Positions 1-64,000 of a stretch of DNA of 64,000 nt are shown piece after piece. The position numbers were made by a program, and so were the translations under genes. The stretch covers positions 10,561,303-10,625,302 of the forward strand of contig NC_069007.1 of assembly GCF_001194135.2 (NCBI RefSeq), read 5' to 3'. This stretch comes from Octopus bimaculoides. Lineage: Eukaryota. How positions within the stretch are numbered: position 1 is the first letter of the stretch; each line of letters starts with the position of its first letter. The notes under the pieces are model-generated. The model worked only from the letters and a program-made list of their open reading frames with translations. It did no database searches and was not told where the DNA came from.

Positions 1-2304
1 AGCATAAAACAGCCTTAGAAACACACTGGAATGATCAAAATAACATTTTAAATAGAAATAAGCGAGATATTGGGTGAAAAATTAGCAAACCTCATTTGAA
101 TATCGGAGAAATATACCTAGTAGATATAGCAAAAAGGTTAGATATGTGTCAATATTGACAGATAATTTTTAAGTGATCTCATATGAGATCACTGGTAGGT
201 AATGGGTTAAGTAAATATTTTCTTTACTAAATAAACTATTTATCTTTGGTTCAATTCCTTGCTCTTTCCCTTCTTCATGAGATGGGTTAGTTCCACAAAG
301 AGCCATTTTCTTGGTTTCTCTGGCATAAACATATTCCTCCCTGGATGGCACACCTGTCCATTGCAGGATTACTCATTTTTACCTGGACTGGAGCAACATA
401 AAATGAAGTGTTTTACTCAAGAATGCAATACATCAACCGGTCCAGGAATCGAAACCACAATCTTACAATCATGAGTCCAACACCCCTAACTACTGAGCCA
501 CGAGACAATGATAACTATTTCGAAAATTCACTGATTAACTATAATACTCATCTCTTGAGTGTAATAATTTATTTACTAATCCTTTAAGAAATAAAGAAAA
601 TTGGCTGTTGGTAATAAGAAAATCCCTTCCCCTCAAATCCATTATTCTCTAAACATCATCCTTCTCGCATTCTGCTTCACTTGTATTCTCCCTTCAACAC
701 AGGTTGGACCCAATATTAACTTCTAAGCCTTTAATATGCTTGGTGGTGTATTATGGTTGTAAAATGAAATTACTGTGTCCCTACCAGCAGTTATTCTCTC
801 TTCAATAGTGTCTCTTCTACAACATCATACCATCACCTCAGCTCTTCACCAATATCTTCTCTTCATCTCTGCAGCATTCTTCCAAGACTGATGTCTGCCA
901 TCACTTTAGATTCCTGTTACTTGACTTCATTTGCCTCATCATCATTTAATGTCCATTTTTCATGCTGGCATCGGTTAAATGGTCTGAGAGGACCCAGCAA
1001 ACCACTTGTTTACATTTTGTAACTTGATTAGTTCACATAACTCCATAAGGAGCATAGAGTCGGTTTCCTGGTTTCTCTGGCATGTCTATTCCTCTGTGGA
1101 TGGGACACCAGTCTGATACAGGACAACTCATTTTTGCCAGCTGAGCAGGCTGGAGCATTGTGAAATGAAGTCTTTTGCTCAAGAACACAACACATTGCAT
1201 GGTCTAGGAATTGAAACTACAACCTTACAATCATGAATACAACACCCTAACCACTAAGCCATGCACCTCCACATTGTGTAACTTACAGGGTAGAAAAAGA
1301 ACAAGAAAATGCAAAAAAGGGGGAAAAACCCCTTGTCTGAGTTGGGGGAGTATTTGATAGGGAGAGAGCTGGCTTTGTGTCTAGGAGATGTATGGCTATC
1401 CCATATTATATAAGGGTGGGAGCAGCTGAGAAGATGATAAGATGGCTGTTATCAGATAGGGTATCAGAGTAAACCGTCAAGGAGCAAGAGAGGATACAGA
1501 TAGGGGCCAGAGCAAACCCTCAAGGAGCTAGATAGGACAAGGGCAACAGAGCAGGGGAAAGAAGTGGGCTATTAGAGTGTGAGGGGAGAGAAACAAATGG
1601 TTTCAACTTATTTTTCATTATCGTTGTCATTCATTCTTTCACACGTTGCAGTCAGTAGACTGTGGCCATGCTGGAGCACCTCCTTCAAAGGGTGTTAATT
1701 ATACTACCATCATCCTACCATTTCGTACTTATCGTTTAGTACCCATTATTAAAAATCTCAGGTCCTCTACTTCAGCTTCAAGTCAACATCAAAGCGTGTT
1801 TATTTCCTTATACATTGTCTCAAGTACAAATGGCAACATACAACATCAAAAGGGCAGGGGTGAATCCATGTCCTGTCTCTTTACAGTTCTTCTTTCCATT
1901 TCGTGTTTGTTTGGTCTCCGATGTTTTCTATAAACTACAGTGTATTTTAAATTTTGCTATCGATTAAGTATTTATTGATCATTTTGTTCTGGAATTAAAA
2001 CGAAGTATTGTGGCATCATTTTCATTCTCTAATTGTCTAGGTTTAGTTAATCTTCTGATAAACAATTAGTGAAAGCTTTCATTTGGAAATATTTTCTTTC
2101 TACCATGTTATTATTATTTGCTTTGTTTATTCATTTATTGATTTTTTTTATTTAATATATAAAGGAAATCAATTTTCTGGTATTTAAATTAATAGTTATC
2201 ATTTTTATTTAGTTTTATTCTTATTTACCTTTACGTTAATTCATTAATTATGTCATTGATTTGGTCATTTAATTATGCATTTTAATCATGTATTTATTTA
2301 TTGC

Positions 2305-3025
2305 GGTCATCAGGCCTGGCTGTGTGGTTAAGAAACTTGCTTTGTAAATGTGTGATTTTAGGTTCCATCTCATGGCACAGCAGCTTGAGCAAGTGTCTTC
2401 TATTAAAGCCCTGGGCCTTGTGAGGGAATTTGCTAGACAGAAACTATGTGGAAGCCTGTTGTGTGTGTGTGTGTTTGTTCCCTCATCCCCCCTCTGTCTT
2501 TCTCTCATTCTCTTCCTCTTCTTTCTCTCTCCCTCTCTTATTTTCTCTCTTCCTTCACCCTCTCTCTCTTCCTTCACTCTTTCCTACACTTTCTCTTCCT
2601 TCCCTCACTCTCTCTCTCCCACACTCTATTCCTTGACTATTTCTCTCTTCCATCCTACCCACCCTCTCTCTCTCTCTCTGTATATTTCTGTGCATCTGTG
2701 TGCTTGCTTGCTTCCAGTGCATAAACGTACTGTTGCTCAAACAGCTGACCCTGATCATCTCATTCCAGTTTGTCTGTGGGTCTATGGGTCTGCATATCTG
2801 TCTGTATGTGTGTATGCATTTGCTTCTGGGTCTTTATGTCTGTCTGTCTACATTTGTCTGTGTGTACATTTGTTTGTGGGTCTCTTGTCTTGTGGCACTC
2901 CGTCGCTTACGACGTTGAGGGTTCCACTTGATCCGATCAACCGAATACTTGGGGTCGATTTTTTCGACTAAAGGCGGTGCTCCAGCATGGCCACAGTCAA
3001 ATGACAAACAAGTAAAAGAGTAAAT
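2305..3025 (+). mobile_element. SINE with expanded internal CT/GT simple-sequence tract
   Basis: Head GGCTGTGTGGTTAAGAAACTTGC and tail GGCGGTGCTCCAGCATGGCCACAGTCAAATGAC. Same family at about 14815, 26190 (-), 26680 (-), 38855 (-), 50850, 53735 and 61565 (-). Confidence 0.8.
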
Positions 3026-4084
3026 ATAAATACATTTATTATATCAAGGGTTATTACTACATGTAAATGCTTCATGTTGTTATGGGACTCTGAAGTCAAA
3101 CTACTTTAATAAATATACATGGCACTGAAAGCAGGGGAATGCAACATGGAAGCTGCCTTTTAAAACCAGATTTGGTCGCAAATCATTAATGATTTCATGG
3201 TTAGCGTACATAATACACTTTCCAATTGTCGGTGCAAACATATATATATGTATATGTGGTGTCTTCTGTTGCTTTAACTTAATGTTGTCATCATTGTTGT
3301 TGCTGGTGTTGTTGTCGTCATCACTACAAGCAAACGATCGTTAGCAGTTATGCAATTATTGTGATTCAAACAGACTGTAATTGTGACCTGCTTTCATTTC
3401 CAATTTTTCACACACGTCTCACTAACACCCTTAAGAAAGGCATGAACATCTTCCATTCCCTCATTTCTTGTCATCTAAAATTTAACCCTCAGATGTCATT
3501 CTGTCATTTCATAATTTCTCATAAAACTAATCTGTTTGTTTTTCCTTCTTTTCTTTTTCCTTCTTAAATTAACCCTTTGGCATTTAATCCATATCAGACC
3601 CAAATATTCTACATGTTTTATGTTTAAGCTGGTCAGATCCAGTTTCTCACACCTACTCTACAACATCATTCTAAAAGAAAAACAATCACACCTTTATCAT
3701 AAATCTTTAAGCTACAAGATAATGTATAATTAATTTACAAAAATGTGAATGAATATTACATATGACGGTAATCTGAATGCTAAAGGGTGAAATTGATCAA
3801 TATTTTACTGCTTTATATTACATAGACTTTATTTAAAATAACCAATTGCTTATCTAACTAATTAACTAATTAATTCATTCTAACAGTACCCTAAAGCATG
3901 TTTAGCCACACACTGCACTGTTTTTGGAACCCAATCCCTACCCCTTTTCCAACATATTTTCACGATGTTTCACTTCAAAGCTTATTATTAGAAACTTTAA
4001 AACTTGTTTTTGTTTCATATTTATCTAACCCAACTAATGGATATTAATTTTGGGCAAAAAAAAAAGTCTTTTCTTGCTTCCCAG

Positions 4085-4321
4085 AGATATTACGGAATGA
4101 AAAAGCTTGTCGACGAGATAGACGATTACGGCATCGGTCGAGTCAGGAGACGGAACCGGGCCTCTCTTATGAGTCCAGTGATGAAGAGATCAGAGAGAGT
4201 GGTGCTGGAATTCTAGAGTTTTCACCAGCAAAAGCGGGCCAAGATGTAACGCCCGCCAACTTTGATTTCCAGCCGAGAGACAAAGAGAAGAAGCTGAGTT
4301 CAGGGTTCCCTTACATTGCAG
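4085..4321 (+). CDS. KCNH2: ERG-type (KCNH2/6/7-like) K+ channel, internal C-terminal exon (ILRNEKACRRDRRLRHRSS...SSGFPYIA)
   Basis: Pyrimidine tract + CCAG acceptor ending at 4084 and GT donor at 4322. 237 nt open frame, phase 1 at both ends, joining in frame to the 9428 exon. Basic/acidic linker typical of the region after the CNBD. Upstream exons lie outside the window. Confidence 0.8.
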
Positions 4322-4599
4322 GTATTTAGTATTCTGTGAAATAATGGATAAAAAAACATGCCAAACCTTGATCATGAACTATTTTGTTTTTTGTTTCAGC
4401 TATTGATTGATCTGTCGATTGATTGGTTTATAATTAGGATCTGTTATAAAACAAAGGTTTATTTATGGTTGTGTGGCCCAGAAATTTCATTTCACTTCAT
4501 GCAACCTTGTAGTTCTTGGTTCAAATGCCCCTGGTATGATGAGTTGTTGATCGGGTAGTACCCGTATAGTCTCAGCTTCATCATGTAATACATATATCA

Positions 4600-5135
4600 T
4601 CATCATCATCATCGTTTAACGTCCGCTTTCCATGCTAGCATGGGTTGGATGATTTGACTGAGGACTGATGAAACCAGATGGCTACACCAGGCTCCAATCT
4701 GATTTGGCAGAGTTTCTACAGCTGGATGCCCTTCCTAACGCCAACCACTCCGAGAGTGTAGTGGGTGCTTTTACTTGCCACTGGCACGAAGGCCAGTCAG
4801 GAGGTACTGGCAACGGCCACGCTCGAAATGGTGTATTTTATGTGCCACCCGCACAAGAGCCAGTCCAGGTGCACTGGCAATGATCTCGCTCGAAAATCCT
4901 TACACATGTCACGGGCACAAGTGCCAGAAAAGCAACGCTGGGCAGAGGTGCTATCCTGATTTCACTTTCGCTTTCCCCAACAGGTCTTCACAAACTGAGT
5001 TTCGTGTCCAATGAAGGAGACGACGTTGGCATGGGTGCCAGTTGTCGAATTTAGTTTGATTTCGGTTTCACTTGCCTCAACAAGTCTTCGCAAGTAGAGT
5101 TTAGTGTCAGAGTGAGGGCATGTCATTGATGAGGT
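4600..5135 (-). mobile_element. RTE LINE 3' UTR copy
   Basis: Near-identical to 19100-19335 (catcatcatcgtttaacgtccgctttccatgctagcatggg...). Further copies at about 8915-9130 and 23125-23300, diverged ones at about 13285-13600 and 18000-18250. Confidence 0.85.
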
Positions 5136-5944
5136 TGCAAACAACAACAAAAGGACTCTGACAGAGAAAACCAACAACTGATTAATTGTTCAATCAACAC
5201 TTTAAAATACACACACACAAATGTTATCACTGACACATACCTAGTGTATGTATTTTGTTTAAACATTCATTGGCTGAAGAATAGTCCCCTGGGAAACATA
5301 CCATCACAACACTGAATGTTAAAGAACATGGAATGTCTCTGACCAAGTGGAACGACTTGTCCCAAAGGTGAACCAGGAGGGCAGATATCAATATTTTGTT
5401 TGTCACTTTAGCTCATTAGCGCCATACACCTAACTCACCTGGAAACGAACCATAGTGCTGGTCATAGCCAAATATGTAAATTCTATATGCTGATGTGCAG
5501 CACATATGAAACAAAATTAAATCTTGAATTAAAAGTAGTTCTGGCAGAACTGTTGTTACACTGAACAAAATGCTTGGTGATGTTCTGAGTTCAAATCCCA
5601 CTGAGGTCGTCTTTGTCTTTCATGTTTCGGGATCGATGAAGTAAATATCAGTACCAGTTGAGTACTGGGGTCAATGTAATTGACAGTCCTATTCCACAAG
5701 ACTTCAAGCCTATAATAGAAAAGATTATTATTATCATTATTATTATTGTCAGAAAAACAAAATTTGTTCTAGATCTTTGTTTCCAAAGTTCAAATCTTGC
5801 TGAGGCCAACATTATCTTTTATCTTTTCAAAAGTACCAGTCAAGTACTGTGGCCAGTGGCATCGATTAATGCCCCCACTCCATCAGAAGTGTTGGTCTTC
5901 TGCCTAAATTAGAAACAATTATTATTATTATTATTATTATTATG

Positions 5945-6162
5945 GTGGTGAGCTGGTAGAATCGGTAGCGCGCCAGGCAAAATGCTTAACGAAATGCTTA
6001 GCTTACAGTTCAAATTCCACCAAGGTTGACTTTACCCTTCCTCCTTTTGGGGGTCAATAAATTAAGTACCAGCTGAGTATTGGGGGGTCAATGTAGTTGG
6101 CAAGTCGCCTTCCCTAAAATTTCAGGCCTTGTGCCTATAGTAAAAAGAATCTTTTTACTATA

Positions 6163-6210
<48 letters not shown>

Positions 6211-6383
6211 GGTGGTGAGCTGGCAGAATCATTAGCACATCAATGCTTAGCTTAGAGTTCAAGTTTTACGAAGGTCGATTTTGCTTTTCGTCCTTTCGGG
6301 GTCAATAAATTAAGTACCAGTACTGTAGTTGATGTAATTGACTTCCCTAAAATTTCAGGCCTTGTGCCTATAGTAGAAAGGAG

Positions 6384-6440
<57 letters not shown>

Positions 6441-6830
6441 GGTGGTGAGCTGACAAAATCGTTAGCATGCCAGGCAAAATGCTTAGCTCAGAGTTCAAGT
6501 TCAGCCGAGTTAGTACCAGTGAAACACTGGGGATCAATGTAATCGACTAGCCCCCTCCCCCAAAATTTCAGGCCTTGTGCCTTTTGTAAAAAGGATTATT
6601 ATTATTATTGAGATGGCAGACTAGAAGAATCATTAGCATGCCAGACAAGAATGCCAAGCAGCATTTCATCCATCTTTATATTCTGATCTCACAATTCTGC
6701 CTAGGTTGACTTTGCCATTCATCCCTCCTGGGTCAATAAAATAAGTACCAGCTAAGCATTGGGGTTGATGGAATCAACTTACCCACTCCCCTAAAATTGC
6801 TGGCCTTGTGCCAAAATTAGAAACTATTAT
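5945..6830 (+). mobile_element. Four head-to-tail copies of the GGCGAGCTGGCAGAATCGTTAGC... SINE separated by (ATT)n
   Basis: Repeated head, GAGTTCAAATTC B-box-like site and GCCTTTCATCC...AAGTACCAG central domain. Many more copies at about 9692, 23681, 23938, 24716, 35555, 38395, 49517, 53030 and 63139. Confidence 0.88.
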
Positions 6831-7185
6831 TACCTCTGCTTTGGTGGAGGTATTGTTTTCAGTTATGTTTGTTTGTCCGTAGACAAGATATCTCAAGAAC
6901 TGCTGGATGGATTCAGATGAAACTTTCAGGGATGTTTGACCTCATGACTGGCACGATCTGATTAAATTTTGGGATTGATCCAGTACTGGACAAAGATTCT
7001 GGATTATTTTTCCAGTCTTTTTACTTAATTTTTGAGAGCGGTCAGGTTCGTTTTTCATATTCTCGTTTGTGAGAGCAGTCAAATTTATTTCAGATGTTCT
7101 CATTTTAAAAATCATCTCTGGCTAATCGTTGAGAGGACATAGGTGTTGCCATGGCAGAGGTTTGTGCTCTCTGAGTGTACTTGTT
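6827..7185 (+). mobile_element. Helentron/DINE-type non-autonomous element; partial second copy at about 10467-10615
   Basis: Subterminal inverted repeats ACCTCTGC (6832-6839) / GCAGAGGT (7154-7161), TTTGTTTGTCCG tract, GATGAAACTT motif, short 3' palindrome and TT flanks. Confidence 0.7.
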
Positions 7186-7727
7186 AATATTGATATTATT
7201 AAACACAAGGTTTAACCTCACTGAGTTTCCAAATATTTTAACTTCTCCGCATGATATTACAAAGCTGGTTCTTTTTTTTTTACTTTTTACTCCAAATGAG
7301 AAGTTTTTTTAATGTTCTGTTTTTCCATTAATACTAATGTTTTAGTCCTGTTTGACTTCCACCACTATCATCCAAATAGATCCAATATTTTGGCAGTTTT
7401 TGCAATTTTGTGATTTTTATTAACTTGTTTTCTGTTTTCTTTCCACACAAAAAGTTTGATATTTTTTGACAATTTGAAATCACACTTATTAACAAACTAA
7501 CATTTAAAATCCAGTATTAGTTGGTACACTGTTAATCAAGACTATGAAATAATTGTGGTTGTGTATACATACAAGCATTAAATGCATATGCACATGCACC
7601 TGCACACACACTAATCAAAGCATACAGTATTATATATCCATTACAGCTGATCCTACCAATCAGTTTTGCAAGACATACCAACATCAGTAGTCAAGCTGTG
7701 GTAGGTGGACAAACATACACACACACA

Positions 7728-7759
<32 letters not shown>

Positions 7760-8457
7760 NNNNNNNNNNNNNNNNNNNNNNNNNNNNNNNNNNNNNNNNN
7801 NNNNNNNNNNNNNNNNNNNNNNNNNNNNNNNNNNNNNNNNNNNNNNNNNNNNNNNNNNNNNNNNNNNNNNNNNNNNNNNNNNNNNNNNNNNNNNNNNNNN
7901 NNNNNNNNNNNNNNNNNNNNNNNNNNNNNNNNNNNNNNNNNNNNNNNNNNNNNNNNNNNNNNNNNNNNNNNNNNNNNNNNNNNNNNNNNNNNNNNNNNNN
8001 NNNNNNNNNNNNNNNNNNNNNNNNNNNNNNNNNNNNNNNNNNNNNNNNNNNNNNNNNNNNNNNNNNNNNNNNNNNNNNNNNNNNNNNNNNNNNNNNNNNN
8101 NNNNNNNNNNNNNNNNNNNNNNNNNNNNNNNNNNNNNNNNNNNNNNNNNNNNNNNNNNNNNNNNNNNNNNNNNNNNNNNNNNNNNNNNNNNNNNNNNNNN
8201 NNNNNNNNNNNNNNNNNNNNNNNNNNNNNNNNNNNNNNNNNNNNNNNNNNNNNNNNNNNNNNNNNNNNNNNNNNNNNNNNNNNNNNNNNNNNNNNNNNNN
8301 NNNNNNNNNNNNNNNNNNNNNNNNNNNNNNNNNNNNNNNNNNNNNNNNNNNNNNNNNNNNNNNNNNNNNNNNNNNNNNNNNNNNNNNNNNNNNNNNNNNN
8401 NNNNNNNNNNNNNNNNNNNNNNNNNNNNNNNNNNNNNNNNNNNNNNNNNNNNNNNNN

Positions 8458-8504
<47 letters not shown>

Positions 8505-9427
8505 AGTATGTGAAGACACATGGCATAGTGGTTAGGGTATTTGACTCATAAATGTAAGACTGTGAGTTCAATTTCTGGTGGCATTTTGTGACCTTGAGCA
8601 AGATACTTTATTTCACCTTATTTCTCCAGTTCACTCAACTGGCTAAAATGGGTTGTACTTGTAATTCAAAGGGCCAGTCTTGTGACATTCTGTGTCTCGC
8701 TGAGAACTACAATAAGGGTACACATGTCTATGGAGTGCTCAACCACTTCCACGTTAATTTCACGAGCAGGCTGTTTGGTTGATCGGATCAGCCGGAACCC
8801 TTGTCATCATAACCGACGGAACGCCACATATATGTAGTAAAAGTAAAGTACCTTCCCAAGTCATATAGACGAACTCCCATCTGGACGAGATGCTGGTCCT
8901 TCGCAGGGACTGGAACATCATCATCATCATCATCATCGTTTAACGTCCGCTTTCCATGCTAGCATGGGTTGGACGATTTGATTGAGGACTGGTGAAACCG
9001 GATGGCAACACCAGGCTCCAATCTAATTTGGCACAGTTTCTACAGCTGGATGCCCTTCCTAACGCCAACCACTCAGAGAGTGTAGTGGGTGCTTTTACGT
9101 GTCACTCGCACGAAAACGGCCACACTCGAAGCATTTTGATCAAGAACACTGTCCGTTCCAGGAATTGAAACCACAATCTTATGATCGTGAGTACAACACC
9201 CTAACCACTAAGCCACGTGCCTCCATATATACATATATTTATAAATTATGAGTTAGAGGTTATGCAACCGTCTAAGAGATAAATGTATCTGTAGGCACTA
9301 CTGGTGGTATTACCTCACTATGTATAAGGTTGGTAATTTAAATGGTAAAACATGGTTTAATATATTCAGATTTCTTTTCTTATCTGAATATATATATATA
9401 TATATGTTGATTCTATTTATGTTTCAG

Positions 9428-9546
9428 GTGCTTTATCTAGTGTGAATACTTTAGTTAACGTGGTCACAGGGCGACACGATTCCACAAAAAAAAGCCAGGA
9501 AACAGCACCTTTATTGCAGGAGTTGAGTGCAAGTCCTGAAACTCAG
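9428..9546 (+). CDS. KCNH2: ERG-type K+ channel exon (GALSSVNTLVNVVTGRHDSTKKSQETAPLLQELSASPETQ)
   Basis: TTTCAG acceptor, GTAAGA donor at 9547; phase 1 in and phase 0 out fit both neighbouring exons. Confidence 0.8.
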
Positions 9547-11649
9547 GTAAGAATCTCATCTTCTCAGTCTTACATTTTTCTCCGTATTACTAACCCTACT
9601 CCTGACAAATTTCAGGTCTTGTGGCCTTAGTAGAAAAGAACATTATTATTATTTTTATTATTAAGGTAGCGAGCTGGCAGAATCATTAGAAGGCAATGAG
9701 CTGGCAGAATCGGTAGCACGCCGGGCGAAATGCTTAGTGGTATTTCGTCTGCCGTTACATTCTGAGTTTGAATTCCGTCAAGGTCAACTTTGCCTTTCAT
9801 CCTTCAGGGTCGATAAATTAAGTACCAGTTACACACTGGGGTCGATGTAATCAACTTAATCCCCTTGTCTGTCCTTGTTTGTCTCCTCTATGTTTAGCCC
9901 CTTGTGGGCAATAAAGAAATAAGAATCGTTAGTGGACCAGGCAAAATGCTTAGCGGTATTTCATCTGTCTTTATGTACTGAGTTCAAATTCCATCCAGGC
10001 TGACTTCGCCTTTCATCCCAATTACTGGGGGCTGATGTAATCAACTAGTCGCCTCTTGCCAAATTTCAAGCCTTGGATGAAGCAATGCACTGCAACAGCG
10101 CATGGCCCCTTAACTGACCTGATGCATAATCTTGTAGCTTTGAAAATTCAACAATGTAACTGTTTGTTTTTAGAATGACATTGTAGGGTAGGTATGAGAG
10201 GCTGGATCCAGTCAGTTTGAACATAAAACAGGTGTGATATGAAAGGATTATTATTATTAAGTTGGTAAGCTGGCAGAAGGATTAGCATACTGCGCAAAAT
10301 GCCTAGCATCATTTTGTCTTTCTTTACATTCCGAGTTCAAGTTCTGCCAAGATCAACTTTGCCTTTTATCCTTCCAGAGTTGATAAAATGTGTAGCAGGC
10401 GAGTACTAGGATCCGTGTAATCAACTTGTCTGCTCCCACTTGTCTGCTCCCACCAAAAGGTTTATTACTTCTGCCTTAGTGAAGGCGGAGGTACTGTTTT
10501 CAGTCATGTTTGTTTGTTTGTCCGCAGACAAGCTATCTCAAGAACCGCTGAATGGATTCTGATGAAACTTTCAGGGATGCTTGGCCTCGTGACTGGTAAA
10601 AACTGATGAGATTTGGGGATTATATAAGTACTGGGGTTGATTCATTCGAGTAAAAGTTCTTCCAAGCAGTGCCCCAGCATGGTCGCAGTCTAATGACTGA
10701 AACGAGTAAAAGCTATTAAAATTCTTGAACCAGAGAGCAACTGGTACGTGTTCCAGATTGCAACAAGAGCCAAGGGAGATCACTCCTCAATAGTTAGAAA
10801 GCACAGAACGTGACGAGTTATCTCCCTTATTATCATTTAACGTGCTCTTTCTATGCTAGCTCGGGTTGGACGGTTTGATTGTGTGCTTTGGCGTGGCTTC
10901 TATGACTGGATGTCCTTTCTAACGGCTATCAATTTACAGAGTGTACTGATGCCTCTTATGAAACACCAGCACTTGTGAGGCCCCTCCAAGTGACTTGCAA
11001 AACAACTGAGAGGTGGGGAGGTTTTATGCCAGGTGAAAGAGGGACAGGAACAGGTGTCTTACTATAGAGGAGATACATGGCTACTCCAGTTGGTAAAGAG
11101 AGGAAAAGGATAAGAGTGTTGAAAGAAAGAAGTGATGGCATGTAGAGGCCCCCTTCTCTGTTCCCTCTACACTTGTGGTGCATTTAGGGCCAGGGAAGCT
11201 TTAATAGCATTGGTAAAGCCCCTATAGCTGCCGTATGTTGTCATGTCAATGACCCTATAACATGTATAATGAGTTGAGCCAGTGTGAATTGATGGATTTT
11301 CTTCATCTTTCTAATTAATTCGCTTGATTGTAATGACATCTTGTATAATTAATCCAGCTAATCTGTAAGTCAAAGTTCACCCCAGGAGGATTTAAGTAAG
11401 ATTTAATTATGTGGTAAAGGCAAGGCAATATTAGCTCAATAACAAATATCATTTTAATCATTTCGGTTTGTAAAGAACACAGCTCTGAGCATATACTCTA
11501 GTTGAAGCTGCATCAACCCATTAACATTTAAACTGGCCATATTCCACCTGTTTTATATTCAAACTGACTGGATCCAGCCTCTCATACCTACCCTACAATG
11601 TCATTCTAAAAACAAACAGCTACATCGTTGAATTCTCAAAGCTACAAGA

Positions 11650-12250
11650 TTATGCATCAGGGTCAGTTAAGGGGCCATGCGCTGTTGCAGTGCATTGCTT
11701 CATCCACCATTTGTCGGTATCTATTCGGCTTTTCCTGTACAACCCTCCTAGCAGTTTTCCAGTGAGTTCTTGTTTCCAAAAAATACTTTCTTGTCCAACT
11801 ATAATCATACAGCATGTGGCTGACCAACATGAATCATAACCCCCAGCTAGATCCTCAGAGAAGAGAACATGGTACCTAGGATCTGACTCAGTTAATTGAG
11901 CAACATAACCAAAGCATAAATGTAGATGCTCCTGAACCATACAAGTAACAGGACGCATCCCAGTTTCTTGAGTACAGTTGTTGATTGGCTATAAAATCCA
12001 ACCAATCATAGTTTACAATCCTGGTGCCGAAGAGGTTCATGGAGCCCTTAAATGCTCTGGACAGTGTCCAAGTCTTACAAGTGTAGAGCAAGAGAAGGAG
12101 AATCGGTGACCTGAAGATCTGAATCTTTGTCTTCCTGTTCAGGTACCAACAGCGTTGAGCACCCTCGTTCAGTGAGTTTGCAACTGCAGCAGCATGCGCA
12201 AGTCGTCTTAGATTATGCATAATTAATTGTGGCAAAGACAATAATACCAA
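11650..12250 (-). mobile_element. Old RTE-type LINE, RT C-terminal remnant
   Basis: KTKIQIFRS...LLYTCKTWTL...YDWLDFIAN is a degraded form of RTE TKxxIxRSLVLPVLLYGCETWTL. Confidence 0.7.
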
Positions 12251-13676
12251 ACAGGGATCATACTGTTATAAACTCTTCCTTAGTTCCATCTGAGACTATT
12301 TTGGTAAAGGCTGCCCCTGTTGCTATGTTAATAACCCTATGGCACATATGATGAGCTGAGCCAGTGTGTATCAATGGATTTTTTTTATCTTGGTTGTAAG
12401 GACAAATCTTTGCTTAGTTCCATCTGGGACTGAAAATACATGATACGTCTTTATGAGTGGTCATAACTTGATGGATGTCTAATCTTTGCAAAGAGTCATC
12501 ATCATATTCCTTCATAATTGACTAAATTCAATGCTTACTTGCAGAAAATTGTCTGCTTGGGATGGTATTTTACCAAAAATGTAGAAATATGCCAGAAATA
12601 TACTCCCGGTAGAATTTACTTGGGTTCTTAGACATGTTGTCCGAGGAAGGTATCCCATAAGATTTTAAAAGACATTTAGTGAGAGAGATAGTTTGTTCCT
12701 TCTCGATCTGTGCCTGGCTCATAAGGGCTGGTTTCCCAGTTTCATTGGTGTATAGGTTCTCCACCTCAACAGAACGCCGGTCCGTCGCAGGTGGGCTTCC
12801 ACGAGGTTACTGTTGACCAAATACAGTCATCAGGTGTTAGTTGATCCAGGGCTATATTTGAAGACACTTACCCAAATTGCTGAGCAGTAGGTGAGACTGA
12901 AACTGAAACAATGTGGCTGGAAAGTGAGTCTCTTTACACAGCTATAATACACACACGCACACGCTGCCAGGGATCAGTCGCCATCTCTCTCTTTTGGACC
13001 ATCATCAAGAGGGATGTAACTCTGATATTATTGAATTTTCTCCCTTAGTTACTACTATAGGTCACTTAAATGTCATCTGCTGTTTGATGTGTTATGCGTT
13101 GTTGAACATTTTCCTCTGTCAGTAATATCTAGTAATATTACACCTGTCAAAAACCTTCTTCTAGTCCCAAAATTCCAGAAATATTGGTTTTCTTTTTAGG
13201 TAAAAATTTCTCATGCAATTGACTCGCTAGGAAGATGACATCTGTGATAACCCTACTTTTTCTGAACAAAAGGCTAAGCTGCATATCATCATCATCATCA
13301 TCATTTAACGTCTGTTGCCCATGCTGGCATGGGTTGGACGGTTTGACCAGGGCTGGCACACTGGAAGGCTGCACCAGACTCCAGTCTGATTTCGCATGGT
13401 TTTCTATGGTTGGATGCCCTTCCTTACACCAACCACTCCAAGTGTCTAATGGGTGCTTTTATATACCATTTGCATGACACCGGTATCTGCTACAACTCAC
13501 ACACGGTATAATACCAAAGGACTCAGTCATTTGTCATTTTCTCCATGATGCCCAAAACTCAAAAGGTGCTTTTCATGTGACACTGGCATCGGCCGGCTTG
13601 CATTTAGATTAATTCCATTCCAGATCAGATTGTATTATGATGTTCCTCATGTAAATATTATTTTCTCTTTTGTCAG

Positions 13677-13867
13677 CACAAAGTGACATCTTCATCAAGT
13701 GTACCAAAATCTACGTCGAGTATGACTCTACCAGTGTCTACGTCGTCCAGCCATTCCCAGTTCGACGAGCATCAGCCTTCAGGAAGAGGTGGTGCTGATT
13801 CACAAACAGCGATGGTAGGACACACAAGTCCGTTGGATGTGGAAAGGAGATTGGAGGATATGACAAG
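13677..13867 (+). CDS. KCNH2: ERG-type K+ channel exon (HKVTSSSS...SPLDVERRLEDMT-R), first half of the tetramerising coiled coil
   Basis: TTTTCTCTTTTGTCAG acceptor, GT donor at 13868, phase 2 out. DVERRLEDMTR resembles hERG DVESRLDALQR (recalled). Confidence 0.9.
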
Positions 13868-13894
13868 GTTATTATCATCTATTATTATTATTAT

Positions 13895-14452
13895 TGAGTG
13901 AGATGGCCATGCATGTCATCAAAGTGACACTGGGGTAAAATATACGAAGCCCAGTATACCCATCATGACTACCCGTCTGATAAGGGTACACCAGGCACAT
14001 GCATCACAACCATACATGCGCGATATGATGATCCCATATCAAGATAAACAGCACATGACCTTGCAGGTGGGGGCCCAGTTAGAATTTTCTTCAGGTCGAG
14101 TAGCCCATCCCATTCAAAAGGTCCTTGAATAAGGTTTGTTTAAGGATGTTAAGCAAAACACCCATGTTTCCAAAGGTGAATTATTCAAACCCCAAAGAAT
14201 TCCTCTCAACACATGGCTATGATGCTTCCCTGACTACTTCTACTCATGATCAGAGATGCACATATCGTCAGCCACCAAGGGACATGCTTAACTGGTTAAG
14301 GTCAAACAACTGACAAGCAAATCTGTGGTATTGAGCAGAATATTTGCTGTAGCCCATCTCTTTATACCAAGACAAAACAATGTACATGATAACACTTCCA
14401 ATCAGTTAAGATCAGAAGCCATGAGAGCAACTGCCTGGTACTGCATCAGTGC
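13895..14452. mobile_element. About 550-bp interspersed element embedded in (ATT)n, copy 1
   Basis: Closely similar full-length copy at 24155-24693; class unknown. Confidence 0.85.
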
Positions 14453-15264
14453 GTTGTTGTTATTATTATTATTATTATTACTTAAACCTGCAAGCTAGCA
14501 TTACTCTGCCAGACAAAATGCTTAGCAGTGTTTCCTCTGTCTTTACGTTTTGAGTTCAAATTCTGCCAAGATTGACTTTGCCATTCATCCATTTGGGGTC
14601 AGTGAAACAAGTAGCATTCAAGCACTGAGATCAATGTAATCAATTAGTCCCCTCCCCTAAAATTTCAGGCCTAGTGCCTAAAGTAGAAAGGATTATTATT
14701 ATCATTATTATTATTATTATTAAAGTGGTGAGCTGCCAGAATCATTAGCATGCTCGGCAAAATACTTACCGGCGTTTCATCCTTCCTTACATTCTCAGTT
14801 CAAATTCTGCAGAGGTGCAGGAGTGGCTGTGTGGTAAGTAGCTTGTTTACCAACCACATGGTTCTGGGTTCACTCCCACTGCGTGGCACCTTGGGCAACT
14901 GTCTTCTACTATAGCCTCAAGCTGACCAAAGCCTTGTGAGTGGATTTGGTAGGCGGAAACTGAAAGAAGCCCGTCGTATATATGTATATATATATTTGTA
15001 TATGTTTGCTTAGTGGCATTTCTTCCAGTTTTATGTTCTGAGTATAAAATTGACATATTTCAAACATGACATTTCTCAACAAAAGACAGAGAGGTGTATC
15101 AAATTTCTCTGCACAGTTAAAGGTAATAAAATTTTGAATGGACATATCTGAATTCTGCAGTGACAAGGTTAATGGATGTGTATTGTTGCATGACAACATT
15201 TAAGCGATGACCACGTCATGTTCACCTGCCCTGCAAACAGTATTTCTCACAGACAAGTGATTTT

Positions 15265-15970
15265 TCACATCAGAACATGACTCAATATCCTTTGTTTCAT
15301 CCATTCTGGAACAGAAATTAAACTTAAAAGCAATGATGCATAAATATCCCTCCATTCGTCTTCTCCACCCACTATTCCTGGAAGGGTTGTGATGCTAGTC
15401 TTCAGGTACCTTTTCCTGTCAGATGCAACCATTATTAGACTTTCTGGCAGGATTCCCAAGCATGATCTGAGACTATGGATATTATTCCAATCATCTCATT
15501 CTTGATCTAACCTAGGTCTCCTGCTGGTCAGCTTTCCTTGAAGAATCTGTCTTACAAACCTTTTCTGTGACATTAAAATCATGTGTCTGCATGTAGTACC
15601 AGGGCTGTAATCTCTCAGGGCAGAGCTCAACCTGGAAAGACTCCCTGATCTCCAAGCTACGCTCCTTGTCAAGGAACCCCATTTTGGCCACTTGTTTTCA
15701 TGGTTGTACTCTTTTGGTCATTATTTAACATTCAGGTCCATAGGTGAGGATAGGCACAAAAACTGAATCGAAGATAGCGTGTTTGGTTTCTTTTTACTGA
15801 TTATGATGTCTGTAATACCAGACCTGTGACATTTCAATGCGGAGAAGTAAAGGCTCAATTTGGACAGATTCCCTGATCTCCAACTATGCACCTTGCCAAG
15901 TAACATTACGCCAGAGACCCTTTCAGGGAACCCCATTTTGGCCACTTGTGATCTTACCCTTTCAATCATT
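15265..15970 (-). mobile_element. Old RTE-type LINE 3' remnant(s)
   Basis: LQGKLTSRRPRL...LGILPESLIMVASDR pattern; internal duplicated segment gggaaccccattttggccacttg. Confidence 0.55.
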
Positions 15971-16127
15971 ACCCAAAATTCATGAACCTAGGTGAAAATA
16001 AGCATGATATCTGAATTGAAGATAGTGAGTTTGGTTTCTTTTTTTTTTTTTTTTTTTTTTACCAATCTTTCCTCTTTTGATAAAATTTCTAATTTTTGTC
16101 TTTGTTTTCTTTCTTTTCAATTTCCAG

Positions 16128-16566
16128 GCAGCTTTGCAGGTTAGAAAAAAAAATGAGCTCAGATATATCAATGATTTTAAGCATTTTACGCAACCAGTAT
16201 TCAACTGCTGCTGTATCAGTCCCAGCCGTAAGTTTCAGTGGAGGTGCTCAAATCAGCTCTTCGTCACAGGCCCCAGCCAGTGGCAGTTATACAGCGCCAG
16301 TCTCTTGTAAAACAGCTGTATCAGAGCCGAAAACAACAGCAGGAAGTAACTATCAAGCATTTCCAAAATCTAGTGAACAACAACAACTACATCAACAACA
16401 GCAACAACATCAACAACAACAGCAACAGCAGCAGCAGCAGCAACAACATTCGCAGCAGCTGGATTCAAATGTAACAAACATGGTGGGTGGGGATGTGAGT
16501 TCCGTTCCAGATGATGATGTATTCCAGTTCCCCCCTCCGCCTCCTCCTTATTCAAGTGATGTCCAG
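16128..16566 (+). CDS. KCNH2: ERG-type K+ channel exon (R-QLCRLEKKMSSDISMILSILRNQY...polyQ...PPPPPPYSSDVQ)
   Basis: Strong pyrimidine tract + TTCCAG acceptor, GTAAAG donor at 16567. QLCRLEKKMSSDISMILSIL resembles hERG [20 protein letters not shown]; phases are consistent. Confidence 0.92.
16378..16458 (+). repeat. Coding CAA/CAG repeat, polyQ (Q3-LH-Q5-H-Q12-HS-Q2)
   Basis: Read directly in the frame of the 16128-16566 exon. Confidence 0.95.
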
Positions 16567-18318
16567 GTAAAGATAGAAAATTTTAATTCTTCAATTTCTT
16601 TTCTGAAAGCCATTAAAAAAACGATGTTAGTCCCTATTTTCAATGAAACAATATAGAGACATAGATCCAAACTCACACAGTTTACTAGTTTCAGCTTAAG
16701 AGCTATGGCCATGCTGGGGCATGGCTGTTAGCTATGTTACACTTTTCCTACTTGAAACCTCCTCTGATGTATGGCTTTTGTGAATGAGAGGGTTTGGTGT
16801 TGCTGCCCTCATCTGCGTTTCCTTCTGTGATACCAAGATATGGATTCAGAGAATCATATGGTTGTCACAGAAAGTTCTTCTACTGGACTCAGCTGACAGA
16901 CCACAAAACAGCCCAATACAGAGAAATGTTATGTAGTATGTCTATGAAGCTGAAATCCAGAAGATCTGATTGATGAAATTATTTCATAAGGTATATATAA
17001 ACCATAAAATATCAGGTGGTACAAGAGATGAATAAATATTTATTTAACCACATGACATCCTAAGGATTACAGCTGTTTCACAGCCTTCTTCATGTTGTAA
17101 TAATTTCAGTGTGGAAGAAATTATGCTTATATGTTTGTATTACTATGCATTATACAGTAAAATTGCATATTTACAAATCAATACAAATAAAGAAAGCTAG
17201 ATCATCAGAGTATCATGGTTACACCAACGATTCGACTAATGGCAGTACCCCAGCATGGCCACAGCTCTTGTGCTAAAACTAGTAACAGAATAAAAGAATA
17301 AAGAAAGAGAATCAGAATTCTGTATCTGTGTGTGTGTGTAATAGCTAAGGCATTTAGTACAAAAGCTTGGATATTATTGTCTAAACTCTGTATTCACAAT
17401 TCGTAGTAATAAAGAGTGGCTGTCTGATGAGGTGCAATATTTATGTAACATGTGTGACATGCCTACTTTAAAAGCGTCTTTCCTACATGTGCACATTACA
17501 TGCAAACAAACAAACATATTCATCTGCATGTGTATGTGTGTGTGTAATGAAATATCTCACTTTATAAAATGTCTAATTACTAAATCATTCTGCTGCTTTC
17601 TAAAAAAGAATGAAGTAGTACCATACATGATTGAATCTGACTAAAAACAAGAAAAATAAGTCCCTCTCTGATATATTCTAAAGGAGCAGAGTGTATTAGT
17701 TACAATATTAATTACTTGATTAATTAATTAGACCTCAGCTTATTACAAACGACAGTTGAAATATATCTGACAAAATACAAAGCATTCTGTTTATCTTTTT
17801 TACTCTTTTGGTCTGATTGGGTATATAAAAATGATGAAACAGAAAGCCTTCCATTTTGTCAGCTATACATTTACACATACACTCACACACATCACATACA
17901 CACACTCATAATATATATTGCACACAGACACACATATATATACACATATATCTACACATACACATATATCTACACATACACACACACATGTAAAAAGGCA
18001 CATTGTCATCATTTCACGTCCGTTTTCCATGCTGGCATGGGTTGGACAGCTTGACTGGGGGCTGTCTTGGCAAAAGACCGCACCAGGCTTCACTGTCTGT
18101 TTTGACAGGGCTTTCATCACTGGATGCCCTTCTTAACACCAACCCCCTTACAGAGTGGTATACAAGTACATATACCATCATCATTTAACATCCACACCAG
18201 CATGGGTCAGACGGTTTGACTGGAACCGGTAAGCCAGAGAACTGATTGGTAAGACCAGCCATGATGTATACTTAATACTATAAAATTTGAATATAACACA
18301 TATATACANNNNNNNNNN

Positions 18319-18367
<49 letters not shown>

Positions 18368-19099
18368 CATAGCACATATGCTCCTGGATTCTTGTGAGAC
18401 AACCTTACAGAAGGCAAGCAGTACACAACCAACACTACAGTACACCGTCACCGTAGCAACTGAACTGCTCCCCACCTCTTGCCCATTGTCATATCATAAG
18501 ACATATATTCAAATATTTCCCTACAACAATCCTGATAATCCAGGAGGATTCTTAATCTAACATAAAAATGACCTTTCAGCATGATTTCTATCACAAATTT
18601 TCGAAAACAAAAAGACAAGCAGATAAAATGCCATAGAACTCGACCCTCTTCTAATAACAGACCAAACTATAGTGCTGCCGTTCTATTCACTTTATCAATC
18701 TAAAACTCTTTCTCTTACTTCCTTTCTTTGCTGCTTCTTCTCCAGGATTCTTAGTAGAGTTGTCCAATATAACTCTCTTTGGCAGGTAGGTTTATATATG
18801 TTTTCATTTTTTTATAATTAATTGATTTTTTTTTCTAATTAATATTTTTGTTATTCAGTTTCTTGTTTATTCCTCTTTGCTTTATTGTCTATTTATCTTC
18901 TGCTTTTGTTTATTCCTCTTTCCCCCCCCCCCTAAATCAGTGTCTGACAATAAGCAGCTTTAAGATGTTTGCACTCTGTTGTCTGTTTACCTACCTACCT
19001 GTAGCTATCTATCTAACTATACCTATCTATCTATATCTATCTATCTATATTTATATCTATATCTATATGTATCTATCTATAACTATTTATCTATCTATC

Positions 19100-19720
19100 T
19101 ATCATCATCATCATCATCATCATCGTTTAACGTCCGCTTTCCATGCTAGCATGGGTTGGACGATTTGACTGAGGACTGGTGAAACCGGATGGCAACACCA
19201 GGCTCCAGTCTGATTTGGCAGAGTTTCTACAGCTGGATGCCCTTCCTAACGCCAACCACTCAGAGAGTGTAGTGGGTGCTTTTACGTGTCACCCGCACGA
19301 AAACGGCCACGCTCGAAATGGTGTCTTTTATGTGCCNNNNNNNNNNNNNNNNNNNNNNNNNNNNNNNNNNNNNNNNNNNNNNNNNNNNNNNNNNNNNNNC
19401 AGTAGTCATCGCCTCGGTGAGGCCCAATGTACGAAGGTCTTGCCTCACCACCTCAGCCTAGGTCTTCCTGGGCCTACCTCTTCCACGGGTTCCCTCAACT
19501 GTTAGGGTGTGGCACTTTTTCACGCAGCTATCCTCCTCCATTCTCACCACATGTCCATACCAGCGCAATCGTCTCTCTTGCACGCCACAACTGATGCTTC
19601 TAATGTTCAGCTTTTCTCTCAAGATACTTACACTCTGACGGGTATTCACATTGACATTACACATCCAACGGAGCATACTGGCTTCATTCCTTGCGAGCTT
19701 ACGTATGTCCTCAGCAGTTA
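19100..19720 (-). mobile_element. RTE-clade LINE 3' end with (GAT)n tail
   Basis: MLRWMCNV...RRLRWYGHVVRM...EGTRGRGRPRKT plus the conserved 3' UTR; internal gap 19337-19399. Confidence 0.9.
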
Positions 19721-19902
19721 CAGCCCATGTTTCACTGATTTATCTACCTACCCAGTTGGTTTGCCCTAACCAATGCAACTCTTCTTCACCAGGCGTCTCA
19801 GTCTTCCTTAGTAGTTTTCTTATTCTCAAACTTCATATCCATTATGTTCCACAAGTTGATCTTTGCTCTTCTTGGTTTACTGATACTTTCATGACCTTGC
19901 GT

Positions 19903-20280
19903 GGAGGCGCAATGGCCCAGTGGTTAGGGCAGCAGACTCACGGTCATAGGATCGCGGTTTCGATTCCCAGACCGGGCGTTGTGAGTGTTTATTGAGCGAA
20001 AACACCTAAAGTTCCATGAGGCTCCGGCAGGGGATGGTGGCGAACCCTGCTGTACTCTTCCACCATAACTTTCTCTCACTCTTACTTCTTGTTTCTGTTG
20101 TGCCTGTAATTCAAAGGGTCAGCCTTGTCACACTGTGTCACGCTGAATATCCCCGAGAACTACATTAAGGGTACACGTGTCTGTGGAGTGCTCAGCCACT
20201 TGCACGTTAATTTCACTAACAGGCTGTTCCGTTGATCGGATCAACTGGAACCCTCTTCGTCGTAAGCGACGGAGTGCCAG
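19903..20280 (+). mobile_element. tRNA-derived SINE, near full length
   Basis: A box TGGCCCAGTGG and B box GGTTTCGATTCC. A second near-identical copy lies at 49883-50246. Relatives sharing the 3' half are at about 8500-8826, 21440-21830, 25305-25490 and 39405-39722. Confidence 0.9.
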
Positions 20281-20929
20281 CAACATGTCCTTGCATGAAT
20301 TTCCAAAGGAGGAGTCCACTGGATATTTCATCCTTACTTCTGTAGCTATGTCTTGCATAAAATGTTCTTCCTCTGATTACCGAAATGATGGTAGGAAGAC
20401 TACCATACATCCAACCCTTTGTGGCTTGTTGCTGCCAAGAAAGATTGAGAACTGCACTAAGCATACATACCATTAAGCTTCTTTTGAAGCCCATGCTGAA
20501 GAGCCATAGAGAAATACTGCTTCAAAGACTGCTTTGAAGAAATCCCTTTTCATGTTGTTAAGAAGGGAGGACTTTTGTATAATTCTGTCTGTCTAGGGCA
20601 TTACATGCTTTTGCAGTCCTTACTTAGGCATCCTTTTCTGTTGAAACGATGTTAATTTGCAGGTAATTAAAAGTCATCAACCATCATCAGATTGACATCA
20701 TTCAGTTTACTAGCTATCACCTGTTTTGTAACAGGTGATACCTTTGTGTACATTTGCAGGCGTCTGTATGTGTGTGTGTGACTGCCTATATCTTTTTAAC
20801 TGGCTGATGAGGTCGGAGTGTCTTGACATGCTTGCAAGTTCTGCTAGAAAAAGCAGTTTAATCTATTAAAAATATCACACTAATCAGTAAACCATGTGCC
20901 TTCACAGCACATGGCTGAGTGGTTAATAT

Positions 20930-21432
20930 CATGTGCGGACAGGATGCCGAATGCATTTTTGCCAAAGGGCGCCAAAGACAAGATGCTCAACGGACACAAT
21001 GCCAAACGAACATAAAGTTGAATGGATACAATGCTGAATGGACATAATGCTGAATGCACACAGTGCCAAATGGACATAAAGCCAAATGGACACAATGCTG
21101 AACGGACATAAAGCCGAACGCACACAATGTCAAATGGACATAAAGCCAAATGGACAAAAAGCCGAACAGACACAATGCTGAATGGACACAATGCCAAATG
21201 GACATAAAGCCGAACAGACACAGTAATAACACATTCCTACCTATATAATTTAATGACCAATTCACCAATTTGACACTTAAGATTTAATGAGATTAAATTT
21301 TAATTTTTGCATGTCTTTTCGGCATCTTGCTTGTTTGGTTTTATGTCCGTTTGGCATTGTGTTCATTTGGCTTCTTGGCTTCAGCTTCTTGTCCTTTGGC
21401 AAAAGTGCATTTAACATTCTGTCCATGTACCA
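20930..21432. mobile_element. MITE-like element with long degenerate TIRs and internal ~15-bp tandem repeats, inserted in a SINE head
   Basis: 8-bp direct repeat GTTAATAT at 20922-20929 and 21433-21440; ggacag...aatgca.ttttgccaaagg is mirrored at the right end; GGACACAATGCCAAAT-type units at about 20990-21220. Confidence 0.7.
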
Positions 21433-23016
21433 GTTAATATATTCAGCTCACGATCATCTGGTCCTGAGTTCAATTCCCGGCAACGTGTTGCATCCTTAAG
21501 CAAGACACTTTATTTCATGTTGCTCCAGTCCACTCAGCTGGCAATAATGTCTTGTACCTGTAATTCAATGAGCCAGGTGTGTCTGTGGAGTACTCAACCG
21601 CTTGTACGTTAATTTCACAAGCAGGCTGTTCCATTGATTATTGTTGTGTCAGTTTGAGAGGCAAGAACTGGCTAGTTTGAACAGGAAACAGGTAGAACAT
21701 TTGAGCCAGTTATGGCTAAAAGGTATGCATGTCTGTGGAGTACTCAACCACTTGCACATTAATTTCATGAGCAGGCTGTTCCATCGATCCAATCAACTGG
21801 AAACCTTGTCATAAACAACCGAGTGTCCAGTCACCCATTATCACTGTCTGAAAAAGTAGAAAGTTACTTTAGATAATGTAGTCTTATTTATCCTCACCAC
21901 CTCTTGATAAAGGGGTGACAGTCACGCCTGGAAGGCTTTTGATTGTAGGGCTGCACAATCAGAACTGATCTAGTTTACAGGATAAACATTTTAAGTAGTT
22001 CAGATGTTTTTTAAGCCCAGGTCAAACAATTAAACAGAAGTATATCTTTTTATATTTATCTAATGAATTCTTTCACATTTTTGAGTGAAGAAAGAGTATG
22101 AAGCGATTTCCAGTAAATTTGTCTGCTATTTCTTGCAGGTTAAACAACCAGCTTCAAAATTCCCCCGTTGCTTTCGTCCAAAATCGCAGAATTTTTAAAG
22201 GGAGATAACTATCTCGCACTAGCCTTCTCAAGGGAGATAACATACGCTTTATATTTCGTTTTTGTATTTGGTTTGCAAGATTTTTAATGATACAGATTTA
22301 ACTGTATCTTGGGTGGGTCATTTTCCTAATAATAAACACATGCACTGCTTCTTTTTTCTTTATCATTTGTTAATTGCTTAACTATTTAACCGATTGTCGC
22401 GAATTGAATAGTGACGAAAAGACTGACAAAAGTTACTGATAGATAGACCAGCAGAATNNNNNNNNNNNNNNNNNNNNNNNNNNNNNNNNNNNNNNNNNNN
22501 NNNNNNNNNNNNNNNNNNNNNNNNNNNNNNNNNNNNNNNNNNNNNNNNNNNNNNNNNNNNNNNNNNNNNNNNNNNNNNNNNNNNNNNNNNNNNNNNNNNN
22601 NNNNNNNNNNNNNNNNNNNNNNNNNNNNNNNNNNNNNNNNNNNNNNNNNNNNNNNNNNNNNNNNNNNNNNNNNNNNNNNNNNNNNNNNNNNNNNNNNNNN
22701 NNNNNNNNNNNNNNNNNNNNNNNNNNNNNNNNNNNNNNNNNNNNNNNNNNNNNNNNNNNNNNNNNNNNNNNNNNNNNNNNNNNNNNNNNNNNNNNNNNNN
22801 NNNNNNNNNNNNNNNNNNNNNNNNNNNNNNNNNNNNNNNNNNNNNNNNNNNNNNNNNNNNNNNNNNNNNNNNNNNNNNNNNNNNNNNNNNNNNNNNNNNN
22901 NNNNNNNNNNNNNNNNNNNNNNNNNNNNNNNNNNNNNNNNNNNNNNNNNNNNNNNNNNNNNNNNNNNNNNNNNNNNNNNNNNNNNNNNNNNNNNNNNNNN
23001 NNNNNNNNNTATATAG

Positions 23017-23054
<38 letters not shown>

Positions 23055-23370
23055 GTGTGTGTGTGTGGTTATATAACCTTTGCTCTGTTTTAATCTAAAA
23101 TTGCATATTTGCTATTAATGATGGTATCATCATCATCATCGTTTAACGTCCGCTTTCCATGCTAGCATGGGTTGGACAATTTGACTGAGGACTGGTGAAA
23201 CCAGATGGCTACACCAGGCTCCAATCTGATTTGGCAGAGTTTCTACAGCTGGATGCCCTTCCCAACGCCAACCACTCCGAGAGTGTAGTGGGTGCTTTTA
23301 GTTTTTCCTTTGGTAGCAGATTGTGTTGAATTATTACATTTACTGGTCTTTCGTCATTCCTGATCCCTCT

Positions 23371-23571
23371 TTACACCTTTCCCTTTTCTTAGCTCTTTTA
23401 CTCATCACTTCCCTGGCTTTTCATGTTCCATCCTGTCTTACACCTTTCCCTTTTCATAGCTCTTTTACGCTTCACTTCCCTGGCTTTTCATGTTCCATCC
23501 AATCTTACACCTTTCCCTTTTCATAGCTCTTTTACGCTTCACTTCCCTGGCTTTTCATGTTCCATCCTGTC
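23371..23571. repeat. About 60-bp pyrimidine-rich minisatellite, about 3 units
   Basis: tacacctttcccttttcatagctcttttacgcttcacttccctggcttttcatgttccatcc is repeated. Confidence 0.9.
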
Positions 23572-23894
23572 TGCTGTAGAATGCATGTTCTTATGCTTAT
23601 TGTTGCTTTCTCCCACCTCTTTTGCCATTTTACTAAGCACTCTATTCAATATTAATATTACTAATATTATTATTATTATTAAGGCGGTGAGCTGGCAGAG
23701 TCATCAGCACACTGGACGAAATGTTTTGCAGCATTTCGGAAGAAGCTAGGTTCTGAGTTCAAATTCTGCCAAGGTTGACTTTGCCTTTCATCCTTTCAGG
23801 GTCAATAAATTAAGTACCAGTCAAGTACTGGGGTTGATGAAACCAACTTTATCCCTCCCCCAAAATTTCAGACCTTGTGCCTTTAGTAGAAAGG

Positions 23895-23935
<41 letters not shown>

Positions 23936-24154
23936 CAAGGTGGTGAGCTGGCAGAATCGTTAACATGCTGGGCAAAATGTTTTGCAGCATTTTGTCCATC
24001 TTCAGGTTCTGAGTTCAAATTCCACTGTGGTTGGCTTTACCTTTCATCTTTCTGGTGAAATAAGCACTAGGGTCGATATAATCGACTAGACCCTTCCCCC
24101 AAACTTTTCAACGTTTTGTGCCTAGAGTAGAAATAATGATAATAATTATTATTA

Positions 24155-24693
24155 TAGAGTGGGAGAGCAGTGCATGTCATCAAAGTGACACTGGGGTAAA
24201 ATATACGAAGCCCATTATACCCATCATGACTACCCATCTGATAAGGGTACACCAGGCACATGCATCACTACCATATGTGCATAACATGATGATCCCATAT
24301 CAAGATAAACAGCACATGACCTCGCAGGTGGGGCCCAGTTAGAATTTTCTTCAGGTCAAGTAACCCATCCCTCTCAAAAGGTCCCTGAATAAGGGTCATT
24401 TAAGGATGTTGAAAGAGACACTCGTGTTTCCAAAGGTGAATTATTCAAACCCCAAAGAATTCCTCTCAACACATGGCTATGATGCTCTCCCGCTACTTCT
24501 GCTCATGATCAGAGATGCACATATCGTCAGCCACCAAGGGACATGTTCAACTGACAAGCAAATCTGTGGTATTGAGCAGAATATTTGCTGTAGCCCATCT
24601 TTTATATCAAGACAAAACAATGTACATGATAACACTTCCAATCAATTAAGATGAGAAGCCATGAAAGCCACAGCCTGGATCTGCATCAGGACA
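24155..24693. mobile_element. About 550-bp interspersed element embedded in (ATT)n, copy 2
   Basis: Same ends as copy 1 at 13895-14452. Confidence 0.85.
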
Positions 24694-27313
24694 TTATTAT
24701 TATTATTATTATTATTAAGGTGGCAAGCTGGCAGAAACGTTAGCATGCCAGGCAAAACGCTTAGTGGTATTTTGTCTGTCTTTATATTCTGAGTTCAAAT
24801 TCCACCAAGGTCAACTTTGCCTTTCATACTTTCGTGGTCGATAAATTAAGTACCAATTATGTACTGGAGTCAATCTAATCAACTGGCCCCTTCCCTCAAA
24901 ATTTTGGGCCTTGTGCCTAGAATAAAATATTATTATTATTATCATTTATTATTATTATTATTATTATGATTGTGAGCTGAGAGACTCATTAGCACATTGG
25001 ACAAACTACTTAGTGGCATATCTCCCAGTGCTTTACTTTCTGTGATCAAATTCTGTTGAGGTCAACTTTCCGTTTCATCCTTTTGTGATTGATGAAATAA
25101 AGTACCAGTCAAGTACTGGGGTCAGTGTAGTTCACTAATCCCCTCCCAGAAACTTGCTGGCATTGTGCCAGAATAGGAAACCATGAGGGTGGTGAGCTTG
25201 CCAAATCATTAGTGTGCCAGACAAATTCTAAGTAATTTTTTTTTTTCTGGTTTTTTAGAATGAAAGACCAGTCTTATTTTTGGATGGAAATATACAATAA
25301 TTGAAGGCACATAGGTTAGTGGTTAGGCTATTCAACTCATGATTATGAGATCATGAGTTCAATACCATGTGGCGTGTTGTGTCCTTGTGCAGGACACGTT
25401 ATTTCACATTGCTTCAGTCCACTCAACTGGCAAAAATAAGTTGTATCTGTATTTCAAATGGGCACATGTCTGTGGAGTACTCAGCCACTTGGACTCAGTG
25501 CTCTTTATATGACACTAGCACAGGTGAGGTCTGTTTTGGCATGTTTTTTACAGTTGGATGCCCTTCCAAACACCAACCACTTTACAGTGTAGTTTGGATG
25601 CTTTTATATGGCACCAGCACTGACTGGGTCACCAAAGTAACTCACAAGACAAGGAATTTTGAGAGGGGAGGGAGCAATAGAAGAGGTGATCTTGTGTCAG
25701 ATGTCTACCTGGGAAGAGAGAGAGAAAACAAGAGAGGAAGAGATCGGGCAGAAATAGGTGTGCTGCTGTAGAGGCGATTCATGATTACCCAGCCAGAGGG
25801 AAGAGCAAAATAATCCTGGGTGTGGCAATAGACTGATCAATATATGCTAATTAAAAAATAATCCAGGGCATGGCAGTAAAACCCTACCAGATTCACCATT
25901 CTCAATAAATGTTTCATCACTAAACGCATAGTATGCAGCGATGAAAACTGCAAGGGAAACTGAACAAGAAATAAATGGTAAAACATTAAGCTACATTAAG
26001 TCTGTGGAGTACTCAGCCACATTAATTTCGTGCGAGTACCATTTAGATGCATGTGCTTTTATCACCATCCTAACCTCATTAACACCACACCAAATGCCAT
26101 ATGAAATATGAGGTTATTCAGTTGCATCTTGGGAGGGTCATTATGCCAATAACAAACACATGCACTGACTAGTTCACTTCGTTATTATTCTTTTATACAT
26201 GTTTCTGTCATCAGACTGCAGCCATGCTGGGGCATCGCCTTGAAGAATTTTAATCGAATGAATTGACCCCAGTATTTTTGTTCATTTTTTAAGCGTGGTA
26301 CCTATTCTATTGGCCTCTTATGCTGAACTGCTAAATTACGGGGAATGTAAACGTACCAACACCAGTTAGGGGAACAAACACTCACACACATTCACACATA
26401 TATATATACGTATAATACGACAGGCTTCTTTCAGTTTCCATCTCCCAAATCTACTCACAAGGCTTGGTCAGCCCGAGTCTATAGTAAAAGACATTTGCCC
26501 AAGGTGCCACACAGGGGGACTGAACCCATAGCCATGTGGTTGGGAAGCAAGCCACTCCTGTGCCTATACTGGTTAACTAACCAATTAACTTATCAATTAT
26601 TTGTTCAGTGATTTGATTTGATCAGTTTGTCATAACCCTGTCGGTGTCATTTACATAATAAATTCATTTGTTTCTCGTTTATTCTTTTACTTGTTTCAGT
26701 CATTTGACTGTGGCCATGCTAGAGCACCACCTTTATAGTCGAGCAAATCGACCCCAGAGCTTATTCTATCGGTCTCTTTTGAGACACCAGCATCGGTTGT
26801 AAAGCAATGCTGGAGGGGGGACAAACAGACACACAAACACACAAACACACACATACATATATATATATATATACGACGGGCTTCTTCCAGTTTCCATCTA
26901 CAAAATCCACTCACAAGGCTTTGGTCGGCCCGAGGCTATAGTAGAAGACACTTGTTCAAGGTGCCATGCAGTGGGACTGAACCGGGAACCATGTGGTTGG
27001 TAAGCAAGCTACTTACCACACAGCTACTCGTTTATTTGATTTTTGTTTGTTTTTTTTTGTTGTTGATTCTTAAAGTTTTGTGTTTTTCATCATACATAGT
27101 AGCATATTATGAGTTTAATAGTCTTCTCTTCTATCTTGGAAGGGTCATTATGCTAATAACAAACATGCACTAGTTGTATTTCACTTCATTATTATTCATT
27201 TAATGAATCAGTCAGTTTGCCGTAATACTTTTGTTGTCATTTACATAATAAATTAATTTGTTTATTTTTTATTGATTCTTAAACATGTTTCTTGTGTTTT
27301 TTTTTTTTCAAAG

Positions 27314-27427
27314 ATTGGTGTCCCATACCAGGTCAGCTCATCTGAAGATTTGTGTTGCTGTGAAGGACCTGTAGATCACCATTTCACTCCGTCACCTTCT
27401 CCTTCTTTGGAATATCCCATGTTTTAA
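27314..27427 (+). CDS. KCNH2: Probable terminal coding exon of the ERG-type channel (IGVPYQVSSSEDLCCCEGPVDHHFTPSPSPSLEYPMF*)
   Basis: Long T tract + CAAAG acceptor ending at 27313, phase 0 open frame, TAA at 27425-27427. No homology support, and an extra exon in the intron or its gaps cannot be excluded. Confidence 0.6.
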   Translation: MGVPYQVSSSEDLCCCEGPVDHHFTPSPSPSLEYPMF

Positions 27428-28358
27428 ACCCGGAGTAATTAAACACACAAGGAGTACTACTTTGATTACTACTACTACTACTACTACTACAGCGTTGGAG
27501 CCATCAGAACAGCAACAGCAAAAGAAAGAAAAAAAAACAAAAGCAAAATATAAACAAAAACAAACACGAGTTTTTGGAGCAAGTTGCTACTCTCCCAAAT
27601 GGAAAATGGTATTGTCAAGAATGGCCTGATGAGCATTCTTGAAGTTTTTCGCACACACACACACACACACTGTCACCCTCTTCTTTAACCTGAACCTTAA
27701 CCCCTAAGCCATCCCTACCCCTCCTGCCAAAGTCGTTGCTTGTGTAAAAAGCTGGTGGTGCCAGTGTGTTCTGTGAGGTATTGCAGAACGTCAGTTCTTC
27801 CCAGTAGCTTCAATGATTAACCCTTTCCCTAACCCCCACCTCCATCACACACACTGCCCCCAACACATACACACACACACACACAAACTCATCCCCCCCC
27901 ACACACACACATATTCCCTTTATNNNNNNNNNNNNNNNNNNNNNNNNNNNNNNNNNNNNNNNNNNNNNNNNNNNNNNNNNNNNNNNNNNNAAAAAAAAAA
28001 AAAAAAGAAAGCACAGACATTCTGTATAGAAAGATCTAGAAAACACAGTTATGTTATTTGAAATTCTGAAGAGTGAAATAGTGAGAATAAAAAAAAATTA
28101 CAACAAAACAATGAACAACACAAAAGGGATTTTTTTTCTGCGATACTCTAAATACCAATATCAGTGATAATGCCAAAAACGATAATGATACTTGATATAT
28201 ATTTAGTATATGACATTGAAAATTACAGATCAGAATAATATACAGGCATACACACACACACACACACACGCACAATCATATGTTTATACATATCTACATA
28301 CACTAACATATATACATAGATATATGTACACATACTATAACACACAGACACACATATA

Positions 28359-28390
<32 letters not shown>

Positions 28391-28465
28391 CATACACATA
28401 CTTGCACACAAACATGCATGCACACATGTTTATATATATCTGTATATATATATATATCATAACAA

Positions 28466-28511
28466 AAAACTGTTACTCGGAGTTTCACGTTCCCGTTCAT
28501 CAGACAGTTTT
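28466..28511 (-). ncRNA. Minimal type I hammerhead ribozyme-like motif
   Basis: Minus strand reads AAAACUGU-CUGAUGA-ACG(GGAA)CGU-GAAA-CUCCGAG-UA-ACAGUUUU: complete core, 8-bp stem I, 3-bp stem II with GNRA loop, quasi-palindromic stem III, GUA site. Confidence 0.8.
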
Positions 28512-28677
28512 GTGCTTACTCCGGTATACATAAATATATGATAGATATACAATCAGTTAGTTGTCCGTAAGTCAGAAAAATAGATGACATATAGTTAGTT
28601 TGAAACCTATGGTAACAGTCTGAGCAATTAAATGCCATAACCAGTAAGATATTACTTGATGAAAATTATGTATGTTC

Positions 28678-28719
<42 letters not shown>

Positions 28720-30327
28720 ACACACACACACACAAATATATACTCACAAAAACATGCATATGTATATAGTTATGCATACATATTATATATATACACACAC
28801 ATACGTATGTTAGTTTTATATAATACTTATATACATTTGTATAATAAGTAAACACACACAAATATAGATATTTCTAAATACATACATACACATACACCAC
28901 AACACACATAATGCTCTGTGTATTTAGATATATTTATATGTAAAATACATTAGATATATGTGGATGTATGCACATATATGTATATGTGCGTGCATGTATG
29001 TGTGTGTGTATGTCTATGAGTCTGTGATATAATGTAATACTTACACAGTAGCTTGAATATGCAAACACACTACTTATAGATAAGGGAGCCACATGTCCTT
29101 CATCTAAAGTAAATACCATCACCAATAGAGAGAGAGAAAAACACTTTATTGTACCTTCCTGTTTGATCAGGCTCTACAAAACAGAGATATTTGTTTCATC
29201 TGACATAACAGGAAACTTATGGCCCTGGTAGAGAATTACATTCTAGATGAGGGATTGGTTGCCTCTTTTTCCATGTAAAATTAAACAGTTTATAAATACC
29301 GCATGTTGATGAAAGCTTACAGAGAAACAAACACACACAGACACATACATACACACATATATATATAGTGCCAACCCCTTTTTATCATCAAAATTAGTAT
29401 ATCCCAAACAGTTAACTTAATATTGTCCAGTGTCTGTGCATATATATATATATANNNNNNNNNNNNNNNNNNNNNNNNNNNNNNNNNNNNNNNNNNNNNN
29501 NNNNNNNNNNNNNNNNNNNNNNNNNNNNNNNNNNNNNNNNNNNNNNNNNNNNNNNNNNNNNNNNNNNNNNNNNNNNNNNNNNNNNNNNNNNNNNNNNNNN
29601 NNNNNNNNNNNNNNNNNNNNNNNNNNNNNNNNNNNNNNNNNNNNNNNNNNNNNNNNNNNNNNNNNNNNNNNNNNNNNNNNNNNNNNNNNNNNNNNNNNNN
29701 NNNNNNNNNNNNNNNNNNNNNNNNNNNNNNNNNNNNNNNNNNNNNNNNNNNNNNNNATATATATATATATATATACAGAAACATTATAAATCAGTTAATA
29801 TATTTAAGCATAATGTTATCAACTAGTTATTATCATCAAAATTAGTGGAACCCAAATACTTTGACTTAAAGTTATTTGTTGATTCCTATTCTCAACTATG
29901 ACCATATATGAAACGGATAACAAAAAGCAGCTCCCACTGCATTTATATACCTAATATTATCTGCTGGTTATTGTTATCAACAAGGGCTCTAATTCAAAGT
30001 GATAGCAATAAGCAGCTCTCACTGTATTCCTTATTGTGATTTGATTTATGTTTGACAAAACAGTGTAAACTTGAGGAGTAATGGGGAGATACGGTTTACA
30101 TGAAACTTAAAATAGGCTCTACAACTAAATAAGAGTAACTTTTGATGTTTGTTGAGGTAAAATAAACTGTATATAGACATATAATACATGCACACACACA
30201 CACACACACACATGCACGCACACATACACACACACACACATGTATATATAATTACGTACATATATGTATATATACACACATATAGGTTTAGCAATGCAAA
30301 CAAGGCAAACAGAACTCAAAACGTGTT

Positions 30328-30382
<55 letters not shown>

Positions 30383-30983
30383 CTACTATTATTATTGATA
30401 TTTGGTAGAAGTAACAGAATGACTCAAGGGCCGAGAGTTTCATGTGTGAACACTGATCAAACTAATCATGCATAAACCTCTTGGCCCTTCAATCACTGTT
30501 ACCTCTGCCAAGTATTAAAAAATATACACACACACATATATAGATATATGTGTACATATAGTACAATAGATTTATGATGTATATATATATGTACATCAAT
30601 AATAATAATATTAATTAGGATTATTACAAAGTAGCATGGCATTACCTTTAATTCATTTTATATTTACAGCTTTACTTAGACCTACACGTGTTTCAACTGC
30701 ATATACATATATAAATTTGGATTTTCCTCCAGCTTGAAGATACAGGCTCTGTTAAGGGCTTGTGAAACTTGAAGTTGCACAGAATTCGAATCAAACTGTT
30801 TTGAATAATACACACACACACACACATGTATATTTAGTAAAAAATGCATACATACGTGTTTGTATGTACATATTTCTCTGCGTACATGCATGCATGTATG
30901 TGTACATGTATCCATAAATGTAAACACTACCTGATACTTTACATGTAAAATTATACCCAGATATAACGCAGACATATTCACAA

Positions 30984-31016
<33 letters not shown>

Positions 31017-32929
31017 AACAACCACATACATATACTTAAACAAACTGACAGCAACACAAACACATACTGATATGCTCAAGCATTTAAAATTACACATTAA
31101 CAAGCGCAAACTCAAAGTAAATGAGAAAACTATTGAAAGAAAAATCTGAGAGACAGAAAATCGCAATTAATTATAGAAGATACACATAACTCCCTTTTGT
31201 GAAATTAGACACATATTATATAAATATACATACACTATATATATATATGTATATATATATATAAATCTCAAATCTTCAGAATTAATATTCCGTGCATTTC
31301 GTAACTGATTTTTGGCAAAAGATCTTTCTAGAAAAACTCTTATCTTCTGCTTTTAATGGCAATTTAAATGGCTGGGTTACAGAACAATGTTTTTTTTTTT
31401 TACTATTATTTTTTTTGTGCAGTTTTTTTTTAAATCATTTAATTTANNNNNNNNNNNNNNNNNNNNNNNNNNNNNNNNNNNNNNNNNNNNNNNNNNNNNN
31501 NNNNNNNNNNNNNNNNNNNNNNNNNNNNNNNNNNNNNNNNNNNNNNNNNNNNNNNNNNNNNNNNNNNNNNNNNNNNNNNNNNNNNNNNNNNNNNNNNNNN
31601 NNNNNNNNNNNNNNNNNNNNNNNNNNNNNNNNNNNNNNNNNNNNNNNNNNNNNNNNNNNNNNNNNNNNNNNNNNNNNNNNNNNNNNNNNNNNNNNNNNNN
31701 NNNNNNNNNNNNNNNNNNNNNNNNNNNNNNNNNNNNNNNNNNNNNNNNNNNNNNNNNNNNNNNNNNNNNNNNNNNNNNNNNNNNNNNNNNNNNNNNNNNN
31801 NNNNNNNNNNNNNNNNNNNNNNNNNNNNNNNNNNNNNNNNNNNNNNNNNNNNNNNNNNNNNNNNNNNNNNNNNNNNNNNTATATATATATATATATATAT
31901 ATGCTTCTTTCTTTCTTTCTCTCTTAATCTTTAACATTTTGTCTCCATCATGACCAGCTATGGATCACAAGTTCTCCACCACTGATCTCTACCCTACCCC
32001 CACCTCCTTGGCCAGTCATCTCCACCTCCACTTCACACTCACTCTCGACTCGACGCATGACAACGATCGGACACCATCGAAGTAGCGAGTGAAGAATAGT
32101 CGTCCGTCATCCACATTCACACGTTACCTGCTTGCTTGTGCTGCACATGGGACTAGTCAGGTGGCCATGGTCAGGGTGATCTGCCCCTTCATGTAGCCAC
32201 CACCCAGCACACATGTGGCAAGCTAATGCATTAGTCAAGAGACTCAGCCACATTCATATATGTCGTATGTAAAAGAAAACCTAAAAAGCATTGAATTTCC
32301 AGCCGAGTGATTCACTTCAGTATCCATGTGGAAACATGGAGCAAGCTAGGATATTCCCAGAGGGTTTATTCTCATTGATATCTACATGTGGCAAATTGAA
32401 ACATTTAGGGAGTAACTCATATTTGCATACTACATGGAAAAAGATATCTGGTGTGATTCACTTGCATTTGTATGCCACATGAGGGGAAGGGGGAAATTCT
32501 AATTGGGGTTAACTAACATTCACGTGCTCCATGTGGCATGTTATTATATTAATGGAATGAGTCAGCAAATTTAATGGAATGATTTATCTAAACCCCACAT
32601 GTGGGAAGCTAGGATGTTGGTCATGTGTGGACTTGGTCATACTACATGTGGGACACTAATGTGGTAACATACATCCATTGCTAGAAGTGGAAACCTACAG
32701 CCACATCTCCACTCCATATGTCGAAAATTTGGGCATTCATGGAGTCACTTATAATGTAGGGGAATGTATAATCACTTAACACTCAATATTATTGAAAGAT
32801 CTCACTCAGTCACACATTAAACTTGGAGAATCACATTACACTCATGTGTAACTTAATGCTGGAGAGACTGACTAACATGTAGCATTAATGAGATATGAGC
32901 AGAATGGCTGACTCAGAGGTGGCAGGACT

Positions 32930-33290
32930 GGAGTGTGAGTGGTGTGTTTGATTCACATATAACAATACTGGAATATGAGTAGAAAGTGTGACTCATCTAA
33001 TGTCAATACAAGAATGTATGTAGAGTGAATGACTTGTATACAACAGTACAGGAATGAGTGCAGTGTCTGACTTGAGTACAACAACACTGGAATGTGAGTA
33101 GAATGAATGACTCATAAATGTATGTTATATGGCAATACTGGAATGTGAGTGGAGTGTCCAACTTATACATGACAATAAAGAAACATGAGTGAAGTGATTG
33201 ATTTATATATGACAATATCGGAATGTGAGTAGAGTGTCTGACTTACAGCAGTACTGGAATGTGAGTTGAGTAACTGATTGGCACTCATAG
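32930..33290. repeat. Degenerate tandem repeat (actggaatgtgagtagagtgtctgactt units)
   Basis: ctggaat(g/a)tgagt recurs at about 50-60 bp spacing. Confidence 0.75.
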
Positions 33291-36289
33291 TAAGATAATA
33301 CTTAGATACATGATCATGAGTAAAGTGTCATACTCTTAGCCATGTGTGCAGTGCATGTACACAAGACTTGTCCAGCATCAGTTGAGGTTGGGGCCGCACT
33401 AATTCTATGATATAACATGTAGGAAAATCATGAAAATAACTGTATACTAACATGTGGTGACCCCTCACTCAGTCACTCCTTATTCTTCCCTTTCTTTCTC
33501 TCTCACACACATGCAAGTATATAAATAAACACACATGTACATTATATATAGTATTATATATGAATGTATGTAATATACATATATCACAACGAAAAAGAAT
33601 CATAGCTTATGTATTATTCTTTAACAAAAATTGTTTGACAGTGACTTTGAAGTTTCAGCTTCCTTAGCTTTATCAGACTTGTTAAAGAATAATAAATATA
33701 TACTCTACCAAATGTATTGAGTAATCTGTCAGTTTAATGTAAAATTGTTTTTATTATAACTCAACATAAAAACAAATATATACGTATGTGTGTGGGGAGG
33801 TGGATGGCATGTGGCTTAAGGGTTTGGCTGTTGCACTCATGGTTGCAAGATTGTGATTTTGATTCCCAGACAGGGTGTTGTCAGGCAAAGCTCTTCATTT
33901 CACGTTGGTTTCTGATCGCTTTGACACCTGACGTGTAGCACATTGTGTACCTGTACAGGGAATGTTGATATGATGAGAGGAATAAGCTAGATTTGAATAT
34001 TATAAACAAATATTCTGAGCAGATTGCTCTGCATGAAACTGTAGAACTTTCTTCTGTCATCTACCAAAGGAAAGTTCCCAATATGCATGAATATTATTTA
34101 TTTATATATATATAATATAGTGCTTTTTACCTCACATTTGTGCATTCAGACACATATATCTATTCTCATGTGTGTGTGTAGTCACATGGCATTGTCATGT
34201 GACCAGTTTAGTGAGATTTAAATTGAATGCATTTCTCCATTTTGATTGAATTCCTTTTGTGCCATTTTATCGGGACTGAAGAATTTGTTAACTTCTCAAG
34301 CAAAATAATTACAGACATCTATGATAGTTTGTTGTTGTTGTTATTGTTATTTATTATTATTATTATTGTTGTTGTTGTTGTTGTTAATGATGAGGACGTT
34401 GATAATTTGTGCTCCTGATTAACTAAGACCATATCTTAGTTTCAATTCTCTGTTGGTAATGGAACCGTTTCACTTGTGCGTATAAACTCACACAAACACA
34501 CACATGTATATTTGCAGCAATGTAGAAGAGAAGAGGTGGCATGCATGCAAGTTCACATGCAGAAACAAACACAAGCACAAATAAATATAATGTTGGTGAG
34601 CCCCTTCTTTCTTGTAACTTATTAGAGTGTGGGACATTACTGAATATTTCCTTATTTTGGTGCATACCTTACAGTTGATCAGTCATACACACTTTCAAGC
34701 ATACACCTATGTATGTGTATATATGTATGGATATAAACATGTTTGTGTATATGTATGTTTACATGAGATGTGGGTTCAAGTCTTGCAGGCAGCCATCGAC
34801 TTTTTCTATCTGAGGGTTATTCTTTTAACCTAATATTTACTCGCTGTTATTTATAGCTTCAACTGCTTTGAGATTTACTATTCTTTAAACAATTTATTTC
34901 ACATTCTCTCAAAAGTTTCTGAATTCGTAAATATATAGAAATGAAGGAAAATAGGGTGACAGAATTCAAGTGAATACCTAAATAAGCACCTTGCAATAAA
35001 ACTTGGCTAACAAAACGTCTTGTAAAGAGTATATTAAACTATATAGATTAAATATTCTAGGTAATGTATATAAACTATAAATGTGAGGTTATTCACCAAT
35101 TAACAAGTTTGTACATTAATACTTAAAGTGACAGCCTAAGAGGCCGGGGGGGGGCAGGGAAGAGCAGCAAGGCACCCTAAAACCACATGGCGAAGGACTA
35201 TTGACAAGGAAAGGAGATGAGAAGGGTGGAGAAGCTGGAATGAGACCATAAGAGTGTCAGAAAACAGAGCTGAATGGAGAGATCATGTTGTGACCTTAAG
35301 TGCCTCATGGCACAGAGAGAACTAACATTAATCCCAGAATGTTATAGCAACCAGACAAATAATCTATTCTTGATTTGTTTTATTCACTTGTGAATGTTTC
35401 AAATAGTTTGAGAAACAGTTCCCTCGCTATACAATGTCTTCTACGCATAATCAATCGAGTTATTATTAGATAACTTTCATTGCTCTGGCGAGAATGATTT
35501 CAGAAGAGGAATTAGTGTAACTATCTCATTAATTAATTCATTCATTAGTCGAAGGCAACAACCTGACAGAATCGTTAGCACGCCGGGCGAAATGCTTAGT
35601 GGTACTTTGTCTTTACGTTCTGAGTTCAAATTCTGCTGAGGTCAACTTTGCCTTTCATCCTTTCGAGGTCAATAAATTAGATACCAGTTACACACTGGAG
35701 TCAATGTAATCAATTTAATCCCTTTGTCTGCCCTTGTTTGTCCCCTTTATGTTTAGCCCTGGGCGAATTGCTTAGCGGTATTTCGTCTGTCTTTACGTTC
35801 TGAGTTCAAATTCCGCCGAGGTTGACTTTGCCTTTTATCTTTTCAGGGTCGATAAATTAGGTACCAGTTACACACTGGGGTCGATGTAATCGACTTAATC
35901 CCTTTGTCTGTTCTTGTTTGTCCCCTCTATGTTTAGCCCCTTGTGGGCAATAAAGAAATAAGAAATATTAGCATATCAGATAAAATGTGTCTATTTTTGA
36001 TGTTGTTTAACCCTAGGTCATTTTTCAGTCTTGGAGGTTTATGATTAAATAGGTTCCAAACATGAACATCTCAATTTCAATTCAGACACAGTGTATCTAG
36101 GATTACATTATCTTATGTGTCCATCCTCATTACTGTGTTCGCTTGATCCCAAGTCATCCTTGACCTAGGAGGTCTCTGGTTAAATATGTTCCAACCATGA
36201 ATATCCCATCTTTTGTTCAGGCCATGTATCAAGGCTGAAGAGGGAGCTTTTGTGCCATCTTGGTTCTCTTATTCTAATTCTATCCATGT

Positions 36290-36470
36290 CCAGAATGCAT
36301 TACATAGAATGTAAAACGTCTCTACGATCACCCTCTGAGAGGAGAGGGTGTTAAGTTGAGAATTGCTGAAGCATGGAATAAACTACCTGCATCAGTTCTT
36401 AGCTGTCGAGACACCACATTCTTCAAAACTTCCATACTTCCTGAAATCCACCCACAGTACACTTGATTCT
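36290..36470 (+). mobile_element. CR1/L2-like LINE C-terminal remnant
   Basis: RIAEAWNKLPASVLSCRDTTFFKTS resembles the CR1 terminal motif WNxLPxxVV...FK. Confidence 0.65.
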
Positions 36471-37699
36471 CCTCAACTCCATTTCTTCCCGTTTTTGAAG
36501 ATTTTTTTCTCTGTACACTTCTTGTGCATATTCTGTGCACTGTTCATGCAGTTTTGGTTACCTTTTCTGATGAATCGTTATGCACCTGAGCATTGAATAT
36601 AATAAGTTCAATATCATAGCCCAGCCCTCAAAAAATTCAAGATAAAATTTGACTTGATCACAATTTGAATTCAGAATGTAAACAATGCTTGACTTGCCAG
36701 ATATATATCTTATATCTGTAATATGTGATATCAAATTTATCAGTGTATATGATATATGTCACACATTACTGTATGTGAGATATGTCATAGAAATATGTAA
36801 TATCAAATATATCAGAGGTATATGTAAGTTATTTCAGCACCCATGAAGACAAATTTTGTCTGCTACGCCCTATGTGTGTGCTTTCATACACCAGGTGCCT
36901 ATAAGAGAGGATGTCTCAAGGTTAATGACACAGTATTTGGTGTTCTAATATGGCATCCATGTTAAGTTGGAGATATATATATATTTGTGTGAAGGCACAT
37001 GGCGCAGTGGTTCAAGCATCGGGCCTACAATCATGAGGTTGTGAGTTCAGTTCCTGGACCAAGTTGTGTGTTGTCTTCTTGAGCGAGACACTTTATTTCA
37101 CGTTGCTCCAGTTCACTCAGCTGTAGAAATGAGTTGCGATGTCACTTGTGCCAAGCTGTATTGGACCCCTTTGCTTTTCCCTTGGATAATATCGGTGGCC
37201 TGGAGAGTGGGAGCTGGTATGCATGGGTGGCTGCTGTCTTGCACAAGCAGCCTTATCCAGACTTGTGCTTCAGAGGGGAACTTTCTAAGTACAACCCCAT
37301 GGTCATTTGTGACTGAAGCGGTGTCTTTATCCTTTACTCTTTATATTTGTGTGCATGTGATATGTGGTTCCTGAGTCAAACTGTTCTCCAACACGTAGGT
37401 CTCAAAGACCTCAAAATATTAGATTCTAAACTCCTTAAAGCAATTGATCTCATTGAATCTCTCTTATTGATCTCAATTAAACTCACTTATTGATTATCCG
37501 TATACAATAATGGAGAAGATTCTAGTATTAATGCACAGAGTGAAAAGAGTAACAACTCTAAGTTTAAATGCTTCCCAGGTTGACTTAGGCACCTTTGGCA
37601 GCAGACTGGCTGAAGACAATATTCTTGCTGTAGTTAGTTATGGTCCTTCTGAGTTCAAATCCTACCCAGGTTAACTTTAATTTTCATCATTTAAATTTC

Positions 37700-38370
37700 A
37701 TCATATAGAGATTTTATATTCTTAGATGTAAATGGAATTAAGATAAAAGAGTAACACAAACAATCTTTCCAGGGCCGAGAAAATAGAATAGCGATGAAAT
37801 ACTGGGGTAGACTTAATATTACTATATAGTATTCTAGATATGAATGAAATTAGAAGACTAAGATTGACTTTAGCTTTCATATTTCTGGTGTTAATCTACC
37901 CTAATATTTTACTGGTACTTTATTTTAATATTCCTGTAAAATAACCTATATGTGAACGGAATTATAGAAGAAGACTAGCTTTGTCTTTCCTCCTCCTGGC
38001 ATTGATTAAATGAAGTAGCAGTGAAATACTAGGGTAGATTTTGTATTTCTACAAACCATCCTAGATATGAATGGATAGAAATATAATAAAAGATTAAAAC
38101 TGAAGTTGACAGAATAATATCACATGAAGATACTGAAGACAAATTTAATATTTGTTATAAAGCATTCTAGATGTGAATGGAATTACAATAAAAGAGAGAC
38201 TAAGCTAGTCTATGATGAAAGGGTGTTGATAAAATTTATTTTATCAACATCCTTTCATGAAATATTGGGGTAGATTTAATATTCTTATAGAACGCCCTAG
38301 TTGTGAATCAGTGTAAAACATTCACAAAGGATCTGAATTATAACAGAAGACCAATACTAAGACGTAGATT
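37700..38370. repeat. Old degenerate AT-rich tandem repeat
   Basis: ttctagat(g/a)tgaatggaatta and gaaatactgggtagatttaat recur several times. Confidence 0.65.
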
Positions 38371-41354
38371 TTTAATTTTTCAATATATAACGGTTAGCTA
38401 AGGTAGGAACGTTAACATGCTGGGCGAAATGCTTAGCGGCACTTCATCCATCTTTGCATTCTGAGTTCAAATGCTGGCTGGGTTGACTTTGTCTTTCATC
38501 CTTTCAGGGCCAATAAAATAAGTACCAGTTGAGCACTGGGATTCAATATAATTGATTGACCCTTTTCCCCAAATTACTGGCCTTGTGCCAAAATTTGAAA
38601 ACAATGTAAACAGCGGAATATAATGTCTGTGCTGTATCGTTAAACAGCAGGAGGACTTTTAAATTACTGAGGGCTTTGCTATCTTGCTTCAGTTGGTTAA
38701 GGTTGTATGGAGGGTGAGCTTGCTGAAAGTTTGTGTAGTGTGGTCCTGTTTGTAAGTTTTGCATGTTCATTGGTGCCCCGCACAGCTCCGATATTCTAAT
38801 ATAAGACTAAATATCCATATATGCACCACATGCTCACATTCTCTATATCTTTTATGTTTCAGTTATTGGACTGTGGCCATGCTGGGGCACTGCCTTGAGG
38901 GATTTTAGTCAAATGAATTGACCCTGGTACTTATTCTAAAGCCTGGTGCTAAGTCTTTCAGTCTCTTTAGCCAAAACACTAAGTTACCAGGATGTAAACA
39001 AACCAACACCAGTTGTCAAGTGAGCAAATGTATGTACATATATACATACAATGGTTTTCTTTCACTTTCCATCTACCAAAGTCACTTGCAAGGCTTTAGT
39101 TAGCCTGGGGCTATAGTAGAAGACACTTGCCCGAAGTACCACACAGTGGGACTGAACCTAATACTGTGTGGTTGGGAAGCTAACTTCTTACTACATAGTA
39201 CAAAATGTTTTGGTACAGCTGTTTCGGTGTTGCCCATTCATTGTTGATGATTTGATGCTGACCTATTTGACATCAGTCGTTTCAATGCTTCTCCCTTTTT
39301 CCCTATGTATATGAGCAGGGGTAACGTGTCAATTGTATTCAATTATGTCTATCTCCCTCCCTCCCTCTCTTGATGTGTGTAAGCATATTTTTTTATGCAT
39401 AATGAAGACGTGGATTTGGGGTTAGGTTATTCAGCTCACAATTGTAAGGTTGTGAGTTCAATCCCCAGTGGCACATTGCATCCTTGAGCAAGGCACTTTA
39501 TTCTACATTGCTCCAGTCCACTCAGCTGGCAAAAATGAGATGTTGTACCTGTAATTCAAAGGGCCAGCCTTGTCACACTCTGTGTCATGCTGAATCTCCC
39601 TGAGGACTACATTAGGGTACACGTGTCTGTGGAGTACTCAGCCACTTGCACGTTAATTTCATGAGCAGGGTGTTCCATTGGTTGGATCAACTGGAACCCT
39701 TATCATAACTGTTGGAATGCCAGTTTTTATGCATATGAGGAAAGGGAAAAGTGTTTATGTCTACCATGTTCATTGAAATATATTGTAATGTCTCTCTCTT
39801 CCTCCTCCTCCTCCCCTCTCTCTCTCTCTCTCTTTATGCATGTGAGCATATTTCTGTACATGTCTGAGCAAAGAAGTGTTTGTCAATCATATTCTATAAT
39901 GTCTCAATCCTCTTCATTCTCCTGTTCCTCTCTCTCTCTCTCTCTCTCTCCCCCTGTTTATCTGTGAGAGTATATTTCTCTTTATGCATGTGAAGGGAGG
40001 GAAAAGTCTTCTTGTCAACCAGGTCCAAGTAACAAATAATCTCTCTCTCTCTCACTTACTTTCTGTTCCTGTGTGTATATTTCTGCATATACATGTGTGT
40101 GCTTCCAGCACCAGAACCTACTGTTGTCAAAACAGGTTGAATAAACATGAGTATATATACGTTTTTCTTTTCTATATTTATATTTGGCAGAAGTTAAAGA
40201 GTAACTCAACAGTCAAGAGTTTCGTGCATCAAACTGACAAGTGCCAATGCACGAAACTCTCGACCCTTGTATACTCTTTAACTTCTACTGATTATTTATA
40301 AAGGACTTACGTATTCTAAACATTGTATTCTGGAGATATGCTATCCAAATCTACACAGTCTGCAACTTAAATCACGATTTTAATTCTTCATCATTTTCAT
40401 TTCTTAATATCCATGCTTTGGGAAAGGCATGGATGTCACATAATCATATTTACTGCCCCCCCCCCTTCTTTATAAATCTGAGCTCGTAATTGCTATATAA
40501 TAAATGAATATACTTACATACGAATACATGGTGGTGGTGGTGGTGATGGTAAGTAGTGGTGGTGGTGGTGGTGGTAAGATGTGAGTGGAGAACAACGTGA
40601 TGATGATGGTGATTACAGTATTGAAGATTACACGCACACATACAAACAGGCACATACATATACACACACTCAAGTGTACATACTGTTATTGTTTTCGAGG
40701 AAACAAATAAAATATCTTCTATCCATATCATTTGCTATGTGTACCGTTGTTTATTGTTTAATAGCAACTAGTGAAGAATCACCAAGTTCAAATCTTAACC
40801 CAAGCACTCGTTTTGGGCACTAAACCAGAACATTTTTTAATTTATTTTTATTTATTTATTGTTGTTTTTTTTTAATGGGTTAATCAAAGAAGAAGGGGAC
40901 ATGAGCCATGATCCTTTATATTTGAGCTTCCACGAAGGGTTATAGGCAGAGCCCTTGAAGAAAGATAAAAAAAAAGGAACAATAGTCCTATCTCCAGACT
41001 TGGGTTAACTGCTTGTAACACAGTGGACTCCAAAGGTACCCAAGTTGACTGGATGGTGACAGTGGAGGAGATGGTGGTGGTGTTGGTAGAGATGGTGGTA
41101 TGACCCTCAAGCAACTGATTAAGTTCCCTACTTGATGCTATGGTGCCATCTTTCAACATGGCTTACCTCAATTCTATACCCTAATTGAAAATTTCGGTAT
41201 TTTCTGGCATACTATTTGACCCAGTGTACAACGTAAACATTGAAACATCGTCCCTATCTTTCCAAATCCTGCTGCATTTCACATGCAATCTTTGACCCTA
41301 CAAAGCTGTCTTTCTTGGTGTTTATTTATTATTATTATTATCATTTATTTTATT

Positions 41355-41612
41355 TTGCTGTACATTTTGGTCTGAAACATTCGAATTGTATACCAGAAAA
41401 TACAGTACTTGTAGCTACCACACTTAGTTGTAAATTTTCCCCTGAAACATTTGACTTGTATATAAGAAAATGTGGTACCTGTGACTACCACACTTAGCTA
41501 TACATTTTTGTCTGAAAAATTTGACTTATATACCAGAAAATACAGTATCTTAGCTGTAAATTTTTACCTGAAACATTCGACTTGTATACCAGAAAATACG
41601 CTTCCTGCGACT
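41355..41612. repeat. Degenerate 60-75 bp tandem repeat, about 4 units
   Basis: ctgaaacatt(c/t)gacttgtataccagaaaatac recurs four times. Confidence 0.85.
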
Positions 41613-42699
41613 ACCACCCATCGCCAACAGCATCATCTCTTTCGCAGCCACTACCCCTACCAGTCTGTAACTGATGATGTGAGAAGAAAGAAACAGGGAC
41701 AGTTTAACCCTAGCCAGATGTAAAATGTGAAAAAATAATAATAATAATAAAAGTTTACATTTATGAATTTCAAGAAAAGAAGCATTCAACCCATGCTAGC
41801 ATGTCATAACAAAATGGGGTAAATAAATGTATTTCAACAACGAAGATCCATATTGTTTTTAGTTCCATAATTCTGGTTTCCCTCTTTCTCAAACGGAGTT
41901 AAGAATATTACTGGTATTGTGTAGTTAGTAAGTCAGCTGTTTAAGAATTAGTTCTAGGTTCAAGTCGAGGAATTACTCAAAGTCTTAACTATTTGTACAA
42001 CACAGTATTGCATGAGATTGTATTGTTCAGTCAGTCCTGAAATGCATGAGATGACAAAAATGATACTGACATTGTTTACATTCATTTTGGAGGAAGTAAG
42101 GAACTCTGATCTAAGGAACAAAACTAATGCTTCTATCATTTATTTTTCTGCAGTAACAGAATCATTAAGGACCTGGGCTTTTGGCATAGAACAGGATGTT
42201 AAAGGTTAATTTATGGCTACACATATCTCTTATACATATACATATGTGTCTCTATTTGCATGCACACGGGTGTGTATATAACTCCAAAAAGATTGGTGTG
42301 GATTTGTGTCAACAAAACTTATGTTTAGTAAAAAAAAAAAGTTGACAAAATGGATACAATGAACTTGTGGTGAAGAGTGGAAAATCTGACGTTTCGGACA
42401 GTCATCGTGCAGCAAAAAGGTTCTCTCAGCTTTTCTTTGAAGACGGTACATCCAAAACATATTTTCTGCTCCACACATGAAGTTCAATGTACTCATATTC
42501 TTTCAGTCATTAGACTGTGGCCATGCTGGGGCACCGCATTGTAGAATTTTTGCCAAACAAATCAACCGCTTTACTTGCTATTTTATTAAGCCTGGTACTT
42601 TTTCTGTCCGTCTGTTTTTGCCTCACTACTACGTTACGGGGTCATAAACAAACCAACATTTGTTGTCAAATGGTGGTGGAGGACAAAGCACATAAACAC

Positions 42700-42737
<38 letters not shown>

Positions 42738-44259
42738 NNNNNNNNNNNNNNNNNNNNNNNNNNNNNNNNNNNNNNNNNNNNNNNNNNNNNNNNNNNNNNN
42801 NNNNNNNNNNNNNNNNNNNNNNNNNNNNNNNNNNNNNTTATTATATTAAGATAGAAAAATATTATTAAAAATATCAAAAATTATAAATGTGCCTTAATTA
42901 ACTTTATGTTTTTTAGAATATAAACTAACAGAAATATTATATGCAAAACTAATCTTAACGAATCTTTCGTTTAAATACAATTTAAACGAAGTTTTAGGTT
43001 AAATTAATAAAGATAGAAGTAAAACGCTTATTAGAAAGAAGTCTCATGAAGATATTGCGTAAAGAAAAAGGATAGAATAAAGAAATATAAAAACATGAAT
43101 GAAAATTTTATTATGAATGAAAAATTAAACTTTATATACCTTAAATCATAATAAAACAATTAACTATATTGTAAGCATTTTATTGAACGTTAAAATCTAA
43201 GTAATGATAGATACAAAAGAATAAGACTAAGAAACAATATATGCTAACAGAAATATTATATGCATATCTTATCTTAACGAATCTTTCATTTAAAATACAA
43301 CTTAAACGAAGTTTTAGGTTAAGCTAAAGTTATAAACGTAAAATATAAACTTTGAAGAGTGCAGTTCGATTTTAATATAATTTTTTTTTTATTTGAACCA
43401 AAGATGCAAGCTTACTCTTTAAAAAAAAGCAAAAACACTATATATATATCATTTTAAATAAATCTCTGTAAAATTTTGTTTCATTGTTTTAAAAAAGAAA
43501 CAACTAGCAAATTTTAACAACAAATTTCAACATAACAAAATATTGTTACAGAGGAGTTGAAATAATATAACAGTCAACCAGAGTCAAAATTTGATGATTT
43601 TTAAAGTTTAAGTAAAAATAAAATAAAATAAATTAATTTCATAACCTACATGTGTCTGCACATATTCCCACAAACAAAATTTCAATTCCTTGTAAAAGCA
43701 TTGTATGTATATACACATATATATACACACACGTATATGTATATATATCCCCATACATATATACATATACATACATACATACACATAAACATATATATAA
43801 ATACATGCATGTATATGCATACGTATATTGTTGGTTGATATGAATAAGAGATCTGAGATTGCGTCCATCTGTCGTCACAGGAGACAATCCCTTTTGAAGA
43901 ACTTCTGTCTGAGGTACGTATTTAATCTGTGTAGTCAAAGTCAGCACACCATAATCATTGAAGAGTAAGTCCTTTTTTACCATGACAGTCATGTCTGTGA
44001 GCCTAGCTAGTGGTGCTCTCCCTCATATAGTTTTGGATAAAGCCAGCAACAGCAACATGAACCACCAAGGGTGTGCAACACAAACTGCCACCTGATCATT
44101 CGAGAAATGAGAAACGACTTAACCAGTCTCCCCTATACAACTTTTACTTGATAAACTGAGTATTAGGTATCACCAACTGATTCCAAATAAATATATATCA
44201 TGTACTGATAATTTTTCCTTTCATTTATAAACAAAAGCATGTGCATCACCTACACACAC

Positions 44260-44312
<53 letters not shown>

Positions 44313-44927
44313 TTGTGTGGGTTAGTACCAATTTCATAAACCTTACTTTGAAAGTATTGGTGTGGTTCTCCACCACAGAATCTAATTCTGGTTTATAATC
44401 CCATTTAACATAGGACACCTTTTTATTTTAGATATTTGCATGGGTAATGCACCTTCATGTTAAAATTTTAAGGCAATAACTACAGAAGTTGAGCATTTAT
44501 GTAATAGAATTAAACTGGAACTTGGCTCAACTCACCAATAACGCAATGGCCAACACATTCTAACCTGACAAAGATACATAAAAACACTTCTATGAAAAAT
44601 TTCAATCCCCTCCCAAACACCCATCACCTGATTGACAAATATTGCCCCTTGGGAGTTCACAGTTCACCCTATGTGGGTGCTACTACTCAGGTTAAGAATC
44701 ACTAGTCTAATATAAAGGCAACTGAATAACATTTCTTATCGGGGATTTTTTTCAATAATGATTTATGAAGATTTTAATCTTAGACGACTGGAGGGAAAAC
44801 CAGAGATTAATAATCTGGAAATTGCGTGTAGTTTTACATATTAATTAATGAATAACAAGGGAACAGGAATCACATAAACAATACCATTGTGCATTTCGAT
44901 TTTAACAATTATTTTTTCAAAGCTACA

Positions 44928-45565
44928 ATGGAAATGATAATGGAACATATTCGGCATATTTTGCTTTATGAGTTCAATAAAGGCAACAACGTAACGGAAA
45001 GTGCGAGGAATATTAATGCAATAAATGGGGATCGGACAATAAGCGTAAGCTAGTGTCATCGTTGGTTCTAGAAATTCCGAACCGGAAACTGCAGCCTAGA
45101 AGACGACCCTCGTCCTGGAAGATTTGTAGAGCTCGACGAGGACGTCTTGCAAAACCTGGTGGAACAAAATCCTACCGTAACTGTTGAGGAACAAGCAGAG
45201 AAGCTTGGATTTGGTCATTCAACCATTCATCGACACCGGGATGCCATTGGAAAACCCAGGAAATTGAGTCAGTGGGTTTGTCACAAACTTTCCGAGTCTA
45301 ATCGCGTGCAGAGAGTGAATGTGTGCTCTTCTTTACTGTCACGTCTCAAGAATGAACCTTGTTTGGACCGAATAGTGATTGGTGACGAGAAATGGATTCT
45401 CTATAAAAATGTCAGGCACCGAAGACAGTGGGCAGGGAAAGGAGAAACATTGACACCCCAGACTGAAGAAGGTCTTCACTCACGTAAAGTGCTGTTATCT
45501 GTTTGGTGGGATATGAAAGGCTTAGTCCATTTTGAACATTTAAACCCAAACCAAACGATAACAAA
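44928..45565 (+). mobile_element. Degenerate mariner transposase, N-terminal HTH to first catalytic D
   Basis: MEHIRHILLYEFNKG...SLEDDPRPGR, WVCHKL (WVPHEL variant), IVIGDEKWILYKN and VLLSVWWD motifs. In-frame stops; 3' end replaced by a SINE fragment. Confidence 0.93.
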
Positions 45566-46387
45566 GACACTTGTCCAAGGTGCCATGCAGTGGGATAGAA
45601 TCTAGAATCATGTGGACGGGAAGTTTCTTACCACACAGCCACGCCCGCGCCTATGTTGTTCATATATTTTAACAGCAAAATCTTATATGAACCTCCTCAA
45701 CGGTCTTATAAGCCACTAGTCTATGTTATTGAATATTTCTTTGAAAAAAAAAAGAGCATATATTTCAATTTCAAGGAGATTTGACTGTTAATTCTAGCAG
45801 GCCGAACATCCACATAGAAGCCACCATATCAGCTTCTTTAACCACCGACCTACTTATCCAAATGATCATCATCACTTTACGACCTCTTTTCCATACCCTG
45901 TGTTGGCTATTTCTCAACAACTCCACTATCAGCTAGGCGTAGGCTTATATTAAAAGGCATATCACTGTTTGAAGAGACAATAGTGTTATTTGTAACAGTG
46001 GCACACACAATACTCTACTTCTGCTGCAAAGCAAATTACTACAACCGCAACATTTTTGTCAACAGTTCGGGTATTTTGGTGTATGGACCAACGCCCAAGC
46101 AAATGGTAATTGTATATCAATAATAGCAATTGAGCAAACCATTGTAGCAACTAGCACGGTGATGGCATTATTTTAATTCGAGTTATGAAGTGCAACATTT
46201 TCAGTAGCAGACGACCTTTCAGAGGTTGATTATTACCCTATTCAGAACATTTTTGTTGCAATCAACCATATCACTCGACACTATTTAGCTTAACTTTTAT
46301 TGAGAGTGCATTGTCGTGAAATGTCTTTATGCATACTTACATGCATGTGTGTTTGTGTGTGTATACCTTAAAATAGAAAGATCACTG

Positions 46388-46438
46388 CTGATTTCAATTG
46401 CATATCTCAAGTTCATTGAGATATGCAATTGAAATCAG
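46388..46438. repeat. Perfect 23-bp inverted repeat with 5-nt loop
   Basis: CTGATTTCAATTGCATATCTCAA-GTTCA-TTGAGATATGCAATTGAAATCAG. Confidence 0.95.
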
Positions 46439-46578
46439 ACTTTACTTGCTCGTATATGCATACACAGAGACGCACACAACACACGTAATATGAACAATAC
46501 TATAAAGAAAAAATTATGAGGAAAAAAATGTGAACATTTTGTGTTTAAATAAAAGAAATAAAAGAAAAACTGTAAACC

Positions 46579-47794
46579 ATGTCTAGATGTAACCACTCGA
46601 CTTCGGGGATCGAGTGGGCATTACATTTTGTGCAGAGAGAGGGAGACACAATCAAGCTGGTCTCTCAGGAAGAAACAATGAACGATAAGAGTAATAAGAC
46701 GGTGGTGTACCGCACAGAAGCGGTCGCAACCAACAAAATAGATATAGTAACGGAATACGATATTGAAGAATGTTTGGGAGCCATTATGAAAAGAGCGACA
46801 TTTGTGATCAGAGGAAAGAAGTACGACACAGTGGAGGTAAGGTTTGTCACCAAAGAAGATGCAGCCTCACATTCCACCATTCTTCTGTGATCGGACAAGG
46901 TGATGCTGCTGCCCACGTGCTGAAAGGTACAGTGTTCGAATCAGAATAGCGAGAGTAAAAACAGAATGGTTGGTGGCAGCTATTCTGGCTGCCACTGAGG
47001 ACAGTCCAGATCTGGGACTGGTTGGGAAAACAAGTATGTTAAACTGGTGGGGATGTAGTGTGGAGATGTGGCCTTTTGTCACATTCGAAGATAGTGAAAG
47101 GATCCCCTACCAGATGGAGATAGTGGGAGAAAATTCCCTTAAAGTAATCGTTGCGGGTCGTCGGCCCAATTGTTACGAATGTAGAGTGAGGGGACATATG
47201 AGGACGCAGTGCCCCAGAAACGAGAATTCTCAGAGTTAGAAAACTGTACAAAAGGAACAAGAGGTGGAAATGGAAGAGAAGGTTGAAGCAACGAAGGATG
47301 AAGATAACAAGAGCGATAAAAGATGTGTCAGAGACACAGAAGAGGAAGTAAAGACAAAGGAAGACAAAGCGAAGGCGGCAAAGGAGGGTAGTGACGGGTT
47401 TGTCAGCCCCAAAAGGAGAAAGAAGGCGAAGTCAGGAGAACATTCGCAGGGATCAGCAGTAGAAACGGAGAGGACGGCCAAAAAAGGCAAAGAGCCGTCG
47501 AAACTTAAGCATATGCATGCAGCAGTAGGGAAGGAACCAGAGGAAGTGGAGTACAAACTTAAGGGATACTTGATTTACTATGAGAAAAGTGTGGAGGTCG
47601 ATAGACGAGTGTTGGGAGGCACCGACTTGCCACGCCAGGAGCCGAGTTGCAAGCCGACTGGCTTTTCCTGGTTAATTTTTGCCCCTGCCACAGCTTCGTA
47701 TCCCTTGATGGCGTCTTCTACACGAGGTAACTGCCCTTCATCAAATACGATGATGGTAACATCATCCGCATATGCCGTCGCACTTCTACCGTAA
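46579..47794 (+). mobile_element. LINE ORF1 (gag-like, L1/Tx1-type) remnant with CCHC zinc knuckle
   Basis: VIVAGRRPNCYECRVRGHMRTQCP (CX2CX4HX4C) followed by an E/K-rich tail with GFVSPKRRKK; broken into three frames; no ORF2 visible downstream. Confidence 0.75.
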
Positions 47795-49306
47795 CATAGA
47801 TGTGGCCATCAGATTGAAAAGATCCCGATTCTGCCAGTTCGCTGCCTTCAGATAGGAAAATAATGGTTTGTATTTTCCTTTTCTTCGTTCTGTTTACTTG
47901 ACATGTGTGGCGATTCATAAAAGTCTTGTTCTTGGAGTAAGCTACAAAAACAATTCTTAGATTCTCTCGACTTCTTGTAATTCAAACCGCCTCATGGTCC
48001 CTGTAGACAAAATGGAAAGGGCGTTGCCCCGGAAGATGACGAGAGAGGTGCACTGCGACAGCCACCCTGAATAGTTCCAAAGTCTGATAAGCTGGCTGGG
48101 TTAAGTAGAGTAACTGAGAGAGAAGGAATAGGCAGGAATTCATAGGGGGTCAATGATCATAGATATATGCAGCATACCAACAAAAATGTTCAAGACTAAC
48201 GATCCTAATTACATGCTCACATGCTAAAAGAGTGTTGTCCCGACCTCACTGTTCAGCTCGCGTTTGTCAGTGCTTATAGACTGCATTTTCTTAACATATT
48301 AACTCATTCAACCACGCTATTTTCTACGTTAAACGTTTATACAATCGCCTGGTCGGTCTGTCACTCTACTCGCAATTTTACATTGCAGTCAAATCTTATT
48401 CAAAAAATAGTATACATTTCATTAAATCTTACCAACCTAAATACTGACTGACAAAAAAAAAAGACGCAACGACTGACGTAGCTATATGAAAACTTTTCTT
48501 AAATCAGGACATGCATTAAAAACGAGCAGCAGCTATAGCAACAAGTGCTTATCGTTATTTCTTGCTAATACCTCACAGCATATGTTTATCTTTATTTTTT
48601 TTTTCTTGGGGTGTGTGATCAAAGTTTCAAACATTCTCAAAACAAACGATTAGGTTTTTTTTTTTTTATTACTTCACAATTTTTCAACTCTCGACATTTT
48701 TTGTATTTCTAGAAACTTATAAATTTTTTCAAATATTTCATGTCAGCAGTTAACTAGATGTATGTATTATTTATCTGGAGCAACGAAAGTATTGTAACAT
48801 TTCAGAATTAGCAGACGCCGTCTCTTTCAACATCGCAGTAAGTCCCGATGCTTTTTCTTATTTGCATAACGTACTTTCACTGCACTACCGAGCGCAGCTC
48901 TGTGTGCCTTCGGTTTGTGGTGCTGTGGTTTGCTGTGATGCTCTTAATTTTATTGTATTGAAAATGATTTACGTAGGAAGTGTGCAATGCCTAGTAGTGC
49001 TATTTTCTGTATGTTATATATATTTGTGAGTCTTGATGTTTTTGTTATGTATTATTTTTTTATCATACCTAATGCGCCCACTATGATAGGAATTATTTCT
49101 GTTTTTAGACTCCACATTCTCTATTTCAAGGTCTTTGTATTTTGAAAGTTTCTCCATTTCTTTAAGAGAAACGTTGTCATCTGTTGGTATTGATACATCA
49201 ATTAGAAAGCATTTTTGTTTTCTTCATTATCTCTGACAACTATATCTGGCCTATTGGCCTTAATTTCTCTGTGTGTATTGGTATATACCCATAGTATTGT
49301 TGCTTT

Positions 49307-49369
<63 letters not shown>

Positions 49370-49882
49370 TGTTTTGGTTTTGCTTTAATTTATAATTGTT
49401 GCAACCAAGTTTCAACCAGTGATGTCAAAGGACTACAAGGTTTTGCCTCTGATAATGCGAACAAGCGAGGTGCAATTGAAAATACAGAGATTATTATTAT
49501 TATTGTCGTTGTTGTTGGCGAGCTGGCAGAATTGTTAGCACGCCAAGCAAAATGCTTTGCGGTATTTCGTCCGTCTTTTACGTTCTGAGTTCAAATTCCG
49601 CCGAGGTTGACTTTGACTTTCCTCCTTTCGGGGTCAATAAAATAACTATCAGTTGAACACTGGGGTCAATTTAATCGACTTACTCCACCCACAAAGCTAC
49701 TGGCCTTGTGCCAAAATTTGAAACCATTATTATTCCTCCAAGGTCGACTTTATCTTTCAAATTTTTGGAGATCAATGCAGCCGACTTTCCCCTCCCCTCA
49801 GAAACTTGTGGCCCTGTGCCAAAACTTGAAACCATTATATTTGTTATATTTATTTCTTCACCTTAGATGTAATGTAATTGTG

Positions 49883-50246
49883 TGGAGGTGCAATGGCCCT
49901 GTGGTTAGCGCAGCGGACTCGCGGTCGTAGGATCGTGGTTTCGATTCCCAGACCGGGCGTTGAGTGTTTATTGAGCGAAAACACCTAAATCTCTACGAGG
50001 CTCCGGCAGGGGTGGTAGTGACCCCTGTTGTACTCTTTCACTACGACTTTCTCTCACTCTTCCTGTTTCTGTTGTACCTGTGTTTCAAAGGGCCAGCCTT
50101 GTCACCCTCTGTATCACACTGAATCTCCTTCGAAAACTACGTTAAGGGTACACGTGTCTGTGGAGTGCTCAGCCACTTGCACGTTAAGCAGGCTGTTCCG
50201 TTAATCGGATCAGCTGGAACCCTCCTCGTCGTAACCGACGGAGTGC
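49883..50246 (+). mobile_element. tRNA-derived SINE, same family as 19903-20280
   Basis: Direct sequence identity with the 19903 copy; A and B boxes present. Confidence 0.9.
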
Positions 50247-50995
50247 TACGTTTCCCTTTTAATGCGATTGGCAATTATTGAATGTAATTATTATTGTTGT
50301 TAGTTATGTTGGTATGAGTGAAGGCGCATGGTTCAGTAGTTAAAACGTCAGACTTACAATCATGAGGTTGTGAGTTTGATTCCTGGACAGGACTGTGTGT
50401 TGTGTTCTTGAGCAAAACACTTTGTCTCACGTTGCTCCAGTTCACTCATCTGTAGAAATGAGTTGCGACATCACTGTTACCAAGCTATGTCAGCCTTTGC
50501 CTTTCTCATGGGTAACATCGGTGGCGTGAAGACGGGAGACTGGTACGTAGGGGTGACAGCTGGTCTTCCATAAATAATCTTGCTCGGACTTGTACCTCGG
50601 AAAGAAACTTTCTATGTGCAATTTCATAGTCGTTCATGACTGAAAGGTATCTTTACCCTTCACCTTTTATATTGGTAGGGTACTCTTCAAATCTTTTAAC
50701 CATTAAACAGCTAGAAAAGATTGCATGAATGTGTATTTTGAACAAGCAAAAAATAAAAAGTATGTTTCTTATGGGTAATTTTTATATTTATCTTCTCTTT
50801 AAATAAACAAAAGAAAATTTATCATTTTTAGTCTCTCACACAATAACATTTGGCGTGGCTGTGTGCTAAGAAGCTTGCTTCCTAATCACATGCTTCCGAG
50901 TTCAGTTTGGGAAAGTGTCTTCTGCTATAGCCTCAGGCCGACCAAAGCCTTGTGAGTGGATTTGGTAGATGGAAGCCGAAAGAGGCTCAAAGTGT

Positions 50996-51027
<32 letters not shown>

Positions 51028-51479
51028 TGATTTGGTAGTTGGAAACTGAAAGAAGCCCTTCGTATAAATGTTTGTCTCCCACCATTGATTGACAACCGGT
51101 TTTGGTGTGTTCACNNNNNNNNNNNNNNNNNNNNNNNNNNNNNNNNNNNNNNNNNNNNNNNNNNNNNNNNNNNNNNNNNNNNNNNNNNNNNNNNNNNNNN
51201 NNNNNNNNNNNNNNNNNNNNNNNNNNNNNNNNNNNNNNNNNNNNNNNNNNNNNNNNNNNNNNNNNNNNNNNNNNNNNNNNNNNNNNNNNNNNNNNNNNNN
51301 NNNNNNNNNNNNNNNNNNNNNNNNNNNNNNNNNNNNNNNNNNNNNNNNNNNNNNNNNNNNNNNNNNNNNNNNNNNNNNNNNNNNAAAAGATCTTGATATT
51401 CTTTTTACATTACATAAAATATTCTTTACATTCTAATGTTGTTTTATTACCATTTATTCATGAGTATTATAAATTTTAT

Positions 51480-51618
51480 GGGTCAAATATTTTTCTGGGA
51501 ACGAATTACGATTTATAACATTGCTACTATGGGAAATTATCGCTCTGCTTTACGAGCTTTCGCTTTATGAGCAGTTTCCGGGAACAGATTAACTCGTATA
51601 TCGAGACATTACTGTATA
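51480..51618. mobile_element. Tigger/pogo-like MITE end
   Basis: Ends ...ctcgtatatcgagacattactgTA, resembling the Tigger-type CAGT...ACTG terminus with a TA target. Confidence 0.4.
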
Positions 51619-52516
51619 AATATTTGACCTTTTAATAAATAGCAGTGATTGCGGGTGATACAACAGCCTACTTACTACTGTGAAATTAGGACTGCTATAA
51701 CATGTAGTAGTTTAGCAGTACCATGTTTAATGTGACACGATTTAATTGTAAATATTAAAGTTATATATATGGTAAAAGCAACATGTAGGTCAATGTAACG
51801 ACAGTAAACCTCTTAGGTGGTTCCTAGATCACTGCGCTCTATCCTGTTCATAGCACTACCACATATAGACTCGCTTGGCTAAACACGTCCCAAACTCTCA
51901 ATTGCTTTTACTTCTTCAGGGAATTTAACAAACATGTTAGCGGGGGGGGGGTCGCTGTGGGAGCTAAGTTTGCTTAACTTCATCCACTGTTTTACGCAAG
52001 CAATAACTTTTTCTGTTTTTTGAAATTTTTTGGAAAAATTCATGAAATCGTGTTTCACACACGGAAATTCAAAGGACTATGAAAAGAAGAAAAGAATTTT
52101 TTTTTTTTTAATTTCTCAAAATTTTGTTTTTCTTTTTATTTTTCTAATTTTTCGATATTTCTTTAAAAATCATAGTTAAACATACAGACAGTCCTAAATT
52201 TTTTGCTTAAATTCCCAGCGATAGATGATTAAATGTGTTTATGGAAAGAAAGATATTGAAATAAATCAATATGTCAGAGTGACAAACAAACGATGTGGGT
52301 TGTGGCCCAATCAACATTTAAAGTGTAATCTTTATGTAAAGAATACATTGGTATCGATACAAACCAATTGCATTATTGATCATCGTCGATCAAGTGTGAT
52401 GGACCGGAGTGAACATAAACACGTGACCGTGCAGTTTTATTATCTTTTACTCGTTTCAGTCATTTGACTGCGGCCATGCTGGGGCACCACTTTTCTAAAG
52501 CCTTGTACTTCGCCAA

Positions 52517-52792
52517 CAAGACCTCAAAATAACACTCATTGAACGTCAATACCAACCCGCATTTATAGACCAATTAAACGTGCCAAGAAATTGGACACAA
52601 ACACACTAAGGGCAACAAAACAAAACACCACACCTCACTTTAAATCACTCCCATACATATCAACCCACAACCCCAGAAACAATGAAGCATACAACACAAT
52701 TATACAAAATCTCCCTCTGCTCACTCAAGACCCGAAATGAACAACATCCTAAATACTTATAAACTCCTCAAATGCAAAAGACAACACAAATC
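52517..52792 (+). mobile_element. Penelope-like element, RT-thumb/linker remnant
   Basis: DLKITLIERQYQPAFID / IKRAKKLDTNTL...SLPYISTHNPRN...IIQNLPLL, typical of the PLE linker; frameshifted and ends at a gap. Confidence 0.65.
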
Positions 52793-53494
52793 NNNNNNNN
52801 NNNNNNNNNNNNNNNNNNNNNNNNNNNNNNNNNNNNNNNNNNNNNNNNNNNNNNNNNNNNNNNNNNNNNNNNNNNNNNNCACACCTACCTGAAGGCTCGG
52901 AATTCACATTCCAGCAAGGAGAAAAATTCTCAATTACGACGTGTGCTTTCCAGAACCTTATGTATGTACTAACCTGCTCATGTTGTGGCCATAATTATGT
53001 GGGTCAAACGAGCCTTACTTTGAAACGCAGCGAGGTGCTTAGCAGTATTTCGTCCGCCGCTACGTTCTGAGTTCAAATTCCACCGAGGTCGACTTTGCCT
53101 TTCATCCTTTCGGGGTTGATTAAATAAGTACCAGTTACACACTGGGGTCGATATAATCGTCTTAATCCGTTTGTCTGTTCTTGTTTGTCCCCTTTGTGTG
53201 TAGCCCCTTGTGGGCAGTAAAGAAATAATAAATTGTTATTACACACGCACACACACATACACACGCAAACATACACACTCTCACTTTAAACATACTTCGA
53301 GGTTACACACAACTGCAAAAGACCAATAAAGAACTTGCTTGCTGCATATTCATAATTTTGGCAATGTAGGATAAAGTATGATTTGAAAATATTTTAAAAG
53401 TTAGTTTCACGTTTCGCTTTACTTCTACTTGCAGTCCTCGTTTGAAGAGAGAAGATCTATCAAAGTTAAACTGGTTTAAAAAATCAAAACAAAG

Positions 53495-53644
53495 ATGGTA
53501 TTTATTATAGAAGGTACCCTAATGACATGGGAAGAAATTTTACCTCACATTTCAAATGTGAAGAAACAAGGAACGATGCAGTTTCTTTACCAGTATAAGA
53601 AATATAAAGACGAAAAAAATTATCCATTTTACTGGGGCGATGAG
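53495..53644 (+). CDS. GCLC: Glutamate-cysteine ligase catalytic subunit-like, coding exon 1 (MVFIIEGTLMTWEE...FYWGDE)
   Basis: Aligns by eye to GCLC MGLLSQGSPLSWEE...GILQFL...KWGDE. 150 nt, GTAAGT donor at 53645, the same phase-0 intron position as recalled for vertebrate GCLC. Confidence 0.93.
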
Positions 53645-53899
53645 GTAAGTACAGCGCACAATAGAAACTTGCATGAAAATAGAAAGGGAGGGAAGGAGAA
53701 AGGGCACTTGCTGATTTTAATTAAAATCAATGGCCAAGCGTGGCTACGTGGTAAGAAGCATGCTTCCTAATCATATGGTACAGGGCTCATTTCTACGCTG
53801 AGGCAGTTTGCGTACTGAGCGTTCTGCTAAAGCCTCGGGTTGACTAAAACCATGTTGGTGAGCGGATTTGGTAGACGGAAACTGAAAGAAGCCTGTCGC

Positions 53900-53939
<40 letters not shown>

Positions 53940-54859
53940 CAAGAATAAGGGCAGAGAATCGTCAATTAATAATAGAATTAATAATTAACAATTTTGCCAA
54001 GTAGTTCAGTATGAAAAAAACCTTTATCGGTAAAACTATTTATCATCATAAATATACAGGGATTAGCAATTGAGTTGCTTCTCCAACATNNNNNNNNNNN
54101 NNNNNNNNNNNNNNNNNNNNNNNNNNNNNNNNNNNNNNNNNNNNNNNNNNNNNNNNNNNNNNNNNNNNNNNNNNNNNNNNNNNNNNNNNNNNNNNNNNNN
54201 NNNNNNNNNNNNNNNNNNNNNNNNNNNNNNNNNNNNNNNNNNNNNNNNNNNNNNNNNNNNNNNNNNNNNNNNNNNNNNNNNNNNNNNNNNNNNNNNNNNN
54301 NNNNNNNNNNNNNNNNNNNNNNNNNNNNNNNNNNNNNNNNNNNNNNNNNNNNNNNNNNNNNNNNNNNNNNNNNNNNNNNNNNNNNNNNNNNNNNNNNNNN
54401 NNNNNNNNNNNNNNNNNNNNNNNNNNNNNNNNNNNNNNNNNNNNNNNNNNNNNNNNNNNNNNNNNNNNNNNNNNNNNNNNNNNNNNNNNNNNNNNNNNNN
54501 NNNNNNNNNNNNNNNNNNNNNNNNNNNNNNNNNNNNNNNNNNNNNNNNNNNNNNNNNNNNNNNNNNNNNNNNNNNNNNNNNNNNNNNNNNNNNNNNNNNN
54601 NNNNNNNNNNNNNNNNNNNNNNNNNNNNNNNNNNNNNNNNNNNNNNNNNNNNNNNNNNNNNNNNNNNNNNNNNNNNNNNNNNNNNNNNNNNNNNNNNNNN
54701 NNNNNNNNNNNNNNNNNNNNNNNNNNNNNNNNNNNNNNNNNNNNNNNNNNNNNNNNNNNNNNNNNNNNNNNNNNNNNNNNNNNNNNNNNNNNNNNNNNNN
54801 NNNNNNNNNNNNNNNNNNNNNNNNNNNNNNNNNNNNNNNNNNNNNNNNNNNNNNNNNNN

Positions 54860-54898
<39 letters not shown>

Positions 54899-55012
54899 GT
54901 GTGTGTATACATATATTTAGAAAACCTAAGCTGTGGAAATTATAAGAGCGTTAACATATTTCTTTTCTACTTTTGATAAGCAGGATTGTATTTCTCTGTG
55001 ATTTCTTTTTAG

Positions 55013-55119
55013 ACTGAATATTCCTTAATACGGTTTGACCATGAAGAACGAGTTGTCCAGTTATCTTTGACTTCCACGTCTTTTTTTGGATCCCCTCAAG
55101 TACAGGCATTAGAATCAAG
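55013..55119 (+). CDS. GCLC: GCLC-like coding exon 2 (TEYSLIRFDHEERVVQLSL...)
   Basis: TTTCTTTTTAG acceptor, GT donor at 55120; resembles VEYMLVSFDHENKKVRLVL; phase 2 out. Confidence 0.9.
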
Positions 55120-55217
55120 GTGCATATAATTATCTGTATCAAATGTGAAATAGTCTTTCATAAACCTAACATACGCACAGTTCTATATTTAAGAGATGAG
55201 GAATTATGTACATTATT

Positions 55218-55526
55218 TACATTATTTACATTCGACAGATATTTGTCCTCATCATGTTTGTTGTTAACACAACGGGCATATGGCGTAGTGGTTAAGAGCG
55301 CGGGTTACTAACCCCAAGATTCCGATTTCGATTCCAAGCAGTGACCTGACCAACAACAACAATAATAATAATAATAATAATAACGTCGAAAAATACCTTA
55401 GGAATGAGAACCCAGGTTCGAAATTTCCCCAAGACACCTGATGAAGGCTGGAGGGTATATCAGCCGAAACGTTGTGTTAACAACAAACAAGATGAGGACA
55501 AATATCCGTCGAATGTAAATAATGTA
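55218..55526 (+). mobile_element. Composite element: 57-bp inverted repeats, tRNA-like head, (AAT)n, hammerhead-like motif
   Basis: 55218-55274 is the reverse complement of 55470-55526 with 2 mismatches; A box at 55281-55291; B-box-like site at 55324-55335. Confidence 0.8.
55433..55478 (+). ncRNA. Minimal hammerhead-like motif inside a composite tRNA-headed element
   Basis: GACAC-CUGAUGA-A-GGCUG(GAGGGUAUAU)CAGCC-GAAA-CGU-U-GUGUU: 5-bp stem I, 5-bp stem II, palindromic stem III, GUU site. Confidence 0.6.
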
Positions 55527-56233
55527 CCAACACACGTAATTGAGCTAGTATTTAGAATGCTTTTCTGTGTATCATACACTGCTGATGGGCCAGTTACTGC
55601 AGTATTTGTCCAGAAATAACGACTCTCATGGATTAGATATAAGAGAGACAGTAATCAATCCCCGTCAGCAGCCAGTGAGAAGACCAGAAGCAATGCAGCC
55701 TTTTCAATGAAGCATACTTGCAGCCATCCACATCCTCGAACAATTCGTCGTCTTTGATATAAGGAAAAAGTGAGTGTAACATTCGTTGGTGTTGTAAATA
55801 GCCATCCAGCTGAATAAAAATTCGGTGCATGCAACTGAGGCAGTATTGAATTGAAACAGCGGTCTGCGAATCATACTTAATGTATATACACTGTTGATGG
55901 GCTAGTTATTGCAATATCTGTCCTATGTAACATCCTTTATGGGCGTGTTTTGTTAAAAACACTCTAAATCTTGGAAAGAGATTGAAAATGGGATGATAAG
56001 TCAAAAACTGTCATTCTTGGATATTTTAGAGGGCTGTTTAACTTTTGGGAAACATTCGTTGAGGAATGACGACGTCACTTGAAGATTTCTTCCAACACAA
56101 GCAAACAGAATCATCTCTCCTATGTATAGATTTTTAAATTTTATAATTTATAATTGTATTTTAATTAATTGAACAAATTTCTGATAACTAGTTTGGTAAA
56201 CATAATCTCATTTTTAACCCCAAAATATCAAAG

Positions 56234-56341
56234 TGTATGGACTTCAGAATATGGCGAATTTATGATGGAAGGCAAACCCAGAAATCCATTCGGTGCTGCC
56301 ATCACCGATTTGAATCATACAGAAGAACATTTTATAGAAAG
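56234..56341 (+). CDS. GCLC: GCLC-like coding exon 3 (VWTSEYGEFMMEGKPRNPFG...EEHFIE-R)
   Basis: Resembles [26 protein letters not shown] donor at 56342. The acceptor is ambiguous: AAG ending at 56233 or in-frame TAG ending at 56191 (adds 14 aa). Confidence 0.88.
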
Positions 56342-56898
56342 GTAACCATAATACTTTGAATTTACTTTACTGTTTTTATATCTTTTACTTGTTTCAGTCA
56401 TTTGACTGCGGCCATGCTGGGGCAGCACCTTGAAAGGTTGTAGTCGAACAAATCGACCCCAGGACTTATTATTTTTTNNNNNNNNNNNNNNNNNNNNNNN
56501 NNNNNNNNNNNNNNNNNNNNNNNNNNNNNNNNNNNNNNNNNNNNNNNNNNNNNNNNNNNNNNNNNNNNNNNNNNNNNNNNNNNNNNNNNNNNNNNNNNNN
56601 NNNNNNNNNNNNNNNNNNNNNNNNNNNNNNNNNNNNNNNNNNNNNNNNNNNNNNNNNNNNNNNNNNNNNNNNNNNNNNNNNNNNNNNNNNNNNNNNNNNN
56701 NNNNNNNNNNNNNNNNNNNNNNNNNNNNNNNNNNNNNNNNNNNNNNNNNNNNNNNNNNNNNNNNNNNNNNNNNNNNNNNNNNNNNNNNNNNNNNNNNNNN
56801 NNNNNNNNNNNNNNNNNNNNNNNNNNNNNNNNNNNNNNNNNNNNNNNNNNNNNNNNNNNNNNNNNNNNNNNNNNNNNNNNNNNNNNNNNNNNNNNNNN

Positions 56899-57435
56899 TG
56901 TCCCCCAAATGATTCTGTAAACTACGAAACAAATGGCAGTCTGAAGGAGCAAGGTCGGGAGAATAAGGTGGATGAGGAATATTTTCCCAACCAAGCTCTT
57001 CGATCTTCTGTGATGTGATCTTTGCAGTGTGGGGTCGCCCATTGTCCCGATGAAACATCACTCCTTTTCGATTCACTAAAGCAGGTCTCTTTTTTTCTTC
57101 AAAGCTTGGTTCAAACGCTCTAATTGCTGACAGTAGATTTGAGCATTGATTGTTGCATTAGGTGGTAACAATTCAAAGTGAATTACTCCTTTGCAATCCC
57201 ACCAGATAGAGAAAAGAACCCTTTTCCCATGAAGTTCCCTTCTCGGTTGTGGTTGAGCTTTTTCCCTTTTACCAAGCCACTCTTTACGATGTTTAACATT
57301 TCGATAGAAGATCCATTTTTCGTCACCAGTCACAAGTCTATCCAAAACGGGTGAAATGATTTCGCGAGGATGGAGAGAAGAGCAGATGTCAACTCGGGAT
57401 TTGCGGTTGTTTTCGGACAATTCATGAGGCACCCA
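56899..57435 (-). mobile_element. Mariner transposase fragment (catalytic region) in GCLC-like intron 3
   Basis: LVTGDEKWIFYRN, SIWWDCKGVIHFELL, FHRDNGRPH and HPPYSPDLAPSDCHLF motifs; one frameshift near 57076; runs into a gap. Confidence 0.95.
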
Positions 57436-57989
57436 TTTTGAGAGATTAAACTATGATGGGAAGAAAGGTATATGACTACCCCGCATTTTATATGGGTTGA
57501 GGTGTGGTTAGATCGTAGACCATAGAGAGGTAAATACGGTGATAATGAGATATCAGAACATATCCTCATGAAGAGAGTATGGATGCAGAAGAATCAAAGA
57601 GAGTCGGTAAGGTTGTAAGATTGTGGGAGAGCAAGTGATACTTAGAAATATGGAATAGTGATGGTCAGATAAATGCGGTCATGGTGAACAGTGGGGTGTA
57701 ATATGAGTAAGGACATCAAAACGATGGATGGGTGCTTATTAGTGGTAGCACAGAGGGGAAAGAGTTGTGACAAACAGTAGTGAGATGGGGAGCGGGGTTT
57801 CTCAATATTATTGAATGTGGTAGGAAGGTCAGTTTTAAAACATCTGTGAATGTGTATGTTGGAATATAACAAGCTGGGTATGGCAAAGTTTAAGTCAAAT
57901 CCTCAGAATTATGGTGATGGCAAATACCGCTGAGGAAAATTCCAACTTTTATATAAATGGCGTGATCTATTAGTATCCTGTTCTAGGAC

Positions 57990-58320
57990 ATATCTGCGTT
58001 CATAAGGGCAGGGTAGGAAAATCTCGCTTTTACACTTTACGTAGGTGTCTGGTTGAGTGACTTTTTTACTATAATTTTTCCTCCGTCGAGAGTTTGAAAC
58101 TTCTGCTATTGAAGTAAGGTGTGCACCTTTCCAGTACTCACCACCTGAAATTGTAGTCTGCGATGCCTTCTTTCAGTGAACGTACGTGCTTTGCTAGGGG
58201 TTTAACAATTTGCATTTCCTAGATATTAAAAGAGGACTTATGGTTGTTAAATCTGGTTCTGAAGGGATCTTCTGTTGCTCCCATATATTTCTCCTCGTCT
58301 TTCTGCCCGTTGAGATCCTT
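57990..58320 (-). mobile_element. Penelope-like element, degenerate GIY-YIG endonuclease region (element probably extends to about 57440)
   Basis: Minus translation KYMGATEDPFRTRFNNHKSSF...LAKHVRSLKE...YNFRW*VLERCTPY matches the PLE endonuclease pattern; contains stops. Confidence 0.75.
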
Positions 58321-58494
58321 TGACATTCAGCTAAACAGCAACTACAATATACTAATTTTTTTGCTGCTTTAAAATTTTATTTCCTTATTTTTTTATTGTT
58401 GTTTTTGTTGTTACTTCCGACGTATAATGTATGAAATCTCTTTTGTCCAGTTTCGTGATGCTAATATCAAGAATCCATTTTGTTTATATTTTAG

Positions 58495-58560
58495 ACGCAA
58501 AGCGATCAAACAATTCTTGGGCCCAAATGAAAGTTTAGTGAGTTTGACGGCTTTTCCCAG
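58495..58560 (+). CDS. GCLC: GCLC-like coding exon 4 (R-RKAIKQFLGPNESLVSLTAFP-R)
   Basis: TTTTAG acceptor, GTATGT donor; resembles RRKEATSILEENQALCTITSFPR; phases 2/2. Confidence 0.9.
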
Positions 58561-59500
58561 GTATGTGAAATCTTGGAACTAATGTTCATTGGTTCCTTTT
58601 TGTTAAATTTTTGGTTTTGAATGTAAATATTTTTGTGCTTTTATGGCAATATTTATGAGCTTTCAGAATCGTTATCGTATCGGACAAAATGCTTAGCAAC
58701 ATTTCTTCCGGCTTTTTCCGTTCATATCTTGCTGAAGTAAATTTTGCTTTTCATACCTCCTCCTTGAGGTCGATAAATTAAAGTACCAGTAAAATAATGG
58801 AGTCAATGTAATCTTCTAAACCTCTCCACTTAAAATTGTCGGACAAATTTAGAAACATTTGTTGTTTTTTATATTTAATTTATGTACGTTTTTATGTGAA
58901 TGTGTTTGTGTTTTTTTTTTCTGTAAATATTTAAGATTTTACGGTAATGGGTCTCAATTAAATAATTATGTCTTTAAGTAAATATTTAGTATTTTTGTTA
59001 CCTATGTTTTTTATGTGAATATTTGTGTATGATTTCTATTTCAATATGTGTGTGTATGTGTGTGTGTGTAAAATATAGTTTATTGGTTTGTGGCAGAGGA
59101 ATGCTCAATATTTGTTTTAAAGAAATATGGTTTTTATTGAAACTGAAACTTGGAGTTTGTCTCGCGACTCGAGCTTCATGCCACTGCGTTCTCGACTAAC
59201 GATCGCAGTCGCGTGAAACTTGACTGACAGTTTCAATAAAAGATACATATAAAATAGTGCCCAGTAGAGCTGTTGCAAAAGTTTGGCTCCTTGGCATAGC
59301 CAGGATTACCAGAATAGTACTAGATAGTTGAAGAGAACAAGTTGCACGGTACTGAAGGCTATAGGCAGCAAACCCGCTACTCATGCAAGATTTCAGGAGT
59401 TCCAGCAAACCCTAAATTAAAAGAAATAATAATGTATTTTATGGAGATGTACTTGCATAGCAAGTGACCTGATCTGAGATCGTGTGCTGGAACGAAAACA

Positions 59501-59748
59501 ATTGCAGCGTGGAAGGTGTTTATAAGCCATTTAAGAAACACACAAAAACAGTTAGATTCACTTCAACATCTAAATTTAATTTGCCAAAATATTTTCGTCG
59601 CTTTGAAACCGCGACGGAATTTTGTCAGTGAACAGGTCGCGGTCTCAAAGCGATGAAAATATTTTGGCAAATTAAATTTAAATGTTGAAGTGAATCTAAC
59701 GGTTTTTGTGTTTATAAAATGGCTTATAAACACCTTCCACGCTGCAAT
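59501..59748. repeat. Long inverted repeat, arms about 115 bp, 20-bp spacer
   Basis: 59501-59615 pairs with 59636-59748 with few mismatches. Confidence 0.95.
59621..59671 (+). ncRNA. Hammerhead-like motif with swapped core GUGAACA (G3/C8)
   Basis: UUUGUCA-GUGAACA-G-GUCGC(9-nt loop)GCGAU-GAAA-AUAU-U-U-UGGCAAA; stems I and II pair, and stem III AAUAUU is palindromic. Folded by eye only. Confidence 0.45.
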
Positions 59749-59881
59749 CATAATGTATTTTATTTGGCACATAGTGGATGGATGATGGAGTGTTTTACAA
59801 AGAAATCGGATAAAAGAAAGGCAAAAAGGACATTAATTATAACTGCATTTCACTAGTTTTATCTTTGTTTTTCTATTTCAG

Positions 59882-59998
59882 ATTGGGCTGTCCTAATTTC
59901 ACTTTCCCCTCCTATGAGGTAAACAAGCATCCAACAGAACTTCACAAATCTGTTTTCGTAGCAGATGCTGCACTGTGTTCCCAGCTTCCTTTATTTGT
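59882..59998 (+). CDS. GCLC: GCLC-like coding exon 5 (LGCPNFTFPSYEV...KSVFVADAALCSQLPLF)
   Basis: TTTCTATTTCAG acceptor, GTGAGT donor at 59999; resembles LGCPGFTLP...SKSLFFPDEAINKHPRF. Confidence 0.92.
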
Positions 59999-62571
59999 GT
60001 GAGTCACTGTTCTTCTTTTTGTAATTCATTAACGTTTTCCTATGTTAAGATGTACTAGATGGTTCAATTTCCATCAATTTCTACCAAGCTGAAAAGCCAC
60101 ACTCGGCGCAGACTTTTAGGCTAGCACCTGCGGGCTAATTAGGCCAGCAGCCCAAGTGTAAGGGGAGCTAAATAGCATAATTACAATACGTCTATAATGA
60201 CTATATGCCCCGGTGCTGTTTGATCAGAGGTCAAGGATAGAAGAGAATTAATTCTGTAATTCTGTAATTCTATTGTTTTAGTCCCAAGTTGAATTCCAAC
60301 TGTTGGCCAATTTGTCCCAGAGTTCTTATCTCGACGTAAAATTAACGAAGCGAATGTCATATATCTCCCCCTTGACCTCTGACCTCATCTGACAAACACC
60401 AACTAGGATGGTGTGAACCAACCAAGCTTTATCTGCTAGAAATAGCAACCCAAATGCTTTAAAATCAGATCCCAATGCTGGACGTTCAAGAACTAAATGA
60501 AGGGCAGGTTTTTCTTCCCGGGATCATTCTTATTCCAAAAATATATAATATATCTAAGTAGAGCAAATGTAGACCGAGGTACAGGAAGCCTGTCGTATAT
60601 TTGTGTGCGCGCGTGTGTGCGTTCGTGCGTTTATGACCCCCGAAACGTATCGGTTCTGCGTAAGAATAAGTACGATAGGAGAAGTATCAGGCTCAGAAAA
60701 ACCTACAGGGTTCCATTCCTTCGACTGAAATTTCTTCAAGGCTGTGCCCCAGCATGGTCGCAGTCTTATGACTGAAACAAATAAATGTAAAAGATATGTA
60801 TATTTTTTTTTTTTTTTTTTTTTTTTTTNNNNNNNNNNNNNNNNNNNNNNNNNNNNNNNNNNNNNNNNNNNNNNNNNNNNNNNNNNNNNNNNNNNNNNNN
60901 NNNNNNNNNNNNNNNNNNNNNNNNNNNNNNNNNNNNNNNNNNNNNNNNNNNNNNNNNNNNNNNNNNNNNNNNNNNNNNNNNNNNNNNNNNNNNNNNNNNN
61001 NNNNNNNNNNNNNNNNNNNNNNNNNNNNNNNNNNNNNNNNNNNNNNNNNNNNNNNNNNNNNNNNNNNNNNNNNNNNNNNNNNNNNNNNNNNNNNNNNNNN
61101 NNNNNNNNNNNNNNNNNNNNNNNNNNNNNNNNNNNNNNNNNNNNNNNNNNNNNNNNNNNNNNNNNNNNNNNNNNNNNNNNNNNNNNNNNNNNNNNNNNNN
61201 NNNNNNNNNNNNNNNNNNNNNNNNNNNNNNNNNNNNNNNNNNNNNNNNNNNNNNNNNNNNNNNNNNNNNNNNNNNNNNNNNNNNNNNNNNNNNNNNNNNN
61301 NNNNNNNNNNNNNNNNNNNNNNNNNNNNNNNNNNNNNNNNNNNNNNNNNNNNNNNNNNNNNNNNNNNNNNNNNNNNNNNNNNNNNNNNNNNNNNNNNNNN
61401 NNNNNNNNNNNNNNNNNNNNNNNNNNNNNNNNNNNNNNNNNNNNNNNNNNNNNNNNNNNNNNNNNNNNNNNNNNNNNNNNNNNNNNNNNNNNNNNNNNNN
61501 NNNNNNNNNNNNNNNNNNNNNNNNNNNNNNNNNNNNNNNATATATATATATATAAAATCTTTTTTCACTTTACTTGGTTCAGTCATTGGACTTTGGCCAT
61601 GCTGGGGCATCACCTTGAAGGTTTCCCCATTCAAATGAATCAGCTCCAGTATTTTATTTAAGCCTGGTTCGCTTTGTCAAACCGCTAAGTTACGAACTTA
61701 GCAAACCAACTAAGCAAACTAACTCTGGTTGTCAAGGGGTGGTGATGGACAACTATACGTACATACACGCACACACATACACGCACACACATACACGCAC
61801 ACACATACACGCACACACATACACGCACACACATACACGACAAATTTCCTTTCAATTTCCTTCTACGAAACCCAGTCGCAAGGTTTTGGTCGGCCCAGAG
61901 CACTAATAGAAGACACTTGCCGAAGGTGCCACACAACAGGAACTGAACCCAGAACCATAAGGTTGGGAAGCAACTTTTTACTATAAAATCAAGTTGTCTG
62001 ACCCTATAAACTCTGGATATACGACATCTGTTGAGTACTGTAATGAACTGTGATTGCCTTAGCTTTGTATTTCAGAATATCCGGACTATTTGTTTTATAT
62101 ATTAGCAAGATCAAAGATTAAGGAAGCTTTACTGTATCACTGAATGAAGGGAAGTTTCAGGGTGGGGTTTGGCATCAAAATTTTGAGGTTTAAATACCAG
62201 CAATATACTGTGTTTATGGGGAGAAAAATATTGAAAAACATCAAAACGTCAGTGACAAATAAACGAGGGCAGTATAAGGTGATCGTGAGATGTGCTAAAA
62301 ATAGCAGCTAAATACACATAAAAAAACATAATTGTTATTATTATTATTATTATTTTTTTTTTTTGCTTTTTGTTTCGGTTTTGCATAGTCGTATGATTTC
62401 CTGTGTGTAGAACACAAATTGGCGAAAATTTTTCTAAAAATTCCAGAAAATAAAATATGTTATGAGGGGTTTTATGTTGTGCGTAAAGTAGAATTCCTCC
62501 AACATGATTATGCATACACCACAATCGTGAAAACTATCAAATCCTCAGGAATAAAATGTTTTGAATTTTCC

Positions 62572-62969
62572 NNNNNNNNNNNNNNNNNNNNNNNNNNNNN
62601 NNNNNNNNNNNNNNNNNNNNNNNNNNNNNNNNNNNNNNNNNNNNNNNNNNNNNNNNNNNNNNNNNNNNNNNNNNNNNNNNNNNNNNNNNNNNNNNNNNNN
62701 NNNNNNNNNNNNNNNNNNNNNNNNNNNNNNNNNNNNNNNNNNNNNNNNNNNNNNNNNNNNNNNNNNNNNNNNNNNNNNNNNNNNNNNNNNNNNNNNNNNN
62801 NNNNNNNNNNNNNNNNNNNNNNNNNNNNNNNNNNNNNNNNNNNNNNNNNNNNNNNNNNNNNNNNNNNNNNNNNNNNNNNNNNNNNNNNNNNNNNNNNNNN
62901 NNNNNNNNNNNNNNNNNNNNNNNNNNNNNNNNNNNNNNNNNNNNNNNNNNNNNNNNNNNNNNNNNNNNN
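62572..62969. other. Assembly gap (one of 14; other large ones at 7760-8457, 22458-23010, 29455-29756, 31447-31879, 54090-54859, 56478-56898, 60829-61539)
   Basis: N runs, mostly next to (TA)n or poly-T tracts. Confidence 1.
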
Positions 62970-63477
62970 AAGATTTCCTGAAGAAGGAGTCCTAACCCCG
63001 AGATACTGAAATACAACAAAAGAGTACAATCCATGGAATTATGTCTTATAACTTGCATTGTTATAATCGACTAGTCCCCTTCCCAAAAAATTTTCAAGGC
63101 CTTGTGCCTAGAGGAGAAATAATTATTTCAGTATGTGAAGGCGGCGAGCTGGCAGAATCGCTAGCACGCCGGATGAAATGCTTAACGGTATTTCGTCTAC
63201 AGCTACGTTCTGAGTTCAAATTCCGCCGAGGTCGACTTTGCCTTTCATCCTCCCGGGGTCGATAGAATAAGTACCACTTGAACACTGGGGTCGATGTAAT
63301 CGACTCATCCCCACCTCCCCCAAGCTACCCTTGTGTCAAAAAATAGAAATATTTATTTCTGTATGTTAATTTATAAAAAGCATGATACTTCTTCAAAACA
63401 AATCTTGTCTTATTCTGTATTTCATTTTGATTTCTTTAAATTGATTTCATCTCAAATATTGAAAATTCTTGTTTCAG

Positions 63478-63695
63478 TTTATAAAGATAAAAATACCATG
63501 ATGCCATACGGGGAAGACTTGTCTGAATATGGAGACAATGAAGAGATGAAGAAACATTTGAAACCAGGCTATATCTACATGGACTCACCAATATTTGGGG
63601 CTGGTTGTTGTTCTCTCCAAGTTACATTCCAAGCTGCTGATATGAAAGAAGCTGCTTATCTCTATGACAATCTGGTACCGCTTACTCCACTTATG
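63478..63695 (+). CDS. GCLC: GCLC-like coding exon (YKDKNT...YIYMDSPIFGAGCCSLQVTFQAADMKEAAYLYDNLVPLTPLM); gene continues beyond the window
   Basis: TTGTTTCAG acceptor, GTAAGG donor at 63696; resembles FKDKNT...[42 protein letters not shown]. Confidence 0.95.
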
Positions 63696-64000
63696 GTAAG
63701 GATAACCTTTTGGGGTAAGGGACGGTAAAGTTACAAGCAGAACCTCTCCACTTAGACAATGTGTGTTCGTAATGCATGATGCTCAGCAGCTGTGTAAGGG
63801 GATACTGAGACGCTGGGATGTTTCGACCTTACTACATGTCTCCTCAGTTGAAGCTACTCTGCCTGACTGAATCTATCACAACATATAAAGACCGAATAGC
63901 TACGGCATTGAGATTATTCTTAGTTGGTCTTCTATGAAAGTTTTTACCTTTACTAGCGAGTGTCTACACTTAATTACAAACTCAGACCCTTATATATATA

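What the first reader, a model, noticed from the sequence alone, without database searches (positions are those of the whole stretch)
63568..63625. GCLC-like enzyme with a remodelled active-site motif (MDSPIFGAGCCSLQ)
Seen: the motif reads YIYMDSPIFGAGCCSLQVTFQ. Established (recalled): eukaryotic GCLC has YMD(A/S)MGFGMG(N/C)(C/S)CLQ; the Cys just before LQ is the well-studied active-site Cys, and the neighbouring Mets lie near the substrate pocket. Here Met>Pro, Gly>Ile, Met>Ala and that Cys>Ser are all changed. The metal-binding residues WGDETE and SEY...ME and the LQ glutamine are intact, with clean splice sites and no stops in six exons. Inference: a functional paralog that still activates glutamate but may ligate a different amine or thiol than cysteine, or be regulated differently, which would mean an unrecognised gamma-glutamyl peptide pathway.
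Basis: partly seen in the sequence, partly recalled or inferred. Interest (0 to 1): 0.75.

Follow-up and report, generated by a model that had tools for sequence, protein, structure and literature searches.

The report
Octopus-only glutamate-cysteine ligase paralog, remodelled pocket
The flagged motif is real and sits in one member of an octopus-only, tandemly duplicated family of copies of the glutathione-making enzyme GCLC that keep the catalytic metal site but have rebuilt the substrate pocket, so they probably make something other than the normal glutathione precursor, although no assay or expression data exist.

Summary
YIYMDSPIFGAGCCSLQVTFQ is encoded at 63570-63632 (+), in exon 7 of a 16-exon gene that starts at 53495 and runs off the window. 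The window is Octopus bimaculoides and the gene is XP_052833098.1.

It is a paralog. A canonical GCLC ([15 protein letters not shown]) lies on another chromosome of the same genome. The window gene belongs to an octopod-only clade with 100% bootstrap support: about six lineages in Octopus, partly tandem, and one copy in Argonauta.

The gene is intact. Fifteen exons have ag/gt splice sites and no stops, and the missing 59-nt exon 6 falls exactly in assembly gap 62572-62969. It is under purifying selection (dN/dS 0.25 against O. sinensis) but evolves roughly 2-3 times faster than canonical GCLC.

All Mg ligands and R313, W445, K451 and R472 are kept. M258, M262, C266 (human C249), Y362, human H370 and C553 are replaced. 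Changes at otherwise invariant sites cluster next to ligand contacts (p = 0.003), and pocket positions differ between paralog lineages.

Best reading: an active ATP-dependent ligase with altered substrate specificity. This is inferred, not shown. A pseudoenzyme or an unregulated gamma-Glu-Cys isozyme remain live rivals. No literature on the family was found.

The parts
53495..53644 (+). Exon 1 (ATG to WGDE). It encodes Mg ligand E50 of the WGDE(T)E motif.
   Evidence: tblastn and manual model. Same 150-nt size as O. sinensis exon 1 and 96.7% identical. Donor gtaagt.
55013..55119 (+). Exon 2 (TEYSLIRFDHEER...). It encodes E52.
   Evidence: ag/gt boundaries, 107 nt as in O. sinensis.
56234..56341 (+). 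Exon 3 (VWTSEYGEFMMEGKPRNPF...). It encodes Mg ligands E96 and E103. The canonical EGTPG is EGKPR here.
58495..58560 (+). Exon 4 (RKAIKQFLGPNESLVSLTAFP)
   Evidence: 100% amino-acid identity to P0007.
59882..59998 (+). Exon 5 (LGCPNFTFPSYEVNKHP...LPLF), 117 nt, donor GT|gtgagt in phase 2.
   Evidence: Size and phase match O. sinensis exon 5. The RefSeq model uses a donor 2 nt upstream.
62572..62969 (.). Assembly gap (N run) that hides exon 6, a 59-nt exon that reads ...LNIRENFTTRKEERISINVP in the O. sinensis ortholog.
   Evidence: O. sinensis 21777-21859 aligns to window 62489-62571, directly against the gap. O. sinensis exon 6 is 21868-21926, and alignment resumes at window 62970.
63478..63695 (+). 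Exon 7 (218 nt, phase 1), which carries the flagged motif and Q268.
   Evidence: 94% nt identity to O. sinensis exon 7. Matches Pfam GCS positions 1-41.
63579..63620 (+). Motif core MDSPIFGAGCCSLQ: P258, I259, A262 and S266 replace canonical M, G, M and C. Q268 is kept.
63381..63477 (+). Intron sequence that RefSeq XP_052833098.1 reads through as coding (HDTSSKQILSYSVFHFDFFKLISSQILKILVS) to bridge the missing exon 6. This is an annotation artefact.
   Evidence: No homolog has this segment, and the true acceptor is cag|TT at 63478.

Best explanation
The motif lies in exon 7 of an intact gene for an octopod-specific GCLC paralog.

Origin: the family arose by DNA-level duplication of the cephalopod GCLC gene, with all intron positions and phases preserved. 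It then expanded, partly in tandem, into about six lineages in Octopus.

Likely mechanism (inferred): the protein keeps the GCL fold and the complete machinery for Mg-ATP-dependent activation of a carboxylate (E50, E52, E96, E103, Q268, E470, K451, R472). The residues that line the amino-acid substrate sites have been replaced, and they differ from one paralog lineage to the next. The most likely working is therefore an ATP-dependent ligase that still forms an acyl-phosphate intermediate but couples a different acceptor than cysteine. The donor may also be bound differently, because the Y362 hydroxyl and M262 are lost. Human Cys553, a known redox/electrophile regulatory site, is Pro in these proteins, so that regulation is probably absent.

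Shown here: paralogy, intactness, purifying selection, a retained catalytic core, and remodelling that is concentrated around the pocket.

Inferred only: that the protein is catalytically active, and that its specificity has changed.
For: - Paralogy: a canonical GCLC lies on another chromosome of the same genome.
- Clade: the paralogs are monophyletic with 100% bootstrap support, on a long stem, sister to cephalopod canonical GCLC. They share octopod-derived residues with octopod GCLC.
- Gene structure: all 14 comparable introns have the same phase and fall at the same or nearly the same alignment column (12 identical, one 1 column and one 5 columns apart) as in the canonical gene.
- Integrity and selection: 585 codons without a stop; dN 0.036, dS 0.14, omega 0.25 against O. 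sinensis.
- Fold: AF2 model of ortholog P0007 has pLDDT 88.8 and pTM 0.92, with query-normalised TM 0.89 to yeast GCL 3IG5. Pfam GCS E = 2e-136.
- Contacts: 10 of the 12 published ligand-contact positions that are invariant in canonical GCLCs are kept in all five well-modelled paralogs. Only M262 and Y362 are changed.
- Location of change: canonical-invariant sites changed in all five paralogs number 18/53 within 6 residues of a contact, against 13/101 elsewhere (Fisher p = 0.003).
- Diversification: M258 and M262 are among the most variable positions between paralog lineages.
- Other lineages: divergent GCLC-like proteins elsewhere change some of the same positions (most consistently 258, 259 and 280; less often 262, 321, 362 and 366) while keeping the metal ligands.
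Against: - There are no enzymatic, metabolite or expression data. The literature searches found nothing on these genes.
- Several replaced residues are ones whose change damages human GCLC: C249A causes a large loss of activity (PMC6532282), and H370L is pathogenic (PMC11444706). The same data therefore fit an impaired or inactive protein.
- One paralog lineage (P0005/P0016) has also lost R313, R361 and W445, which shows the family can drift away from catalysis.
- Omega of 0.25 is relaxed for a core enzyme.
- Distances from the changed residues to the ligands were not measured, because no coordinates were accessible. 'Near the pocket' rests on sequence proximity to published contact residues.
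Confidence: 0.45

Rival explanations
1. Pseudoenzyme or recruited structural/binding protein. The duplicates lost efficient catalysis and are kept for a non-catalytic role, in the way cephalopod S-crystallins were recruited from glutathione S-transferase. The retained acidic residues would then serve metal or ligand binding, or folding.
For: - Residues important for activity in human GCLC are replaced in every paralog: C249 to S/V, H370 to Y. Y362 to F occurs in 10 of 12.
- The paralogs evolve roughly 2-3 times faster than canonical GCLC: 92.3 vs 96.3% identity between O. bimaculoides and O. sinensis, and 63 vs 87% between Octopus and Argonauta.
- The family is tandemly expanded.
- The P0005/P0016 lineage has additionally lost R313, R361 and W445.
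Against: - All six Mg ligands plus K451 and R472 are invariant in all 12 paralogs, including Argonauta. That is not expected once catalysis is dispensable.
- The changes are focused around the substrate sites rather than spread evenly.
Confidence: 0.27
2. Still a gamma-glutamylcysteine synthetase: a tissue- or stage-specific isozyme with altered kinetics, for example one that escapes glutathione feedback inhibition and GCLM/redox control.
For: - The catalytic core is intact.
- E96 and W445, the published contacts of the cysteinyl moiety, are retained in the window gene.
- Ser or Ala at the C266 position occurs in GCS-family proteins that otherwise look ordinary, and in active L. donovani Gcs.
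- Loss of human Cys553 fits a change in regulation.
Against: - M258, M262, Y362, H409 (human H370) and the FENIQST block are invariant in 97-100% of 101 canonical enzymes from sponge to human, yet are changed here.
- Six paralog lineages with different pocket residues are hard to explain by a single unchanged reaction.
Confidence: 0.2
3. A decaying duplicate (pseudogene) or an assembly/annotation artefact.
For: - One exon is missing from the assembly, and the RefSeq model reads through an intron to compensate.
- The window contains 14 N gaps.
- No transcript-derived copy of this protein turned up in the protein collection.
Against: - Fifteen exons are intact with canonical splice sites and no stop or frameshift.
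- Omega is 0.25.
- Orthologs or paralogs exist in O. sinensis, O. vulgaris and Argonauta hians.
- The missing exon maps precisely into an N gap.
Confidence: 0.03

Closest known systems
Canonical animal GCLC (human GCLC; O. bimaculoides XP_052823647.1 and O. sinensis XP_029635280.1)
   Same: Same Pfam family (PF03074). Same 16-exon architecture, with the same intron phases and the same or nearly the same positions. Same Mg ligands, K451 and R472. About 52% identity to octopus GCLC.
   Different: - The MGFGMG(N/C)(C/S)C motif is changed at 258, 259, 262 and 266.
- Y362 is F, human H370 is Y, and human C553 is P.
- FENIQSTNWQT(M/L)RFKPPPP has become IQTIIGSNWHTLKLKLPDE, and EGTPG has become EGKPR.
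- The C-terminal tail is missing.
- The family is multi-copy and partly tandem, and evolves roughly 2-3 times faster.
Saccharomyces cerevisiae glutamate cysteine ligase Gsh1 (PDB 3IG5/3IG8/3LVV/3LVW)
   Same: Only solved homolog by sequence (E = 5e-95) and best fold match (query-normalised TM 0.89). It supplies the numbering used for the ligand contacts.
   Different: 32% identity. Yeast has the canonical M258/M262/C266/Y362 set.
Cephalopod S-crystallins (lens proteins derived from glutathione S-transferase; recalled from general knowledge, not tested here)
   Same: A cephalopod-specific tandem expansion of a glutathione-pathway enzyme gene, with altered active-site residues.
   Different: S-crystallins lost catalytic residues and are structural lens proteins. 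Here the catalytic metal site is strictly kept, and nothing is known about tissue or abundance.
Gamma-glutamyl-amine ligases of the glutamine synthetase fold with new acceptors (for example 1-naphthylamine GS, PDB 8X6Z/8WWU; PuuA, recalled)
   Same: Same superfamily, seen as distant fold matches. They are a precedent for keeping the Mg-ATP/glutamate-activation core while changing the acceptor pocket.
   Different: They are bacterial GS-family enzymes, not the PF03074 GCL family. The resemblance concerns how the octopus protein might work, not family membership.
Divergent 'GCLC-like' proteins in Tachypleus tridentatus, the oribatid mites Oppiella and Medioppia, Mercenaria mercenaria, Gordionus, and some fungi
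   Same: They change some of the same positions (most consistently 258, 259 and 280; less often 262, 321, 362 and 366) and keep the metal ligands.
   Different: They are independent lineages, all 46% identical or less to the octopus family. Most keep H409/H412 and the FENIQST block. Whether they are paralogs alongside a canonical gene was not verified, and the Mercenaria check was inconclusive.

Membership tests
Eukaryotic glutamate-cysteine ligase catalytic subunit family (Pfam PF03074, GCS) | Significant match to the family profile | tested here: met
   The window exon model scores E = 4.9e-13 over profile positions 1-41, as far as the window reaches. Full-length ortholog P0007 scores E = 2.4e-136 over positions 1-372 of 372.
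Eukaryotic glutamate-cysteine ligase catalytic subunit family (Pfam PF03074, GCS) | GCL fold as in yeast Gsh1 (3IG5) | tested here: met
   AF2 model of P0007, which is 92% identical to the window gene: pLDDT 88.8, pTM 0.92. Foldseek against 3IG5: E = 4.9e-48, query-normalised TM 0.89.
Eukaryotic glutamate-cysteine ligase catalytic subunit family (Pfam PF03074, GCS) | Mg2+ ligand set E50, E52, E96, E103, Q268, E470 (yeast numbering) | tested here: met
   All are present in the window gene and in all well-modelled paralogs. Contact list from PMC5613772 Table 3. E470 lies beyond the window end but in the same gene (P0128/L002).
Eukaryotic glutamate-cysteine ligase catalytic subunit family (Pfam PF03074, GCS) | ATP and gamma-carboxylate contacts K451 and R472; cysteinyl-moiety contact W445; R313 | tested here: met
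   All are retained in the window gene. They are lost only in the P0005/P0016 lineage (R313, W445) and in P0012 (W445).
Canonical GCLC (the gamma-Glu-Cys-forming ortholog) | Invariant motif YMD(A/C/S)M(G/A)FGMG(N/C)(C/S)C-LQ | tested here: not met
   P258, I259, A262 and S266 replace M, G, M and C. M258 and M262 are 100% conserved and C266 99% conserved in 101 canonical sequences.
Canonical GCLC (the gamma-Glu-Cys-forming ortholog) | Glutamate alpha-carboxylate contact Y362 and glutamate-site M262 | tested here: not met
   Y362 is F and M262 is A in the window gene.
Canonical GCLC (the gamma-Glu-Cys-forming ortholog) | Orthology: the single GCLC locus of the species | tested here: not met
   The canonical ortholog is XP_052823647.1 on CM046604.1. 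The window gene is on CM046627.1, inside a paralog clade with 100% bootstrap support.
Canonical GCLC (the gamma-Glu-Cys-forming ortholog) | Residues tied to human enzyme function or regulation: Cys249, His370, Cys553 | tested here: not met
   S, Y and P respectively. Their roles are taken from PMC6532282, PMC11444706 and PMC6875399.
Canonical GCLC (the gamma-Glu-Cys-forming ortholog) | Catalyses ATP-dependent ligation of L-Glu and L-Cys; inhibited by BSO and GSH; activated by GCLM | not testable with these tools
   Needs recombinant enzyme assays.
Pseudoenzyme / crystallin-like recruit | Loss of catalytic (metal-binding) residues | tested here: not met
   The metal ligands are invariant across all paralogs.
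Pseudoenzyme / crystallin-like recruit | Very high expression in one tissue | not testable with these tools
   No expression data were accessible, and the literature searches were empty.

The most novel reading that the evidence does not exclude
Octopods have turned GCLC, which is single-copy in most of the animals sampled here, into a small tandem family of active ligases. Their individually different pockets would make octopod-specific gamma-glutamyl (or related) amides or peptides. The recurrence of changes at some of the same positions (most consistently 258, 259 and 280; less often 262, 321, 362 and 366) in horseshoe crab, mites, a clam, a horsehair worm and fungi would then mark an unrecognised, repeatedly evolved class of GCL-derived ligases, with these positions acting as the specificity code.
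Probability: 0.3. Interest if true: 0.75.

Novelty: new variant of a known kind. Interest (0 to 1): 0.5.

Why it matters
GCLC catalyses the rate-limiting step of glutathione synthesis, and its motifs are extremely conserved in the animals sampled here. A lineage-specific, selectively maintained family that keeps the catalytic metal site but rewrites the substrate pocket would be a natural experiment in how GCL specificity is encoded. It could also point to unknown small-molecule chemistry in octopuses. If the proteins turn out to be inactive, they would be a second case, after the S-crystallins, of cephalopods recruiting a glutathione-pathway enzyme for another role. There is a practical point too: current RefSeq names several of these proteins simply 'glutamate--cysteine ligase catalytic subunit', which would mislead redox-gene surveys in cephalopods.

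Tried and rejected
- **Chance ORF or misread frame:** rejected. The exon is 100% identical to an annotated protein and matches Pfam GCS.
- **Only GCLC in the genome, or a normal mollusc variant:** rejected.
- **Exon 6 lost, or a pseudogene:** rejected. The exon maps exactly into N gap 62572-62969, and all other exons are intact.
- **Retrocopy:** rejected. The introns are conserved.
- **A second paralog elsewhere in the window:** none found by tblastn.
- **Yeast GCL structure papers (PMC2781686, PMC2863196, DOI):** not held. Contact residues were taken instead from Table 3 of PMC5613772.
- **dN/dS control for canonical GCLC:** failed. The O. sinensis and O. vulgaris genes span more than 100 kb and no DNA was returned. 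Only amino-acid identities could be compared.
- **P0016 locus look-up:** not on record.
- **Whether the similar divergent proteins in other phyla are paralogs:** the Mercenaria search showed no second Mercenaria GCLC among the top 120 hits, so this is inconclusive.
- **Literature searches** for octopus or cephalopod GCL paralogs and for gamma-glutamyl compounds: nothing relevant.
- **Distances from the changed residues to the ligands:** could not be measured, because model and PDB coordinates are not exposed by the tools.

Full report
**1. Observation**

Frame +3 of the window reads YKDKNTMMPYGEDLSEYGDNEEMKKHLKPGYIYMDSPIFGAGCCSLQVTFQAADMKEAAYLYDNLVPLTPLM. It is bounded by a cag| acceptor at 63478 and a |gtaagg donor after 63695. 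The motif YIYMDSPIFGAGCCSLQVTFQ occupies 63570-63632.

A tblastn with human GCLC was used to locate exons. The probe was recalled from memory and later matched the database human isoform P0081 with no mismatches, apart from that isoform's 38-residue gap. Together with manual splice-site reading, it gave a + strand gene that starts at ATG 53495. The exons are 53495-53644, 55013-55119, 56234-56341, 58495-58560, 59882-59998 and 63478-63695. All have ag...gt boundaries and none has a stop. WGDE|TE spans the exon 1/2 junction, and SEYGEFMME is in exon 3.

**2. Identity of the locus**

The exon is 100% identical to Octopus bimaculoides XP_014785340.1. The full gene is XP_052833098.1 (P0128) on chromosome CM046627.1. 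That locus (L002) is base-for-base identical to the window over the 10,506-nt overlap, gaps included.

The O. sinensis ortholog P0007 is 92% identical and has 16 exons. Its exons 1-5 and 7 have the same lengths as the window exons. Its 59-nt exon 6 has no counterpart in the window sequence.

Alignment of the O. sinensis intron to the window explains why. O. sinensis 21777-21859 matches window 62489-62571, which ends exactly at N gap 62572-62969. O. sinensis exon 6 starts 9 nt later (21868-21926), and the match resumes at window 62970. Exon 6 is therefore hidden in an assembly gap, not lost. RefSeq bridges the gap by reading 97 nt of intron (63381-63477) as coding, which produces a spurious 32-residue insert.

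Exons 8-16 lie beyond the window in L002. All are present with ag/gt boundaries. One is split by a small gap that has duplicated flanks.

**3. Paralog, not the GCLC**

The same genome encodes a canonical GCLC: XP_052823647.1 (P0124) on CM046604.1, with the motif [17 protein letters not shown].

Database searches return a discrete group of 'GCLC-like' proteins found only in O. bimaculoides, O. sinensis, O. vulgaris and Argonauta hians. They are 63-92% identical to the window gene. The next hits are canonical GCLCs at 52% or less. An exhaustive HMMER scan of 1.84 billion cluster representatives finds one representative for the group (77% identity) and nothing else above 46%.

A neighbour-joining tree gives these results:
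- The paralogs form a clade with 100% bootstrap support, on a long stem.
- The clade is sister to the cephalopod canonical GCLCs (76% support).
- Argonauta has a single copy, sister to about six Octopus lineages.

In residues 51-100 and 551-600 the paralogs share derived states with octopod canonical GCLC rather than with another cephalopod sequence (P0019, species not identified). This suggests duplication on the octopod stem, or later gene conversion.

All 14 comparable introns have the same phase and fall at the same or nearly the same alignment column as in the canonical gene (12 identical, one 1 column and one 5 columns apart), so this was a DNA-level duplication.

Copies are partly tandem:
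- In O. sinensis, another GCS gene, P0009 and P0007 lie within about 130 kb on CM016886.1.
- In O. bimaculoides, P0014 lies tail-to-tail 3.4 kb downstream of the window gene, and P0135 lies about 10 Mb away on the same chromosome.

**4. Is it functional?**

Over 585 aligned codons (all exons except exon 6), O. bimaculoides against O. sinensis gives dN 0.036, dS 0.14 and omega 0.25. There are no internal stops. Over the window part alone, omega is 0.34.

Protein divergence is roughly 2-3 times that of canonical GCLC: 92.3 vs 96.3% identity between the two Octopus species, and 63 vs 87% between Octopus and Argonauta. A DNA-based control for the canonical gene could not be obtained.

An AlphaFold2 model of P0007 is confident (pLDDT 88.8, pTM 0.92). 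It superposes on yeast GCL 3IG5 with query-normalised TM 0.89.

**5. What is changed and what is kept**

Yeast numbering is used here. It was validated because every published contact residue lands on the expected residue type.

Of 167 alignment columns that are at least 97% conserved in 101 canonical GCLCs, 98 differ in at least one paralog.

*Kept in the window gene:*
- Mg ligands E50, E52, E96, E103, Q268 and E470
- Q272, R313, W445, K451 and R472

*Changed in the window gene, and in all or nearly all paralogs:*
- M258 to P
- G259 to I
- M262 to A
- C266 to S (human C249)
- T105 to K
- G107 to R
- R280 to A
- V321 to C
- Y362 to F
- D366 to C
- H409 to Y (human H370)
- H412 to Q
- F414 to L
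- The block F437-E-N-I-Q-S-T-N-W-Q-T-x-R-F-K to I-Q-T-I-I-G-S-N-W-H-T-L-K-L-K
- R468 to K
- Human C553 to P

These changes are documented.

*What the literature says about these residues:*
- Y362-OH hydrogen-bonds the glutamate carboxylate in the yeast structure, and the Leishmania equivalent of M262 contacts glutamate (PMC5613772).
- Human C248A and C249A lose much activity (PMC6532282).
- H370L is a disease allele (PMC11444706).
- Cys553 is a site of regulatory modification (PMC6875399).
- On the other hand, active L. donovani Gcs has Ala at the C266 position, so this cysteine is not essential.

*Where the changes fall:*
- Among the 166 of these columns that carry yeast numbering, 18 of the 53 that lie within six residues of a contact are changed in all five well-modelled paralogs. 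Elsewhere the figure is 13 of 101 (odds ratio 3.5, p = 0.003).
- 10 of the 12 contact residues themselves are kept.
- Among canonical-invariant sites, the ones most variable between paralog lineages include M258 (P/K/F/L/M) and M262 (A/L/V/T; G in P0014), as well as 439, 442 and the 200-205 segment encoded by exon 6.

This pattern is remodelling and diversification around the substrate sites with a frozen catalytic core. It is not uniform decay. One lineage (P0005/P0016) goes further and loses R313, R361 and W445, so it may be inactive.

**6. Wider context**

In 149 diverse family representatives the motif is not universal. Variants such as DNTIFGTGCCSLQ (Tachypleus), DNSGFGAGSCCLQ (Mercenaria), DSTCFGIGCCCLQ (Gordionus, several copies on one contig), DSNVFGAACCCLQ and DAPVLGMGCSCLQ (oribatid mites) and DALVFGAGCCCLQ (Dacryopinax) occur.

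These proteins change some of the same positions (most consistently 258, 259 and 280; less often 262, 321, 362 and 366) and keep the metal ligands. Whether they sit beside a canonical gene in their genomes was not established.

**7. Interpretation**

The best-supported reading is an active, neofunctionalised ATP-dependent ligase family with altered acceptor binding and perhaps altered donor binding (confidence about 0.45).

The rivals are:
- a pseudoenzyme or recruited protein (about 0.27);
- an unregulated gamma-Glu-Cys isozyme (about 0.2);
- a decaying copy (about 0.03).

No publication on these genes was found in the held library. The databases only name them 'GCLC-like' or 'GCLC'.

**8. 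Verdict**

This is a new variant of a known enzyme family. Interest is moderate. A simple enzyme assay plus an expression survey would decide between the readings.

Noticed in passing
window 63381-63477 (and P0128 residues about 183-214): RefSeq XP_052833098.1 reads intron sequence as coding (HDTSSKQILSYSVFHFDFFKLISSQILKILVS) and uses a donor 2 nt upstream of the conserved one. This bridges the gap-hidden exon 6, so the deposited protein is wrong over about 32 residues.
   Followed up: yes
window 45147-45605 (+): ORF with a mariner-type transposase fragment (Pfam Transposase_1, E = 5e-16), about 8 kb upstream of the gene. It is probably a degraded transposon.
   Followed up: partly
window 16096-16656 (+): 186-aa ORF with a long poly-Q/H tract. 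It has only weak, sub-threshold Pfam hits (TFIIA, adaptin-binding). It may be an exon of an unrelated upstream gene, or low-complexity noise.
   Followed up: partly
window N runs (14 in all), e.g. 7760-8457, 22458-23009, 29455-29756, 31447-31879: Several assembly gaps are flanked by dinucleotide microsatellites, seen as (TA)n/(TG)n-type translations such as YIYIYI and CVCVCV. This suggests the gaps are repeat-induced breaks. 4,882 of the 64,000 bases are N.
   Followed up: no
L002 31683-31777 (beyond the window; would be window about 75177-75271): A small gap inside exon 12 of the same gene has duplicated flanks (un-merged contig ends). The exon is intact once the overlap is collapsed.
   Followed up: yes
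P0005 / P0016 (O. bimaculoides XP_014788601.1 and the O. sinensis ortholog): This paralog lineage has lost R313 (to A), R361 (to G) and W445 (to G). It also has V at the C266 position and S or C at G263. It is a candidate catalytically dead member of the family.
   Followed up: partly
P0145, P0151, P0153/P0294, P0158, P0266/P0303, P0253, P0251, P0301: Divergent GCLC-like proteins occur in horseshoe crab, oribatid mites, hard clam, horsehair worm (several copies on one contig) and fungi. They change some of the same pocket positions (258, 259, 262, 280, 321, 362, 366) and keep the metal ligands. This may be recurrent evolution.
   Followed up: partly
L003 54444-59012 (-), and the O. sinensis canonical GCLC locus: A collagen/C1q-domain gene (435 aa) is nested on the opposite strand inside an intron of canonical GCLC in both O. 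bimaculoides and O. sinensis.
   Followed up: no
L001 9443-9475: A 33-nt copy of the start of exon 1 (ATGGTATTTATAACAGACGGTACCCTAATGACA), followed by (AT)n, lies about 560 bp upstream of the real exon 1 in O. sinensis. It is either a small duplication or an assembly artefact.
   Followed up: no
P0008 (O. vulgaris) residues 480-534 vs L001 45764-45928: The last 55 residues of O. vulgaris paralog P0008 are 100% identical to the last exon of O. sinensis P0007, which belongs to a different paralog lineage. This hints at a chimeric gene model or at gene conversion between tandem copies.
   Followed up: no
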